DNA of 63,917 nucleotides, filler included, from Rhabdomonas costata (taxonomy: Eukaryota): the NCBI GenBank assembly GCA_019059605.1. It is 35 parts of 35 records of this genome, joined end to end, with 100 filler letters (N's around TTAATTAATTAA, not from the genome) between each part and the next. Parts side by side here need not be neighbours in the genome. Positions count along the whole stretch, not along the records: positions 54,878 to 56,605 come from JAHMHO010009991.1; positions 56,706 to 58,436 come from JAHMHO010009992.1; 33 more parts are not named here. One strand, given 5' to 3'. The number at the start of each line of letters is the position of its first letter. Positions within the stretch are counted from its first letter, which is position 1. A model generated the notes under the pieces. It did not search any database, was not told where the DNA came from, and saw only the letters and a list, made by a program, of their open reading frames with translations. A program made the position numbers and the translations under genes. Shown one piece after another: positions 1 to 63,917 of this stretch.

Positions 1-1726
1 TGTTGGTTTGGGCACAGGCAAAAAGGTAGGCGTCCCCTCCTAACCCGATGTGAGTATTAAGTAATAAGTAATAATAAGTAATAATATATGTAAAATTGAC
101 CAGCAAACAACCGCGCAATTCCAAGCTTTTTTTCTAATGCTTTGATTTTTAGGTGGCTTTGCTTGAAAAATCTAAATCACGCTTCCGCTGTACACTGCCT
201 GCGGCTGCTGCCGAAGTCAGATAGCCCCTAAACCAAAGAATATAAGAGGTGGAGAGCAACTGCTATTTGGATTCCCCACAAGTCCAGTAGAGCCGGTGGT
301 CGTGCCGAATGTCTAAGAAAAGTTGGACCCATTTGTGGAACAACTCCGCCCATACAACACCCTAGGCTTGGGGACTTTGACAGGAGAGACATGATACTTT
401 AACATTGTCTCACCTTATCCCTGGAGGGTGCCTCAAGCAATAAGTCCGACCGGCGAACTCACCAATGTCTACCGGTTCCCACTAGTGCCATTTTCCCGCC
501 TCCACTGACTCTTTGAAGGCAAATGAAAAACCGCCAAAAACTTGTGCCTCATCTATTCGAGAGCGCAGCCAGACAAAATGCGAAGCGTGTGTAGATACGA
601 TAACTTCCTTGGGAGCAGGGCGAGCAGGACCCAGGGTCCCGGTTCTCTTTTTCCTGTTCTTGTTCCGCGCTGGCCAAATAGTCCCTCAGAAGATCCGGGG
701 CCACGGGGCTGGCACAGCCGTTGCCCACGCTGACGAACGTTAACTGCCGCAGCACCCCTGCGGCACACTGCCCGACAGAAAGCGCTCCCGAACCCGCTTT
801 CACCACGACGCCCTCAGCATCCGCACAGTTTTTGGGAGCTCGAGAACGGGGATAGAGTGGAAGCAGTGGGGCAGAATTGCGGTGCGCCACCTTCACAGGA
901 ATGTTTGTGTTTCCCAGCACCTGCAGGAAATGACAAATAACACACAGGGACACAGGGGTCGAAAAACTATTTTGTAATGCAGCAGGGTAGTTGTAGGTAA
1001 AATGAAAAAGAAAGAAAGACCAAAAGATTGTCAAGGACTTTATTATTGCCCTGGTTTATGTGAGTGGCACATGACGACCTGCTCTCGCTGTATGCAGGTC
1101 ACTATCCGCCCCTTATTACAATCTTATGTAGAGACTGAGTGGGCTCCCTGTCTTGACTTGCACTTGTCTCGCAGACCTTCCACGCTTACGCTGAAACCCC
1201 CGACCTCCCTCGACCCTCGACCGTGTGGGCGGAGTGGGGTGGCTCCGGCCGCACGTATGGCCTTCGCGTCCTAAATAATTCAAACCCTCGGCGGGAGTTA
1301 CACTCAGGGGAACACAGAACAGGTTTACTGCTCGTGGGCACGGGTTGACATTGGGTATGTGTTTTGTTTTTGGCTTTGATTCAGCAACAAATTTTTGTTT
1401 TAAACCAACGTACAATACTGGCCTCTTCTCAGCGCTACCCTGGTTCAGGTGAGTTTGGTTGGTGCATTATGAAAACATTCACACGGTGGCATTCTTCCTG
1501 ACTCGCCCCCTTTGCCCCTGATCACTGCTTCGAGTATCCACCTGTAACGAAGAGGTCGCTGCGTCCGAGTCAACCAGGATAGAAAGGGACGGATTTGGAA
1601 AACGGGCGTTCTTTCGAGCTGCAGCGTGTTGCGCAGCGAACACTGCGGCGGCGGCGGCCAGTGCAACCGCACACGTCGCAGAGGCAGTGGGACAAGTCAG
1701 TCCCTTTCGAGCACCGCCACCCAACA

Positions 1727-1826
1727 NNNNNNNNNNNNNNNNNNNNNNNNNNNNNNNNNNNNNNNNNNNNTTAATTAATTAANNNNNNNNNNNNNNNNNN
1801 NNNNNNNNNNNNNNNNNNNNNNNNNN
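1727..1826. other. Artificial contig spacer (first of 34): 44 N + TTAATTAATTAA + 44 N
   Basis: Identical spacer recurs every ~1.83 kb; TTAATTAATTAA places stops in all six frames; flanking contigs are unrelated and near-equal in length. Confidence 0.98.
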
Positions 1827-2113
1827 GTTTTTTGGGCCAATTTTGACGCAAAGTAGCTCCCCCCCCCACACACACACTGCCTGAATTGGAAACGTGAAAG
1901 CAATTTTCCAAATCAGAATCAGTCGCTGGGTCACAACATCGCTCGTCCATATACCAATATCCAACATTCCCGCTCAGAATTTGACCCAGACGCACGTTAT
2001 CTTCTTCCCCCCCCCCCCTTTTTTTTTTACGAACAGAGCCCTGTAACACCAGCGCTGTCTTATCACCCGTCCGTGAGAATTCAACTCTGCTCCTCACGTG
2101 GAAAAAGCCAAAC

Positions 2114-3526
2114 CTTTGCCGAGCTCAGCGACCCGGCCTCGGCGCCCTTGAACTTCTTCAGATAGAGCTGCAGGTACAACTCATGCAGCTCTGGGACATC
2201 GCAGCCATGCTTCATAATCATCTTCTCCTTTTGGTGTATCATTTGGTCTAAAAGACTGAATGACCAGTTCCCCACGAAACGCCGCGGTGTGGCAGTGAAC
2301 GTGTCACGCTTACTTGGTTACAAAGGGAAAACAACGATGCCCCTCACACCCCAATACTTTCGATGGCAAGAGAGGGGAGGGATCCACGGCGAAGACATCG
2401 TCAAAGACACCGTAGGGAAGAAAAGAAAAACGTCTTCTGAGCAGTGACTCCGGGTGGGGGGATGGTGAGCACGTCCTTCAAACGCACCAGGTACTTCAAA
2501 CACGCATCGGGATCGTCGGGAAGCAGCCTGCCCAGGAAGGCTACCACCTCTCCCGCCTGCAGCGCCGTCTGGGGAATTCCCCGTGAGTCCGCCACGGCGG
2601 GCAGAATTCCTGGGCCCACGGCGCACAGGGAATTGGAATATGGTGCTAGGCAGAGAAGGGGGGACAGGGCGAATATAAGCCTGCTTTTCTTCTCTCCTCA
2701 AAAGTTCTAAAACTCGCTCTGAAAAAAAGTTCTAAAACTCGCTCTGAAGTCATTTTCAGACGGACACAGACACAAACAAAGGAAGACTGACGGTATGTCC
2801 ACATATGTCCACATCAGTGCAGAAGTGTATCCCCAGTGCGTCCGCAGCATGACGTCAGCAAAGCATCTTTTCGAACTCACCGCGCATATACTTTCTGAGG
2901 AGCAACACTTATCTCTTGTGCGTGGGGCTCATGCCCCACACCCCAACTTGGCCCTTTGGCCAACCCATCGCCGTGTTTCTTGATTTTTGCGACAGGCCGG
3001 TGTACGGTGGTTACCAATGCTTTTTGTAACTCCATCCGAGAGCTGTTGATGCCACTAAGGAGCGCGCTCATCCGCCTGACCAGACCATCCCAGGCTCCGA
3101 GCCGACACAGACGGAAATGCACAAGTACGCACCCAATGAGTCGTACAGCATGGCGTTCAGCTGGTACTCCTCTGAGCTGAGGGGCAGGAACATCTTCAGG
3201 GAGGTGTCCAGGGGTTGCCCCGCCCGTCGCATGATCCACTCTGCGAACTCCAGGATCAGAGGGCCGTGCACGGGCTGTTCGCAGCACGCACAAGATACGC
3301 ACCACCGAAATTATAGCCACATGAAAAAAGGTGGGCGCCATTTGCATCCATTCAAACTAAACGCCCCAGCAACACTCAAAATATGACTCCAGTAAAATCT
3401 TTTTCGAAATCGCCGAGACGAGATAATGCCAAAGCTCGGATGATAGCAAGTAACCTGAGGGGGGTTGGCGTTATTCAGGGCCTGGAGGTAGAGGATGGTG
3501 TACTGCACGGCGTTAAACGGGCGCCC
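2114..3526 (-). CDS. VPS39: Vps39/Vam6 (TGFBRAP1)-like HOPS/CORVET subunit, clathrin-repeat region, partial; exons 3455-3526, 3133-3274, 2881-2912 (tentative), 2488-2556, 2114-2227
   Basis: GT-AG spliced product: AVQYTILYLQAL...PLILEFAEWIM...SLKMFL...EVVAFL...CLKYL|EKMI...ELHELYLQLY, matching the Vps39 pattern YLQxL / LILEFSxWVL / VxxFL / YLExxI / HNxLxxxY. Confidence 0.75.
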
Positions 3527-3656
3527 CTGTGGCGGTGGAGGAGAGGATTTGCAAANNNNNNNNNNNNNNNNNNNNNNNNNNNNNNNNNNNNNNNNNNNNT
3601 TAATTAATTAANNNNNNNNNNNNNNNNNNNNNNNNNNNNNNNNNNNNNNNNNNNNA

Positions 3657-3790
3657 GAGGTGCCGTTGGAGCGAACGGTGCCGTGGGGAACCGGAACCGG
3701 CTCATCGCCGAACGTTCCACATCTGGTAACCCCCCTTCTGCCCCACGGGTCCCGGGCCATTGTCGCGCAGCTGCTCTTTTTCCAGCGGAT
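3657..3790 (-). repeat. Dispersed ~135-bp repeat, copy 1 (truncated by contig start)
   Basis: Reverse complement aligns to 51866-51998 at roughly 85% identity by eye. Confidence 0.9.
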
Positions 3791-4024
3791 ACCAGCATGT
3801 GTGTGTGTGACATTGCGGGTGATGGTGAGCATACGTCGCGCCGAAATTACTTTGACTGGTATTGCCCACCACCGATTCTGTTCACCTTGCCAAGCGTCAA
3901 CCCCAGCGATACATTCGTTTGCAAGGATGATTGCTGGCGCAATCAGGAGGCGAGAGGTGACACTTGAGAGGTTGTTGACATGGATGGATGATGAGATGAT
4001 ACCTGGAGAATTAGGAACGCTCAC

Positions 4025-4842
4025 CCGGCTCTTCTGCTTGAGCAGAACGAAGAAATACCGGAAGTGTCCTGAGAAGCACAGGATAGCAAGTACCCCCTCC
4101 CCCGCACAAATAAATATTGCTGCTCATATTTGGAGGTGTGCATAATTTCATCTCATATTTCCCCGAAACCCCAGCGGGCATAACCGCTGGGCAATGGGGC
4201 AGTTCCCCTTTGTGGGGTTCTCAAAAGTCTGCAGCTAAATAACTTCTGGGGACTGTCCAGTAAAGGGGGGGGGGGCGGTAAGCGGGTGTTTGTGTTTGCA
4301 CGGTTTCAGGTCAAATCCTCAATCTGAGAAGAGCGGGAGAGATCAAAAAAGCCGCCCAAAGGGTCACCGCCCGGGGGTGCAAGGTGGGCATCGCAGCCTT
4401 TTGCTCGTTTTGTGCAGTCAAAAATGGAGACCTCGGCTTCCGCCCCCAACAGAGCGTTTCCACAGAATAATAATAGCAAAACAACAAAAAGGCCCTACAC
4501 AAATTCAAATGTTGAAGAGTTCATATAGGAAGAACGTTCATATCAGGATTTTCCTCGTCTGTGCTCAGCGGAAGAGAGATAACTGGTCTGAAATTGGGAA
4601 TCACCAAAGAAAGAATAGCACTCTAAATCATGCGGAGAACTACGATAAACAACCAACGTGTGGTTGCAACAATCTAAAATTTGCAGTCCTCGAGTACAAG
4701 AACAGGGGAGGAGAGAGTGTGAAAATGAGAAGTGAGGGGAGCAACCAAACCGAAACCCATGCCTGCGTATTCGGTGGGAAGCGGGGGCATGTAGTCCACC
4801 ACCGTGTCGAAGCGCTGTTCAGAGCCCAGAGGAAGATTGCAG
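4025..4842 (-). CDS. PEBP-domain protein, likely mitochondrial ribosomal mL38-like, partial; exons 4763-4842 and 4025-4068
   Basis: Not in the ORF track. Spliced CNLPLGSEQRFDTVVDYMPPLPTEYAG|HFRYFFVLLKQKSR aligns gap-free to the PEBP/mL38 motif YLPPFPxxGxGxHRxxFLLFKQ when a GC donor is used. Confidence 0.7.
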
Positions 4843-7800
4843 CTATGCAGAGTAGAAAAACAAAAGATGGCGAAGATCGCGCTTCAGAGCCCTTCTGCAG
4901 GTAAACACTCACTCAAAAAAGAAGCGCCATGGCAAAATGACAAACCATGCCCCCAAATAGCGGAGAGAAACAATGACGGGGCGCCTTAACCAGACCGCCA
5001 AGAGAATCAGGCATTGAGAGAGAACGTTTTGACAAGAAGAGGCGGACCACAAAGTGGTAACAAAGGGTTAGTGGGGAAGGTCATACATCATCCAGTGCAG
5101 AAAATGCCCAGGCTCGGGCCGAGTCCGAAACGGGTAATCTGCGAGCGACCACGGGTGGTGCGCAAATTCATTCACAGAGGAAGGGAAGCTCATATTCAAC
5201 TGCATTGGCTCGTTCAAAAAGGAAGAGTTGTCAAATTAAGTGGATTCCCAACACCTCCACCGAAAGAAAGCATGTGGATATGGTGCAAGAGAATGGGGCA
5301 ATTTAAAGGGAAATCAGGCCACGTTCGTTTAGACGGGAAGAGTATCCCGAAGCAATCGAGACGCCGACGAAGCGAAAAAAAAAANNNNNNNNNNNNNNNN
5401 NNNNNNNNNNNNNNNNNNNNNNNNNNNNTTAATTAATTAANNNNNNNNNNNNNNNNNNNNNNNNNNNNNNNNNNNNNNNNNNNNGGTTTTGTTGAGTATC
5501 GTGAGCTGTGGACCGGTATTGCTAGGGATTTGCCCCCGCTTCCCCCGGTTTGCACATTTGTAATGCTAGTGAAGAAAATGTCAGTGCTCAGAGTTGGCAC
5601 ACACCGGCAGCGAACGGTAAAACCCCTTGATGAGTCGTTGCCGAAGACCATAAAAGTACACGCAGTGCTCGGAATGCTCCGGAAGGGGAGGGCACAGGCA
5701 TAGCGCCTCGTGCTTGCTCTCCAGGAATCCGCCCAGCTCGCGCACCACTGAGGGGGGGGGAGAAACGGCCCTGAAAAGTGTATCCTGACATTGCAAACGG
5801 GAAGCAACGGCACGAAGTCGCGAGGGACTGAGCCGTTCGAGAAAAAAAGGACGTGCAAATATTTCAGCGCACCATCGATCCAGCAGTAACTGGTTGGTTC
5901 GGGAGGGGGGCGGGGAAGAGATGAGCCACTGCTACCTTCTTCGGAGACGACATCGGGCACAAACCCACAGCGCTGCTGGACCTCGAGAACTTCCCAAGGG
6001 CTCACCCACGTATCCTCACCCTGCTCCCTGGCAAGCAACACAAGAGACGGTATGGTTCGTAACCGTAGGAGGACAATCATTCGTGAAATGCACGGGACCA
6101 CGAAAGCGCACATACCAGCGGACTTGGAAGCATGCCCACAGGCTACGTTTCACTTCCGTCACAAAACCTGTGGTAAAAAGGGGGGTGAGTCGCACGCCAC
6201 CACCTCTCCTCGAAAACCACTAATTTCAGACAGCAGACTGATCGCCAACAAAATAGAGGGCGACAAAAGACAGCAATTCTGGCGGCTGAACACGGAAGCT
6301 GCGCCATATCAAATTCCGGAACACGTCACCAAAACATTCCAGAACAAAGTGCTATTGCACTGCTCCTACCGCCACCTTGCCTGGACGTCCACCTTGATAT
6401 GGGGTGCCGTCAAAGGTAACGTGTACGTTCTGGCCCACGGTGATCGGATTCGCGCGAAGATAGCGCTGTACCGCGTCAACTTTCTGCACAGCCCCAAGTA
6501 CACACAAACAGAGAGAGACGCTTTCCAGAAGTATCATTACAAGCATTGCCACAGATCTGCTGGGTTCTGCCAAAACTGAGAGCAAACACGCCTTCCTTTG
6601 AGGTTTGGGGGCAAACTTCCAATGACCCAGCCGTTGGAAATGACCAAATGATCGAAATGCTGGGGGGATTCTCCCTCCCTCTCTCTCTTCACCCAAACCT
6701 TCGTTTCCACCAAGAAATCCGGAGTGAAGGTCATTTCGGGGTACTCAAGAAGGAATTCAGGAAGACTGTGGCCAAACGGACGTAACCGCAGCCTCATCAC
6801 CGTTTGCGGCTGCGCTGGATTCCCATTGGCAAAGAAACGGTCGTAGCCCAATCCTAAGAACAGCAAGCACAGGATTAAACGCACTCGGTCCCCCGTTTAT
6901 TCCATCAGTGATTATGGGGGGAAAATGCATACCAACAATGCGGCATGGCACTGCCTCAGGAAAGCCTGGCTTGCCCGCGAACGGGGGATCAGAGTTGGGA
7001 ACAAAATATGGAGGATCCTCTTCTTCAATGGTACACAAGAACTCGGCATGACCTTCTCTGCAAGGTAAAGGATTCAGAGATGGCTTTTTTTTTAGCAAAA
7101 GAGAAATGAGGCCCGAAGGTAAAGAGATTACGAGGTAAAGATAAAGAGAAGGAATACCGGAAATACGTGACTCGGTCGTTGAACTGAGAAGAAAACGATG
7201 ACCAACAACAACANNNNNNNNNNNNNNNNNNNNNNNNNNNNNNNNNNNNNNNNNNNNTTAATTAATTAANNNNNNNNNNNNNNNNNNNNNNNNNNNNNNN
7301 NNNNNNNNNNNNNTTTGTTTGGTTTTACGGAACGCTTCGGAACCCTCATTCTTTCCACGCGCTTTTGCCGTGACCTTTCTTCCACTCACTTGAAGAAAAA
7401 ATGGCCAAACTTCTTCTTGTGGGTGGCTTCGTAGTCAGGAAGATGGCTCCGAAGTGGCCCGTGCGGACAGGAACACAATGAAAACGGCCGACGGGGGGAA
7501 GGAAACACAACAATGTGAGGAGGAAGTGCTGGGCGGGAACTGCTCCTTCGGCGGGTTCAAAAGGGCCCAGCATTCGCACACGGAGAGAGAGAAGGACGGG
7601 GGTGGGGGTAAGCCGAAGCAAACTCACTCACTTCAAGCGAGGGCTAACGAGGCTTCCCAGGGATTTCCCAGGCATGCTGGCGAAGTCACGCAGCCGACCT
7701 GCTGCCAAGGTTTCGGACTCACCATTCACTTTATGCGGGCACTGCAGGATTTGGAGGGGGCACTAGCAGGCAAAACGGTCGAAAATGAGGGGGCAGCCTC

Positions 7801-10800
7801 ACTTAGGAGTCATTGTGAGTTGAATTTGACTATTATCGAACCTCTTTAGGAAATCTCATTATATCAGTGCGGAAACAGGAACGGGCGAGGTTTTCTATGC
7901 GAGAACTCGATTTAGTGACCACTTTTCCATAGTGATGGCCCCCTTTTAAATCGAGTTTTGTATGTATTTTACTCCTAAAGAAACTACTCTGTTAGTCCGT
8001 CTGTCTGTTGTTTGTCTACACGTCTCGGATTCTGGCAAACCTATCACGTGTCTCATACGCCAAAACAGGTTTGCCTTCCTTCAATGCACCAAAGCTTCAA
8101 ATGCGAATTCCACATCTTCGAATTCCGCAGCCACTGGGTCGAGCCAACGAGCCCCACAAATCACACGTGCTCCGCAACATAGCCACTCACGTTCACGGGG
8201 AATGTCAACAAATTTGCGTGTCGCACTCGCCACATGCAAAAGGACAGTTGTCAACCGTAGTGCGGTGACTGGGGGCGGGGGAAGGGGGCAGAGGATGTTG
8301 AAAGAGCAGACGGTCGCTTCTTTCCCAAAACCAACTCTCGAGGTCGGCAATTCACACATGAGGAAACAAGAACCTTTCACAGAGCTGTGTCCTGAGTGGT
8401 TTTTCCAAATTCAACAAATTTTGTGCGCTGAAAATCTTCACAAAAAGCCTGCAGCTGTCCAAAACAAAGACTATGGCGTTTCATGGCGCGAGCTCTTTCT
8501 GGAAGGGATACCTGGAACCAGCGTCAACTTCTCTCACCATATCTCAGTGTATCTCAGTGTATCTCAGGTATCTCAGTGCTCACGCCGGTGATCGAGAGGT
8601 GAGCAAGAACCTCTCCGAAGTTCGCAAACACATCGAAAAAAAGAGGAAGAAACCTATGGCGGAGGAGGGCATGAAAATGCACGAAAGCGAGTCGAAATGT
8701 ACATGCTTAGGGCACAGCTGATGAGGTAGAGGCAGCTCGACCTCCTTTGCGACCTCGCCCTGCATCCCTCGGCGTGCGACAGAGCATACCTCAAGTATGC
8801 CCGGCGAGGAGGGCGACATTCCAGCCTTCTGTCTCGAACTCCGCAGGACCATGGTCAAAAGAAGAAGCCGCAATCGCGCGCAGAAGCGCACAGTCAGCAA
8901 CACAGCCAAAGTGAACTCCTGTCTAATGAACGCCCACACGAGGACGAGAGGGCCACCACAACGCCCGCACGCACACAATGGGGATCCACCGGAGGGAGGG
9001 ACCTCTCCCGAAAAGGCAAACCGCGCTCTTCACCACCCCACANNNNNNNNNNNNNNNNNNNNNNNNNNNNNNNNNNNNNNNNNNNNTTAATTAATTAANN
9101 NNNNNNNNNNNNNNNNNNNNNNNNNNNNNNNNNNNNNNNNNNGGGTTTTTGGATCGAACAGGGTGGTTGATTCGATTAAAAATTGATGTTTTATTTTAAT
9201 TTCCTGCACACATGGATTCTCTTCACTTGTCAGCGGGACCCTCCATTAGGGAAGAAAAATCAAAGTTGGCAACCGAAAATGCGTTGCAATAAAAAAGCAA
9301 TGAAAACAGGCAAACAAAAAGGTGCAACAAATTGCAAAATTAAAAGTGCTTTCACGCAAATTTTCGCCCGTTCCATTTTTCTTCATCACAAAACCGTATC
9401 ACAAGGGGAAACGGAGAAACGAAAGCAGAATTTCTGTCGGCAGCAGGCACTGGCGGTGACAGCCGTGGGGACTCCGAAAACAGCTCCAAAAGGAAAAATT
9501 TTGCAGAACGGGGTAAAAAAATATCGTCAGTGCCGGGCAAAAGAATGCAAAAAAAAAAAATTGCATTTCAAGACAAAATTCCTGAAGGGGTCGAAAATGA
9601 ACAAAAAAAAATCTCCAGCCCTGCCTTGGTGGGGCTAAGTCCAAGGTCTTATTTTTTTACAGTTGTGTCTGTTTGTGTTCGTGTTTATGTATGTTTGTGC
9701 GATGTAAAGACAGAAAAGAAAGACACACGTGAAGGAGAGCGATAATGGAAAGAAAAGAAAAGCTGCCCGTAACCTAAGACGCCCGCAGCCTGGGTGCTCG
9801 CACGTCAGGCAGGTTTCACCAGCTGTCACCAGATCAAAATTAATTGCCGGTTTTTTCAGCTTCATTGTTCAAAACGTTGTTCCCGGGGGAAAACACAGGA
9901 TGATAATCAGTAACCAAACCCCCGTTGAGGAATTTACGGTAATGTGATTCGAAGCAGGAAACAACCAGAGGGCAAACTGGAGGGCGTGCTCGCACCGAAA
10001 TGCAAAGTACCCACAGCCTCCCTGCAATAGGATGAGGCGCAGATCAGGCCATGAACAGGTCGCGGTATTGGGTGTGCATAAGAGTGACCAGCTGGTCGTA
10101 AATCTGCAGATCTGTGTGTTCCCACGCACGCACGCACACAAACACAACCTCAACCCTTTGGGCAAACGACGCGTCTGCTGAAATGGGGCTCACTTAACGG
10201 CTCTGACTAGGGGACTTGTCAGCGTTAAAAAAACGAACAATTTGGTTGCGCGGCCCTGAATGAGACCTCTTACTTCATATCCTATTCCATATGAAAGATG
10301 TCCAAAATTTACGGTTTGCCGCTTCTCAGCCTCCAGACCAACGGTTCGCACCCTAACGTCGCTGCTCTACACCCGAGCATTATATTGGGAGATACCAGAA
10401 AAAACCCATACCATGCTCCTTCCTCGGCGCCTGCGGCAAATTTCACCCCAAAGAAGTATGGTAGGCAACAGCACAGGCCCATAAAACATACTGAAGTCAT
10501 CGCTCAACGCAGTGCGCGAGGTGACGTGGAAAGTCCGGCCATCCCCTCCGACTACGCCGTAGAACTCGTTCATCAAGGCAATCTGCGATGTGGTCTCGAG
10601 CAGAACCTGTGGAGATAGTGAAAGCAATCAATGCAGGATACAACAGAAGAACACGGAGCCCCGGATACAGAGGGTTTGTTTTGGGTTTTTTTTGTGCGAG
10701 GGGGGGGGGGCTGTGTCAGAAAGTGAAGGGGGCTCAGAACTCTCGACTTTCACCCCGTGACTGCAAAGAGCGGTGCAACTCCTTTGTTGTCCCTGCGAAA

Positions 10801-10975
10801 CAGCCCACAACTCCAAAAGAACTGCAATTTGGCAACAATCCGATGCAAAAAAGTGGCCAAAAAGGTGCAGANNNNNNNNNNNNNNNNNNNNNNNNNNNNN
10901 NNNNNNNNNNNNNNNTTAATTAATTAANNNNNNNNNNNNNNNNNNNNNNNNNNNNNNNNNNNNNNNNNNNNGGTG

Positions 10976-11150
10976 GGTGTGTGTGATGGGTTTCTGTTCG
11001 AGGGCGTGGTTTGTGCGCATCACCAGCTCCAGGCCCCGCGGGGGAGATCCCGCACTAACGTCGATGCACGAGCCTGTGGTATGCCCCGCGATCGCGATCG
11101 TGATGCACACAAACCACGCCCTCGAACAGAAACCCATCACACACACACAC
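10976..11150. other. Contig-terminal fold-back (amplification chimera) truncating a UGGT exon
   Basis: 10976-11023 is the reverse complement of ~11100-11150; the loop contains the UGGT exon GSCIDVSAGSPPRGLELVM. Confidence 0.75.
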
Positions 11151-12430
11151 ATCACACATCGTGACAAGAACGACGTGACCGACATAGTTATTGGTATGTA
11201 GATTAATCTGTAAATATTAAGAAAAATCAGTGATGGGTAGACTGGAACCGTGTTATAGGCGAGTCATACTGCTGCTTTCTTTCAAGAGTGCGCCAGATTC
11301 TGGGTTTTCCAGCTCCAGCAGATCGCCCGATAGGCTCCATCTCATGCAGCCTGCTGCCGCGGAAGGGGAAGTGTGAGGGGTTGAGGTTATATACGCCGTC
11401 ACAGAAACAACAGTGTGTGCTGTGCCATGACATGGCATATGGTCCCGCCTTCTTCTGAGGCGACACATAAGTTTATGAAGCAAACGCCAAAGAATGCAAT
11501 GTCTCCTTCTGCCTCAATGAGAATACGTATTCGTATTCGTATGAGCGCCCCCCGGATTATGCCTGTGACGAGGATGTGCTCCAGTTGGTACTCGGCGTTG
11601 AGGGTTCGGCTTCCTTCCCCGAGGTCCTCCAGCAGAATGTTGTCCAGGTCCAGCGGGGCCACGGAGGGCATCACCACCCAGGCCTCCGGCTCGTCAATCG
11701 CCATCGTCAGTATCTAAGTCAGTGACAGAGACACACAGAGAGCAACCATCCCCGCGCCATTTGAATTGGAAAAAAAAAACAGCACGGACAGAAGGGGTGC
11801 ACACCAAACAAAGCACTGAGGGTGCAAAAGCAACTAACTTGAGAGACTTCCATGGCTGCCCTGCAGTTTCACAGCACAGCACCACCGACCTTTGTCTCTG
11901 GAAGGTTCGTGAACTGCGCAATGGGCGGCCGGAGTGCCCCAGTGCTGGGATCAAACTGCAGCTCCGAAGCCACTACGTAGCTGCAAGGACAGAACAGCAG
12001 AGCAGAGCACAGCAGAGCAGAACTTTCAGCACTGCGGTTTGAGAGACCTCGGGTACCTCCACTGGTGCGCTGAGAGTGCTTTTCGTTTTTACGGGCGCTT
12101 GATCACACCCACAAACATTCCAGCACTTCAACAACAACTCAGCACGTACACCCCCACGCCAAAACAGGTAATTTTGTAAGAAAGCATCGACTGGCGATGG
12201 GCCGCACTCAGGCAAGGAAATTTCATAGAAAGAAGGCGGACTGCAGAGCGTGCGCCTGCTTCACACCGGTAAAACGACCGGTGGGGCAGCTTGTGCAGGT
12301 CGGATAAGGGGTTGAGGTACACGCTAAGGTGGGCGTGAAAGATCTGGTGCAGGGAGAGCAGCATCGGTGGAACCCTCCGCGCCTCATCAGTCAAGGGGTT
12401 CACCACCAACACAATCTCCAGATGGGCTGC
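11018..12430 (-). CDS. UGGT: UDP-glucose:glycoprotein glucosyltransferase, partial; exons 12267-12430, 11890-11980, 11563-11713, ~11018-11073
   Basis: Spliced product YLNPLSDLHKLPHRSFYR|YVVASELQF...AQFTNLPETK|ILTMAIDEPEAWVV...LDLDNILLE...AEYQLEHILVTG|SCID...PPRGLEL carries the UGGT motifs; splice phases are consistent. Confidence 0.92.
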
Positions 12431-12800
12431 CTGGGTCGCCGTAGGAGAGTCCTGCCAAGATGTATCCGACACATCTCACAAAGTAAAGGAGCAAAACAAA
12501 GAATACCCACCGGGATTTAAGGTATAATGAGGCAGCATGAAAAGCTCCGCTATCCATAAAATATCATGAGAAGGAAGGATCAGAAGGAAATTTTCTCGAG
12601 GGCTGAAGCCGAAGCCCCTCAGGTCGAAATTTTTGACTCCACAATTGAGGCAAAAAGGCTGCGAGGCCGTCCTTGCACCACCCCCCCAAACACACCAACA
12701 NNNNNNNNNNNNNNNNNNNNNNNNNNNNNNNNNNNNNNNNNNNNTTAATTAATTAANNNNNNNNNNNNNNNNNNNNNNNNNNNNNNNNNNNNNNNNNNNN

Positions 12801-14329
12801 TTGGGGTCAGCACCGTCAACGCTGCTGGGCTGTCCGCGTACCTCTCTCTGCTGCTGGTGCCCCCGCCCGAGCAGGCCACGGCGCTGACCGCGGAGCAGAG
12901 AGCAGAACGGGCCGACGCTCTGGGCCGCACCCTGGATCTCGCTGCGCTAAATGCCCTGAAAGAGCTGGACTTCTCGTGGGTGCTCGCGGAGGTGCTGAGG
13001 CTTGTGCTTGAGCATGTCAAGGCGTGTGACACCGGAATGCTCACCCACGAGGCAGTGTTCCGCGTGCTGGCAGATTATTTTGGCGGGCGCCTTGGCGACC
13101 GGACGGGACTCTCCGAGTTAGGCATGAGTCCCGAGGCCCATCTTGCCTCACCACTGCCTTCGGAAGCTTTGCCACCCTCCGCAGACCCTCCCAGAGCCGC
13201 CCTTAATGCGCCTCCCACAGAAGGCCTCCCTCCCTCGGTGATGGAACCCGCCCTGGAGGAGGGGCCTTCCGCTGTTCTGAAACTCAAAAAGCTCAACGAG
13301 GAGCTGCGGAAGACCCGCCTGGAGGCAAAATCCGCGTGCCAAGAGCAGTGCCCCTGCGCTGTGGAGGCACCGGGCCAACCCACCCAGGGAACCAAGGTGT
13401 GCTTCCTCCTGGAGTTCGTACATGGACTCCAAGATATGGTAGGGACTCGGGACCAATTAGAGGGGTGCTGAAGATCTCGTGGAAACAAAATATGAATAAG
13501 AGCTGGAAGAGTGGCAGGCAAGTGCTGGTTTGGTACGGGGTTGTAGGTGGCCTCGCAACTTGCAGGGGATAACGAAACCTCGCTCTCTCACAGTTTGCTT
13601 TGGGTGGCCAGTTCTGCACTTCTGAATGACCTGCTTTCTCTTGTTGAAGTGGATTGGATTGTATTGAGTGGATTGAGTTGAATCAGGCACAGGTGTCCCC
13701 TGGTGCCTGCGATTCCCGAATTCCGCTTATGCCATAAATGGAGAGTGGCTTGTGTGGGCGGGGCTGCGTGCAGGTTGCGGATGCTCTGGCTGCTGAGGGC
13801 CAGAACCTGCCTTTTTCGAGTGCTGCAGCAACTGACGCCCTTCTTGATGAGGCCCTCCTTACCTCCTTTGAGCTAAGGAAACAGGTTCCCGTTGCTCATG
13901 GGACCGTCTCGGGTGGAGTTGAGGAGGAGGAGTTAGAACTGCGCCTTTTCCTCCACCTCCCTGTCTCGTTGACCTCAGGATTGGACAACGCCCGGAAGTG
14001 TTCTTGGAAGTCCACCGAACCCCTGTTGCCAGGGCCCAGTCCGGCCCTTCTGGAAAGGCTCACTTAGCTCGGAGCAGTTTACCTGTGTGAATGTAATGAA
14101 TTGTTAGTGGCTCAATTCCACCTCGCAGAGCGTCCTTGTTTCCTAGTTTTTTCTCGTTGCGCTTCCCATTGCTGTGGCTCTACCCATTTGATGTTTGTCG
14201 CTTGACCTGGACCTCCCCGAGCACCCCTCCTTTGGCGGAGGGACGGTGCTGCACTTCGCAGTGCGCCTGGGGGCCCCCGTGGACCTCCTGAAGGACCTCA
14301 TCGCGAACGGAGCACCCGTAGATGCCCAG
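12801..14329 (+). CDS. Hypothetical multi-exon protein containing an ankyrin repeat (exon 14222-14329)
   Basis: Long GC-rich ORF 12857-13471; downstream exon GGGTVLHFAVRLGAPVDLLKDLIANGAPVDAQ fits the ankyrin consensus. Linkage of the exons is inferred. Confidence 0.5.
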
Positions 14330-15126
14330 GCAAACGCATACGCAAATTCGTTCCTCGCTCCTTTTTGGTTTTCTTTTTTCTACCGCAACGTGCTACTGCT
14401 GGCTTCCTACTCAGAATTATGGTCTCTGTAGGTATGTACGAGTGATGTCTTAGAGTAAAACACAATCAGAGACATTTTGTCATTTTCTTTTGTCCGCCCT
14501 AGTTCATCCCGGAGTGGGCTCAAAAANNNNNNNNNNNNNNNNNNNNNNNNNNNNNNNNNNNNNNNNNNNNTTAATTAATTAANNNNNNNNNNNNNNNNNN
14601 NNNNNNNNNNNNNNNNNNNNNNNNNNGCCACATCCGTCCGCTCCGGCCTCGCCACGTGCTGACCTCTGCCCCTAAAATAATAGCAATGTTGTCCCAATCG
14701 ATCCAAAATGTCCAAAACGTGTGATACGGGGGATACGGTTGTCCGCCTCACCTCCACACAACCTCCAGTTACAGCCAAAATGTACACCTCGAGTCAGTCG
14801 TACACCTCGAGTCAGTCTTCGAAAACTGTCCCCAAGTCAATGGAGCAAACGGGTGGTGAAAAAATCAGTTTTACACGGAGACATTTTTTCCGGTTGTTTT
14901 TTTTTTCGTGACTCTGCTCCCACCTCTCAGGCTTGACGCGGTCCATATTTTCAAAAGAAGAAGTCTCTCTTTACTCCTTCCTCAGCAATCGCCATCAGAA
15001 AGGAACGGAGAGGCGCGCGCACACACACATACACATACACTTGGTGCACTTCGCAAGGATGAGTTTTTTCTGGAGAGGAATCGAGGTCACACACACACAC
15101 AAACACACACACACACACACACACAC

Positions 15127-16022
15127 CATGAGGTAGCCCTCCCGGATGTTCGGCCGAGCGGAGGCCTGGATGACCTCCAGCAGCTTCGGCAGCAGGGCCT
15201 CCAGCTTCTGCACCCCCAGCGCGGCGACGACCTCGCACAGGCCCTGGGCCGCGCCAACCCGCTCCACCCCACTGCCCTCCACCTTCAGCGCCTCCAGCAA
15301 CCACGGCACCAGATCGGGGAACCGGCGCTCACCCAAGCCCCGCATCAGGCTCCCCAGGGCCTTGGCTGAGGTCGAGCGGACCTCCGGAATCGGGTCTGCA
15401 ATCCGCACCAATGCACATCTCAGAAGCCACCCACATTCTCCTCACCCAACACCAACAGAAGTCGTTTATGGCCATAGAAACTTGCGTGCTTGCGAACATG
15501 GAGAGCAGAGCTCACAGCTCCACTGCTGGGTACGATCTCGCTGCATGAGACTGTCAAGTTCTGCAGCACGAACTGGGAAATTCACCAACCCAATCATATC
15601 ACCGCAGCGATACCGCCGCACAACGAACGGTTTCAACGTCGGAGTGCCCGTGTCCCATCATTGCACAGCACAAAAATCACGCCGTTTCAGACTGTCCCCT
15701 GACACAAATAACAACACAAAGACTGCAGAGAGGCAGATCAGATACGGCGACGAGGGCATCTTATGTGAAGGCATGCTATCCCTTTCGGCAAAAGTCAAAA
15801 AGAGAAGTAATCCTTCGTCATGGAACCAAACCTTGCCGTCAAAGACTCATGTGATGGATACGGTCGACACACGTAATCATACCCACAAGGGTGACCTTCA
15901 GCTGGGGCACCAGGTCCTTGATATACGGAACCATCACCGAGGGTTCCTGCAGCAGCTGCGAGAGGCTGCCCACGATCTGCGCGGCCTTCATCTTTACCCC
16001 GGTGCCACGCTCCCGTAGGCCG
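15127..16022 (-). CDS. GCN1: GCN1 (eIF2-alpha kinase activator, HEAT repeats), partial; exons 15883-16022 and 15127-15395
   Basis: Spliced GLRERGTGVKMKAAQIVGSL...MVPYIKDLVPQLKVTLV|DPIPEVRSTSAKALGSL...VERVGAAQGLCEV...REGYLM is the conserved GCN1 segment; GT-AG intron. Confidence 0.93.
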
Positions 16023-16455
16023 CTGTTTCGATTTGGGAGGGTCAGTCCTATCTGACGTGGACATCACTGCAGCCGTTACCGCTTTGCTTTAATTTATTCA
16101 TCATTTAATTTATTCACCATCAAACTGCTTTGGAGTTTTGTCAAAGAGACCACTAAAGGACACAGATGAAAGCCACTTGGGGTCCGTTCCCTTGATGCAG
16201 TCCGTTCGCTTGATTCACAACAGGAGAGAAACACTGCAAACTTTGGATGAATGGATAGTAGCAATTCAAAAATCGACAGCAGTGCATGTTTCATGCGTCC
16301 TCATATGTCAGCAGAATTTTGACGGACGACACCTCAAATGAAGCCACACCAAACCNNNNNNNNNNNNNNNNNNNNNNNNNNNNNNNNNNNNNNNNNNNNT
16401 TAATTAATTAANNNNNNNNNNNNNNNNNNNNNNNNNNNNNNNNNNNNNNNNNNNN

Positions 16456-17916
16456 GGTTGGGTGTGGGGCGGCCCCCGAGGCAGCCGCCCCAGACGCAAC
16501 CCCAGACGCAGTCCCAGCTCCAGCAACTGGCCTTCCAGCAGCCGCTGAGGATTGGCGACGAGGCGTACCACTTGGGCATCACAATGGACTCGGCGATGAA
16601 GAACTTTGACACCTTCGGGGCCTCCAACGGGGTGAAGTTCGTCAGAGGTGTGCGTGCGTTTGTTGTGAGTCTTTCTAAGGACTTCCACTCAGGGGTGGTC
16701 AATCCCCCGAATGCAGCAGCCGCGGAAGCGGGAGAATCGATCAGAAGCACGCCTGGAGGAGAACTCCGAACGAACTGGTGTCTTGTGTAAATAGTGTGGT
16801 GAGTGAGTATCTGTGTGCTGTCTGCTGTGTGCTGTTTACGTATGCTTTTCCTCGCATGTGTCCTTATCTATGCCATGTGTTTTTTATTGGTGGGGGGGCG
16901 AAAGAAGATCTTGGGCACTGCTCTGAAATTTGAATTGCTGTGTTTATTGCTGTGCGCGTCAATGACCCTCTCTTTTAAAAACCATTCCTTTCGCAGCAAA
17001 ATGCTCTCTGTGCCATGCTGTGCTTATTGGTATCCATTTTATTTTGTCCTTTTTTCGGGTGGTCACATGGGGCTGCAGGGACCCCTGCGCAGTCCATGCC
17101 TGCCCTGCGCAGACACCTCCTGTCTCACGGGCTGAAGGTGGCGGTGCTTCGAGTGGACAGTGACACGTATGCTAACGCGCTGGGGGAGAGTGCCTTGTCA
17201 GTCAGGATGAGTGAGCAGTGGAGTCGGTTTGGGGTTGGGTCTGTGGGGCGAAAGGCAGCACACTCAGATGTCACATATGGGATGTGGCCACTCGTATGAG
17301 GGTTCTCGCCCGGGTATTTATGATTATGAGAGATCCGGGAACATAGAAGGCTTAGGAGGAATCCCTGTCGATCCCAGCCACCCGTTGCAGAAGTTCCACT
17401 CCGGCCCAGTCCCTGGCGCGTGCTGAGTGAAAGGAAGGTCGACAGTTGCGTTCAAGAGTAATTGTTCATCATTCGTCACGGCTTCTCTGTGCTCGGGTGC
17501 AAGGGGGCTGTATGAGCCAACCGTGTTCACTTTCTGGTTGAAGAACATCTCAGCAGCAGCCCCACCACACTTTGTGGAGGGTTGTATGGCTTGCCGAATT
17601 TTTTTAAGAAGCTAAGCTTCAGTAGAAACAAGACCTGCAGATGATAATAGTAAAGCAAAGCGTCACCTTGAGCCGTTGTCTGTCCCAGATCCACACCAGA
17701 CAAGAATGGTTCAGGGCACAGAAGTCACCCCTTCACACACCCAAAGTCCAACTAATGCTCACAAAACAAAGCAGCAATTCCAAATTCGTGTTTGCGATGT
17801 GTGATCCCTTATGCAACCTCTGCCACAGGTACGAGTCGGTGATGGATGTGCTGTATAACCTGTATGACCTAGTTCCCGTTGGGGGCTTCGTCATCATCGA
17901 TGATTGGGTCTGGAGG
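16456..17916 (+). CDS. TylF/MycF/NovP-family O-methyltransferase, partial; exons 16456-16647, 17079-17166, 17829-17916
   Basis: Spliced ...MKNFDTFGASNGVKFVRG...KVAVLRVDSDT|YESVMDVLYNLYDLVPVGGFVIIDDW matches TylF 'AVLRLDGDxYESTxDxLxxLYxxLSPGGxVIxDDY'. Confidence 0.85.
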
Positions 17917-20118
17917 GTAGGCCCTTCTCCTCCCCGTCCCCCTATTTTTTCCGCTTGCACACCTCGTCTTTGAGCTGCCGCTCTAGGCAGAGGAAGGGGT
18001 GAAGGATGGAGGTGGAACGAGATGTTCTTCGGGGGAGACCCGTGGCCAAGCGTGCCCGGGGGACTCATTAGCACAGCATTGTGTTCATCCAAATCAATAA
18101 AATCGTATAAAATGTGCCGCGCATGCGCAAACACACAGCTCGTCCAACTCGGCGTTGGTGTCTTTTGAGACCCCACCCACCAACNNNNNNNNNNNNNNNN
18201 NNNNNNNNNNNNNNNNNNNNNNNNNNNNTTAATTAATTAANNNNNNNNNNNNNNNNNNNNNNNNNNNNNNNNNNNNNNNNNNNNGCACCACACCTTTTCG
18301 CAGATACTGAAGCTCGCGACTCGCCGTCTCGAACCTTTCAGTGTATGTGTGATTATACGAGAAATCCTTGCAATCACCGGTGTCATCGGCCTAAAGGAGA
18401 CGGGGGAGTTTGGCTTGATTGAGTCCACTTTGTCTTCGGGCTTCACCCCCGACCGTGCACTAAAAAACGCCTGGAAGGAAAGGATACACCACAATGCGCC
18501 GCCAAGACGGAACCGTGACCCCCTGGCAGAGAGTTGGGCGAAAAGATGGGTGTGGTGTGCCGGGGATATATAAAAGGATTGTGTGCGGGTTCGCACGACA
18601 AAAGAACACAAGAACGAAAAAAGAAAAAGAGGTTAACAGAGGAAAGAAAAAACCTTACCCTCAAAGTAACGCGAATGGGAGAGGGAGGTGGGTGGGTGTG
18701 CGACCGGTGTGCTGGACTGCCCAGCGGTCAGGGCACAATCTGCAATGCAGATTACAGGAAAACGAGGAGAGTACCAAATGTGGCGGAGAGTGCAGAAGGG
18801 AAGGGGAGAGCAGAGAAAGAAAGGCCGGCAGAACCCCTGGGGAAGTTGTGGTTTTAGCTCGCGCCACAAGAGCTACAAAAGTGAAGCAGCATGCGACGGA
18901 TGCGAGGCACCGCGCACGTACCCAAAAACGGAAATGGAAAGAAAGAGAGAGAGAGAGGTTCACACCAGCACCGCCATGCGGGGCTGAAAAAGGAAGGAGG
19001 CCGCCCAGGGGGCTCGAGGAGCGACCCCGGGGGATACCCAAGCGACACCCTGGAGAGACGCAGAGGGAACCCGACGGTGGAGGGCCAAAAGGGTGGAGAA
19101 GGAAAACGAGAGGAGCCCTCCCGAGGTGTCTGGAAGCGAAGAGGTGCAAATCCTGTGAGCAGTCAGACCGAGCAGTCTTCTGAGCACACAGAAATGCATG
19201 CACATCCCCGCTCCCGCAAACGCTGACCATCAATGAAGGGCTCCTTTACAGATTGTCCCACATGTGTGGGTTTGCCCACAACCAGGGGATACAAAGAAGA
19301 TCGAGAACGCCGATAAAAAAGCGGTGTGTGTGTGGGGGGGGGGGCGGTGAACTTTGAAAGCAAAGAATCTGAGGAGCGATCCGCCGAGCCGTGAATGAAC
19401 ATGCTCTGACTCAACATGAGACCTCACCACTTTTCAGGACACTGCTGCTGCTGCTGCTAATGTGCTCTCCTCTAACAAACCAGACCAAGATCTGGTCAAG
19501 AGCTGACAGGGTCGGCTTGTACAAGCAGACGCAATGGAGAGGGAGAGAGAGAGAGGAGAGAGAGCGCGCAATGGGGAGAAGAGGAAGAGGGAAAGGCTTT
19601 TCCTCCTTCCCCGTTTTCCCTCCAAAACTATCTCCTCTCAATTGTCATCTCTATTTTCCAGGCGGTTCAATCTCCTTCGGAAAGAAGTGAGGTCAGAGCG
19701 ACCCGTACGCCATTCGAAGAACAGGGAGCGGTTGTGAAGGGCGTGCCTTGTGGTTGCACCACAGCATTGCGACACTGTCTGCAAAAGGACACTAACCTGC
19801 ACCCAAACCGGAACGCCGACCTGTATCTTGGGGGTCCCACAGACACCCCAACAGAAACAACACACAACAAGCTTGCGCAGATAATTGGAAGCGGCGAAAG
19901 CCACAGTGCGCGAAGTGAGGGAACACACCCAACATCACAAAAACCAATGGGGAGAGTGGGAGGGGTGCTGCATGTGAGGCGAGGGCAGCCCTTTGGGCGA
20001 AAAGCCGGCAAAGANNNNNNNNNNNNNNNNNNNNNNNNNNNNNNNNNNNNNNNNNNNNTTAATTAATTAANNNNNNNNNNNNNNNNNNNNNNNNNNNNNN
20101 NNNNNNNNNNNNNNGCAG

Positions 20119-20612
20119 GCCGTTGCGGTGCTGCTGTCCCTGCTTTCCCTGGGGATTAAGCCTATCCACTACGGTGCGGAGTGGGGTGCTTTTATGAGGA
20201 GAGCTCAACCTGTCCCATGCTCTTGGCTCACTTTTTTTCCTGTGTGACTGCCACTGCCCAGCGATTAGCTACGAGGGACCTGAAATGGATTTTTTATCTT
20301 TAACCAATTCCGAGGCTACGCCGCTCCGTCCCTTATATTTGACCTATGAACAAGTGGAATAAAAAATTAACCATTCCGCGGCATACAGTGAAGGTCACTC
20401 TCCCTCCCGTTCCCAGTTCTTATAGTTCTTTCAATTTCTTAGCATTCCTCAGGCTTTGTGTCCTTCCTCTCTTCTTGTTGTCAGGGCCGCACATCCCGGC
20501 ATTCTTCAACAAGGACGTGATCGCATACTTGGAGAAGAACTGCGGGCTGATCCACGTCGGAGACGCGGTGCAGGATGCGAAGAAGATGTGCAGTGCGAAG
20601 GGCATGGCGTAA
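20119..20612 (+). CDS. hcp: Hybrid-cluster (prismane) protein / hydroxylamine reductase, C-terminal exons 20119-20173 and 20485-20612
   Basis: Spliced AVAVLLSLLSLGIKPIHYG|PHIPAFFNKDVIAYLEKNCGLIHVGDAVQDAKKM* matches the Hcp C-terminus (QK)AVxVLLxLLxLGVKNIxLGPTLPAF; phase-1 GT-AG intron. Confidence 0.88.
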
Positions 20613-23600
20613 TTCTAATGCCGAGCCGTCCGTCTGGTCTCAAGGACACCAGCTCAGTCAATCCGGAGGAAGGGGGAAAAGGCCAGTGTTTGGGGAATGA
20701 GGGGAATGCCTACAGTTCGCGTCTCTCTCGGGGTGTTTTTTGTTGGTTTGGTTCATTCGTGAAGGAATCAGTCGCCAAGCAGGCATGGCACAATCGGGCT
20801 GTTCATTCTTTTCTCTTTTTCTTTTCCTCACTCCTCTCGGAGACGGCAAAAAGCTCCCATTGTGGCCCGCACACCCAAAGAAAATGACCTCCTTTCCATT
20901 TTGAAGAAACTTGTCGACTCCAGCAAACGAGGTGTTCTCGTCATTCTCTTTTTCCCACCGTCAACCTCCCTGACCTTTGAATACAGTTCTCCGATGGTGG
21001 CGCTGAAAAGAAGGAAACGAAAATATGGCAACAATGGCAAAGAAAGGCTGCGGAAGAGAGAGATGGTCCCTTCACAGCCCTGTTTGTTCGAATATTTTGT
21101 GTGGTGGCAGGCGCAAAACTTTGGCTCTCCTTTTTTTCTCTATTTGTTTTGGTTTCCCCCCGGCTGAGGTCGGGTTGGCTTCCCCCAAGGGCGTTGTTTG
21201 CCTGCAAGGAAGCCGCTTTAGATATGGCAGGTGAAGGGTTTTTGGGTGTCATTGCGATATTTTGGGTATGAGAGAGGATGGTGCACTGCTGCACCGCTGA
21301 GCTAGCCCACCGCATGGCCTTTCTTATGCTTCCCTGTGCGGCGTGCGCGTAGACAGCTCACAGCTTTGAAGGAAATGGGCAGTGGTTTCTTTGGATGTCT
21401 TTGGATGCGATGGGGAGATGCATTCATTGGTTACCAGAAGTAATGATGGCATTCAGGTCGTAGGGTTGGAGTTCCTCTCATTATTCATAACCTGTAACCT
21501 GTCGAAATCCTGTGGGCAGGCATGCCGCTACTTCGACTTGCTGAGATAACTATTTGGGATTCCTCCACAGTCCGGGCGCAGATAAAATCACTGTATACAA
21601 CCGGCGTTCATAAAGAGCAGCATCTGCGCATCACTCCCGAACCACCACCATCCCCACGGGCGCCCCGCACGTGCATCGCATCCTAACCCCATGCGAGATA
21701 ACCTGTACTGAAGAAGCGCCAACTATTTTCGCCGTTCCACCACGAATGGCGTGAGGCTCGGTTTCTGCACCACCGAAAAGCCGGTGCTCACCCGCCCATA
21801 CACAGCCTGCCATCATTTTTTCACTTCGCTCCAACACCAACCCNNNNNNNNNNNNNNNNNNNNNNNNNNNNNNNNNNNNNNNNNNNNTTAATTAATTAAN
21901 NNNNNNNNNNNNNNNNNNNNNNNNNNNNNNNNNNNNNNNNNNNCGATTTTTTCAGCAGACGCGGGGTGCATCACTTGGAAGGAGGAAACAAAAAGCCTAG
22001 CCGGACTGCAGACAGTTTTTGAGAAATCCGTGTTTGTAAAGACGCAAAGCATGCTGGGAAAACGTTGCACATGGTTGGATATCGGCAAATCAAGTGTTTA
22101 TCACTGTCTTCCATCCCATAAAAAACAGCAGTCACAGACAATCCTCTTGTTGTTGTTATTGGTGTTGTTGTGGTGGTGGTGGTGGTGAGGAGCTGACAAA
22201 AGGCAGAAACAAAAAATACATTCACACAGAAATACTTCCCCTGCACGCCTTTTCCATGGGCACAATGACCGTGTTTTGCCTCGTGCTCTTCTTTGTGCTG
22301 CCATATTCATGCTCATTTGTGTTTTTCAGGCACTCCACTCCACTGCTGCACTACCCTTCCGCGCGCGTGTGTTTCTTAGCTTGTCTTTCTGGTCTCCTCT
22401 TTGCTTTTGTACCAGCCAGAGTGCGGACAACCTCCACCGACCTGCCGCCAGCCTGCCGCCAAGTAGCAGCCCCTGCTCGCCGCAGCCGGCAGTACCCCCG
22501 CCAGCCAGTTAGCCCTGGGCGCCGGGACAGCCCGCCTGATGCTCAAGAAGACCGTAACACACACATGCACACAAATATACGATGCACTTGACCACTGCAC
22601 AACTTTTGCTGCACTTGTTGTGCCCTTCGCACCACTTTCCCCGACTAACGGATTCTTTTGGTAATACCCTAACACACCCAGTTTTTGACATTAGTCGCTC
22701 CTTACCTTTTTCTGGGTCTCCTCCGCCCCTAGTGGTGGAGAGTGTAACGGTTCTCCTAATGTCAGAAACCGGTTCTTTCTCCACGTCCAAGGATCACTCC
22801 TTGCCCGGAAACACATGCCCCCACAACACATTCTTTGCCCACATAACCCCCTAACGAAATTTCTTCTTTGGCCGAATGACCGTTCTGGACATTCCCCCTT
22901 GACCATTGCTACTGTCTTTTCCCTGCACAACACCCGTTGCGTTTTTCATGCTTTTCTTCCTGCTTTTGGTTTCCTTGGGTACCGCTTTTCCCCCGAGGAC
23001 CTTTGGTCACTTGACACTACCGGTTTGTTTTGAAATTTAATATCGCAATAAACCAAAACTAAAGGAATCTAAATGGAAACCCCCTTTGGCTAGACCAAAA
23101 CTCCCATCCCCAAAAAACTACCGGATTTGACCCGAAAACTTAGTCCAATGAATTGTTGTAAATATACCATTCTTCTGATGCACCTTTGCTTTCCTTTAAC
23201 AAGTTTTTACACACTCTTCCCACTTCCTTCGATATTCCGTATTTTCCTAATTCCGAAGTGGAGCGTGGAACCTGTGTGTGGTTTCCTTCTAACGGTTTTG
23301 CTTTGGGATTGGGAAAGAGAGGACTTTATCCCGGTCAACCAAGAGGGACCCCGGATCTGTTGTGGAGGAGTAGCGGGGTCAAACCCGATCCACCGAGCGA
23401 GGAACAGAGAGACGCAAGCATCCCTTCTTCAGACCGAATGCTGGGAAGATTGGCGCGGGTGGATTGAGCTGGGAAGAAACGGGTGGGAGGATTGGGAGGA
23501 AATTCCTTTGCTGCAATCGTCACCTCAATTGTGCATTGCACGTGCCTCGTTGGACCGAACCCGACGATTGAGATTTTGTTCTTGACTTCGTCCTGCCGAG

Positions 23601-26420
23601 GATCCGAACAGAAGGATGAACCAAGCAAGATGAAGTGCCAGGCAGAGCCACCAAAACCACACCNNNNNNNNNNNNNNNNNNNNNNNNNNNNNNNNNNNNN
23701 NNNNNNNTTAATTAATTAANNNNNNNNNNNNNNNNNNNNNNNNNNNNNNNNNNNNNNNNNNNNATGAGAAAAATACGCCTTGCCTTTTCCGTAAAGTACA
23801 AATGGTTCAGGATCAGCGTGGAATTGGAGTTGTTCCATTGTTTGATGATCCATCACTTCCCCTTCTCAGACAATTGTAAGGGAGACACCCTCCTTGATTC
23901 ACTTTCAGCTGATTTTTTTCAGCTGATCCATTATTTTAACCAAAAATAATCCGAAGTTGTTCCAATATTAACCCGACTCTTTATTATCACTGTCACGGAA
24001 TCTGCGCAGACACCCAATTCGGTACTGTGAATAACCGCAACCACCGCAATAGAAATAATCTTCACAAACAGCGACCGGGGGAAGCGTGGGGGAGCACACC
24101 CCAAGTGGCAATCCAGACATAGTGACCGTGAAGGAGGTAGGCTGAAGGTCCGCGGCAGGGGCCACGGGCTGGGCGGTAAGGGGAAGAGGGGACGGCTGTG
24201 TGAGCAGCTGGGGCGCCGCCACAGTCCCGGCGGCAGACCCAGAAGCAAACTGAGAACATCCGAATTATTTCGTAAATTTCGTAAAAATTTATTCTTAAAT
24301 TCGGGGCGCGCGCGCACACACACACACCCCACACAAACACCAAGATTGGAAAGGAGGCCGACAGCAAAATTTCCACCCTTTACTACCCAAGCTTGGGAAA
24401 GTTATCATGCTTTTTATTGAAAGGGAGGACAGACGCTTGGGAGATTTAATGTTTGTAGGTGTATGGTTCCGATTCCCGCACCCATCTGGACGTCGGACTC
24501 TCAGAGTTGCTGAAGCAGGTTACATCAGGTCAAAATTAAGACCATGTGCAATTTAGTGCATAAAAAAACGCAAAAAATCCAGCGATTGAAAGTCAGCGAG
24601 AAAACAAATCGACGGCGGAGGTTAGGCGTTAGAAACGCCGTGACACGCTGCACACCTGGACCAGCTATTCATAAACCACACAGAAAACTGCCCATTCGAA
24701 TGAAAAAACCAGAGAAGCCAAAGAAGGGCGGTTGCCTCCGCAAGGGGAGGGAGCCAGGCAATCGATGATGAGGACAAAAGACCGGGGGGGGGGCTTTCCA
24801 CCATAGGCACATCGTAGCTGTCCTGGGGACCCGAGGCATGGTGAGGCGCAAACGCAGAGACGGGGGCCGAGGAGGAAGAAGAGGGCTGGGCTTTGGAAGT
24901 CGAAGCGCTGGAAAGCGACGCCAACGAAAAATGAATTTAATGGAAAAGAATAGCATATGATCAACCAATATGCTGCAAACCCACCGGACAACCCAGAGAA
25001 AACTGCCCCCCCCCCCAGAACGCTCTTGGTATAAAACGGCGTGAACCGAAGGTTATCCAAAGGTTGCGTTCACGAAAACCACACACAGAAAGTACTCGCC
25101 CGAGGCGGGTCGAAAAATGCCGTTAGCTCCATTGAGCTCCGTCTAGGTCCACTTATCACTTTACCCAGGTACACTTATCACTTAGCACCATTTACCACCT
25201 TTTTAACACAATTAACACGTTTGCCCACCAGCCCATTTATTCAACCTCACCTCCCCAACAATACAACAAAAACCGATCTTCTTCACACCACCTCTTCTAC
25301 CCCTGTCCAGAATCGCTGGCTACTTTTAGGGCAATTGAGGACAACAAGTTCTACAAACTTAACAAAACTCCAAGCCAGCGCTTGCCCAAACCTTGGCCTT
25401 TGCACACGGTGGCGTCCCCCGTTTCTCCCCTCGGGAGTCTCTGGGGCCACAGGCCGCGGCTCAGCCTTCACCCGGACACCCCCACCCACCCNNNNNNNNN
25501 NNNNNNNNNNNNNNNNNNNNNNNNNNNNNNNNNNNTTAATTAATTAANNNNNNNNNNNNNNNNNNNNNNNNNNNNNNNNNNNNNNNNNNNNTCTATATTA
25601 TAGTGCAGTATGTGACAAAATTCGAAATCAAAAGGGGCTTGAAGTGGACAATAATTATGAAACTCGGTGTTCCATTTTCCGATTAATCAAAATATAGGCC
25701 AGCGAGGCGCAGGTCCCGATGGGACATAGTGCTATCAAGGTTTCGGACTCCATATTCACTGTATGGGGGGACTCGAACATGATTTGGAGTGAAAAATGCC
25801 CTAAAATAGGGCAAAACCAAGCAAAATGGGGCCCAAAACAGGGCAAAAACAGTTGCGAGTGGAAGTTGAGTATTTTGAAACTCTCCCTGAGATCCCATCC
25901 TACCAGGGGGGAAACGGGAACGGAAGGGACTTGTATGCGAGCACTCGAATTTTTGTCCATTTTTTCCACAGTCATGGCCCCTTTTTAAATCACGTTTTGT
26001 CATATATTGAAAAGGTAGGCAAACTAAGAAAGTCAACTGCACAAAAAATCCCGACTCACAGGGGGAGGGAAGGTCCGATATTAGGTGCTACGGTTGGGGT
26101 TCCTGCTCAGCAAAAAGAAATCGAATGAATTCAGATAGTGCAGGTTAATATCCTCTTATTAAAACAATTTGCGGTGAGTCTGGCACACTGCTAATTTCTT
26201 GCAAGGTCATAGAGTCTTCACACCCGAAGTGTGCTAAACACATGGACCAGCAGCGAACACTGCGATAAAAGACAGGGGAAAGTCTTGGAATGGGATGGGG
26301 ATCTCTCCGGATGTAATTGGGCTCAGTTATTGAGATACTCGTTCACAATCGTTGAGTGCAAATGAAGCGGCTACCACGTGCCCATGCCCATTCACAGCAC
26401 AACTGGAAACTGGTACCTAC

Positions 26421-26519
26421 CAGCTTATCAGGCTCGGCGCCCGCTGCCAGCAGAGTGGCCACGGCCTTGATGTTGCCAACCCCGGCAGCGAAGTGCAGCG
26501 CCGTCTTCCCAGAAACGTC
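26421..26519 (-). CDS. Single-ankyrin-repeat exon (99 nt, 33 aa)
   Basis: AG|DVSGKTALHFAAGVGNIKAVATLLAAGAEPDKL|GT; one complete ankyrin repeat with phase-0 boundaries. Confidence 0.85.
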
Positions 26520-29500
26520 CTTACAAGTGACGTTAATGAAAAAGACAACAAAAAGCAAGAAGGGTGAGCGTGAACGCAAATAGGGGTTTGGGGGCGGGAA
26601 GCCCATGAATGCCCTCATATTCTATTGTGTTTCCAGTTTAGGCAGCCAGGGTGAGTGAAGTGGCTACGCAGGTGAAGCCTGGTCGACTCCGAGGATGACA
26701 TCCTCTTTACAAAGTCGCCGAAAACACCTAATGATAGGTCCTTCTCTCAGAGGCTGTATCTCCACGCGGGCACCGACGGCATACCGTGGAATTGAGGTCC
26801 GCCTTCTCTGAGATCAGATTGGAAAGAAGGACTTGGACGCAGGAAGCGGATCCCAGGGAACCCTTTGCGAGGAGATGGAAGTTACAAAAGTTACGGGGTA
26901 AGGAAGATGGCCATGCAACAGCGAAGGAATGCCAGTTTATCCACAAATCCCAAACCCCGGTTTCGTGAGCCCAGGGTCCCTCAGAGGATTCCTTGTATTT
27001 AAGAATCTGGAATCGGGTCCATTTATGTTTTTTCCGCGTTGGCTGTGCTGTCATTGCAAAAGGGGAGTGAAATCCAATGTGTTTCCGGGAAACGGGGCAC
27101 GTCGACCCCATGTACCCCTTCGCTATTTGCCTGCACCATCGACAGAGTTCCAGGCTGCTGCACTACTGCGATACATCCACTTCGCATGCGTGCAGAGGTG
27201 GAGGAGGAAGGTGACAACGGCAACACACACACACTTCGGTCATCTCAGCGGCACACATGAGTGCGGTCTTCTCGTCCTTGTCTACTGCGTTCACGTCGGC
27301 CTTCTTTTTCACAACCACANNNNNNNNNNNNNNNNNNNNNNNNNNNNNNNNNNNNNNNNNNNNTTAATTAATTAANNNNNNNNNNNNNNNNNNNNNNNNN
27401 NNNNNNNNNNNNNNNNNNNTTGTTTTTGTTTTTACAAATGTGGCATCAAAGAAAGTAGAGGTTGGATGGATATGATCGCGTTCCATCTGGCCACGTCTCA
27501 CTGACCCAATTCACATCCCAACGAAAAAAATGGCCGTGATACGCGTGGTGAACCTGGAATCGAATGGAAGCCTCAGATACAGTCCCACCAAGGGGCGCTG
27601 ACAAAATAAATACTGCTATTAAAATTGATTTGAACCCCCCCTCGTCATTTTCTTTCTGAGAAGCTCGGAATGAAAACTGGAGCCGATTTATTGAATTCTC
27701 TGATGTAAGGTGGGAACTGATACGCACTTTCGCGTTTTTCATTTTTTTTTTTGGAATTGTCGTTGCTGAGCTTTGGCAGAAAATGAAACGGATTATTTTG
27801 GGTGCGAAGGCCAGCGCCGCGGCGCGGCCTGATGAGAGCGCGGATGATTGGGCCATTTCATGGGGAGGGTGCTGCACCGCTTACAGTGCAGCTAAACGAT
27901 CAAATCGGACCCTTGGGGGGGGGGGGAGATGTTGTTTTGAGGACACCGGGGTTAGGTAAATTGTATCAACAACCACTAAATGCATTTATTTTAGACAAGC
28001 GGGGGTTAGGTATACTGCTTTCCTACCCCTTAGGCAGACATGATTTAAATTAGGCGGGGTTAGGACATTAATGACAGTTTAGCAGAGATAAAAGTTTAAG
28101 CCGCCCCCCCTGAAAAAACTTCAAGGGGCGCAGAAGGTGAGCAGTCTGGGACCAAGAGGTGCCCATAACTATCGCCACCCAATATACCTCCGCTGTGGCC
28201 GGAGCGTTGCTGTGGGATAGTGGACGGGAGGACGCCGTGGCGGCGGCGGTGGAGCAGCTCAGGGCGCCGCGCTGGGCGGCCTCGCGGAAGATCCCTCGGT
28301 ACAGTTCCTGCACTGTGAGCCGCTGGGGTGACGCCCCACGGGCTGTGACCGGAAGATTGGGTGCTTGCGTTTGTGCGCGTGTGGTGGCGGTGCAAGGCGA
28401 GTTCCCGTCGTCGATGAAACGCGTAGCGCCGGACCGGCTCTTTTTTGCAAAAAAAAAAAAATTCCCCGAATGGTTTTCAGGACTCAGCCAACTGTCTGTA
28501 TTACGCGCTGACCAAGACATTTTCAAGGCAGGGGCGAAAACAAGGGGCGAAACGCCTTGCCCTTGTTCGAATCACATCCCTTGCTTTTGGGCAATAAAGA
28601 GCAGTACAAAACAGACGTCCTCACTCCTTTTCAAATTAGGGAGTCCCCTTCATCCGAAAAAGAGCCCAAAACAAACTAAGTATACACTCATGACAGGCAG
28701 CTTCTGCAAAGGGGCGTTCCCCTTTGACGTGTACGATTAGACCAAACCTGGTGACTTCTTCGTCTCAAGTTGGGAAGGCTCGGCCAGCACCACCGTGGGG
28801 GCCCCACTAGCAGCAACCAGAAACGGACCCGCCCCGGCAGACATCACCACGGCGACTACCACAGCAGCACATAGGGCCCCTGCCGCCACACTGCAGGCTG
28901 CCATGCCACCTGCGGAAAGTTCGGTACACACACGACATCAATAGAAAGAGCTCAGAAGACCCCCATCCCACCCCTAAAAATGAACGTTACATGTCGAGAT
29001 TCCACCGCAGCGCCGTGATAAACATCCCAAGGAGCCCCAAACAGATGGAAGGATGTGACTGAGCGCACATCCCACATACGCGGCATCTAACACCGGTGGA
29101 ACAAGAGTAATCAAGGAAATGGTGATCCACACAATGCACCCACAAACNNNNNNNNNNNNNNNNNNNNNNNNNNNNNNNNNNNNNNNNNNNNTTAATTAAT
29201 TAANNNNNNNNNNNNNNNNNNNNNNNNNNNNNNNNNNNNNNNNNNNNTTTTTGTGGTATTCGGCATTCTGGGGTGGAGGTTTTAGGTCTTGGTGAGTGTC
29301 TGCGAGTCGAGGATGGGTGTGTAGTGTGAGCTATTTCCGTGGGTTCGTTGTTGGAGCTTTGGTATTTACTGTTGGTGTTAACTGTTTGATGTTTACTGTC
29401 ATTATTGCGATTTGCTAATTTAGTGGTCGCGGTGTTGGTCGTCGTGATTGGTGTGTTTGATTGACGTTTATTGGCTTTGTGTCTAGCAGACGGCCGTTCA

Positions 29501-31075
29501 ATGATGCTGTATGATCGATGAATAAAGCGAGTAAATAAAAAAGGAAAAAAGCCAAAGTATCCCATTAAAAGTGAACAGTAATGGGTACGCCCATGACGTC
29601 CTTTGCCTTTGCTGTGCGGTGCGGTGGTCACGTGCCCGCTTTGGCAATCCGTGTGTAGTAGTTTGTCGGGGCCACCGGCGCATTCTTGCGTAGGATGAAA
29701 GAATACCTGTAAATGAACCAGCCCTACCAGGTGGCTACGTGTACATACACCAAGGACACACCATTTGTAATGCTGACCCAGATTGTGGAACCTTTTAACT
29801 TTTTTGGGTAACAGCAAGGTGTGTGAACGCCGGTGGGCTCCAAGGAGGGGGTGTTGTTGCAGCCCTTTCCCCCGGACGTGAATAAAGAGAGGCTTCGTTC
29901 CATTGGCGCCCCTATGGGTAATTTGACCCGACCCATTAGGGGATTGATCCCGCGGTTTTGGTTTTTGGATTCTCGGGCGGTAGCGCGTTGGCGCTTCACG
30001 AGAGAAAAATTGGGCGGTGCGGATTTTCAAATTGACTGAAAGTCGGCGCACCTGTGGGCGGCAAGCGGCGTGGATTTGAACACGCGCATATGTTGATTAG
30101 TTATTAGCGCATTAGCCGCCCCATTAACGGAATCGTTTTTGGTGCCCAACAACTGATTGACTGAAAGCTCGTCGTCGGGAATGTTTTTGCCAACGGCGTT
30201 GGTCAGGACAGAGGTTTGTACAGTCTTTTGTTTTGCAGAGTTTTGGAGTATGTATGCGTTCGGGTTTATGTGTCGATGTGAAAATCGGAGACCAGTCTGA
30301 GACAAGCCCGAAGCACCCATTTACACACACCCATGGGCGTCTATGGCACCTATGCCCACACCCATGGGTTGATGCTTTAATCCACCCGACCCACAACACC
30401 CGAGCCCAGAAATGCAAAAAGTTGTCAAAAGTTGAAACCCTGACCCCAACTTCAAACAGCCGACGTCACTATCAAGGACTATGTCTATACGCATGACACC
30501 ACAAAAACCACGAAAACACGAAAAGCGGAAATCTGAAGAGTTAGAAATTCCAAAATGTCAAAAACCTTCAACATCACACATTCCACTTCACTACCCATCA
30601 CTCTGGACGTTCATCAAGTCGTGTCTTTACTGTGCCAAAAAATGATGTTCCGGTGACGTACAGGCTCCAATCCGACAGGCGGTTTTGAAATCAGAACCAC
30701 CAAACGTTCGAACTGGGACCATGTGCTCCGGAACCCATCATGCCATCATACTTCGCACTGTAGACCGGCAAGGACTACCAGAGGTGCAATGCAGTGTAAC
30801 TTACCGTAGCTACAAACAATCGGGCAGTAAGCGTTGAAAGCCATTGAGGCAACAAAAGTGCGCATTAAATGGGGCAAAAAAAAGTCAGAAGACCTTGTCA
30901 TCATTTCTGACCGTCGCTTCTTTTACCAGAGGCGAAATAGGGAGCCAGGGCCAATGGTGCAGAGCCCAACCCACANNNNNNNNNNNNNNNNNNNNNNNNN
31001 NNNNNNNNNNNNNNNNNNNTTAATTAATTAANNNNNNNNNNNNNNNNNNNNNNNNNNNNNNNNNNNNNNNNNNNN

Positions 31076-31710
31076 AGCCCAGAACCATAAGAGATAGCAA
31101 CAACGAGGTGAAGAACCTTTGACTTGGATTCGTGCTCGTGGCGACCCCTGGCAGTCACAGAAAGCTTTTCAGATTTTTTGAGCCACGCCTTTGATTTCGT
31201 GACACATCCTGATTCTTTTGGCCTCGTTTTGTGCACAAAGCTCACGCAATCCAGGTAAAGACCGACGTTTTCCCAAAACGAAGCTGGGAGATGCTTGTGC
31301 TTTTGGCACCAAGCGAGGCGCTTTTTTCGGTCTTGAGCGGATAGAATTCCTTTCCTGCGCAAATTGCTCCACTGCAGACCACCTCGATGCATTTCCCGAT
31401 ATAGGGTGGACAGCGAGACGCATGACAGCAGGCCGCATTCTTTCGCCAGTTGGCGAACCGAAAAATTTACATTCATTTTCCTCATTTTCCCCACTGCTCG
31501 GATGAGCAGGCGCCTCTCTCGAGCCCCAAGCTTACGGTGGCGACCAGCTGGCTTCGGGAAGCTGGTAACAGGTGATTTTTGCAAAAGCTTCTTTTTAATG
31601 AGGGCAACGGAGCCGAGAGAGATGCCACACTTGGCGGAGATGGTTCTGTACGAAGTACCGCTCAATATAAGGAAAGCAGCCAACGCCCGACGGAAAGAGG
31701 TAATCACCAT
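31076..31710 (-). mobile_element. IS630/Tc1-mariner-like DDE transposase, N-terminal part (runs off contig start)
   Basis: Intronless ORF with HTH (SYRTISAKCGISLGSV), GRxxKL linker (GRHRKLGARERRLLIR), second HTH (SVRQLAKECG...VSLSTLYR), RRKGILSxxDRKKRLAWC...FW and the first catalytic Asp in LYLDCVSF. Start at ATG 31710 is a best guess. Confidence 0.88.
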
Positions 31711-31875
31711 AGATGACGAAAAATGCTCAGGAAAGGCCCTGTAAGAAAACCTTAGAAAAAGCGGTAATGAAGGCAAAAAACCACACAAAATATGCATAAT
31801 GAGAAAAATACAGTCATCACTCAACCCTAATTTTCTGCAAAATCACGTTTTCTTATGACAAGAATTCGATTTGTC

Positions 31876-32074
31876 ACGATGCCCAAACGATGCCCATGAC
31901 AATTTCCACGATGCACATAACGATGCCCATTGTTTTTGACGATGCCCCAACTACGTAAAAGGCTATAAACATATAGCCCTTTTATACAATGCTGGGCATC
32001 GTGAAAAGTGCGGGCAACGTGGTGGGCATCGCTCAAAACAGGCGGGGCATCGTGTAAATTGTGTGGGGCATCGT
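31876..32074. repeat. Imperfect palindrome: five ACGATGCCC-like copies, central hairpin, five inverted copies
   Basis: Forward copies at 31876, 31887, 31908, 31920, 31939; stem TAAAAGGCTATA (31956-31967), loop AACA, TATAGCCCTTTTA (31972-31984); inverted GGGCATCGT-like copies at 31994, 32012, 32024, 32045, 32066. Confidence 0.93.
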
Positions 32075-32410
32075 GCGAAAAACGTTCATTAATGTAGTTT
32101 CCACTGGTCTGTAGACGTTCTGCACAGTGCGTTACCTGGTAGGATGAAAACAACAGTCATTATGCTAAGACAATTGGCCAGATATAAGCCTGTCACGGAT
32201 CGCTGCCTGTATATGCTGTATTCATCTCTGCACAAAAAACACGTGCGCACTCCTGTTTTGATTTTGAAACCATTCAAAAATTCAGTGCACGACAACAAAA
32301 AGCTGCTGAGGAGTTTTCCCGGCGTTCACAGATCAGCACAGCAACAAGGCTACGATATCGACCACTCACGAAAAAATATTTACAATACAACGCAACCCGT
32401 CATAACTCCT

Positions 32411-32842
32411 TCAGGCAAAGGGGTAAGAACCGTGCAAAAGCTCCGCAAAGCAGCGAGGGCATGGAATTGCCTCTTGGTGACAATGGACGGGAATAGAAAC
32501 ATTAAACACAAAAACCCGAAAGCGGTTCCGCATCATTTCGTTTTCGACACCATCCATCACACCATTTTGCACATAAACTGGCACACACTTCCCAGTACAA
32601 AAAACGGGGAGATTATTCGATGCTTCCAGGCAAAAGTCTTCATTGCAGAAGGTGCGGGGCTGTGAAAAATTTACAGTCGCCCCATCCAAAAGCAGCAGCA
32701 TCTGGCTCCACGTCAGAGGCTTTCCATCAACCTGGTTAAACCTGAAATCATCCAATAGGATGACTTCCTTGTTGCGAACAGCAGCAAAGCTAAAATTGTT
32801 CATTGCAGGATTCAAGAGACAGCGGAAAATCTTTTCAAGGGG
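32411..32842 (-). CDS. Superfamily-3 helicase C-terminal half (Rep/NS1-type), N-terminus missing
   Basis: Intronless PLEKIFRCLLNPAMNNFSFAAVRNKEVILLDDFR (Walker B)...LLLLDGATVNFSQPRT (B')...PVFCTG (motif C region)...MMRNRFRVFVF (Arg finger)...CPRCFAELL*. Walker A would lie just beyond the contig end. Confidence 0.78.
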   Translation of the reverse strand, partial: PLEKIFRCLLNPAMNNFSFAAVRNKEVILLDDFRFNQVDGKPLTWSQMLLLLDGATVNFSQPRTFCNEDFCLEASNNLPVFCTGKCVPVYVQNGVMDGVENEMMRNRFRVFVFNVSIPVHCHQEAIPCPRCFAELLHGSYPFA

Positions 32843-33009
32843 TNNNNNNNNNNNNNNNNNNNNNNNNNNNNNNNNNNNNNNNNNNNNTTAATTAATTAAN
32901 NNNNNNNNNNNNNNNNNNNNNNNNNNNNNNNNNNNNNNNNNNNTTTTTGGAAATGTGTTCCCACCGTTCAATGATTTAAAATGTCCAGCTGAAAGGCTAA
33001 AAAATAATC

Positions 33010-33213
33010 GGCATTACTTCGGCAGTGTACTCCCATGACATAGGCACCTAAAAGACACGTGCGTCGCCACGTAACCCCTTGCGAGAAATCTATCTTGTCT
33101 TACGGGATTGAGGGTTTTTGCTCATCATCAGTAATTTCCAGGACATTGCAAAGCGGCAACATTGAAAAATGAAACACAAAATAGCAAAGGGAGTACACTG
33201 CCGAAGTAATGCC
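33010..33213. mobile_element. MITE, 204 bp, 25-bp perfect TIRs, probable 8-bp TSD
   Basis: GGCATTACTTCGGCAGTGTACTCCC (33010-33034) and its exact reverse complement (33189-33213); flanks AAATAATC / AAACAATC. Confidence 0.8.
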
Positions 33214-34332
33214 AAACAATCTTTCACTTGGTTCGTGTAGCACCCATTTCACCAAAGATCGACTCTTTGGTTTCCATCTGTCATGTACCTTTCGTTTTGT
33301 GTTATTTTTAGAGTGACCTTGCAGGTAATCATTACTGCGCGCTTCAAAACAAGGCGTTCAGAAGAGAATATGACGGGGAGTGGTTACACGACACATAATT
33401 CTTTCGTTTTTTTGTTTGGATGATTTGTGTTTGTGGGGGGGGGGGACAACCTGAGGACTGAGGCATCCACAAGCCAAGCTGCAGACTACTCTGGATTTAT
33501 CGAACGAATGAATGCTCCGTTTTGGATCTTCTAAGCGGGATCTTTCTAAGAGGGATGCTCTCGAAGTTGTTTTTTGAGGTGCTTGGAGCCGTGCCTGATA
33601 GGTTTCGCGAGACGCCCATGGAGGGGACGCTGCCGCGGGCGCCTCGCAGCGTGCTCAGCTGTGTTGTCGTGTGCATGACATCCCGGGCGTGATACGATAG
33701 AACAGTGAGCTTGTAAGGATTGTGTGTATGTCAAGTGCTCTTTCCATCGTTCATCGACATGTAGCCACCCCATTGCTGTCTCCTTCTTTTCTCCTTCTCG
33801 CATTCTTAGTTGCTTGCACAACGGAAACCGAACTTTAGTATTGGTGCTCCTGCTGTCGACTTGCTGATTTTGCCATTTCCTTTGGTGAAATTCTTCCCAC
33901 CAACAACTCCAAAATTGGGTGGGTGCTTTCCAAACGAGGAAGGACGCTGCTGCAAACCTGCTAACCACATACCTGCACAGCACATTACCCCAGCATTTTT
34001 GTGTTCCGGAACCCACCCACCCTACTGAAGCAAGCAGAGACACTCTGCCACGCCACTGTGCTGCAACCTGACCAGGATCACTGGTGAAGCGTTCGAAGTT
34101 TGCGAAGCATACTATTCATTAATCAAGTAAAAGAATCTACACTGCACGCATACAGGCAGACAAGCCCTCAGTGGAGGGAACGGACAAATTGAAAGACTGA
34201 GTGGATTTCACCTGCTTCCATTCTTGGTTACCTGACGCGGGTAGTGCAGCTCCTCTAAGGGGGGTGCTTTCGTGCTTTGTGAAGATGGAAAGTAGATCGG
34301 GACAGGGGGTGTGGGAGCACGGAAGCCTTCAC

Positions 34333-34422
34333 CTCGGTGTGTGGATCCGTCAGCTGCAGGGCTTTGGTGAACTCGTCGTCCAGGCGTTCCAAGTAGACCA
34401 TCAGATTGCCCTCCACCGCAAC
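34333..34422 (-). CDS. EIF3C: eIF3 subunit C, single internal exon
   Basis: AG|VAVEGNLMVYLERLDDEFTKALQLTDPHTE|GT matches eIF3c 'ERxDxEFTKxLQxxDPH'. Confidence 0.85.
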
Positions 34423-37260
34423 CTGACCACCCACCATACTCATTTCTCCCCAGAGTGCTCTGCCTGGATATTTTGTTAACAGCTTGACATCGGATGGCGC
34501 CAAAATCCAGAAATGGAGGCAGCCACGGAAAAATGGAAAGGGAGGTGATCCGTCCATCCTCCAGGGACCGTCTGGTAGCAGCAGATGGGTGTTTGAATTG
34601 CAGCTAAATTGCATTTTCGCTTCTCAACCACTTGAAAAAAAAAGGTCTGGTAATTACCATACTCCCCCCCCNNNNNNNNNNNNNNNNNNNNNNNNNNNNN
34701 NNNNNNNNNNNNNNNTTAATTAATTAANNNNNNNNNNNNNNNNNNNNNNNNNNNNNNNNNNNNNNNNNNNNCATTAGAGCTGCCTGGAGCACAGGCTTCA
34801 GGCTCTCGGGTCCCAGCACACCTAATCTTGTTGACACCACCTTTTTTTAGGCTTGTGGTATTCAGTGACCATACTGACCCCGTCTTCGCACAAATCACAC
34901 GCTGCAGTCCTCAGCATTATCTCTGCCAAGTCCAAATCAAGACGCGCTGTGTGGAGTTTTGCGTATCCTTGGAAGGCATCTATCGCGGTCTTCTCCATTG
35001 CCATTGTGTATGTGTTCTCCTGGTGCCAGTTGACGCTCAACCACTGTCAACACCATGCACCGGACAGTTTGCGAGTCCTTCCCTTTTCTCCCTCCCTTCT
35101 TCGCCCATCTGCGACGCAGGGAACCCATTGCTCTTACAATTTGAAGTAACAGGTGCTGTGGCAGTGCGTCTGCCTTTTGCTCAGATGCTTATCAAGATGT
35201 TATTGGACAGAGTGGGCTTGGCTTTTCCACTCTCCCTTCCGCGATTTCATTTTTCTTGTTTCATTCCTTGCCACTTTCTTGTGGCTCCTTTTGCCTTCGG
35301 ATGGACTCTCGGAATTTCTGCTCAAGTCCGCTGGTGGACAACAGACGATTGCACCATGTCGAATGGTGCTTTGTCGAGGGGAGCTCACCACACCCCGGAA
35401 TGTGCTCTCTTCGTTCGCGCATCCGCACACCGCGAGGATGAGTAATTTTGGTGCAAGCTTCAGGAGAATGCACACAGCTCTTCCCTGTGGTCCCTTCTTG
35501 CTTGCCTTTGGCGACGTGCATCGCCCTTTCACTACCGCCGGGAATGTTGTACTGCGCAATTCTCCGCCCTATGGCTTTGTGTATGGGTTGTTGATGCCCT
35601 GCCGCGGGCTCCGAGCCCTTTTTAATGTGTGTTTTGTCTCTGTACATTGGATGTATGTTCGACGTTTGACATTATTTTCAACTGAACGCGCCCTTACAAG
35701 GGGAGTTTTCTGCTGATGCTTTTCGTTTCAAACTGGCGATTGAAGCAGAGCGTGCTGCCCTTCGGTGGCGTAATCAGAACTCCACAGCGTGTTTCCCTTT
35801 GCTCTGTCCTCAACCTCAGTATCTTAAATTGCTGAATTGAATTTGAAGTTTTTTTGTTATTAAAACGCAATAGATGTGTGAGCTGAACAAAGCAGTAACT
35901 CTTTCTGAATAAAAAAAGCGGCATGCGGCGCACAAATGTGAGCCGGACTCTGCTATTCCTTCCAGGATGTAAGGGTATTTAAAAAACTTTTGGTTCCGTT
36001 CACTACCCGACAGTTATGCAGTTCAGTGGCCACCCATTCTGCGAATGGAATCGAATGCAGCTGCGGTTGTGGTGCATTGCACCACTGAAATCAGGCACTG
36101 CGCTACTATGAGGCTGACTAGAGAGGTGCTCGGAATGTGATGCCACGACGGCAGAGCGCCTGCAAGTAGACCACCACCAACCACGTTCTCTTGGGATCAC
36201 GTTTTATGTGAGCATTTGCCTGCAGCCCTTTTTTAGCGTGTTTTGACCGTATATTTACGTTACGACCGGCTGTATTACGATTAGGCAATGAGAGCTCGCC
36301 ATCCTATGCCTTGCCAGAAATGCCGTCATTTGTTGTGTTCTCATGTCAGGTTTACTTTAGTGCGGTTCTTTTTGAGAATGAGCATTAGCTTGGGCATGTG
36401 ATGGAGCAGGTTCTGATTTGTTTTCCCAAAGTCCCCCCGCAGAGAAGGTGTTGGTTTGTTTAAAAGAAAGCTTCGGGGGACAGGTGAAACAAACCAAAAN
36501 NNNNNNNNNNNNNNNNNNNNNNNNNNNNNNNNNNNNNNNNNNNTTAATTAATTAANNNNNNNNNNNNNNNNNNNNNNNNNNNNNNNNNNNNNNNNNNNNC
36601 AGCTAAAAGATTGACAGACCGCAGCCAAACCCCTATATGCCCGTAGGCTCTCTGTGGTCATAGGCTTGTGCAGGCCCTGCACAGAGAGGGTCCCTCAAGC
36701 GGCCCCATCTAGCCTAGCTTGCACACTCGCACCATAGGTTGTGGGTGGAACAGTCCGCACCCCCTTGTGTGTGTGGATCCCCTCAATAGCCAGCCCTTGG
36801 GGCCTTGAGGGGTTCCGGCAAAAGGTCCAGTCGGCCGATCAGCTGACCAAAAGCTAACGTGTTCACCACTTTAACAGCCACCATGTCATCATGGAGCGGA
36901 AATTGCACGGGAACTCCCCACCCCCCTCACATGTGGGGTCGCTGTACAGTACCGGGTTGCCGATGCGACCGATCGAAGCTTCCAGAAGGCGGTGCCGCCG
37001 GACATTGTGTTCTCGCTTTTCGTGGTTGATATGATCGCAGCTCATGATAAGTTTGTCAAGGTTTTTACCGCTGGGTGGAACAATTCCATTGGCCGGGCTG
37101 AAGGTGAGGGCTAGATGGGGGCTACCGGCCCCCCTATCTGGTTTATTGCTTCTGCTTCTGCTCGTTTGCTGCATGCCAGAATTCCAGCACCCCACCCACC
37201 GCCCCAGAATCGCGAAAACTCACTGGGCACATACACACATACATTCACACACTCTAACAC

Positions 37261-37948
37261 CTTTGTGCTGGAAGGGCCGTAGACTCGGTTGAGCTTCACC
37301 TCAACATTCGCAGGCACCCAGGTGGGGATGTCCCCCATCCAGGCTGTTCTCTGCAGAGGGAACAGAACTGCCTTCGGCCAAAGACGTCCGGCCTTGTCCC
37401 AACATGACGACTGTCCCCGGACCCCCTCATACTCGTCCAGGAAGAGCTGAGAAACGTCCGCCTCAGGCCTCGTGGGACAGTAGGAGACAATGTCGATAAA
37501 GACCCCCGTAAGGCGGCTGACCAGTCGGGCATCGATGATGTTACGTGCTGCGTGAAATGGGGCAAGTGACTGCTCCATGAGTGCTCTCGTCTTGTCCCCG
37601 GACTTCGTCAACAAGATTTTTTCACCGGTTTGTTCACGTGCCTGCCTTTTTTCTTTCTTTTTTACAGACGCCTTCCTCCCTTTCGAGCTTCTCTGCAGAA
37701 CTTCTTTCCACACTTTTACCAACTTCTGTGTTCTTCTGTCCGTATATATCTGTCTTTCACTGCACTTGGGGGCCCCTCAGCTTCAATTTCCACCCCTTCC
37801 CATTGTGTGCGTGTTTTTCTTCGTGAGCTGTACACAAAAGGAACAGCAGGACTTGAACCGAAGTTGAACGGATGCCTTTCACCAGCTCTGCTCCCAGCCA
37901 GCATCTGCATGTACCCCTCGGTCTCTTCTACCCACAGGTTCATCATCG
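37261..37948 (-). CDS. LicD/MNN4-family phosphotransferase, partial; exons 37883-37948 and 37261-37547
   Basis: NIIDARLVSRLTGVFIDI...LFPLQRTAWMG...WVPANVEVKLNRVYG matches the LicD C-terminal pattern NxIDARxxDxxTGxxIDI / FPL / VP...L...YG. Confidence 0.75.
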
Positions 37949-38167
37949 CTTGGAGAAGCGGGTCGGGTCACGTAGAGGACCGAAACACAACGAAGGAAGG
38001 CTTGGGGGCCCTACCAGCATATCCCTGCCGTGGCGATCCTGCCCCATGAGATTAAATCCTGGGAGTGGGCCTCACTCAGGGTGCTGGTGCCCTTCTGCAA
38101 GAAAGCCACTCTTCCAACTCCCCAACACTGGGGGTATCACCAAGATTGGGGTTTCAGCTGGCTTGGA

Positions 38168-38321
38168 GGGGTCGTATTGGTGGACTTGACCCCATAAGTG
38201 ACAAACACAAGGAAGGGAGGCACTACCATTGCGGTGGGTTACGACCCAAGGTCACTGCAATGGTAGTGCCTCCCTTCCTTGTGTTTGTCACTTATGGGGT
38301 CAAGTCCACCAATACGACCCC
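38168..38321. other. Contig-terminal fold-back, 65-bp perfect arms (probable amplification chimera)
   Basis: 38168-38232 is the exact reverse complement of 38257-38321, ending 6 nt before the gap. Confidence 0.75.
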
Positions 38322-38456
38322 CACAACNNNNNNNNNNNNNNNNNNNNNNNNNNNNNNNNNNNNNNNNNNNNTTAATTAATTAANNNNNNNNNNNNNNNNN
38401 NNNNNNNNNNNNNNNNNNNNNNNNNNNTTGTTGTGGTGAACAGCCCAAATGAGACG

Positions 38457-39161
38457 CTGTTCAAGGGCGTCGCCAGCTCTGTCACCAGCTTTGCCATAAC
38501 GAACTGCGTCTCATTTGGGCTGTTCACCACAATCCAACAAGCCCTGCGAGCGGCCTTGATTCCTGGCCATGCTGCGGAGGCAGGCATAGTTCAAATCCTC
38601 GTCTTCGCCACGGTGGCCGGAGGCTTCACGGGCTTCTGCAACTCCTTCATCACAACTCCGATGGAGTTTGTGAAGGTTCAGATGCAACTGGACAGTGTCT
38701 CAGCGGGCCGGTTTTCAGGATGCAGCGACTTCGCCGTGGACTGTGTGGTGAAGCATGGCCTGCTCACGCTTTACACGGGGGCTGTGGTAAACTTGGTGAG
38801 GGAGGTGGTCTGGGGGGCGGTCAACTTTGGGGTGTACGAAATCCTCCGGGCACCAGCCACTGGACAATATCTTCGGGGGCTTCCCTTTGCGGGGTTGCTG
38901 GGGACAGTTTTCGTCTGTGGAGGCATAAGTGGCGCTTGTGCCTGCCTTGCAAGCTTTCCCATGGACGCGATGAAGACACACGTGCAAGGCAGGCCGATTC
39001 AGGGGCGCAAGCCGCCGCTTGTGGAGGTGGTGCGGCAGCTGGCACGCCGTGGGCTTCGGGCGTTGTTCAGGGGGCTGGAGGTTTCGCTGGTGAGAAGTTT
39101 CGTGGTGGCATCGGTGCGATTCAGTATCTTTGAGTGTACAATGGCTCTTTTAACATCATAG
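38457..39161 (+). CDS. Mitochondrial carrier family (SLC25) protein, 5'-truncated, no introns in this span
   Basis: Two Px[DE]xx[KR] signatures (TPMEFVK, FPMDAMK) and LFKG / LYTG / LFRG motifs. Bases before ~38457 are a fold-back copy of 38506-38532. Confidence 0.92.
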   Translation: MFKGVASSVTSFAITNCVSFGLFTTIQQALRAALIPGHAAEAGIVQILVFATVAGGFTGFCNSFITTPMEFVKVQMQLDSVSAGRFSGCSDFAVDCVVKHGLLTLYTGAVVNLVREVVWGAVNFGVYEILRAPATGQYLRGLPFAGLLGTVFVCGGISGACACLASFPMDAMKTHVQGRPIQGRKPPLVEVVRQLARRGLRALFRGLEVSLVRSFVVASVRFSIFECTMALLTS

Positions 39162-40086
39162 GCCCCGAGAGGGCGATTCTTGTTGCATTGTGTGAGAGCA
39201 TCATGGAGTGGCCGATGAATCATTTGCTCGTCATCATGCTCTCGACTTTTCACTCAAACACAAGCGCAAGGGGAGAACGCGGAGGTGCACATGGTACATT
39301 GGAACAAGCGAGGATCAAAGGGGTCGTCACGAATGACGCAAACCTTCACAAGAGAAAAGCGTGTCAATGTCATGCGCAAAACGGTTTCTGTCCCCAGTCC
39401 TCGCACAAAAGTTATGCTAGTCTCTTTTCAAGGTTAGGTGAACCCGCAGTGCGCAGCTGTGCGGGTTTCTTGATTAGTGTTAGTTAATGACTGTCTGTTT
39501 AGCACTGTGGGTCTTCGTCACTGCTAGAAGGCTAGACCAAACTTCTCTTTTGCTACCTAATCCCATAGGTTTGATATAATATTCTTTTTATGTTTGTATG
39601 GCACCAAGCGACGGACAGCACTCCTGTGCGAAGCTCACTGCTGATTTCTCGGTGCGATGGTATTTGTAGCCTTCTACTTTTTTTTTCGCCCTTGTGTGTT
39701 TGAATTCGTTGGACAGTGCTTTGAGAGGAAGAGATTGGTAACTCTGAGCAGCAATGGAGGCTTCCGGTGATGTGCCGTTCTCGGCTGACTACTTGGAGAA
39801 CCTGGACGATGAAACTGTGGAGAGATTGCTGCATGGTATGTGATGGACTTTTTCCTTATAGCTGATCATTTTGCGGTGTGTTGGAGGATATGTTTTCGTC
39901 GAATCTGGACTTTGTCGGATGGTGGGGCGTGTGGTGGGTTGATAGCTGCATCAGCGCTGAACTCCCAACTTCGCTATGACGAGCATCTCATGCACGCTGC
40001 GGCTTTGCCCGGCCCTGCGACAAGGTTAGTGCATGTTGATCGCACGTGCCTACCCCCCACCCCCTTCTGGATTTTTTTGGCAAGAT

Positions 40087-40155
40087 ATGATGAAGACACC
40101 CCGTTTTGGAGATCGCTTGATCACGGACAGATTATTCATTCGACAAGTTATACTG
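40087..40155 (+). ncRNA. Candidate box C/D snoRNA
   Basis: Box C ATGATGA (40087-40093); box D CTG[A] cut by the gap; ~70 nt; guide ATTCGACAAGTTAT just upstream of box D. Confidence 0.4.
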
Positions 40156-40405
40156 NNNNNNNNNNNNNNNNNNNNNNNNNNNNNNNNNNNNNNNNNNNNT
40201 TAATTAATTAANNNNNNNNNNNNNNNNNNNNNNNNNNNNNNNNNNNNNNNNNNNNTATTCTTTATGTATGACGGTTGTCGCACAGTTTCTTTCTTGGGCT
40301 CAACGTCATCCGCGTATTCCCCTTCACAGTGCTTTGCTTGAAGTCCACCTTTGTCCTGTCACTTTCGATCAGACCAGTTTCTGGGCTTTTTTTTTTCGTT
40401 TCTAG

Positions 40406-40926
40406 GGGCGGGATTTAATGACTTCTGGGATGGTGCCCAGGAGGCTGGGGTGAACGATTCGGTTACCAACATCATGTGGGCCATCAAAGAATTGGTCGAG
40501 CGCGGAGCCCGGGACGTCTTGGTCCTTGGGGAACTTCCGATGCAGCATGCCCCGCTGTATGACCCTCTGGTGGCTCCAGGCCAGAACAATCCCTCGTGCG
40601 AGGGAAACTATGCCTTCCTCGATGTGGGGGCCACCGTGGGGCCTCAGATCACGGCATTTAACCGGGCGCTGGAGGCGGCGATTGCGCGGATGGCTCTGGC
40701 GGACCCCGGGGTTTCTCTGCGGTTCTTCGACACGGCCTCCTTCTTTGAGGACGTGGTTCAGTTGGGGCTGTTTGCGAACACGTCGTACCCGTGGTATTCG
40801 ATCCGGTACGCTCACCCGATGGACGTGGGGAATTTCTTGTGGTGGGACCTGGCTCACCCTACGGCGCGCTTCCACAAGCTTCTTGGGGAGGCTGTGCTGC
40901 GGGTGCTGCGGGAGTCGTGGCTTTGA
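40406..40926 (+). CDS. GDSL/SGNH hydrolase, last exon
   Basis: Block III GxND (GAGFND), LVERGARDVLV, FNRAL, and block V DxxH (FLWWDLAHPT); polypyrimidine-AG acceptor at 40404-40405. Confidence 0.9.
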
Positions 40927-43700
40927 GCGTTTATGTGTTTGCAGGGGGTTTGAAGTCGCCCTTTGGCCTGCGCTGGGTTCGCTGAGTTGGGCCCCTGGTC
41001 TGCTCAGTTTTTATGCGATACGTTCCCTTCCACCCCCCGAGCCATGTTCTCGGACTAGCCCAGTGGATATGGGGTGGGACTCTCTTTTACAGTAACTGTA
41101 TTGCACTGTATTGCTTTGTGTATTGCAGGCTTTGGTTCTTGGCTGAGAGGCTCAGAATTCGGAAATTTGTGGGATTAGCTGTGAGTGATGTCTGGTGTTC
41201 AGCAGATCGAAGCCAAAACAATGCACTGAAGCGAATTCGCGAGGATGAAAGCGATTCAGGGACTCCGATAAATTGCAGAGGCACAGGACAAAGGCCCTTT
41301 CCTGGTTTTGTTACAATTCGTAGAAGTGCGCTTCGTGAAATGGGTTGTCACCCCTTGTCAAAAGACAAAGCAAAGCCATATCCAAGCCAAGGAAAAGACA
41401 AATTACAGAGGGTACAGAATAAAAACTGCAGGAAGAAACTAACCAAATCACATGGAAGGAGGAGGGGAGAAAGTTGGGTTTTCTTGAGCTCTCTTGCTCT
41501 AAGGCATGAAATCAGATGGGTGGAGGCATTGCCGTTAAATGCTCGCTGCCAGAGCATGACAAACAAACAAAGAGACTATTCCAGAAGCGACACGGACTAG
41601 TAGAGGCTCAAAATCGGTACTGAAAAGGACTCTAGCAAAACATTCACGCCTGCCGACGTAACTGAATAAAAAACACAGATTGTCCTGTGTCCGCTGTCAT
41701 AAAAGGCATACAGAAACATGGGCACAAGCAAATCCGAAAGCGGGAGGTATGCTTGTGCGCATGAGTGCATGTCCATGAGCTGTACAAGACCGAAAGTACC
41801 GGCCCCCTCCGGTGCCAACAAGCAGCACTGAGCACCGAGTAAAAAAAAGGCTGCCTATCATGATACCACCGCCTCCCCTCCCCCCGGGAGCCAACTCCCG
41901 CTAAGTCAAATGGATGGATGCTACAGAACGACAGAACGGACAGTTGATGTGGAAACCAGCAGAAAAATTGCACCACCCAACACNNNNNNNNNNNNNNNNN
42001 NNNNNNNNNNNNNNNNNNNNNNNNNNNTTAATTAATTAANNNNNNNNNNNNNNNNNNNNNNNNNNNNNNNNNNNNNNNNNNNNATGTTTTGTGGTGACTG
42101 CCACAACCCGCAAGTAGGAGCTTTCGAGGGCCTTGGAGCACAGATCGTACTGCCTCGTCATGCTGCTCCGCAACTCGACGTTTGTGGCAGGGAAACATAC
42201 TGTTTCTGGACATACTTCCGAAAGAACCCGTGGATACTCGGTTGTTCCAACTTTGACAGAGGGATTCTGCGACTAGATCATCCCTAATTTCGTTGATGGC
42301 GCGGCGTGCGGTGAAGTTCTGATTTAGAGCCATCTGCGGGCATTGGGATGAAGGTAGAGGTGCAGTTTCGGTTTCGGGCTCAAAAGCAGCAGGTTAAGGT
42401 GGCTCCGAGGCAACCTGGGACTCAGCCACCGTGAAGGAACGTTTATTTTTCAGTGGCCACCGGTCAAAGCGTTGCAATTTACTCCTTAATTGACAGTTTT
42501 CTTCTCTGCCGCAGGCATCGCCGTGGTTTCGTCAGAACCGTTTCCCTCTGCAACAGCAACGCTGACCAGTGGCAACGGGCGCTGACACTGTCAAAAAGCG
42601 CAAACTTGCGCCTCGTTGTCATTGGTCACTCACACGAGCAGCACCAAGAAAAAGGTGATATTTCTGCACTGACCATATAGGAGGCAATAAAGACGGTAAA
42701 CAGGACCCGCCGAATTTTGTTTGTGACTGGCCTGGGGTGCAAGGACCAGCGCGCAGCCGTTTCCTGTACTTCGGCTTAAGCCCCACCCTTCACTCCAATT
42801 TGTTACCTAAACGCCACTGCTTCTATCCTAACAAAACCACAAACTGAACCAGCAAAAGAAAAAAAATGCTAAAAAGCGGGAAAATATGGACTAAAATGCG
42901 AAGCGAAGCAGAGGTCGAAATTGCGAAAATTTGTTTAAAATTGTTTATTTTGCAGGTTGCCCTTTTTTCCCAGCCCTGCCCCCATTTTGCCCCTTTAATT
43001 TAATGAGAGAATTAATGTTTGGTCCCGTGGTTGCCATGTTTTTCCTGCACTCCCCTCCTATACACACTGGGTCATTCTTTGTAGCCTCACCTCTACCCTC
43101 ACCCACACACGTCTCCTTTAGCAACTTCTGGCTTGTCTCTCTTTCTTGTTCCTTGTGTGTTTTTGCTGTTTGCTATTTGCCGTTTGCACGTGGGTCTTTC
43201 ACTGAACAGTGGTAACGCTGTGCCGTGAACCTCTTTGTGAAAAAAAAATGTCATTCACTTGTGTTTTGGTCGCCTGCCTTGCTCGTTTTCACTTTATCTC
43301 GTTCGCTCGTTCCTTTGTTATTCATTGTTTCCTTCGGAAACTTTTGTTTTCTCCCCGCACGCACTGCAGAACAGCACAGAAAGCACATTCCCGGGAAAAA
43401 AGAAGCAGCTAGCAGCAAGTTCATGCTGTATGCAGAAAGCGTGACACGGACAAAAACGAAACGAAGTTGGGGCGCAGCCGGTCCCCCCTCTCTTTTTCCA
43501 GTTCAATAAAATGGGTCTGATTCAAAAACGGCCTCAAAAAGTACCAAGTTGGGGCCAGATTGAACTCTTCCCGATTTCCTTCTTGCGTGCACAGATGCGC
43601 AAGAGGCTATGAATCTGCCAGTGTGTTCAACTCAGTACTGTGAGGGTCCCTCAAGTCAAGAGTGTACCTCAAGCGATGCTCCGATCCAGCTCCGGTTCGG

Positions 43701-43810
43701 GGGGCGATGAGAGAACTCAAACAGTTAATAGGATGCCCCCACACCCAAAGAAGTCTACGGGTAAGATAGAGGGGGCATCCTATTAACTGTTTGAGTTCTC
43801 TCATCGCCCC
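43701..43810. other. Contig-terminal fold-back, 40-bp perfect arms
   Basis: 43701-43740 pairs with 43771-43810, which ends exactly at the gap. Confidence 0.75.
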
Positions 43811-43910
43811 NNNNNNNNNNNNNNNNNNNNNNNNNNNNNNNNNNNNNNNNNNNNTTAATTAATTAANNNNNNNNNNNNNNNNNNNNNNNNNNNNNNNNNN
43901 NNNNNNNNNN

Positions 43911-45132
43911 GGCTTCAGGTCACACAGGAAGGGCACACGGTCGGAAACTTTCTGGAAGTCGTCAATGGTCAGCGACACGCCGATCGCGCGCGCCATCGCA
44001 ATCAGGTGCAGCACCGCATTGGTGGAGCCACCTGGGGGACCGGGAAGTCGCAAGAGGTGTTTGAAAAGGAAAACCGCACAAGCAGGGTTAATTAACAATT
44101 CTGCAAAACGCACAAAGTGCTATTTTGGGAACAAACCAGTGCAACCCTGTTTTCGTGTGGAGCAATGAGGAGCTTTTCTTGCGCCGACTGTTTGTTGGGC
44201 TTGATTCACCTCGACTAAAAATCGAGTCCTTTCGGTTTTGTGGAGGCACAAAGGAAATGCGATGGGATATACATGTATATGTGTATTGCTCAGGACCTGT
44301 GACCATGACCATCACCATGGCATTCTCGAAGGCCTCCCGGGTCATGATGTCCTTGGGGCGAATGTTCTTCTCGAGCATGTAGCGAATCGCCTTGCCTGCG
44401 CAGCAGACAGAGAGAGAGAAACCAGGTGTGCAGAGTGCATGGGTGTGAGGACAAAGGACAGAAAACCACGCACGCGACGAAAAACGAGTCCGCTGTCCAA
44501 AAGCAAGAACCCACTTCAGGAACCCACGTCTTGGAAACTCCCACCCTATGACACAGTTAAACCCCAAAAATTCTAACCTGTACAGTGAAAAAGGGTCAAT
44601 CAAGACCGTTCTGTTAGTTCCCTGAGTTGCCTGAACACCTGTTCCCATCGAAAGACGATGCTCACCCCATTCTGCGACACGTAAAAGACCGATAGGTCAC
44701 ACCCTGGAAAAGTGTGCACACAACCACGCAGTATGACATCCACGGGACGACGTTTGTCGACGATCCGTCCTTTTTCTACTGAAAGCCGTAAGGTCAAAAA
44801 GTCCACTCATCTGACATTTCAGTCTTCGCAAAAGCCATTCCAGTTCCCAATCTGGCCGTGGGGTTGCGCAGCCAATAGCTCGCGTTAAGAGATGACTGAC
44901 AAATGCGACTGTGAGTGACAAGGTGCGCGTTCGGGCAATGGTGTGTGTGGGGGTGCACCTGCGTCGAGGCACTCCTGAATCTTCTCCTTGGACTCCGCAG
45001 GGCTGGAGGAGGAGTACGGCAGGGTCATCCCCAAGGTCTCGATGGCCGTGGCCATGGTGTTCGCAGTGTACATCCCACCGCAGGCCCCGCTGCCGGGGCA
45101 GGAGTGCCGAACAACGTCCGCGCGCTGCTCCT
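43911..45132 (-). CDS. ilvD: Dihydroxy-acid dehydratase, partial; exons 44959-45132, 44297-44395, 43911-44031
   Basis: [16 protein letters not shown]...[40 protein letters not shown]...[13 protein letters not shown] introns in phase. Confidence 0.97.
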
Positions 45133-45842
45133 CTGAGGTGAAAGAGGGGAGCACACCCAAAATACCACCCGGAGCTTCCACTGTGTGTGTGTGCACCAAA
45201 CAAAAGGAGCCACTCAAATTCAAACAACGCATTCCTCCCGCACTCTCCAAATTCTTTTAAGTGTTATGATCACAAACCTGCCCTTGTCATCAGCGCACGC
45301 CAAAAAGATTTTGACAGAGAGGGTCCGGTGAACTTCGTTAAAATTTCAGATCGTTAAAATTGTCCCACGCACCCCACGACTGCACCTCTGCAAAAACTTC
45401 ATTTCAGTCCAAGGAAAGAAGCGCGTCGCCACCTCCGCCATTGCAGTACTTCTGTTGGGATATCCTAACCCGGTGTCAAACTCCCCTTTGACGCCCGGGA
45501 GAGTTTGTGAGACGTTTAAAACCGTTCAACGTCCAACGCCCATTAGATGGGCACCCCCCCCCATATTGTACATACCCCGAGAAATGAACTCGAATATTCG
45601 CATACTTCGACATGAAGGATCTTTTCTGCCACCAACCCNNNNNNNNNNNNNNNNNNNNNNNNNNNNNNNNNNNNNNNNNNNNTTAATTAATTAANNNNNN
45701 NNNNNNNNNNNNNNNNNNNNNNNNNNNNNNNNNNNNNNGGTTGTGGGGGGGTGTATCACGTATTGGGCATCTGCGCTAGATGGCTTTTCGGCAGATACCC
45801 ATTGCCAAGTTCATTTTCGTTGTCACTTGTTTTTTTTTGCAG

Positions 45843-47350
45843 GTCATCGTGGACAGTGGAGTGAGCTCCAAAGGAATACTGGCCACGGCACAGTATTTTC
45901 AAGTACAAGGCGTGATCGACTACTTCCAAAGTATCCCGTTGCGTTTTGTAAGTTCACCAGTTCGCTTGAGGGTGAAGATCTTGTGCGGTTTTTGTGGTTT
46001 TTGTGGGGAGCTCTGTGTATGGTCTGACCATTCCAGAAGGCAGGAAACAGAGTCGCGTTTTTGTATCAATTTATTGGCACTCGTTTATTGTGTGTGTGTG
46101 TGTGTGTGTGTGTGTTTGGGTTCGGAAGTGCAACAGGGGAGAAATCGAGCCTTCTCCTTTTTCTTGGCAAAACTCCATATCATCACCGTTATCGAATACT
46201 GTGTCCATTCATATCTACCCATCCGCACGCGGTCCTAACGTCTTCTTTTCTCAGTGAAGCAGTTCTGCAACTGGTCTTCCGTTTTCTCAGATGACCGCAG
46301 GCAAGCCCTCTTTTCTTGGGGAAGCGGTGGCAGTGGCGAGCTGGGAACCCAGGACAAGAATGACGCCTTGACCCCCATCAAGGTGGAGGTCGTGCCCCCC
46401 ACGACTTATGTCATCGAGGTCGCTCTGGGTGCCAACTACAGCTGCGTGCTGACAAGTGTGTGCAAGGGCCCTGTTGTAGGGTGCTTTTGCTCGCGCAGGA
46501 ATGTTATGCAGTGGTTGCAACTTTTCTCCATTCACAGACAACGGGAAGGTTTACGGCTTTGGCAATGGGGACTGGGGTCAACTTGGCGTGGGAAATCCAA
46601 AGAACTTCCACGAGAAAGCTGATGACAAAACTCCCATTGTGACGGTGCCCACCGTTCTGCCCAAGCTGCTTGGCCACAAGGTCTGCATTTATTTATAGCT
46701 TCTGCTTTCTCTGCCCAATCTCTCGGAATTAGAGGGAGACAAGACAGCTGGCAATGCACCATTTGTCGAGTCCTTTCTTGGGAGTGCGGTGGAGTTGCAG
46801 GGGACTGGGACTTTGGGTGCACCTACTGTCCAAGTGGTGGAGGGCTAAATGAGCGGCTTCGGTATTTATTTCTATGTCCAAGAGCCAGAGCCCCGTTTGC
46901 ACCCCAGGTCACCTCGATTGCGGCGGGGTATGCCTACGCCATGGCTCTCACCGAGGACTTCCAGGCTTTCTTCTGGGGCAACAACAACCACGGGCAAAGC
47001 GGCCTGGGGGTTGAACGCTTCGGGCAGGTATGCAACCCCGTGATACATCTCCCTTTTCCACCCTGGAAGGAACTGGGAATTCGTTCATTGTTCAACTCAT
47101 TCTCCGCTCTGTTGCTTTCCAACGAATGGTGGTGTAATTCATCACAATCACTCGCGTGACAATGTTGAGCCTTCCTCCTCCTGAACAGGAATTTCAGAAA
47201 ATCTTTGCGGGTTCTGGAGTAAAGTCAGGAGACTCTCCTCTTTTCTCTTAGTCATATCGCAAGATTGAGGAGCCCACGCTGATTCCCTCACTTCTGGACA
47301 AGCAGATCATCCAAGTGGGCTGCGGAAGCTTCTTTGTCATCGCCCTCGCA
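45843..47350 (+). CDS. RCC1-repeat protein with a probable preceding BTB/POZ domain, partial; five exons (~45843-45930, 46290-46455, 46538-46680, 46908-47027, 47252-47351)
   Basis: Repeats LFSWGSGGSGELG, VALGANYSCVL, VYGFGNGDWGQLG, IAAGYAYAMAL, FFWGNNNHGQSG, QVGCGSFF. First exon ends ILATAQYFQVQGVIDY, which resembles a BTB C-terminus. Confidence 0.88.
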
Positions 47351-47569
47351 AGTCTGTTTCATTCATTCTTTTTTTCTTACGTTTGCTGTTGCGATGTTAT
47401 GCTTTCCATTGAAGTTGTTCTGCTATTGCATCTCTGTTTTTGGATTATGCCAGACTTAACACCAACANNNNNNNNNNNNNNNNNNNNNNNNNNNNNNNNN
47501 NNNNNNNNNNNTTAATTAATTAANNNNNNNNNNNNNNNNNNNNNNNNNNNNNNNNNNNNNNNNNNNNTG

Positions 47570-47772
47570 TTTTGGGTACTTCTCTGTTCTCTGTTCGGTT
47601 TTGAAGTGAAGTGGACAAATTGTGTAGAAGCGCAGGAGACTCTGCCCGGACCCCGGACGAGCATACGGAGGGACTGTCAAAGCGATAAAGGTCAGGGCAG
47701 AGTCTCCTGCGCTTCTACACAATTTGTCCACTTCACTTCAAAACCGAACAGAGAACAGAGAAGTGCCCAAAA
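47570..47772. other. Contig-terminal fold-back, ~78-bp arms
   Basis: 47570-47647 pairs with ~47695-47772 with one mismatch; begins at the contig start. Confidence 0.75.
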
Positions 47773-48277
47773 GCAAAGTTTTCAGACTTAAGGCGAAAAC
47801 ATTGAGAAAACATGAAAAATCAGGAATATATGCTAACTGCCTTGCGCCCTTGTTTCTGATTGGGTGTCAAAAATTCTCACTTTTAACGTGAAGCGGGCCA
47901 TGTTTTCTGAATACTGAGAAACAAGGGCCGACAAGTCGAAGCGCAGCAGACGCATCGTAAGAGCACAAACTAAATGTATCAACGAACATGCCGAACAGCT
48001 TTCGGTTGCAGCAGGCGTACACGGTTTTTTGTTTACTCGTTGGAAGCGTCAAGATGCGGCAGAGGGGGGGGGGTGGCTCGAGCAATTGTGTCTGCTCAGG
48101 CAGCTAAAAAGCACTCTTTGGGCTCTTTGCACTCCTTGGTTCAGTGGTCGCTGAAATTCCGTGTCAGCTGCAATCGCCACTCTTGCCATGCTTTCGCCCT
48201 ATCTTTAACCATTGTCCAATGTGGAAAACCGGCGGTTGTCACCAGCATACAGTTCTCAGCTAGACTCGACTAAATCT

Positions 48278-48298
48278 CCCTAACCCTAACCCTAACCC
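48278..48298 (-). repeat. Short interstitial telomere-type repeat (TTAGGG)3.5
   Basis: CCCTAACCCTAACCCTAACCC on the + strand. Confidence 0.7.
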
Positions 48299-49725
48299 GC
48301 TCCCCCAAAGGTGCTTCGCAACCCAAGCTTCAGGAAATGTCATGCCACATCGTCGTAACATCCGAAGGAACAAAAGGCCAAGAACGCGTACCCTTGTATG
48401 CGTCGCACACGATGAGATTGCCTGCTTTGTCGAAGTGCAGCGCTAGCGGGCGCCCACAAACAGGCTCCATCTCCAGGCTGCCACAGCTCGGGAGCTCGGG
48501 ACCCGTGCGGGTGAAAACCTCGAAAGACTTCGCATCCTAAGTGTGGGCATATGCAAACAGCCACGCCTATCCACGCCATCAACCAAGCACTTCGAGCAAA
48601 AGCGGTTTCTCAAAGTGCGGTGTCGGGCTCACATCAACAACCACATTAACAATTTATTCTACCCTAACAGTGGAGCACGGGAACTGGAACAAAGCACTCC
48701 ACGGCGCTGAACTCGAACAGAAGAGTGGGAGAAGGCTTGGAAGGTGTGGCCAACACCTCTTTGAAGCGAATGATTCGGCCGTCAGTAAGCCCTGCAAGAC
48801 AGACAGAGATGGAAAATCAAAGGGGGAAGGGAGCGTTCGCATGGATTTATCTGCGAACGAGCTCCTTTCGATCCAATTGTGAATCATTGACATTGACAAC
48901 TTCTTCAAAGTGTTGAAAATTTTTCAAAAATCAGGTGCAGCGAAGCTAATCAACTAAATTGCTCAAAAGAAAGGAAGCCGAGGAGGGCGGTCAAAGTTTT
49001 GATTCTTACAGCCAAACGTCAACCAATAAGTTCTATGTCCGGGAGGGACGTGAAGCAGAGACTCTTTTTTTACATTTTTTTGGCACGAGTATTTCCAAAA
49101 AAAGAATTGCAGACTTTTCTTTATACAATCTTTTCATGCACAATTTTTCCTTTGAGAATAAAATATATAATACAGTCCCGCAGTCATGGGGCACCAAAGA
49201 CTGATTTCAAATTATTTTTAGATATACCAACGCATGCGTGTAGCACAAATGACGTCAAAGTTAGGCGCTAGTGCATTTATGCCCCCCCCCCGGTANNNNN
49301 NNNNNNNNNNNNNNNNNNNNNNNNNNNNNNNNNNNNNNNTTAATTAATTAANNNNNNNNNNNNNNNNNNNNNNNNNNNNNNNNNNNNNNNNNNNNGGGGT
49401 GTGTGCACAATCTTAAACTTCTCACCGCTGACCTTACGCTTCTGGCCATCACGGCCACAAACCGATTGCAGCTACTAGAACCATTCAAGCAGGTGTATCG
49501 CCGCAACGCAGAAGGAGCTGAACAATTGTAAAAATCACAATATCACAATCTTGCACAAACTCGGCCGAAATGAACCGCTATTCACGTCGGAGCTCATCTG
49601 GCCTCATAGGGGAAAACCTTGTGCCGGTGGTGCTGTTTCAGGCACCGCTGCTGCACATGGCGAAGGAGAGTGTGTAGGCGGGTCTGCACAGCACTCACCC
49701 GAGTGCTGTGGACATAGTGAATCAC

Positions 49726-50814
49726 CTCAGCAGCCGCTCTGTCCCTCAAGGCGTGCCAAAGAGTGGGCGTGCCGGGAGACGATCCGGACAGCGCTATTAG
49801 GCGGTCGTACGTTGACAGCCGGAACCTGAATCGCCCCCCCCCCCGCCAAAGGACATATCCATTACACCACCAATGACTGACCACTGAACTAATAGAGAAG
49901 ACGCACGATGTCTGTGGAGATAGAGTACCATCAAGTCAGGAGATAGCTCCACACAGGTGCCTGTTCAGGGAAAAAACCCAGGTTGCAGCTAGATAAAAAC
50001 GTTAGAGCGGGAGGTACCGTCCGTGACACCGAAACAGCCGGCATTTTTGGGCTGCAGATACTCAAATACCTAAATCGTACCAGAACTGGCGCAATTCATT
50101 TTACTACCACACACAAAACGCTGAGGAACAGTGATGGTGGATGGTGGATGGGGGCCATCGGGAGGGCCAGAGACTTGCAGAAGGTGGAGTTGACCCCGTT
50201 ACCGGGGTCCGTCAAGGGGTTCCCAGCGGGAGGGGGCCGTTTGTAGAACGACGAGCCCTGATCCAGGTAGATCAGCTGCGTGGGGATCTTCGAGCGAGTC
50301 TTGGGAGCTCCGCAGTGGTCCCGAGCGCAGCCCCCCACGACGTAAGTGTTTTTTGTTGAGCGGTCCGAGTTACCCAGCAGAAAGTCAAACACGTATAGAT
50401 CCGAAAGCTGAGGAGCCGCCTCGTGGGGCCGGTTGGAATACACAGAGTCCATCAGCGGGACCACGTCGAGCATCCACAGCTGCACAGACACCCCGATAAG
50501 CCTGAGCGATACACAGAGGGAAAAGGGCACATGACGGGGCTTATCGGATAAGAAGATAGGCAAAAGGCACCATTGTACCGTTCCCCATTGTTTGGGTCTC
50601 GCTTTATTACAGGCTGCACGTCGGGGTGCTCCAGCACAAACAGATTGACCCACTGGGCGTACATCGGGGGCATCACCGTCACGCAGGCCATGATCCACGT
50701 CACGGGGAGGTACACCCAGGCCGTGGGCGGCACCCGGTTCAGACCCAGCACGCGGTCCAGGTGGAAGGCAAGGTACTCTGCGTGGGGCTCGAACAGGAAC
50801 TTTTTCTGGGATAT
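49726..50814 (-). CDS. FAM20/FAM198/Four-jointed-like secretory-pathway kinase, partial; exons 50579-50814, 50175-50501, 49726-49825
   Basis: AEYLAFHLDRVLGLNRVPP, DLYVFDFLLGNSDR, LIYLDQGSSF and FCK|FRLSTYDRL correspond to FAM20C EIAAFHLDRIL / FDFLMGNMDR / LDNGRGF / CRIRKSTYLRL. Confidence 0.85.
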
Positions 50815-51233
50815 CTGTGGTGTGGGCCAGCCATGCGATCCCTCGGTTGGCGATCCATTCACTCAACACAAGGTGAATTCATGTGTGGGATTGCGGAGCA
50901 AAATGAAGACGCTTTTTCGATTGCTGCTACCATGCAATGGGGGGGAAGTGTGAGCGCAAGAATGAAGAATGAAGAGTTAACAATGGAGTAAACCAATCCG
51001 GTCCATCACCTCAACATATGCCATTTGAAGACCAAACGGATGCAATCTTTTAAGGTGGCTTCTGCAGTGACCCCGTTACAAAGGAATGGCACGTCAACAA
51101 CCCCACCCAAACACACCCACCACNNNNNNNNNNNNNNNNNNNNNNNNNNNNNNNNNNNNNNNNNNNNTTAATTAATTAANNNNNNNNNNNNNNNNNNNNN
51201 NNNNNNNNNNNNNNNNNNNNNNNTTGGTTTGTT

Positions 51234-51331
51234 TTTGATTTGATTTGATTTGATTTGATTTGATTTGATTTGATTTGATTTGATTTGATTTGATTTGATT
51301 TGATTTGATTTGATTTGATTTGATTTGATTT
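51234..51331. repeat. Pentanucleotide microsatellite (TTTGA)n, ~19 copies
   Basis: Perfect tandem array at the contig start. Confidence 0.97.
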
Positions 51332-51865
51332 AAATTTTTTCCTTTCATTTTCCAGACTTGTAATGTCTGGAGTCCCCAGGAATGGTGGGGCGCATGTTTG
51401 AAAAATGATCACAACCTCCCGCACATTGAATACCATTGGTAATTCAAAACCGCGGGGATGTGAGTCAGCGATACAACTGTAAAAACAGGACCAGAGCCAC
51501 AGCCCACCCCGGGCCCTCCCGCTGCTGCCGTTCCGGGACCCACGCCTGCCATTGCCCCGGAAGCCACGGCGATGAGACCGGCTCCGACCACACGGGATTT
51601 CTATCAACAGGCAACTTCACACACATACACACTTACACGCTGAATCAACCAGGAGATTCCGCGGAAGAGGGCAGGAACTGCCCGCAATGCAACGATGGAG
51701 TGGTGTGGCCGCACGGCAACGCCTGTAGATACCGGTTTTGCCCGTTCACCCATCCGAAAGAAAATCTCCAAGGGTCGCTCCCGCGAGAAAAGGTCCCAGC
51801 CCTCCAAGGAAGATGTGTGAAGTTTCAGCCCACAGACCTGAGCAGCAATGGAGCGATGCAGTTAG

Positions 51866-51998
51866 CCACTGGAAAAGAGCAACTGCGCAACAAAGGCCCG
51901 GGACCCGTGGTGCAGAAGGGACTTTTACCAGATGTGGAACGTTCGACGGTGAGCCGGTTTCGTTTCCCCACGGCACCGTTCGTTCCAACGGTACCTCT
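51866..51998 (+). repeat. Dispersed ~135-bp repeat, copy 2
   Basis: Homologous to the reverse complement of 3657-3790. Confidence 0.9.
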
Positions 51999-54684
51999 TG
52001 CGAGCACCCGTGCCCAACAGCCCACAGTGACCCCAACAGTCAACCAGGCAACAGCCAGCGCTCAATGCGCCAAGCATACACTGAATCAACCAATCAACCA
52101 ATCCATCCATTCAGCAGTCAATCAGTCAGCCAGTCAGTCAGCAGCCTGCCAACCAGCCAACCAGTCAGCAAGTCAGAATGAAAAGAGTGGTGTGTGATGG
52201 CTGTGGCCATGTTAAAAATTGAGAAATGCAGCTGGAGCGATAATTCAGCCAAAAGACCCAGAACCAGAACCAGAACCTCGAAGCGAATGTTCAATGACGC
52301 TGCGGTTTTAATGTTTGAAAGAGACCCCGAAAATGCTCTGAACCCCATCAAGTTGCGTGCCACATGAGAACAAACCTGTCAGTATATAAGCGTGTCGCCT
52401 TTCCAGTGCGCTGCTGCGAGGATGCGTGTTTAAATACAGCATTTCAACATAATTTTACATCCTTGCTCGTTTAACAGTGATATAAACGCCTTGATAGAGC
52501 ACATCGAAAACTATCAGTTGCAATCGTGCCTTTGTGTCCACAGAAGGGAGGATTTTATTTGCTGTATAGTAAAGTTGCGATCCTAATTGCTCCATAAAGC
52601 CTTTTTCCGTGTGCGTTTTGTGGTTTTGTGGTGTGTCTGCGTTCTCACTTTGACCTTTAGCATTCTATCGTACTTCAGTGTCGGGGTCGTGGGTTCTTTT
52701 TGTGGGGTGGGTGTTCGAACCTCAGCTGTCCAGGACGCGCAGGCACTTCGACCGTACCCGATAATGTTGTTGAGAGATGTGGAAGTTTCACCATTATATC
52801 ATTATGAGGGTGTAAGGCGTTTTGTCCCCGTCTGACTGGTGTATGTCTGTGTTGGACGCCGCGTTGGGGTTGGCTCGCGAATCTTCTTCGCCTCAGATCG
52901 ACTTTGACGTGCCCCCGATGACGCCGTGCCCCAACCCACCCAAACACACCANNNNNNNNNNNNNNNNNNNNNNNNNNNNNNNNNNNNNNNNNNNNTTAAT
53001 TAATTAANNNNNNNNNNNNNNNNNNNNNNNNNNNNNNNNNNNNNNNNNNNNGTGGGTGTGTGGAGGCAAAGCTGAGTGCTTGAACGCGCTCGCTCAGGAA
53101 CACACAAAAAATTTGGGTAAAGATAAGTTCTTTGGAGCGAGGAAGTGTCTCTGGAAACATCATATTTGACGGGTCTTTTTCTTGAACTATGTGGTTTTCA
53201 GGAGCTCCATGAAGAGAAGCGCTTTCTTCGGCCGACAGTTCTGCTCGAGCTTACAGACGGCATTTACAATCCTGGACAGGCAGTCTCTTGCTTGTTACTT
53301 TTTGTCGGCATTGTTTTTAGGGACCTTTCCCGGTTTCACTTGCTGTCGCAGTTTTTCACGGTGAAGGCGGCGTACCAAACTACTTCCTCATCATGGATTT
53401 CTTCTTCCGTGCCTTTAACCAAAGCATTGGATATGCTGGAGGTATTCGCGCATTTCTGCCCCTGCGTTTTTTGTGAATCCGGTGAACATACCTTTCTGTG
53501 ATTTTTGGTGTGCTGCGTTTTGCAACAAGGAAGCAGGTCCTGATGACTACGATTCCGGACCGGTTGCTTCCTCGTCCAGAGACGCTGCTCAGGTTTTGTT
53601 CAGTTTGTGTTGGTTTCGAGTGTTTTTCTCGGGCGGGGTGGTAAGAAGCGACCTCCCAAAAAACGAAAGCGGTGGGCCCCAGGCCTTGTGCATGCTCACC
53701 TTTCTGTACCTTTCTGTGTTAAAGCTATTTTCTGTTTTCTGCCTCTGAGCCAAACGTTTTGCTCTATGTCACGATTGATACGCGTGTCTATTTGTACATC
53801 TCTAACGCGTTGAAGGGTGGGTTTTGAAGGGTTTTGGTGAGCAATTTTGACTGAACAGGTTCCTTTTCGCGTGCCTTTCTCTGTCCTCTAGATGTCCCTT
53901 GCTGATCTGGTAAACGATGGCATCAGGTTTTTGTTTTTGCCCGATGAATGAATTCTTTGGCCCGATTTTTTCTGTGCTAGTTGGGTCTTGTTGCTCTTTT
54001 TAGGCTGACCGGACTTTCATACGCCCTCGTTCAAGCACGCCAAAAGAACCGGGCAGTGTGGGCCCAGGCCGCAGAGGCTTTGGAACGTCTCAGTGTCACG
54101 AGAGAAATGGTGATGATTGTGTGATTTTCCTGTGGTTGTTCGTATGTCCGCGGGCTGGCGAGGAAGATTAAGGATGATCTCAATTTTCTCTGGATTCCTT
54201 CAGGAAGCACGGTGCGCTGCCCTCAGGCACAGGGTTGCCGTGCTTGGGGAAAAGGTTCGGTGGGGAAAAGAGGCTGTAATTAACGGCATGAGTGTGCCTT
54301 TTTCATGTTCACCGTTTCGTTGAACTTTGTTACGCAGTGGGGGAAATTGCTTTCATTTCTTTTTTTTTCAGAGCAGCAGTCGCTGGGGAAGCTGCGGCAG
54401 AGCTTTCGCACTCAGCTTCAAGCTTTGAATGAGGCCAAAGAGATTCTGAAATGCAAGCGGAGACGTGCCGCTGAGGCTGAGCACCAAAACCACCAAAAAG
54501 GTTAGTTACTCATCACCGCCATGTATTACTAACATGGCAACCACCGGGAAATCTACTGGAAAACACACCCCACCCCTCCCCCAGGGTCCATTGCACCAAC
54601 CGTCAGGGCCCAACAGAATTTTGCGTTCAGCAGAATAGAAATAGAAATGTAGTTAAAGGTGAATCTGATAGTTATGGCTTGTGG

Positions 54685-54768
54685 TTAGGCGAATCTAACA
54701 ACCAGCATTTTTTTGGCCTCTCTACGCAACTTGCTGGTGAAAAAAATGCTGGTTGTTAGATTCGCCTA
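54685..54768. other. Contig-terminal fold-back, ~29-bp arms
   Basis: TTAGGCGAATCTAACAACCAGCATTTTTT and its reverse complement, followed by an A/C-only tail at the gap. Confidence 0.7.
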
Positions 54769-54877
54769 AACACAACCNNNNNNNNNNNNNNNNNNNNNNN
54801 NNNNNNNNNNNNNNNNNNNNNTTAATTAATTAANNNNNNNNNNNNNNNNNNNNNNNNNNNNNNNNNNNNNNNNNNNN

Positions 54878-55789
54878 GTATTTTTTGTTAAAATTATGAT
54901 CTCTAATATGTTCATATGCAGGTCTTGATGCATCAATAATAAGGAAGACATCCTGAAATAAATTTAATTTTTTGGCCATAATTAAAGTATCAAGAACACA
55001 AAAATCAGTAACAATACCACCTACAAAAATACGTATTTTATTATTATTATTTTTTGATTGATAAGATTGTATAATATTTGTAATTGATCTTACTTTTTTT
55101 ATTTGATATAACATATTCGGTTTTTCTATATCATGTATTGGATTATAATGTGCAAGTTCAAATGCTCCTGTATTATGTAAAGGTGGCTTTGAATCTTTAA
55201 AAGTAAGTCGTTCATGTGCATATTCTTCATTATAAGGAAATGCACCGAAACTATTAATATCATCAGAGATTCCTTTAAAAACGACATGAATATTTTTTTC
55301 TTTAGAAACAACAAGATTACAAAGTTTTTTTTTAAAAGATAAATTAAAATTACTATCTGGTTCATCACGAATATGATATGCATCATATTTTTTATGATTA
55401 CCAACAAATGATATGTTGTTTCTACTGTGAAAATCTTTTGTACAAATGATAATATTAAATAAATCTAAAAGATATGTAAAATTTGTAATAACTTGTTCAA
55501 CTTCTTTAACATGATATTTTTGTCCTTTCATACTTGAAACTTGTAAATCAATAGCTATTAATACATCATTTTCTTCAAGTTTAATTGCTTTATTCTCAAT
55601 CTCAACACCTGATTTTTGTAATAAATACATAAATTCATATAATATTGGACTTTTCTGTTTATCTATATATTTATGATCTTGATCATTACTAGATATTTCA
55701 TGATCAATATCTGATGTATATCTAATATGATCACTATTAATAATAGATCTTTTATGATCTATATTAAAAAAATTTTTAATAAACACCAT
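54878..55789 (-). CDS. pncA: Nicotinamidase/pyrazinamidase (isochorismatase family), 3'-truncated, AT-rich and intronless
   Basis: VLIAIDLQ (catalytic Asp), TKDFH..ISF (metal ligands), VVFKG...SFGAF (Lys), IFVGGIVTDFCVLDT (Cys), IIDASRP. Confidence 0.88.
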
Positions 55790-55848
55790 ATATATTTTAC
55801 AAAAAAATTAGAAAATAATTTAGCGACGCCTGGATGATGATATGTAGA

Positions 55849-55894
55849 TATTTATATAAAGAAATATTTAAATATTTATTTCTTTAAATAAATA
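55849..55894 (-). terminator. AT-rich hairpin overlapping the LRR stop codon; candidate giant-virus-type 3'-end signal
   Basis: TATTTATATAAAGAAATA (55849-55866) pairs with TATTTCTTTAAATAAATA (55877-55894): 18 bp with one mismatch, 10-nt loop. Confidence 0.5.
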
Positions 55895-56600
55895 ATTTAA
55901 TAATTTCATCAGTATAAGCTGCTTCAGTAATACGAATACAATTAAATACTTTTAATTGTGTTAAAGATGCTAGAGTATGATTTGTAAATTTTATATTATT
56001 GCCACTGTCTAATATTTTTAATTGGGATAACGGTTTAATGCCGTTATCTGTAAAATTATTGTTCCATCCACAATATAATGTATGTAAATTTGATAACGGT
56101 TTTAGGCCGTTATCAGTAAATTTAGTATTATTACCACAATTTAAATATTTTAATTGGGATAACATTCGAAGGCTGTTATCCGTAAAATTATTATTCCATC
56201 CACAAAATAAAATTTGTAATTTAGATAACGGCATTAGGCCGTTATCTGTAAAATTATTGTTCCATTTACAATGTAATGTATGTAAATTAGATAATTGCTT
56301 AAGGCCGTTGTCAGTAAATTTATTATTATTACCACATTTTAGTGTATGTAACTGAGACAATGGCCGAAGGCCATTATCAGTAAAATTTAAATTGTAACCA
56401 CAATCTAAATATTGTAATTGATGTAATTGCTGTAAGCAGTTATCTGTAAAATTATCATTATTACCACATTTCAATACACGTAATTGAGATAACGACCTAA
56501 GGCCATTATCAGTAAATCTATCATTCCATTTACATATAAGTATTCTTAAATTAGATAACTGCTGTAAGCAGTTATCAGTAAAATTATTATTATTACCACA
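55884..56600 (-). CDS. Leucine-rich repeat protein, at least ten 22-aa repeats, 5'-truncated
   Basis: Unit LxxLxCGxNxxFTDNGLxxLSx (66-nt period); the frame stays open to the contig end beyond the tracked start. Confidence 0.93.
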   Translation of the reverse strand, partial: CGNNNNFTDNCLQQLSNLRILICKWNDRFTDNGLRSLSQLRVLKCGNNDNFTDNCLQQLHQLQYLDCGYNLNFTDNGLRPLSQLHTLKCGNNNKFTDNGLKQLSNLHTLHCKWNNNFTDNGLMPLSKLQILFCGWNNNFTDNSLRMLSQLKYLNCGNNTKFTDNGLKPLSNLHTLYCGWNNNFTDNGIKPLSQLKILDSGNNIKFTNHTLASLTQLKVFNCIRITEAAYTDEIIKLFI

Positions 56601-58536
56601 CCCCCNNNNNNNNNNNNNNNNNNNNNNNNNNNNNNNNNNNNNNNNNNNNTTAATTAATTAANNNNNNNNNNNNNNNNNNNNNNNNNNNNNNNNNNNNNNN
56701 NNNNNGGTTGTGGGGTGCTTTCTCTTCCTGCTGGGGTGGCGTGGCTACGAGGGTGCGAGGGCGCGCAAGCTTCAACTCCAAAACCCAAAGCTCTTGGCAA
56801 ACTGCCTGCAAGTGGGCTGCCCTTCCGCGTGGAGGGTGTGATTTCGACTGCCTGATGCCTGTGGTGTGCTTTGTCATCGCCCCTTCTAACTAACACGCGC
56901 ACTTCAGGTGGTGTGAGTGTGCCCTTTGGCCTTTCACAGCTTTCCCCTATTCCCGGCTTGTGCGTAGAAGCAAGGCGAGCACAGCAACAGCCAAACAGTA
57001 CGAACAAGGCAAGCCAGCCAACACCGCACGACTTACGATACACAGCTCCACTGCCCAAACCTTCACAACACCTCTTGCGCGGCACCCTACGAACTCAACC
57101 CCTACAACCAAAACCCCAAACAAATGCAAGAAAGAGGAAATTAAACACACCAAACCTCAACCCATTGCTTTACGTAATCACCAAACTCCTACTCCAACAC
57201 GTCAGGTCAAAAAATCCACAAAACACTTCCAAAGCCCTTTTTGATTCTTCAACTCGATGTAGAAAGTCTTGAAGATTCCACTCAATGTAATTTTCTTCAA
57301 AATCCGCGGCAATCTCGACCATCACCACATCGTCCTCGGAATTCTTCGAAATTCTTCGAAATTCTTTGCTCCACCGCGTTCTCCTTGTCGAATTCTATCA
57401 AGATAGTTCTTGTACGAATGCAAAATCCTCTGCTTTCAACCTTCTGCTTGCGATTCGCAACTTTTTCTCGCCACGCCCAGCTTCCTACTGAGCCTCCGGC
57501 GCTCCAACTCTACGAAAACCGCCTCTCACCTCAATTTCTCTGCTACTTTCTCTTCTCCTTGCTTTCCTTCATCTTACGAACCTGCAATCTTCTGCTTTCT
57601 TCCTTTTGGCTGCCCTTCCCTTTTATCCCTGCTTCTCTCTGTCTCTCTTTCTCTCCGCTTCGGCCTCCTTTGTCCCACTTTTCTCTCTCCTGATATATGC
57701 TCTCGCTCTCTGCTTCTGGTTTTTCTGTCCTTTTTGGTTCGGACTGCTATTCTCTTTTCTCTTTACCCTGCCTTCATTTCCTCTGCGCTGACCTCGGCTT
57801 CGGGCTGCCTCTCCTCTCGCGGGGTCGTTCTTCTTCAGCTTCTCGTCCCGCTCTGCTTCTTCTCGTCAGCTTGCCCTCCAGCACCGGGGTCCCACTGCGC
57901 TTTTCCAAGGTCTTCTCCTCAACTGGCGCCGCTGGCCGGGGCATTCCTGCCTCAACCCGCCGCCTGCTGCACTTTGCATCCCCCTTCCTGTTCTCCCGGG
58001 GATGCTTTCCACGGCCTTCTCGCTCAACTTCTCCAAACCTGCGCGGCCAACTCGTCGTGTGCTCAGATCTGCGGCCTTGTCCTCCTCAACGTCGTCCTCC
58101 GGAACGGCTCTCCTCAGCGCCGTCCTCCTGCGCCTTCTCCTTCTTGTTTTCCGCCGCCTTTGCTACCAGCACTCTGCTCAAAGCTTCAGCTTGACCGCCT
58201 CTGCTCCTAAAACTCTCTTTCTGAACCTCTCCTTTGAAAAACCTGCTTTCCACACTCGCTTCTCCACTGGCCTTTGCTCTGCACCACTGCCTCCTCCAAA
58301 AAGCTGTCCTTACGAACTGCCTGCTGCTAACTCGCTTTTCTACTGCTCTCGCACAGATTTACGAATTTCTTGAACACCTTCAAAGCCTCAACTGATATCT
58401 GCTCTTGAAACGATCTCCTCTGACTAACCAAACACCNNNNNNNNNNNNNNNNNNNNNNNNNNNNNNNNNNNNNNNNNNNNTTAATTAATTAANNNNNNNN
58501 NNNNNNNNNNNNNNNNNNNNNNNNNNNNNNNNNNNN

Positions 58537-59760
58537 AGAAAAAATGGAAAAGTTGTACCAAGAGCTGTTTGTGGAAAGGAACCTACCGCTTTCTCTTGAG
58601 GAATATCAGGACGTTCTTCGTGTTCTGGCAAGCTCTCCATTGAAAGACCGGGCACTTCGTCTTTACCAAGCCGCCATACACAAAAAGGATTTGGCCCTGA
58701 ACGATCCGCGCGTTTACGATGCCCTGTTCTGCTGTCTAAAGAATCCGCAGGAAGCTTCCATGCTTTTTTGGGACATGAAGAAGCACGGGGTTCACCTTGC
58801 CCCAGCCCATTGGCCTCAGCTGCTCCGAATTTTGGCAGCTGATCGCTCTCAGATTCAACCAGTGGTGGACGAGATGAAGCGTCTGGGGGTAAAGTTTACA
58901 CCAATTCTGGAGGAACTTGCAGTAGAAGAGGCATTTCGAATTGTTGAGTCCACCGGACTTTCTTTGGACGCGGAGTTTGTGTCAAGAATTTTGAAGGTAC
59001 CTCTGAAAAAGTGAAGTTGTGAGAGCTTCCTTCTTTTTGCAACATGAAATCACGGCTGCAGAGCAGGGTATCAGTGCAGACAGCTTCCTTCTTTTTGCAA
59101 CGAGAATAATGTGAAACCTCAACTGCAAAAGTCAGATTTTCCCTCCTGCATCAAATGTATATTTGAAGTGAATGAGTAGCCTAGTCTTTTAGTGCTCATT
59201 TTTATTCCTTTGATTTAAAGGAGACACCCCTCGAGAAGACGCAGCTCCTGTACGATTCACTGAAACCCTCGCCCGAAGGCTCGCGGCTGTATTCAGCGGA
59301 GTTATCAGAGGCTTTCTTGGAAAAAGCTCTAGTACTGAAAAATTCTGACCTGTGTCTTTCCCTTTGGTCGGATTGGCTCCATGCTCCTCCTGCCACTCCA
59401 GCAGGCACAGCGGTGCGGAGACCCACGGAAGAACATGCTCGGAAAATCTTGGCGGTTCTGTGTCAAGCCAATGATCCCCACGTTCTCGCGTTTTTCAAAG
59501 AAGCTCGAGCGTTAATCCGTACCCCAGACGTGCCACTTTACAAAGGTATTTTGAGTGTGGGTGCGCACAACCGATTGGCGCTGGTGGCCAAAGAGGTTTG
59601 GCGAGACATGCAGTCAAGAGCTATCGTTCCCGACCCTGAGGCGTTGGTCCTTATCCTTCGCTCCTGCGCTGGGGATCCTGCAGCCATGTCGGAGATTTAC
59701 GATGTCATTCACCTCAGCCGACTACCTCTTCCTCCTGACTCGGAATCTTTGGTCATTGAG
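58537..59760 (+). CDS. PPR-like helical-repeat protein, partial; exons 58537-58996 and 59221-59760
   Basis: ASMLFWDMKKHGVHL, VVDEMKRLGVKF and PDVPLYKGILSV...AKEVWRDMQSRAIVPD resemble PPR motifs; phase-0 GT-AG intron. Confidence 0.7.
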
Positions 59761-60547
59761 GTTTCTGCTCACTCACTTTGAGAGTGCTGCTTATCCTCCT
59801 CGCTGGCATCTGCAAAGTGCGGAAAAAACTCGGAATATACTGACAAAGGATTAGCCTAAAGCGTGAGAGGAAAGGGGCGCAGCTCAACCACACACGCATA
59901 TGCAATCGGGCCCATGTAGAAGTTGACACCCGCAGAACACCAACCCCACGCAATTAAGCACGCACGCATGCTCAGCGATAGGAAATGGCAAAAGAGAGGA
60001 AGTGTTTTCCGCATTGTTGGTGTATTATCCCAACGGCGATGTGCCTTCGCTCCTTGCAGACCTTCAACCAATCCGACGACACGCGACGCCGGATTCCCGA
60101 CGTGAAGCAAGCATTTGCTCTGATCCGGCATCAGGCTCACGGTTTGCCGCAGCCTGCTGGTGTCACTGGTGCTTCTTCTTCTTCGCCTGATGCTGCCACC
60201 GCCGCTGTCGGGCACCGACCTGGGGCCTCCCCACCTCTCCCCTCACCCGGAGCCCCCCACACANNNNNNNNNNNNNNNNNNNNNNNNNNNNNNNNNNNNN
60301 NNNNNNNTTAATTAATTAANNNNNNNNNNNNNNNNNNNNNNNNNNNNNNNNNNNNNNNNNNNNGGTGGGGGTTTTTTTATCAATATATTTCACCCTCGGC
60401 CGCAATGTATTGATAAAAAGCCACCTACGCCGAACCCCAATATCCCAGGAGTAAACTAGCTCTTGGCCGCCTGAGCAATAAAAACAGCCACAATAAGAAC
60501 GGGTTACGGCTGATGTTGTGAAGTTTAGGACATCCCATGTCGCGCAG

Positions 60548-61840
60548 AATTCACGGGCTGAAGTCGGGCAAAGTTTTGAAGGAGTTCCGCGGGCACAAGT
60601 CGTATGTCAACGACGTGATCTTCAGCGCTGACGGCACGAAAGTCATCTCGTGCTCCTCCGATGGCACGGTCAAGGTGCGGGAGTTGAGTCCGTCTGCCCT
60701 TAAATACATGCATTATTGCTGCTTTAAGTTTTGAGGTTTTTTTGCCTTTTCTTTCTTTGCCTGGTGTGGCGTGGTCCCGTTGCACCTTGTTGAACCCTCC
60801 TGCAGGATGTTCTCTTTGATGGATGTCGACTCCCATGGGCCTGCGGAAACGGAACGCACGGTTGCATGGTTGTGGCTGGGGTTGGGGCTGTCCAGGTGTG
60901 GGACTCCCGATCAATGGACACCATCAGCAGCTTCCGGCCCCCCACAGCCAATCCTTCCGTCGACGTTCCAAGTATGAAAGAGAGCGAAGCAAAGGGGGAC
61001 CGACTTTCGGATCACGCAGAAAACTCAGCCTACCATGTCATGAACCAAAAGTTTAAGAGTTCAGATCCCTCTAGGTCACCACAACTTCGATGTTATCGGC
61101 GCTCTCGTGCACTCAGTTCACAGCCTCCTTCAGCCTCATCTTCGCACACACAACGCTTTCTTCTCTACATCCCAATGTTTGGACGCTTTTCTTTCCATTC
61201 ATTTCTGTATTCTCTATCCAGGGTTACTTCCTCGATGTGAATAGTGCTTCTAGTGCCGCCGTTTCCCTTCCATTTGTGTGACTTCACCGTCCTCCGCTGA
61301 TGCGCAGCTCCGTTTCCTCCTCGCTTTCTCTTCTCGTTCTCTTTCCCAGTTTTCCGTTTCTCCTCTCTTCTTTCATCGACGTTTTCTTCTCATTGTTTTT
61401 CTCCACAAACTGCTCCAAACACCCTCTTCACTTTCCACCTATTTTTGTGCAGTCTTTATTCAACCCAGATCCTTCCTTATTTTTTTTGTTAATTGTTTGA
61501 TTTCTGCCGAACCCCACCCGTTGCGAAACTGCTGTGCCTGTGCCGCAGTGCCGCGAATTTTTGTTAGTTTTAGAGTTCCAATTCTCAAGGTTACACCAAA
61601 AGCAACTAGCAGGAGCAGGGATGTGGGACTTTTTGGTGTGACACAAGTCTGAAGAATAAGGGGGAGCCGGTTGTGGAGAGCTTTCTCAATCTGCCTTTCT
61701 GGAATGTGGGTATGCAAACCTGTGGCTGTGGCCATGGCTGTGACACAGTTGTGGCGGTGCAGCCGGTTCCCCGTCAACCTGACCTAATTCTGGTCTGCCC
61801 CAGAACCCCGACCGTGTTCATCACTAACCTCTCCGGAAAG
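60548..61840 (+). CDS. SMU1: SMU1 WD40 spliceosomal protein, partial; exons 60548-60674, 60896-60971, 61749-61840
   Basis: [22 protein letters not shown]...[13 protein letters not shown]...|...[18 protein letters not shown]; [17 protein letters not shown] is characteristic of SMU1. Confidence 0.95.
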
Positions 61841-62427
61841 GTGAGTGTGGGCGCCCCTGTGTTCAGATGGGCAAACGGTCATTTTGGCTTTTGCATTTTG
61901 GCCGCCAGAAACCTCTATTTGAAGCAAGGTGCACGGTCGCGTCTGGCTTGTGGCTGTAGACTTGGCTGTGCTGAATGCTGCTTGCTTGCTGCTTGCTGGT
62001 TCCTTCCATCGTGGCTTGGTAAACGCTTGTGTCCCACAACGCAGTTTATTATTGAGATTTCCCCAGAACCTCCGCCCAGCAGATGGGTTANNNNNNNNNN
62101 NNNNNNNNNNNNNNNNNNNNNNNNNNNNNNNNNNTTAATTAATTAANNNNNNNNNNNNNNNNNNNNNNNNNNNNNNNNNNNNNNNNNNNNGTTTTTGTGT
62201 GTGCGCGTTGAGCGCACGGAAGATAATGGGCTGTTTCGGGGCATAGCTCCATTTGCTCTCTGTATCTGAAACACTGCTTGTTTTCAACTGCTGGGTGTGC
62301 CGCACCACTGGGTTCCTGTTCCGGTTGGCCACTTGCCGGAGCAACGGAGGGTTGGAGGGTTGTTGGCTGTCCGCTGCCGCACCTTACCCCAATGCGGTGT
62401 GTGTGGTGGGCGGGAAAATGGGTGCAC

Positions 62428-63015
62428 CTTCCCCGAGGCAGCGGGACCAACCACCATGATTCCGTGACGAACGCGCTTGGTCTCGTATAGCTGCACCACT
62501 TTCTGCGCCCTGGGAGGGTCGCAAAAGGAGTGATGAATGACAGCACTGAACAAATCCCAAAAGTTTCCAAAAATACAGTGCACTGCCGAAACGAGACGAG
62601 AAAAACATCTAAGCATGGATGCGGCGGAAACTCCACCACAACCTTGAAGGGATCCAGCAGCAGTGGATGCAATGTGGCCGCCGCCACGTCACCAAGAATA
62701 CAGGAATACCCGTGTTCACGTTCACGTTGAGCGAGCGAGACTCCGCTTTAGAACGGGGCACAGTAGAAGGAGCAAAGAGAGGGGTGAAAGGCGTGGGGTG
62801 AGGGAGAGAAGCATGCACCAGGAAGGGTGGTGGACGTAACGTAGTCGCGCGGCGTGTCTCTCCACGGCAGCCTCCAATTCTGGGTAGCTAGCCTTCTCGC
62901 TGGACTTCCCAGGGAACATGTCCAGAATCAGAGAGATAAATAGGTCCACATCCTCGTATACCAGCTTGGAGAGATTCATGTCCCGCAGGGTGCGCATCAG
63001 GAGAAACTCCTCGTC
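62428..63015 (-). CDS. Axonemal outer-arm dynein heavy chain (gamma/DNAH5-8 type), AAA1-AAA2 region; exons 62819-63015 and 62428-62509
   Basis: LMRTLRDMNLSKLVYEDVDLFISLILDMFP...YPELEAAV...HPSW|AQKVVQLYETKRVRHGIMVVGPAASGK (P-loop). Confidence 0.95.
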
Positions 63016-63917
63016 CTGGTAAGCCCACACACCGCCCTGCTCCCTCCAAGTAGCCCAGGGTCCTCATTGCTAAGCAGGGCCCCCATGCGCAGAGCCTAAC
63101 GTCGGGCAGTGTCCCAGTGCTTAAGCACTCTCTCTTGGTGGGTCCCAGTGCAATTATTTGTTCTTGCGAGTCCGGATTTTGGTGAAGGCAGGTCTTCCTT
63201 CCTGAGGAGTGGGGTGGAGAGGGAGGGAGGGGGGTAGTAATGGGAGAAGGTTGTCCCTTTAACCTCGAACAGACCTGTGCAGCCCACCCCCACCCGGAAG
63301 GGATGATGGGTGCAAACTCGCCAACGTCAAGCAACAGACCGAAACTCAAAGGAGTAACTGTCCTCATACTCGGGAGTCGGGCTTGAAAACTACTTTCACC
63401 ACCCATCGCATATCTGAAGCCTCTGCCTCAGGCAATGTCGGCTTTCCACGGCTGCGGCTGAGGGACTGTTGCCTCCGTTTCACAACCCTGGGCAGCCCAG
63501 CTGAGGACGACAAGCGAAGAAGGGCAATGCTCACCAAAGACCGCCTTAAAGGGTGTCCTTCTTCTTAAGAAGAAAAACGATGGGCTTATTGTCATTCTCT
63601 CCAACTCCTGGAAGGTCGCTCAGTTGACCCGGGAACTGCAGCAGGTCTTCGACCATGCAAGCGGGCGGGGACACCGCGCTGTCCGGTGTCCCGTGCGGCG
63701 GTAAAGAAGGCATCGTATACCACTGAAAGCCTCTCAGGGAAGCCAGAGAAAGAAACTCCTGCAATCAAAACCAAAGCATCCACAAGCCGGTGCATGTGGG
63801 CTCATTCCATCGTTTACTAAAACAAAACCGTGGACTTCAAACCAAGGGAGGTTCAGATTTGTGCAGACATAAGAAAAGCAGGGGTGGACATCCTATCGGG
63901 TGTCTGTAACCCACCAC

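Follow-up and report, generated by a model that had tools for sequence, protein, structure and literature searches.

We find that one contig in the window (the whole 63.9-kb stretch of DNA analyzed here) pairs the 3' part of a viral-type Rep gene with the 5' part of a Tc1-family transposase gene, and that the same pairing recurs in distantly related sequences. Our preferred reading, to which we give a probability of roughly 0.6 on the strength of sequence comparisons, is that this contig is a fragment of a capsid-less, Rep-replicated and probably circular eukaryotic replicon with two genes, the transposase of which would serve integration.

The window consists of ~35 unrelated contigs of ~1.73 kb each, separated by linkers of the form N44-TTAATTAATTAA-N44, and the two-gene contig corresponds exactly to one of these parts (positions 31076-32843; 1,768 bp). 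Its minus strand carries the end of the Rep gene (ORF A), a spacer of ~590-700 bp and the beginning of the transposase gene (ORF B), the 5' part of the former and the 3' part of the latter being cut off by the contig ends (Table 1). The preliminary description of this DNA had reported two co-oriented minus-strand ORFs ~700 bp apart, which agrees with a gap of 586 bp from ORF to ORF and of 700 bp to the ATG at 31710. It had also called the genes intronless; this holds for the two window ORFs, both of which are uninterrupted, but not for their relatives, some copies of which contain GT-AG introns (two in the Rep gene of L005, one in the transposase gene of L002 and L003). The introns indicate that the element is read in a eukaryotic nucleus. 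No further copy of either gene was found elsewhere in the window, an Rfam search of the window returned no matches, and a scan for bacterial promoters and terminators was uninformative. Among the 10 longest ORFs on the other window contigs, only one matched a Pfam family, namely Mito_carr, which is a eukaryotic family.

Table 1. Positions of the genes and of the intergenic features on the two-gene contig, in window coordinates.
Feature	Position	Strand	Description
Rep gene, 3' part	32411..32842	-	C-terminal 143 codons; TGA stop at 32411-32413; open from the contig end
Central hairpin	31956..31984	-	AAAAGGGCTATA-TGTT-TATAGCCTTTT; centre of the palindrome; z -3.8, 0/200 shuffles as good
Iteron palindrome	31860..32095	.	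ACGATGCCC-type 9-mers in two inverted arrays, between the genes
Tc1-family transposase gene, 5' part	31078..31824	-	N-terminal 249 open codons; in-frame ATGs at 31797 and 31710

The window fragment of Rep begins shortly ahead of Walker B in the SF3 ATPase and runs to the C-terminal PCPRCF, including a conserved Arg; the contig breaks off before it reaches Walker A and the HUH domain. Its translation contains the motifs previously ascribed to it, namely Walker B (VILLDDF), PVFCTGK at the position of motif C and a terminal IPCPRCF. At E<=1e-3, 374 relatives of ORF A were found, and ORF A is 57-63% identical to three that are full-length or longer (P0003-P0005); we aligned it with 24, and with 61, other members of the family. 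In full-length relatives, HUH motifs I (YLITYSQA), II (HYHxAxKL) and III (YxYVxKxD) precede an SF3 ATPase with Walker A (GxxNCGKSF), Walker B and motif C, followed by PCxxCF, and the HUH residues H56, H58, Y103 and K106 (P0004 numbering) are nearly invariant. A Pfam search with window ORF A alone matched 0 families, and a PDB search with this fragment by itself was uninformative. The profile of the 62 aligned sequences had 20 PDB matches at E<=1, 19 of them to viral Rep or E1 proteins. The best were Rep 9pqq (3.1e-5), AAV Rep40 (3.9e-4) and SIRV1 ORF119 (4.7e-4), the first and third being matches to HUH domains; the Rep40 alignment reaches from Walker A to the Arg finger, and PCV2 Rep chains were matched at E 0.01-0.02. 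Atlas neighbours of the family were 'Replication-associated protein' and Parvo_NS1 clusters.

When 25 members were compared with the Pfam families Parvo_NS1, Gemini_AL1, REP_ORF2-G2P, PPV_E1_C and RNA_helicase, none reached a gathering score, and all scores listed lay below the cut-off (REP_ORF2-G2P in 14 members, PPV_E1_C in 5, Parvo_NS1 in 4 and Gemini_AL1 in 4). Since no curated threshold was reached, we regard the Rep family as divergent and uncurated. The assignment of ORF A to the SF3 helicases is nonetheless borne out, both by the motifs in the window and by the match of the family profile to solved SF3 Rep helicases (Rep40 and PCV2 Rep), and the HUH endonuclease that might have preceded the helicase is present in full-length relatives. 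Judged from these motifs and profile matches, the product of the first gene combines a HUH nicking endonuclease and an SF3 helicase in one protein, a type found in CRESS-DNA viruses, related plasmids and parvoviruses. Synonymous divergence (dS) was saturated in 8/10 Rep pairs, for which dN/dS is consequently not computable, and dN was 0.25-0.51. Saturation of dS combined with retention of all motifs indicates, as far as sequence can, that Rep is under long-term constraint. No Rep relatives were found in IMG/VR viral contigs, prokaryotic genome contigs, plasmids or phages.

ORF B contains two helix-turn-helix (HTH) motifs and a GRPR-type linker in the form GRHR. Its first catalytic Asp has the context LYLDCVSF, as the preliminary description had stated, and the contig ends before the codons of the second Asp and the Glu. 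The pattern FY(L/F)D(C/G)VSF around the first Asp is common to the whole transposase subfamily, chromosomal copies included. ORF B scored 30.1 bits against HTH_Tnp_Tc3_2 (cut-off 31.5) and also matched HTH_23. It is 71% identical to P0166 and 36-39% identical to the full-length DD34E transposases P0167 and that of L005, which scored 37.7 and 52.5 bits, respectively, against DDE_3 (cut-off 28.6). D-D-34-E spacing was present in 5/6 transposase sequences tested. In the linker, G-R is invariant in the alignment, with GRPR in 3/5 sequences, GRHR in the window and GRPV in L002. Atlas structure matches were to Tc1, Tcb1 and Tcb2 clusters (TM 0.69-0.79). By these measures the second gene encodes a cut-and-paste transposase of the Tc1 family, with the DD34E signature. 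A 1,828-bp contig in a MAG (L008) carries a solo transposase of the wider family, without Rep.

The preliminary description left it to homologues elsewhere to decide whether the two genes belong together. We scanned metagenomes with the closer Rep alignment, the wide one being too diverse for use as a query. All four metagenome contigs with enough sequence 3' of Rep contained Rep, the palindrome and a co-oriented Tc1-like transposase, in the order and orientation seen in the window and with 370-500 bp between Rep and transposase; the remaining 3/7 related loci end 273-660 bp after Rep. The four informative contigs come from four different records and represent two lineages besides that of the window, so that both genes have been seen together in only three lineages, the Rep proteins of which are 53-63% identical and mostly saturated at synonymous sites. 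The comparison of phylogenies likewise favours linkage, the linked genes forming one group in each protein tree: the linked Reps fall in a 12-row clade (SH-aLRT 99) and the three linked transposases in an 8-row group (SH-aLRT 91). Equal-sized contigs shared between wider-family Rep and transposase clusters, used as a proxy for linkage, were not found except for the 3,984-bp contig of the L005 lineage. The shared arrangement demonstrates, at the level of sequence, that both genes and the palindrome have descended together in three lineages that are deeply diverged.

The spacer between the genes is dominated by an iteron palindrome. The word ACGATGCCC occurs there in 7 exact copies (4 on the plus strand and 3 on the minus strand) within 31876-32074, with 2 more variant copies recognized by eye; in the whole window it occurs 9 times, 7 of these in the spacer, compared to 0.39 expected from shuffles. 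Between the two arrays lies an A/T-rich centre with TATAAAAG (minus strand, 31986-31979). As single-stranded DNA, the 236-nt palindrome region folds at -53.5 kcal/mol (z -6.7), and 0/200 shuffles folded as well. Iteron arrays lie 3' of Rep in 5/5 lineages, each with its own 9-nt word beginning ACG. Inverted arrays between both genes were seen in 3/5 lineages (window, L005 and L003); L004 and L007 have their own iteron arrays after Rep, and their sequence stops at the palindrome centre. The hairpin at the centre is clear in only 3/5 lineages, those of the window, L004 (z -6.4) and L007 (z -5.8); in L005 (z -0.9) and L003 (z +1.3) it is weak if present at all. We regard it as a candidate for a nick site, for an unwinding element or for a TATA element that acts in both directions. 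A TTGTATT box upstream of Rep is common to 3/3 lineages that cover that region, where there is also a hairpin. No canonical nonanucleotide was recognized.

Evidence for the size and form of the complete unit comes from two permuted contigs of one lineage. L003 is a 3,855-bp unit with a terminal redundancy of 276 bp at 98.2% identity, and L002, from a different assembly, is a circular permutation of the same unit minus 22 nt. In this lineage, therefore, the sequences establish a complete unit of ~3.86 kb that assembles as a circle or as a head-to-tail repeat. The 1.8% mismatch within the redundancy fits tandem copies as well as it fits a variable population of circles, and unit-sized contigs can also arise from assembly collapse of a dispersed repeat. 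L005 (3,649 bp) had no end overlap. The 3.86-kb unit encodes only Rep and the transposase; no capsid-like gene was found in it, and its other ORFs of at least 70 aa had no Pfam match (0/7) and nearly all overlap Rep or the transposase by coordinates. The iteron region and the hairpin upstream of Rep were the only palindromes of any strength, and no pair of terminal inverted repeats (TIRs) was found to bracket the two genes. Neither TA duplications nor junctions with host or unrelated DNA were seen on the contigs examined, and abutted Tc1-type ends (ACTG-TA-CAGT) were sought by eye in L003, with none convincing. The earlier proposal of a single element combining DDE integration with a viral-type replication protein thus stands as regards the conserved pairing; chromosomal copies bounded by TIRs or TA duplications were not among the sequences seen. 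The sequences are better accounted for by a small unit, either circular or tandemly repeated, than by a classical transposon.

The strongest alternative is that the element is a chromosomal composite transposon or tandem array, in which a Tc1-like element captured Rep or a Rep replicon landed in such an element. Its circle-like contigs would then be collapsed or tandem repeats, its movement would be by cut-and-paste only, and Rep would be a passenger or a copy-number helper. The imperfect identity of the L003 redundancy fits this alternative, as does the wider transposase family, which is multi-copy, resides on contigs of up to 4.1 Mb and has chromosome-scale copies that interleave in the tree with ~4-kb contigs. 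A precedent exists in the truffle Tuber melanosporum, in which a 'Geminivirus-like transposon' is described as having a degenerate Rep-like ORF and transposase ORFs between 37-bp TIRs, with 42 Rep-like gene copies (Liu et al. 2011, PMC3198968). Against it, 0/23 Rep clusters were on contigs of at least 10 kb (maximum 8,620), compared to 31/105 clusters of the transposase family (Fisher p = 0.001), and in the Rep-linked transposase group 0/6 clusters were on contigs of that size. In addition, no contig joins unrelated DNA, both genes lack an enclosing TIR pair, and Rep is under long-term constraint. We consider a composite transposon unlikely.

Less probable again is that the unit is a pure plasmid, or that it belongs to a multipartite CRESS-like or parvo-like virus as a component or satellite lacking a capsid gene, its Tc1-derived protein having been exapted for DNA binding, partition or regulation and no longer transposing. 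A small Rep-encoding unit with iterons and without a capsid gene would suit this explanation, in the transposase of L002 and L003 a conserved Trp position is occupied by an in-frame TGA, and the wider Rep family occurs on contigs of 4.2-6.5 kb, which leave room for other genes. Against this, 5/6 sequences keep D, D and E with the spacing of 34 and most have also kept the GRPR linker, the identity among them being 36-45%; neither would be expected of a protein that only binds DNA. Transposase relatives were, like those of Rep, not found in IMG/VR viral contigs. Finally, chance adjacency, nested insertion, an assembly or WGA chimera in the window contig, or a mistaken helicase assignment, to which the short contig, the truncation of both ORFs and the blank Pfam result for ORF A might have pointed, can be set aside, since the same gene order, orientation and palindrome recur in four other contigs, from four records, and ORF A belongs to a large family whose profile matches solved SF3 Rep helicases.

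The preferred reading of a two-gene replicon can be compared with several known systems. Like the Rep proteins of CRESS-DNA viruses and pCRESS plasmids (PCV2, geminiviruses), that of the element has HUH motifs I, II and III, the last with a single YxxK, followed by the SF3 helicase, and its profile matches PCV2 Rep, with Gemini_AL1 and REP_ORF2-G2P below threshold. The element further resembles these systems in being a small, here apparently circular replicon with iterons beside a hairpin and some spliced genes. It differs in that its second gene encodes a DDE transposase instead of a capsid protein, in that its Rep falls under all Pfam thresholds and has a conserved C-terminal PCxxCF, and in that its iterons form two long inverted arrays without a recognizable nonanucleotide. 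With parvovirus NS1 and AAV Rep68-Rep40 it shares the HUH and SF3 domains, Rep40 being the best helicase match, and the Rep-binding repeats within the long hairpin of the AAV ITR may be analogous to the iteron palindrome. The AAV Rep protein mediates integration. Unlike the terminal hairpins of those linear genomes, the palindrome of the element is internal, between the genes, and there is no VP gene. The transposase shares with the Tc1 family (Tc1, Tc3, Tcb1/2, Sleeping Beauty) a bipartite HTH, the GRPR linker, a DD34E DDE_3 domain and a length of ~350 aa, but differs in its first-Asp context and in traveling with Rep in a 3.7-3.9-kb unit for which no TIRs or TA duplications were found.

The preliminary description knew of no named superfamily with this pairing. 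This remains accurate for a HUH-SF3 Rep paired with a Tc1-type transposase, for which no paper was found among those searched, but the combination of a Rep-like ORF with transposase ORFs in one repeated element has its nearest precedent in the truffle (Liu et al. 2011, PMC3198968). As described there, the truffle element is a consensus reconstructed from one species with interrupted or truncated ORFs, and the family of its transposase is not named in that description; in the element described here, Rep and transposase are both intact, lineages with saturated dS have kept the pair, and the unit looks circular. Teratorn, described as a piggyBac element fused to an alloherpesvirus, likewise joins a DDE transposase to a viral replication system and is kept in many lineages, but it is a dsDNA element of ~180 kb, demonstrably integrated with TIRs, and its transposase is not of the Tc1 type (Inoue & Takeda 2023, PMC10175614). 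Helitrons, with a Y2 Rep and an SF1B helicase, and Replitrons, without an SF3 helicase, are also eukaryotic mobile elements that encode a HUH Rep; in these Rep itself acts as the transposase, and neither 'Tc1' nor 'DDE' occurs in the main text of that account (Craig 2023, PMC10288648).

We propose that the element persists as a circular episome, with Rep binding the iterons, nicking the origin and driving rolling-circle replication. The origin would be either the palindrome centre or the region upstream of Rep with its hairpin and conserved TTGTATT box. The transposase would insert the circle into chromosomal DNA, and perhaps excise it again, and insertion would offer a chromosomal refuge to a replicating plasmid or virus-like element. 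More tentatively, and at less than even odds, these sequences may belong to a hitherto undescribed class of hybrids between plasmid and transposon in eukaryotes. Its members would be circles of ~3.7-3.9 kb without a capsid gene, in which a CRESS/parvo-type Rep carries out replication and an element-encoded Tc1 DD34E transposase carries out insertion into chromosomes, and their two inverted iteron arrays would be transposon ends abutted in the circle. In bacterial IS circles, abutted ends drive transposase expression. By analogy, the abutted ends and TATA-like centre of such a hybrid might drive expression of the transposase only in the circular form. The class might take in the wider Rep family, which is much larger (374 representatives), and the wider transposase family as well, and its members would be living intermediates between Rep replicons and cut-and-paste transposons.

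To our knowledge, eukaryotic Rep replicons are thought to integrate only by accident or via Rep itself, and the usual view of Tc1/mariner elements is that they have a single gene and move by cut-and-paste. If the conserved association of Rep with a Tc1 transposase has the meaning proposed here, it would constitute a third route of integration, that of a self-replicating episome with a dedicated DDE module, and a small ssDNA-type parallel to the union of piggyBac and herpesvirus in Teratorn. Bacterial filamentous phages that carry transposases would offer a further parallel. The exchange of modules among viruses, plasmids and transposons, and the origin of endogenous Rep copies, would both become testable, and the element would be a very compact natural system, with two genes and two cis sites, for replicating and integrating in the eukaryotic nucleus.

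The window consists of ~35 unrelated contigs of 1,720-1,768 bp (~1.73 kb) joined by N44-TTAATTAATTAA-N44 linkers, and the element fragment occupies exactly one of them (31076-32843, 1,768 bp); because the contigs are unrelated, sequence beside this one is uninformative regarding its locus. The preliminary description had placed two minus-strand ORFs here, and both were confirmed together with their motifs: VILLDDF, LLLLDG, PVFCTGK and a terminal IPCPRCF in ORF A, and LYLDCVSF, with in-frame ATGs at 31797 and 31710, in ORF B (see the table). The portions of the two genes within the window lack introns. One of the 10 longest ORFs of the other window contigs matched the mitochondrial carrier family Mito_carr (E 3.5e-34), which is eukaryotic and makes it likely that the assembly contains eukaryotic nuclear DNA. 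A single contig (54878-56605) has a G+C content of 24%, compared to 46-57% in all others, and contains an open frame of 310 codons that no Pfam family matched; this contig may derive from an organelle or be foreign.

Coordinates and words of features in the window and in metagenome loci with Rep relatives (L001-L007); Tnp, transposase
Feature	Position	Strand	Description
ORF A (Rep, C-terminal part), window	32411-32842	minus	143 codons, open from contig end to TGA stop
ORF B (Tnp, N-terminal part), window	31078-31824	minus	249 codons, open to opposite contig end
Iteron word, window			ACGATGCCC
Iteron word, L005			ACGGTGCAG
Iteron word, L003			ACGTAGCCC
Iteron word, L004			ACGGTCACA; 9 forward and 3 reverse exact 8-mers
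Iteron word, L007			ACGGTAACA
Upstream stem-loop/box region	L003 677-740; L001 40-60; L005 86-100		95-440 bp upstream of Rep
Rep introns, L005	511-586; 838 to about 881		GT-AG; ~76 nt and ~44 nt
Tnp intron, L002/L003	L003 3062-3257; L002 2339-2535		GT-AG, 197 nt; AG/GTAAGA ... CAACAATAG/
In-frame TGA, Tnp	L002 2771-2773; L003 3493-3495		same site in both loci
Tandem duplication, L005	3380-3434; 3534-3589		period 155 nt
Tandem duplication, L003	327-396; 397-466		period 70 nt
Inverted partial copy, L005	56-72		of the segment duplicated after the Tnp stop

The ORF A fragment alone retrieved nothing from Pfam and PDB searches. A HMMER scan of 1.84 billion representatives identified 374 relatives at E<=1e-3, of which 112 reached E<=1e-10; they are mostly of 440-660 aa, with the match falling at their C-terminus. 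Motifs were read from full-length relatives and from alignments of 25 and 62 sequences, in which the helicase motifs were near-invariant, as were the HUH motifs (I, vYLiTYSqA; II, HYHxAxKL; III, YxYVxKxD). The HUH motifs are separated by a linker of ~150 residues from Walker A (GxxNCGKSF), with Walker B as LNDFRW (LLDDFRF in the window's subfamily), motif C as PIFATSK or PVFCTGK and, after motif C, an invariant Arg and a near-invariant PCxxCF. The 62-sequence profile gave 20 PDB matches at E<=1, 19 of them to viral Rep or E1. Its HUH part best matched a Replication-associated protein (9pqq, 3.1e-5) and SIRV1 ORF119 (4.7e-4), while the ATPase part matched AAV Rep40 (3.9e-4), Rep68 (about 2e-3) and PCV2 Rep (0.01-0.02); the Rep40 alignment spans Walker A to the Arg finger and pairs PIFATSK with AAV's PVIVTSN. 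Pfam matches among the 25 members were to REP_ORF2-G2P (14), PPV_E1_C (5), Parvo_NS1 (4) and Gemini_AL1 (4), with scores below threshold throughout among the matches listed. Protein-language-model neighbors, a 'Replication-associated protein' cluster (Eukaryota, most commonly Cnidaria) and Parvo_NS1 clusters, are only a lead. From these sequence comparisons we conclude that ORF A belongs to a divergent family of HUH-SF3 Reps that is uncurated, and that it corresponds to the SF3 half. The family motifs and PDB matches thus support the SF3 helicase originally proposed, and the HUH endonuclease envisaged ahead of it is found in full-length relatives. One family representative, P0081 (1,007 aa), is a gene model fused to two SAM domains (SAM_2, 8e-22; SAM_1, 3.5e-16), suggesting that some eukaryotic genome has a Rep copy inside one of its own genes, or that the prediction is a fusion.

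ORF B scored 30.1 bits against HTH_Tnp_Tc3_2, just below the threshold of 31.5, and is 71% identical to the database protein P0166 and 36-39% identical to full-length proteins. The DDE_3 cut-off (28.6) was passed by another relative, P0167 (37.7 bits), and by the L005 transposase (52.5 bits). The transposase alignment displays a GRPR-type linker (GRHR in the window) and a first Asp within (F/L)Y(L/F)D(C/G)VSF, followed by QDNDP and NPIE; the spacing from the second Asp to the Glu is 34 residues in five of six sequences, the sixth being missed by the motif pattern. An Atlas model of the L005 transposase matched Tc1, Tcb1 and Tcb2 clusters (TM 0.69-0.79). Taken together, the DDE_3 scores, the 34-residue spacing and the model matches indicate that ORF B encodes the N-terminal part of a Tc1-family transposase, as first described. 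The LYLDCVSF motif is indeed present, but rather than being atypical, as was thought, it is the signature of this transposase subfamily, chromosomal members included. The context FY(L/F)DG(V/T)SF occurs throughout the wider subfamily, whose members P0188, P0194, P0221, P0227, P0246 and others occur in many copies, with as many as 39 member sequences in a 90% cluster, and lie on contigs of 0.26-4.1 Mb; the wider subfamily is therefore also an ordinary chromosomal Tc1-like family. A further member, 47% identical to P0167, stands alone on a contig of 1,828 bp assigned to a Bacteroidota MAG (L008), with three direct ACAAAATGAT repeats upstream of it (1-300); it is probably a eukaryotic Tc1-like element placed in the wrong bin.

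Scanning metagenomes with an alignment of close Rep sequences yielded seven loci (L001-L007). The proposed coupling recurs in all four that were informative: L002, L003, L005 and L006, which are separate records, each carry a co-oriented Tc1-like gene 370-500 bp downstream of Rep. L001, L004 and L007 were left unscored because their contigs stop 273, 660 and 573 bp past Rep, respectively. L002 and L003 are 99.6% identical and L005 and L006 99.96% identical; across the three linked lineages, including the window, Rep C-termini are 53-63% and transposases 37-40% identical. Synonymous sites were saturated in 8 of 10 Rep pairs (dN 0.25-0.51), and dN/dS was 0.11 and 0.16 in the two computable pairs. 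A quick IQ-TREE analysis of the first 70 of 121 eligible Rep representatives plus 5 locus sequences placed the window, L005, L002, L001, L004 and seven database proteins in a 12-row clade (SH-aLRT 99) nested within the wider Rep family. In a transposase tree of 69 of 105 clusters (>=320 aa) plus the window, L002, P0166 and P0167, the three Rep-linked transposases fell within one 8-row group (SH-aLRT 91), with the window nearest the L005 lineage, matching the Rep comparison. The Rep-linked genes therefore group together in each of the two phylogenies. Conserved linkage and both trees exclude chance adjacency, nested insertion and a chimera, and we put the probability that the Rep and transposase genes belong to one element at roughly 0.9.

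The Rep-transposase spacer is likewise part of the element. Arrays of a 9-nt word, the iteron, follow Rep in all five lineages; each word begins with ACG and is absent outside the spacer within its locus. The window's spacer holds 7 exact words within 199 bp (4 on one strand, 3 on the other), and the whole window 9, compared to 0.39 expected from shuffles. In the window, L005 and L003, whose contigs show both sides, forward iterons precede reverse ones around an A/T-rich center of 45-50 nt with TATA-like words; the L004 and L007 contigs stop at the array center. A stable central hairpin is found in three of the five lineages (z -3.8 in the window), and the 236-nt window iteron region folded as single-stranded DNA gave z -6.7. 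Tandem 9-11-nt repeats are typical of Rep or NS1 binding, so that the iterons may be bound by Rep; equally, since two inverted arrays meet at a TATA-like center, as transposon ends would in a circle, they may be abutted transposon ends. Upstream of Rep is another structured region, with a 19-bp stem between C and G runs in L003 and a box, (A/G)TTGTATT(T/G), common to L003, L001 and L005. The L001, L002, L005 and L006 contigs begin in or beside it, which may reflect poor assembly across a G/C-rich hairpin; the region is either another candidate origin or simply a place where assemblies break. Tandem duplications occur just past the transposase stop in L005 and L003.

The first 276 bp of L003 (4,130 bp) recur at its end with 98.2% identity, defining a 3,855-bp unit, and L002 (3,838 bp, from a different assembly) is a circular permutation of that unit minus 22 nt of the upstream hairpin loop. 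Such permutation and redundancy are what circular DNA, or copies arrayed head to tail, would give. Further contigs of the L002/L003 lineage measure 4,408-4,573 bp, and those of the L005 lineage 3,599-3,984 bp. Contigs of at least 10 kb carried none of 23 Rep clusters (maximum 8,620 bp; longest contig 3.5-6.5 kb in 14), whereas 31 of 105 transposase clusters, often with 10-39 member sequences, lay on contigs ranging from 10 kb to 4.1 Mb (Fisher p = 0.001). A further 22 transposase clusters lay on 3.5-4.8-kb contigs, a peak in the size distribution (9 clusters in the 2.4-3.5-kb range below it, 3 in the 4.8-6-kb range above), and none of the six database clusters in the Rep-linked group was on a large contig. 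Unit-sized contigs can also be collapsed genomic repeats, since the ~4-kb contigs and chromosomal copies are close relatives within the wider transposase tree. The evidence for circularity comes from the L002/L003 lineage, whose redundancy is non-identical. The solo 1.8-kb member L008 also counts against the mode of life proposed below. L005 exhibited no end overlap, and the element contigs showed neither a junction with host DNA nor a TIR pair or a TA duplication. On balance, we somewhat favor an episomal circle. Pfam matched none of seven further ORFs of the unit, nearly all of which overlap Rep or the transposase in other frames, and the ORF and Pfam survey found neither a third gene nor a capsid gene.

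GT-AG introns interrupt the L005 Rep and the L002/L003 transposase, indicating that the element is read in a eukaryotic nucleus. The former becomes open over 467-474 aa, every HUH motif included, once its two short introns are taken out, and removal of the intron from the latter restores the conserved GIS-x-SSV helix. Searches of prokaryotic genome contigs, plasmids, phages and IMG/VR found no Rep relative. The L002/L003 transposase frame, otherwise open (~315 codons), carries a TGA where Trp is conserved in the window and L005; this may be a recent nonsense change, or TGA may be decoded as Trp or read through. This TGA also counts against the mode of life proposed below. Recoding is not general, since the window's Rep stops at TGA.

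The nearest functional relatives of Rep are CRESS-DNA/pCRESS and parvoviral Reps, and those of the transposase are Tc1 transposases. Bacterial filamentous phages with transposase genes exist. The nearest precedent in the literature searched is a Tuber melanosporum repeat, described in the article text of Liu et al. 2011 (PMC3198968), in which a single Rep-like ORF is interrupted, two transposase ORFs are damaged and the TIRs are 37 bp long; the description there gives no family for the transposase. In Replitrons, as the cited account has it (PMC10288648), and in Helitrons, Rep itself acts as the transposase, and Teratorn, as portrayed in PMC10175614, is a conceptual parallel within a large dsDNA virus. 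Both modules and the idea of uniting them thus have precedents, and the element is not categorically new. Within the literature searched, no paper was found to describe a Tc1-type transposase paired with an HUH-SF3 Rep, and to that extent the two-gene form, conserved, intact and apparently circular, is undescribed.

The element joins two genes in a conserved unit that includes two cis regions, assembles as a circle or tandem repeat and is expressed in a eukaryote; judged by its motifs, Rep retains every catalytic motif and the transposase its catalytic triad. We propose that the unit would live as a small circle, which Rep would nick to drive rolling-circle synthesis. When single-stranded, the iteron palindrome would form a long hairpin in which the iterons are double-stranded again, a form suited to both Rep binding and second-strand priming. 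The transposase would then be the circle's route into chromosomes, although its integration of the unit is a tentative suggestion to which we give slightly less than even odds.

Follow-up and report, generated by a model that had tools for sequence, protein, structure and literature searches.

What does a symmetric array of short repeats do when it lies between the gene of a putative Rep initiator and that of a putative transposase? The question is raised by 199 nt of Rhabdomonas costata DNA (31876-32074), which contain ten ACGATGCCC-like 9-mers with at most one mismatch, five on the plus strand and five on the minus strand, arranged around an AT-rich hairpin. The answer that we tentatively favour is that five sites, hairpin and five inverted sites together form a Rep-binding replication origin of a small eukaryote-associated replicon.

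The locus and its setting

The window, by which we mean the whole stretch of 63,917 nt that was analysed, is composed of 35 unrelated contigs of 1,720-1,768 nt joined by N44-TTAATTAATTAA-N44 linkers. The array is located in the part derived from JAHMHO010009978.1 (31076-32843, 1,768 nt), which carries the 3' end of one gene, a spacer of 700 nt and the 5' two-thirds of another gene. Both genes are on the minus strand and are co-oriented, and each is cut by a contig end. The initial annotation had described the structure as mid-contig and as lying between a helicase stop and a transposase start. The array is indeed inside a contig, but one of merely 1,768 nt in a window made of 35 joined contigs. 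Its position between the two genes was confirmed, except that the conserved start Met of the transposase, common to its relative P0001, is found at 31710 and not at 31824. The features of the contig are listed below in window coordinates.

31076..31710, minus strand: putative Tc1-like DDE transposase gene, 5' part, 211 codons, truncated by the contig end
31711..31875, unstranded: spacer between the array and the transposase ATG, 165 nt, probable 5' leader
31876..31947, plus strand: left array, five 9-mers ACGATGCCC starting at 31876, 31887, 31908 (ACGATGCAC), 31920 and 31939
31956..31984, unstranded: AT-rich hairpin TAAAAGGCTATA-AACA-TATAGCCCTTTTA, 12-bp stem with one bulge, 4-nt loop
31979..31986, minus strand: TATA-box-like word TATAAAAG within one hairpin arm, facing the transposase gene, 276 nt before its ATG
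31994..32074, minus strand: right array, five inverted 9-mers at 31994-32002, 32012-32020 (ACGTTGCCC), 32024-32032 (GCGATGCCC), 32045-32053 and 32066-32074
32075..32410, unstranded: spacer between the Rep stop and the array, 336 nt, iterons absent
32233-32260, unstranded: imperfect palindrome of 28 nt with CACGTG, inside the 336-nt spacer
32411..32843, minus strand: putative Rep gene, 3' part, 143 codons plus a TGA stop (32413-32411), truncated by the contig end

Across the ~60 kb formed by the other 34 contigs there is no sequence or protein similarity to 31076-32843 and no further piece of the element, nor is there a second copy of the array such as an independent MITE would supply. The GC content of the contig is 0.465 compared with a window mean of 0.505±0.051, and GC3 is 0.50 for the Rep gene and 0.55 for the transposase gene, values that are not discriminating. 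A blastn search of the contig against plasmid records returned no match that would indicate a bacterial or plasmid source. Rfam gave a chance-level match only (E 0.7), and ARAGORN found no tRNA in the window. Considered as coding sequence, the array has no Pfam family, and the 109-codon frame spanning it has no homologue. In the spacer preceding the transposase ATG (31711..31875) the frame stays open, and its read-through translation is in part like the extension that P0001 has at its N terminus. Among the eukaryote-type proteins encoded on neighbouring contigs is, judging from the translation, a mitochondrial-carrier-like ORF (38433-39161).

Symmetry, conservation and phasing of the array

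The ten sites are clustered beyond what shuffled sequences produce. The window contains 26 matches to the 9-mer, 10 of them in the 199 nt of the array and 16 scattered over 63.7 kb, whereas shuffles of the window had a mean of 11.05 matches and reached 26 in 0 of 100 cases. One 8-mer occurs eight times within 200 nt, whereas shuffles of the contig (n=300) averaged 2.2 and never exceeded 6. No extra copies with up to two mismatches were found near the array. The central hairpin folds with −7.2 kcal/mol (z −4.1) on the plus strand and −7.0 kcal/mol (z −3.7) on the minus strand, and the GC content over 31950-31990 is 29%, compared with 49% for the array. Both the arrangement of five plus five inverted 9-mers and the hairpin with its AACA loop, as proposed in the initial annotation, are borne out by these results.

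The start-to-start spacings are 11, 21, 12 and 19 nt in the left array and 18, 12, 21 and 21 nt in the right array. Measured from the centre at 31969.5, the left sites lie at distances of 30.5, 49.5, 61.5, 82.5 and 93.5 and the right sites at 32.5, 50.5, 62.5, 83.5 and 104.5. Four site pairs therefore mirror each other within 1-2 nt, and the outermost pair is off by 11 nt, which equals one helical turn. Mirror-partner 9-mers are identical at 42 of 45 positions, whereas the spacers are identical at 29 of 61; the hairpin-bearing central spacer accounts for 16 of 24, leaving 13 of 37 for the rest. Apart from these words and the hairpin, the two arms are so diverged as to be nearly random. Since the 9-mers and the hairpin are conserved and the spacers are free, selection appears to act on the 9-mers and the hairpin, a pattern that, judging from the sequence, characterises binding sites for a protein together with a single structural element. 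An amplification fold-back artefact is ruled out because the arms differ at half of the spacer positions, in agreement with the earlier remark on their divergence. The similarity between the arms extends ~15 nt past the outermost 9-mers. The whole 219 nt folds into one long imperfect hairpin (−54 kcal/mol, z −6.6), in which each 9-mer is paired with its partner.

The spacers had also been described as partly mirrored. The underlying matches (TGTTTTTG/CAAAACA; ACAATTT/AAATTGT) do exist, but the partners of each occupy positions that are not mirror-equivalent. The first pairs module L2-L3 with R4-R5, and the second pairs the L5 spacer with the R3 spacer. Such out-of-register matches argue for a repeated 'iteron + T-tract' module more than for a simple decayed palindrome. 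A T3-T5 tract is present on the iteron strand in all five spacers of at least 9 nt, which likewise points to a module of this kind, whose units may have been gained or lost in whole helical turns.

The spacing of the sites follows the DNA helix. At a period of 10.5 bp, phase coherence R is 0.91 in the left arm, 0.85 in the right arm and 0.87 over all ten centres, and the last value was reached by 0 of 5,000 random site placements. The coherence of all ten centres is 0.26 at 10.0 bp and 0.12 at 11.0 bp. The mean phase is the same in the two arms (2.57 nt in the left and 3.0 nt in the right), and when one arm was slid against the other, the best cross-centre register was obtained at a shift of 0 or −1 nt. 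This single register, which includes the passage across the centre, indicates that five sites, hairpin and five sites constitute a contiguous phased unit on one helix face.

As the initial annotation had pointed out, the loop lacks the canonical nonamer: its sequence is AACA, and neither the nonanucleotide NANTATTAC nor even TATTAC is present on either strand of the contig. Read from the centre, the arm tips are TATAGCCC on the right and, as reverse complement, TATAGCCT on the left, with TA beside each tip. Their match to 5'-TAYAGYNR-3' is of low information, and the last position does not fit.

The flanking genes

The Rep fragment starts just past the Walker A motif and contains Walker B (VILLDDFR), motif C, the Arg finger and a C-terminal PCxRCF. 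Searched alone, it gave no Pfam or PDB sequence match. An exhaustive profile-free search recovered 374 relatives at E≤1e-3, of which 112 have E≤1e-10. Full-length relatives comprise ~440-580 aa, and the fragment on the contig corresponds to their C-terminus. Alignment of 18 relatives with the fragment revealed motif I (VYLVTYS), HUH (H-Y-H), YxxK, Walker A (GPANCGKS/T), Walker B (LNDFR, with LLDDFR here), motif C, the Arg finger and PCxRCF. The HUH and YxxK motifs are found in 18 of the 18 aligned full-length relatives, and the contig itself has the SF3 half only. Pfam matches to the relatives were all below the cut-offs (PPV_E1_C, Parvo_NS1, Gemini_AL1 and REP_ORF2-G2P). An AF2 model of the relative P0002 (pLDDT 80.1) has full-length AAV2 Rep68 as its best match (E 3e-13), and papillomavirus E1, SV40 large T, B19V NS1 and a redondovirus Rep come up as further matches to the helicase half. 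In the ESM Atlas, the family adjoins a eukaryote-encoded 'replication-associated' cluster, in which Cnidaria are commonest, and parvovirus NS1 clusters. The helicase call of the initial annotation can be made more specific on the basis of the relatives' alignment and the P0002 fold, which identify the fragment as the probable SF3 half of a HUH Rep. The upstream gene would encode an AAV-Rep68-like initiator with a HUH nuclease and an SF3 helicase, the HUH half being seen in the relatives.

Among 29 full-length relatives, 11 are on contigs of 3.7-4.9 kb and three are on contigs of 188 kb to 2.7 Mb, so that the Rep family occurs both as small units and as copies integrated in eukaryote genomes. 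One 90% cluster of relatives comprises 312 member sequences. A tblastn search with full-length P0002 returned no Rep match in phage and plasmid records. Scanning bacterial and archaeal genome contigs for the close Rep subgroup gave 30 pattern matches, none of which was confirmed. For the wider family, 76 pattern matches were obtained in 185,579 bacterial and archaeal genomes and one was confirmed, L001 (33% identity), which is a mis-binned, decayed eukaryotic copy with a broken Rep frame. Within 5 kb of its Rep, L001 has no such array or iterated motif, and a transposase is likewise absent near the Rep (best tblastn match, E 0.47). A simple 10-nt tandem lies 4.5 kb off in L001.

By its sequence, the downstream gene is identified as a putative Tc1-like DDE transposase. 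It matches HTH_Tnp_Tc3_2 with E 6e-7 and 30.1 bits, just under the Pfam cut-off of 31.5. Its paired-type HTH is accompanied by a GRxRK linker, and YLDCVSF provides the first catalytic D. P0001 is 77% identical to it and carries the second catalytic D in QDND, and the position of the third catalytic residue lies off the contig. Atlas neighbours belong to DDE_3 clusters, with TM values of 0.54-0.66 to Tc1/Tcb1/Sleeping Beauty clusters. The earlier transposase call is upheld by the HTH match, P0001 and the Atlas clusters. In the protein collection, the transposase has one relative and Rep has at least nine close ones, which indicates that the transposase is not a fixed partner of the Rep family. 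It appears to be a lineage-specific addition, outside the standard kit of that family.

A proposed replication origin and alternative roles

Several observations lead us to read the array as an origin. Rep-class proteins bind repeated words beside a site that must melt. Here, the 9-mers and the hairpin are selectively conserved between the arms, the ten sites share a 10.5-bp register across the centre, and the centre is AT-rich and able to form a hairpin on either strand. Traits of a rolling-circle origin are the stem-loop at 31956-31984 and the presence of all ten 9-mers within 105 nt of the centre. The contigs of 3.7-4.9 kb that carry relatives suit small replicons, and the intergenic origin of a circular replicon would sit mid-contig without any special event. 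That the transposase is not a fixed partner of the Rep family also favours Rep as the protein served. The iteron-flanked stem-loop Rep origin suggested in the initial annotation is therefore retained in a modified form, with a Rep68-like Rep and a phased contiguous unit but without the nonanucleotide.

In the mechanism that we propose, the N-terminal HUH/origin-binding domains of Rep would contact the 9-mers while the DNA is double-stranded. Because the sites share a helix face and the long spacers carry T-tracts, each arm could receive its own Rep oligomer, the two in opposite orientation, and the centre with its 29% GC would come under strain. The centre would melt or extrude the hairpin, the HUH active site would nick the exposed single strand, and the SF3 helicase would be loaded. 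The 9-mers probably also throttle the central TATA-like promoter that faces the transposase gene. That Rep rather than the transposase binds the 9-mers, the position of the nick and the circular form of the replicon are elements that we infer.

Some observations count against an origin. The contig has neither the nonanucleotide nor TATTAC and the loop is only 4 nt long, which together rule out a canonical CRESS origin. The HUH half of Rep is absent from the contig, and L001, the only relative locus compared, is without an array within 5 kb. The neighbouring transposase also has a predicted sequence-specific HTH domain, the TA-TAG arm ends seem to resemble the Tc1/mariner-like end consensus, and the central TATA-like word may allow a purely transcriptional reading.

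The transposase and the arm ends lead to an explanation in which the arms are the right and left TIRs of a Tc1-like transposon with Rep as cargo. The tips of the two TIRs would meet in an excised circle or a head-to-tail tandem, as the initial annotation had proposed, and the 9-mers would be bound by the transposase. The adjacent gene encodes a putative Tc1-like DDE transposase with a paired-type HTH, and from the centre to the outside the arms, with a spacer of 4 nt, read TA-TAGCC, which fits the weak 5'-TAYAGYNR-3' consensus. Conserved tips and internal sites with free spacers are also typical of transposon ends, and the available part of the Tuber melanosporum description provides a precedent, a Rep gene and transposase ORFs in one TIR-bounded element. 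We consider this explanation unlikely, however, because a circle or tandem, which is a special topology, would have to be the dominant assembled form, and because the helical register across the junction is optimal, which an arbitrary spacer would give only in about 1 in 4 cases. The window holds no second copy or host flank, and the single transposase relative in the protein collection gives no sign of a multicopy element. Five sites at 11-21 nt would also be too tight for a bipartite paired-type domain on each, and we know of no Tc1/mariner end design with five 9-mers at this spacing per arm. Alternatively, the whole structure could be a palindrome of ~200-230 nt with tips at ~31860 and ~32090, that is, a single self-palindromic Tc1-like end or a fold-back/MITE-like insertion, for which Rep would be a neighbour or a target. 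Multi-ORF IS630/Tc1 transposons with palindromic TIRs are documented (Sardine and Thon), the similarity running ~15 nt past the outermost 9-mers fits such a unit, and 165 nt separate the transposase start from the palindrome. This version is rather improbable given that the 34 remaining contigs contain neither another such palindrome nor another 9-mer array, that the outer edges show no clear TA-flanked boundary, and that the contig does not include the other end of the putative element. It also leaves unexplained why the palindrome lies 336 nt downstream of a Rep gene that is expected to need such sites.

A promoter-operator would assign the array to neither replication nor transposition. The TATA-like hairpin would provide the transposase gene with its core promoter, which might also be bidirectional, and an autoregulatory DNA-binding protein would use the ten phased sites as operators. 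This is suggested by the location of TATAAAAG on the minus strand, where five sites separate it from the transposase ATG downstream, and by the placement of the sites on one helical face, as in cooperative repressor arrays. Comparable designs are known: in R1 parC two sets of five repeats flank a promoter, and in geminiviruses Rep-binding iterons usually double as operators. However, AT-rich origin cores commonly look TATA-like, and an operator is compatible with origin function, being an added role more than a rival; as the sole function it is improbable. The origin and the transposon end could also be one and the same in a dual-mode replicon, maintained as an episome by the Rep68-like initiator and entering and leaving the chromosome by its own Tc1-like transposase. 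The arrays would then be both ends and iterons, the origin would form only when the transposon ends join in the excised circle, and excision would switch replication on. Bacterial IS circle junctions, which assemble a promoter, offer a parallel, and we regard this combination as decidedly improbable. The resemblance of Rep to AAV Rep68, structurally its closest match in the model, further brings into view a linear ssDNA genome whose parvovirus-type terminal hairpin (ITR) would look internal through the collapse or joining of identical ends in an episomal or assembled circle. The 219 nt would form one long hairpin with paired 9-mers as a single strand, and the contigs of the Rep relatives are parvovirus-sized. 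Hairpin-transfer replication would keep the arms matched, whereas the spacers agree at 29 of 61 positions; unique co-oriented genes are present on both sides, and the contig has no capsid gene. A parvovirus ITR is contradicted by the internal position of the palindrome and by the loss of complementarity between its arms, so that only a very remote chance is left for this origin of the palindrome.

Comparison with known systems

Iterons on both flanks of the stem-loop, some of them inverted, are described for nanovirids and some geminiviruses in the available part of one source, which also describes that Rep binding at these iterons distorts the duplex and the hairpin forms (PMC10653810). Geminivirus and nanovirus origins, as far as these descriptions extend, resemble the present locus in that short Rep-specific iterons flank a stem-loop beside the rep gene. 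They differ from it in that here ten 9-nt words are arranged in a near-symmetric 5+5 layout with a 4-nt loop and no nonanucleotide. The Rep is also much larger than theirs, its relatives having ~450 aa, contains a long helical linker and in the predicted fold appears nearer to AAV Rep68. For redondovirus Rep, hexamers and dodecamers are reported in the part of the source that was available (PMC12981564).

AAV Rep68/78, SV40 large T and papillomavirus E1 share with the Rep family, according to the model, the fold class of an origin-binding domain plus an SF3 helicase. In origins of this type, several origin-binding domains are placed on repeated words, and inverted sets flank the melting site. 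AAV has contiguous tetranucleotides in a terminal hairpin with matched arms, whereas the 9-mers here are spaced by 11-21 nt in an internal, diverged palindrome. The SV40 and papillomavirus initiators are without a HUH nuclease, whereas the Rep family here has one.

The likeness to Tc1/mariner ends consists in the adjoining putative Tc1-like DDE transposase, the TA-TAG ends of the arms and the existence of palindromic TIRs, whereas five closely spaced 9-mers per arm are, to our knowledge, not an end design of that group. The Paramecium elements Sardine (425 bp) and Thon (~700 bp) are multi-ORF IS630/Tc1 elements in which these lengths are those of palindromic TIRs, and the weak 5'-TAYAGYNR-3' consensus is said in the same source to resemble Tc1/mariner ends (PMC3464196). 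The geminivirus-like element of Tuber melanosporum (Liu et al. 2011), in the available part of its description, has Rep and transposase ORFs, 37-bp TIRs and ~42 genomic copies (PMC3198968). It resembles the present locus in joining a viral-type Rep and transposase ORFs in one unit. In contrast to that element with its geminivirus-like Rep, the locus here has a Rep of another family and no copy elsewhere in the window. Replitrons (Craig 2023) are described, in the portion available, as mobile eukaryotic elements whose HUH Rep is CRESS-related and lacks an SF3 helicase, and which have short direct repeats at their termini or close to them. A Replitron is ruled out here by the presence of an SF3 helicase.

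In the full-text literature outside subscription journals, no description of a Rep68-like Rep paired with a Tc1-type transposase was found, nor any paper on the 9-mer word as an iteron; the nearest pairing found is the Tuber melanosporum element, to the extent that its source was available. Iterons around a hairpin beside a rep gene are of an already known kind. What is new is the symmetric, phased 5+5 layout, the lack of a nonanucleotide, the essentially undescribed Rep68-like family and the Tc1-type neighbour. If the array is a transposon end, it represents an unusual end design for the Tc1 family. A DDE transposase beside a viral-type Rep would be a candidate route by which small DNA replicons enter chromosomes. 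If the array is an origin, it is a compact and highly symmetric one with ten phased sites for a little-studied family of Rep68-like initiators, and it would provide a defined substrate for the assembly of HUH/SF3 initiators on duplex DNA and for the choice of the nick site.

DNA between and within the array units

The five 9-mers on each strand at 31876-32074 are separated by spacers of unequal length, and a T3-T5 tract lies on the iteron strand in all five spacers of 9 nt or more. Because the array units are helically phased, these tracts could add intrinsic curvature. The stretch between the array and the stop codon of Rep, the minus-strand HUH-nuclease/SF3-helicase gene, contains an imperfect palindrome that includes CACGTG. 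It also contains the start of an open reading frame, located 70 nt to the right of the array and directed away from it, which overlaps the 3' end of Rep in antisense. The only Pfam match of this frame was a weak one to UPF0262 (E 0.03), and it could be a gene transcribed divergently or, alternatively, an antisense artefact.

Features in and beside the array
within 31889-31938 and 32003-32065: long array spacers with T-tracts
32144-32665, plus strand: ATG-initiated open reading frame, 173 codons (190 from stop to stop)
32233-32260: imperfect palindrome, 28 nt, containing CACGTG, in the DNA that separates the array from the Rep stop

Rep relatives outside the window

The SAM-domain fusion of P0067 (1,007 aa), which carries a Rep-like segment and SAM domains in one protein, and the 312 member sequences in the 90% cluster of a second protein relative, P0159, suggest that in some eukaryote this Rep family exists in captured or multicopy genomic forms. 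At L001, a genomic locus with a decayed Rep relative, an inverted repeat lies inside the decayed copy (6334-6568; 115 nt, 99% complementary, 5-nt gap) and has the appearance of either a fold-back insertion or an artefact of the assembly. The same locus holds a tandem of about five copies of GCGGAAGGCA at 1633-1680.

Composition and ends of the contigs

The window consists of 35 unrelated contigs with lengths of 1,720-1,768 nt and N44-TTAATTAATTAA-N44 linkers between them. No feature of the window is interpretable across these linkers. In most contigs the first 10-20 nt or so form a run of G and T only, and the last 10-20 nt or so a run of C and A only; we suspect these runs to be residual degenerate primers from whole-genome amplification. 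The contig carrying the array (31076-32843) lacks both runs and exceeds its neighbours by about 40 nt. The contig at 54878-56605 has a GC content of 24%, far lower than the window mean of 50.5%, and may be organellar or another organism's DNA.

Examples of linkers and contig-end runs
1727-1826, 30976-31075 and 32844-32943: linkers between contigs
10972-10993, 12679-12700, 49396-49410 and 51102-51123: G/T-only or C/A-only end runs

Follow-up and report, generated by a model that had tools for sequence, protein, structure and literature searches.

The locus described here carries two genes on a single AT-rich contig, ORF A, with a predicted nicotinamidase-type product, and ORF B, with LRR repeats (Table 1). 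The contig is one of the 35 pieces, of 1720-1768 bp each (~1.73 kb), that make up the window, by which we mean the whole stretch of 63,917 nucleotides from the Rhabdomonas costata assembly; the pieces are separated by N44-TTAATTAATTAA-N44 linkers. Its GC content is 0.244, against a mean of 0.513 (sd 0.025) in the other 34 pieces (z = -10.65), which range from 46.5 to 57.1%. A preliminary description had set a GC content of about a quarter against about half elsewhere, and this contrast holds, with "elsewhere" meaning unlinked contigs rather than flanking DNA. Along the contig GC stays between 0.19 and 0.28 (200-bp steps) and is even up to both ends, so the contig carries no host-like flank.

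Gene density is high, and the layout is that of intronless genes with a short AT-rich spacer. The two co-oriented, intronless ORFs and the gap between them are as first described, except that both genes are truncated by contig ends; each is intact in its visible part. Across their 543 codons there are no in-frame stops and no introns. The proteins are rich in Asn, Ile and Lys, as had been claimed (together 31% of residues in ORF A and 28% in ORF B), and GC3 is 8% and 19%, respectively. Glutamine is encoded by CAA and CAG, and internal TAA or TAG codons are absent.

The absence of a Shine-Dalgarno site was confirmed: none of GGAG, GAGG, AGGA and AAGG occurs in the 25 nt before the ATG of ORF A. 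A sigma-70 scan was at chance (17 sites vs 19.0 +/- 4.3 expected), no intrinsic-terminator-like site was found, and an Rfam scan of the window gave 0 matches. The early promoter motif of Mimiviridae, AAAATTGA, has 0 copies in the contig. This motif stands before only ~45% of mimivirus genes (PMC5294985), and because a single promoter is visible here its absence is weak evidence. The late-promoter motif TCTA is not above chance in the spacer (P = 0.19). None of 200 shuffles folds as well as the hairpin, whose interval was picked after inspection of the fold, and the whole spacer reaches z = -0.57 only. Under the "hairpin rule" of Byrne et al. 2009, an A/T-rich hairpin reportedly marks the 3' end of mimivirus transcripts.

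Table 1. Features of the AT-rich contig and its borders, in window coordinates
Feature	Coordinates	Strand	Description
Artificial linker, N44-TTAATTAATTAA-N44	54778..54877	.	Joins unlinked contigs; not biology
AT-rich contig	54878..56605	.	1728 bp, 24.4% GC, 94.6% coding; exactly one piece
ORF A (P0001)	54878..55789	-	304 codons from ATG, 3' end off contig; divergent nicotinamidase/isochorismatase-like cysteine hydrolase (predicted)
Spacer	55790..55883	-	94 bp, 18% GC; no SD-like site, no AAAATTGA; two TCTA at -59 and -23
A/U hairpin	55848..55892	-	15 pairs, starting at ORF B TAA stop; -8.4 kcal/mol, z = -3.21
ORF B (P0002)	55884..56605	-	239 codons + TAA stop, 5' end off contig; reading frame 56603..55887, stop at 55884-55886; ten 22-residue LRR units + short C-terminal cap
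Artificial linker	56606..56705	.	To next unlinked contig

Two gene families and their relatives

Judged against a 318-aa relative (P0043), ORF A lacks ~35-45 C-terminal residues. D81, K172 and C264 are invariant in an alignment of 10 sequences, and the Asp and Cys motifs align with those of solved nicotinamidases. The structural model (pLDDT 74.8, pTM 0.78) has a nicotinamidase fold; its best 10 PDB matches are all nicotinamidases or pyrazinamidases (best E 1.3e-9), and the profile of the ORF A family matches 1ilw at E = 7.9e-40. With PF00857, ORF A scores 15.5 bits, under the Pfam gathering score of 27, and P0043 passes it at 30.7 bits. On sequence and fold, then, we classify ORF A as a divergent nicotinamidase-type cysteine hydrolase in which the D-K-C triad is kept and the activity is predicted. 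The cellular enzymes PncA and Pnc1 (2wta, 3r2j, 3v8e, 1ilw) have the same fold and the same three residues; ORF A has in addition an N-terminal extension of ~40 residues, modelled at low confidence, and further segments interposed between the strands of the core.

The named relatives closest to ORF A come from protist transcriptomes (Ancoracysta, Peranema, Ploeotia, Diplonema and Tetraselmis), at 31-34% identity, whereas viral proteins reach 17-26%. ORF A also bears a long insert seen in protist and giant-virus forms. All four viral matches in BFVD at E <= 0.001 belong to giant viruses, namely Tetraselmis virus 1, Bodo saltans virus (an "isochorismatase hydrolase", 26%), Hokovirus (a "nicotinamidase") and Yasminevirus. 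As a single query against IMG/VR, P0001 found 0 relatives; five IMG/VR loci (L025-L029), two of them in giant-virus bins, encode distant ones, and one IMG/VR relative has an NCLDV major capsid gene (Capsid_NCLDV 5.9e-51) at a distance of 237 bp. The fold and the DFCV cysteine motif are common to ORF A and these giant-virus nicotinamidases. Some further relatives, on 20-39-kb contigs, carry only the JGI name "nicotinamidase-related amidase" and could be bacterial. In a nicotinamidase tree of 50 rows, from which P0060 and P0084 were omitted for length, ORF A and P0043 form a long-stemmed pair of their own that is unplaced among the other rows, 24 of the 47 inner branches being unsupported.

ORF B is modelled as a regular LRR solenoid (pLDDT 89.8). 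The short-period LRR of the preliminary description is present, with its period corrected to 22 residues, or 66 bp: the unit reads CGxNNNFTDNGLxxLSxLxxL, ten units were counted by eye, and TRF gave a period of 66 with 8.6 copies on the DNA. Its Pfam matches are LRR_4 (44.4 bits vs a cut-off of 27), LRR_14 and LRR_6. Full-length relatives bear an F-box at the N-terminal head of the alignment, the part that is missing from ORF B itself; the F-box scores 29.6 bits in L007 and 21.2 bits in L009 (cut-off 20.5). The combination of F-box and LRR is a eukaryotic architecture. The 22-residue period and the Gly/Asn/Phe-rich turn after the beta strand recall the FNIP/IP22 repeats of Dictyostelium and giant viruses, from which ORF B differs in that FNIP is not among the 9 Pfam families matching it at E <= 1. 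In giant viruses, FNIP/IP22 repeats are associated with F-box heads (PMC5753266, PMC9525666).

None of the 39 LRR matches to ORF B came from NCBI or UniRef, and the sole named organism among them was a weak EukProt match (E = 1.6e-5). Several sit on metagenome contigs of 9-28 kb. For the two gene families, the nearest relatives are encoded on metagenome contigs of 18.7 and 9.2 kb (P0003/P0043) and 28.4 kb (P0004). In BFVD, 188 viral proteins matched at E <= 0.001; among the best 50, 49 are from named Nucleocytoviricota and one is without a name. Since BFVD consists of viruses only, it cannot weigh cellular origins. Its best matches to ORF B are LRR/F-box proteins of Mimivirus LCMiAC01, Edafosvirus, Hyperionvirus, Harvfovirus, Catovirus, Barrevirus, Bodo saltans virus and Tupanvirus, at <=34% identity. 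The Klosneuvirinae-like families compared (those of the viruses just named, Barrevirus apart) belong to AT-rich genomes with many paralogues; they share with ORF B the short-period LRR solenoid (query-normalised TM-score <=0.82) and with its full-length relatives the F-box head.

Among the 10 nearest Atlas clusters listed for ORF B, six have a viral share of 83-100%, in which Nucleocytoviricota are the most frequent group; the best score is 0.97, although the recognition value of 1311 lies below 2300, where a high score is weak evidence. In one listed row Eukaryota make up 50%, most often Tubulinea. No listed row is mainly bacterial; Pseudomonadota are commonest in rows 4 and 5, with 2 records each. 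P0002 as a single query found 0 relatives in IMG/VR, three IMG/VR scans with the repeat motif gave family members in 0 loci, 0 of 11 and 0 of 75, and it is in this that ORF B differs from the Klosneuvirinae-like families, the CGxNNNFTDNGL unit not being found there. Nor do the three giant-virus records searched, each with a related nicotinamidase, encode a relative of ORF B (0/3). Across 185,579 prokaryote species genomes the motif occurred at 5 loci, none of which encodes a relative.

Layout of related metagenome loci

L009 and L019 are metagenome contigs of 26% GC. Their F-box-LRR genes share 39-41% identity with ORF B; coding density is 95% in L009 and 85% in L019, and the spacers measure 19-124 bp at 6-16% GC. 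The AT-rich contig resembles both in its layout. The XRN exonuclease encoded on L009 has a counterpart in the bin GVMAG-M-3300007619-1 (21.7% GC), with which it shares 42% identity (E = 7e-123), and AAAATTGA occurs 6 times within 3.1 kb of L019. The layout of these two loci is of the mimivirus type. The LRR relatives closest to ORF B lie elsewhere, on L007, L010, L015 and L017 (42-54% identity). These are just 37-72% coding, with long tracts at 8-32% GC and GC-rich palindromic clusters, and their layout is unlike that of a giant virus. A GC-cluster element from the BBPE01 loci had 0 matches in IMG/VR, tRNA scans of seven related loci found 0 genes, and a local tblastn of L030 found a relative of neither ORF A nor ORF B.

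Origin of the contig

We propose that the contig probably derives from a giant virus of AT-rich composition, a Klosneuvirinae-like member of Imitervirales, that was sequenced together with the eukaryote. The likeness to a giant virus noted at the outset is borne out in layout, gene families and related loci; with no member of the LRR subfamily in the three IMG/VR scans, it stays a resemblance. The contig holds two genes, and NCLDV hallmark genes are not among them. Likewise, 0 of the 140 ORFs of >= 110 aa in the window match an NCLDV family, which says little, the remaining pieces being unlinked and of host origin.

Under this proposal the source would be an AT-rich Nucleocytoviricota genome, most like those of Imitervirales/Klosneuvirinae, and the co-sequenced eukaryote would be the ~51% GC component. 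LRR and F-box repeat families are described as typical for amoebal giant viruses (PMC5753266). ORF B would be one member among the paralogues of an F-box-LRR multigene family, and these proteins may recruit host proteins to the SCF ubiquitin ligase of the host. ORF A might act as an auxiliary NAD-salvage enzyme, converting nicotinamide to nicotinate, and the A/U hairpin at the stop codon of ORF B may mark a transcript 3' end in mimivirus-like fashion.

The preliminary description had named an AT-rich endosymbiont or contaminant as the alternative, and origins of this kind, taken in total, are possible though on the less probable side. One of them, which we regard as rather unlikely, is a nuclear origin: the contig would come from an AT-rich protist with densely packed genes, or from a microsporidian-like parasite, that entered the sample as prey, symbiont or parasite of the sequenced eukaryote or as a laboratory contaminant. 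Such an origin is consistent with the protist transcriptomes being nearest to ORF A among named relatives, although viral transcripts may also occur inside protist transcriptomes. It also agrees with the eukaryotic architecture of F-box plus LRR, with the long AT-rich non-coding tracts of L007, L010, L015 and L017, with the lack of ORF B family members in IMG/VR and with the Atlas row that is half Eukaryota. However, 94.6% coding, a 94-bp spacer and 0 introns in 543 codons speak against protist nuclear DNA, as does the lack of any NCBI, UniRef or strong EukProt protein among the 39 LRR matches, by which no sequenced AT-rich eukaryote has the LRR family. The codon usage rules out ciliate-type codes as well.

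A further explanation keeps the viral origin and has the contig integrated in a host chromosome, as an endogenised giant-virus element (GEVE), and not derived from a free virus or from contamination. GEVEs are reported from many algal and protist assemblies (PMC9693826, PMC10675990, PMC13236599), and known cases of GEVEs and of viral contamination likewise involve compositionally foreign, giant-virus-like DNA in a eukaryote assembly. The visible parts of both ORFs are intact, which an integrated copy would allow, and yet GC of 0.19-0.28 to both ends leaves no host-like flank. One end of the contig falls within a single-copy gene, and this would fit low coverage better than a chromosomal locus at host coverage. 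Relative to the published cases, the present contig offers 1.7 kb only, no junction and no hallmark gene. We hold a GEVE to be quite improbable.

More improbable still is that the DNA comes from an intracellular, AT-rich bacterium, for instance a symbiont resembling Dependentiae, Rickettsiales or Legionellales. Intracellular bacteria of protists carry eukaryote-like F-box and LRR effectors, the contig is compact, intronless and low in GC, and the ORF A relatives that JGI names "nicotinamidase-related amidase" would fit if they are bacterial. Against this, the one visible start has no SD-like site and the contig no intrinsic-terminator-like site, none of the 5 motif loci from prokaryote genomes encodes an ORF B relative, the Atlas listing has no mainly bacterial row, and the long insert of ORF A is that of protist and giant-virus forms. 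Two other candidates were rejected: a ciliate, on the absence of internal TAA/TAG and the use of CAA/CAG for Gln, and an organelle or nucleomorph, to which the gene content appears a poor fit.

Bearing on the assembly

If the contig is viral, ORF A and ORF B are not to be annotated as host genes, and the contig, as a flag of giant-virus DNA in the assembly, therefore matters for decontamination; it might also indicate a virus-host pair. Giant-virus-like passenger DNA in a eukaryote assembly is a known and common kind of finding. Fragments of giant viruses are well documented in assemblies of protists and algae, so 1.7 kb lacking a hallmark gene leaves general views as they were.

A more specific hypothesis is that an uncatalogued, very AT-rich lineage of Imitervirales naturally infects the sequenced flagellate, or is integrated in it; its distinguishing features would be an F-box-LRR family of its own, built on the 22-residue CGxNNNFTDNGL unit, and the divergent nicotinamidase. 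We offer this joint claim tentatively, as an unlikely one; were it true, the assembly would record a new virus-host pair. In the searches run here neither gene has a close IMG/VR relative, and no match came from an NCBI or UniRef record. All close relatives of the 22-residue NFTD LRR family and of the ORF A/P0043 nicotinamidase branch are metagenomic, and the two thus point to a poorly sampled AT-rich lineage.

Composition, layout and spacer of the AT-rich contig

The AT-rich stretch is exactly one contig, and its low GC content is uniform up to either end (0.244 vs 0.513 +/- 0.025 in the remaining pieces; z = -10.65). Its preliminary description as a compact two-ORF contig was confirmed: at 24.4% GC it carries two co-oriented ORFs separated by a 94-bp spacer (18% GC), with no SD-like tetramer in the final 25 nt upstream of the ATG of ORF A. 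The coding fraction is 94.6%, and the two ORFs have GC3 values of 8% and 19% and N+I+K contents of 31% and 28%. Both lie on the minus strand, and each runs off the contig, so that both genes are truncated by its ends. One of these breaks falls inside a single-copy gene, which may point to low coverage.

Mimivirus transcripts reportedly follow a “hairpin rule”, with an A/T-rich hairpin at the transcript 3' end. An A/U hairpin of 15 pairs starts at the TAA of ORF B (-8.4 kcal/mol, z = -3.21, matched by none of 200 shuffles) within a 45-nt window picked after the fold was seen, while the whole spacer gives z = -0.57. In the related metagenome loci L009 and L019, folding is significant for two of the five spacers (z = -2.71 and -3.18) but not for the other three. 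The spacer of our contig lacks AAAATTGA, which PMC5294985 gives as the Mimiviridae early promoter motif, and holds two copies of TCTA, given there as the CroV late motif, at chance level (P = 0.19).

Features of the window and of related metagenome loci
Feature	Position	Strand	Remark
Contig under study	54878-56605		
ORF A (P0001), nicotinamidase-like	55789..54878	-	304 aa
ORF B (P0002), LRR protein	56603..55887	-	239 aa; Pfam match
Linkers, e.g.	1727-1826, 54778-54877, 56606-56705		artificial N44-TTAATTAATTAA-N44
Dihydroxy-acid dehydratase and dynein heavy chain (AAA_6)	44091-45263 and 62287-63063	-	Pfam, two different frames each
Tc3/mariner-type transposase fragment	31078-31842	-	Pfam HTH_Tnp_Tc3_2, 6.1e-7
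Mitochondrial carrier			Pfam, 3.5e-34
eIF3c			Pfam
RCC1-like repeats			Pfam, 2 ORFs
TylF-like methyltransferase piece			Pfam
F-box genes	L009:2764-4700, L019:1-447	-	near-identical heads (DWFLVEHIFSFLDQKTQVRM)
GC-rich palindromic clusters	L007:2554-4334, L017:1883-2199		e.g. units around GGGAGCAAGACGGTTTTGG
Non-coding tract	L010:1-968		968 bp, 8% GC
Cas12f1-like/TnpB TNB domain ORF	L020:217-642	+	2.2e-18

The two genes and their relatives

ORF A is a divergent, probably active nicotinamidase-type cysteine hydrolase, as judged from its retained triad together with profile, single-sequence and predicted-structure matches. D81, K172 and C264 are invariant in an alignment of 10 sequences; the family profile matches solved nicotinamidases at 7.9e-40 and ORF A by itself at 6e-9; and the best 10 PDB rows for its AlphaFold model (pLDDT 74.8, pTM 0.78) are exclusively nicotinamidases and pyrazinamidases. 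Alone, it scores 15.5 bits against Pfam Isochorismatase, under the cut-off of 27. A phmmer search of 1.84 billion representatives found 175 relatives at E <= 0.001 and 38 at 1e-10, only one of them close: the metagenome protein P0043 (48% identity, 1.2e-72), which recurs as P0003 and whose contigs reach 18.7 kb. Names were looked up for 20 relative clusters, 10 of which have none; the named relatives come from protist transcriptomes (Ancoracysta, Peranema, Ploeotia, Diplonema, Tetraselmis), and some JGI proteins are labelled nicotinamidase-related amidase. All four viral structures matched at E <= 0.001 belong to giant viruses (Tetraselmis virus 1, Bodo saltans virus, Hokovirus and Yasminevirus). 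Five IMG/VR loci hold distant relatives, two within giant-virus bins, and one of these genes has an NCLDV capsid gene 237 bp away. A 50-row nicotinamidase tree (P0060 and P0084 excluded for length) is without resolution, with ORF A and P0043 as a separate long-stemmed pair.

The short-period LRR expansion noticed earlier in ORF B is present, with its period corrected to 22 residues (TRF 66 bp, 8.6 copies): ten units of CGxNNNFTDNGLxxLSxLxxL followed by a short cap. It scores 44.4 bits against LRR_4, has no match to the Pfam FNIP model, and is modelled as a regular solenoid (pLDDT 89.8). A word-indexed search found 39 relatives, none from NCBI or UniRef and all of metagenome origin bar one weak EukProt match. 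An F-box heads the full-length relatives, and the N-terminus of ORF B itself is absent from the contig. The BFVD search gave 188 viral matches at E <= 0.001; the best 50 of these comprise 49 from Nucleocytoviricota and one unnamed, led by Klosneuvirinae-like LRR and F-box proteins at <= 34% identity. Of the 10 clusters listed by the Atlas, six are 83-100% viral, Nucleocytoviricota being commonest, at a recognition value (1311) under the level at which a high score is trusted. Because BFVD covers viruses only, the BFVD and Atlas results weigh cellular origins poorly. One metagenome relative, P0007, has a P-loop (GPPGVGKT) in a non-AT-rich N-terminal part where others have the F-box, and would represent a fusion or else an error of gene calling.

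Origin of the contig

We propose that the contig derives from a giant virus of the Imitervirales/Klosneuvirinae kind, the best-supported reading and one we hold with some confidence, because it agrees with the contig's composition and layout, with the two gene families and with a pair of related contigs. This narrows the initial assignment to Nucleocytoviricota and concerns origin only; the DNA may be infecting, integrated or contaminating. The two related contigs emerged when the back-translated ORF B repeat motif was scanned in IMG/VR (0 loci), 185,579 prokaryote species genomes (5 loci, with no true relative among them) and JGI metagenome contigs (19 loci, 8 encoding relatives, one weak). 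L009 and L019 look like mimivirus-type contigs, and our contig shares their layout: both are 26% GC, their coding fractions are 95% and 85%, and their spacers measure 19-124 bp with a GC content of 6-16%. Their gene set comprises a kinase, an XRN exonuclease, F-box-LRR and F-box-DUF4116 proteins and a weak capping-enzyme match; the XRN of this group is 42% identical (7e-123) to that of a 21.7%-GC giant-virus bin, and AAAATTGA occurs six times within 3.1 kb of L019. Behind their near-identical F-box heads stand LRRs in one gene and DUF4116 in the next, which suggests that repeat modules are shuffled behind a common F-box in a giant-virus-like contig.

Other evidence points away from a giant virus. 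No hallmark gene was found (0 of 140 window ORFs of at least 110 aa match NCLDV hallmark families in Pfam), and the ORF B subfamily has no member in IMG/VR by motif scan, two looser motifs giving 0/11 and 0/75 true relatives. L007, L010, L015 and L017 are closer to ORF B (42-54% identity), yet they are only 37-72% coding and contain extended stretches at 8-32% GC as well as palindromic clusters rich in GC, a layout that argues against a giant virus. ORF A is also nearer to protist homologues than to viral ones. A source in an AT-rich protist is unlikely in our judgement. An AT-rich intracellular bacterium is more improbable still; an AT-rich endosymbiont or contaminant was the alternative raised at the outset. 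The contig has no terminator-like site. A bacterial promoter scan of it is at chance level.

The GC-rich clusters of L007 and L017 are scattered in AT-rich non-coding DNA, adjoin the closest LRR relatives and resemble MITEs or GC clusters; one 19-mer common to them has no match in IMG/VR. The non-coding tract of L010 lies upstream of an F-box-LRR gene, and the whole locus (1778 bp) is unusually extreme at 11.6% GC. In L020, a 1.3-kb metagenome contig, the ORF with the TNB domain adjoins a weak LRR relative.

If the giant-virus origin is correct, the host's SCF ubiquitin ligase would be supplied with host proteins through the F-box-LRR paralogues, and the nicotinamidase would feed into NAD salvage. 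PMC5753266 describes repeat families of this kind as a typical feature of giant viruses of amoebae, and giant-virus DNA is reported to be well documented in protist and algal assemblies; the contig would thus be a further case of a known phenomenon, and matters little unless the remainder of the virus emerges from the full assembly.

Remaining contigs of the window

The window joins 35 unlinked pieces of 1720-1768 bp (~1.73 kb each), sorted by length. All are short contigs from a fragmented assembly, so adjacent pieces are not genome neighbours, and any feature across a linker or “neighbourhood” between pieces is an artefact. The other 34 pieces (46.5-57.1% GC) are, where readable, intron-split eukaryotic nuclear gene fragments. 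Pfam at E <= 1e-5 matches 11 of the 140 window ORFs, ORF B included. The two frames seen in each of the dihydroxy-acid dehydratase and dynein genes fit exons with introns between, and this pair of genes suggests a flagellated eukaryotic host that makes its own branched-chain amino acids. The transposase fragment sits on the 1768-bp contig, the sole odd-sized piece.
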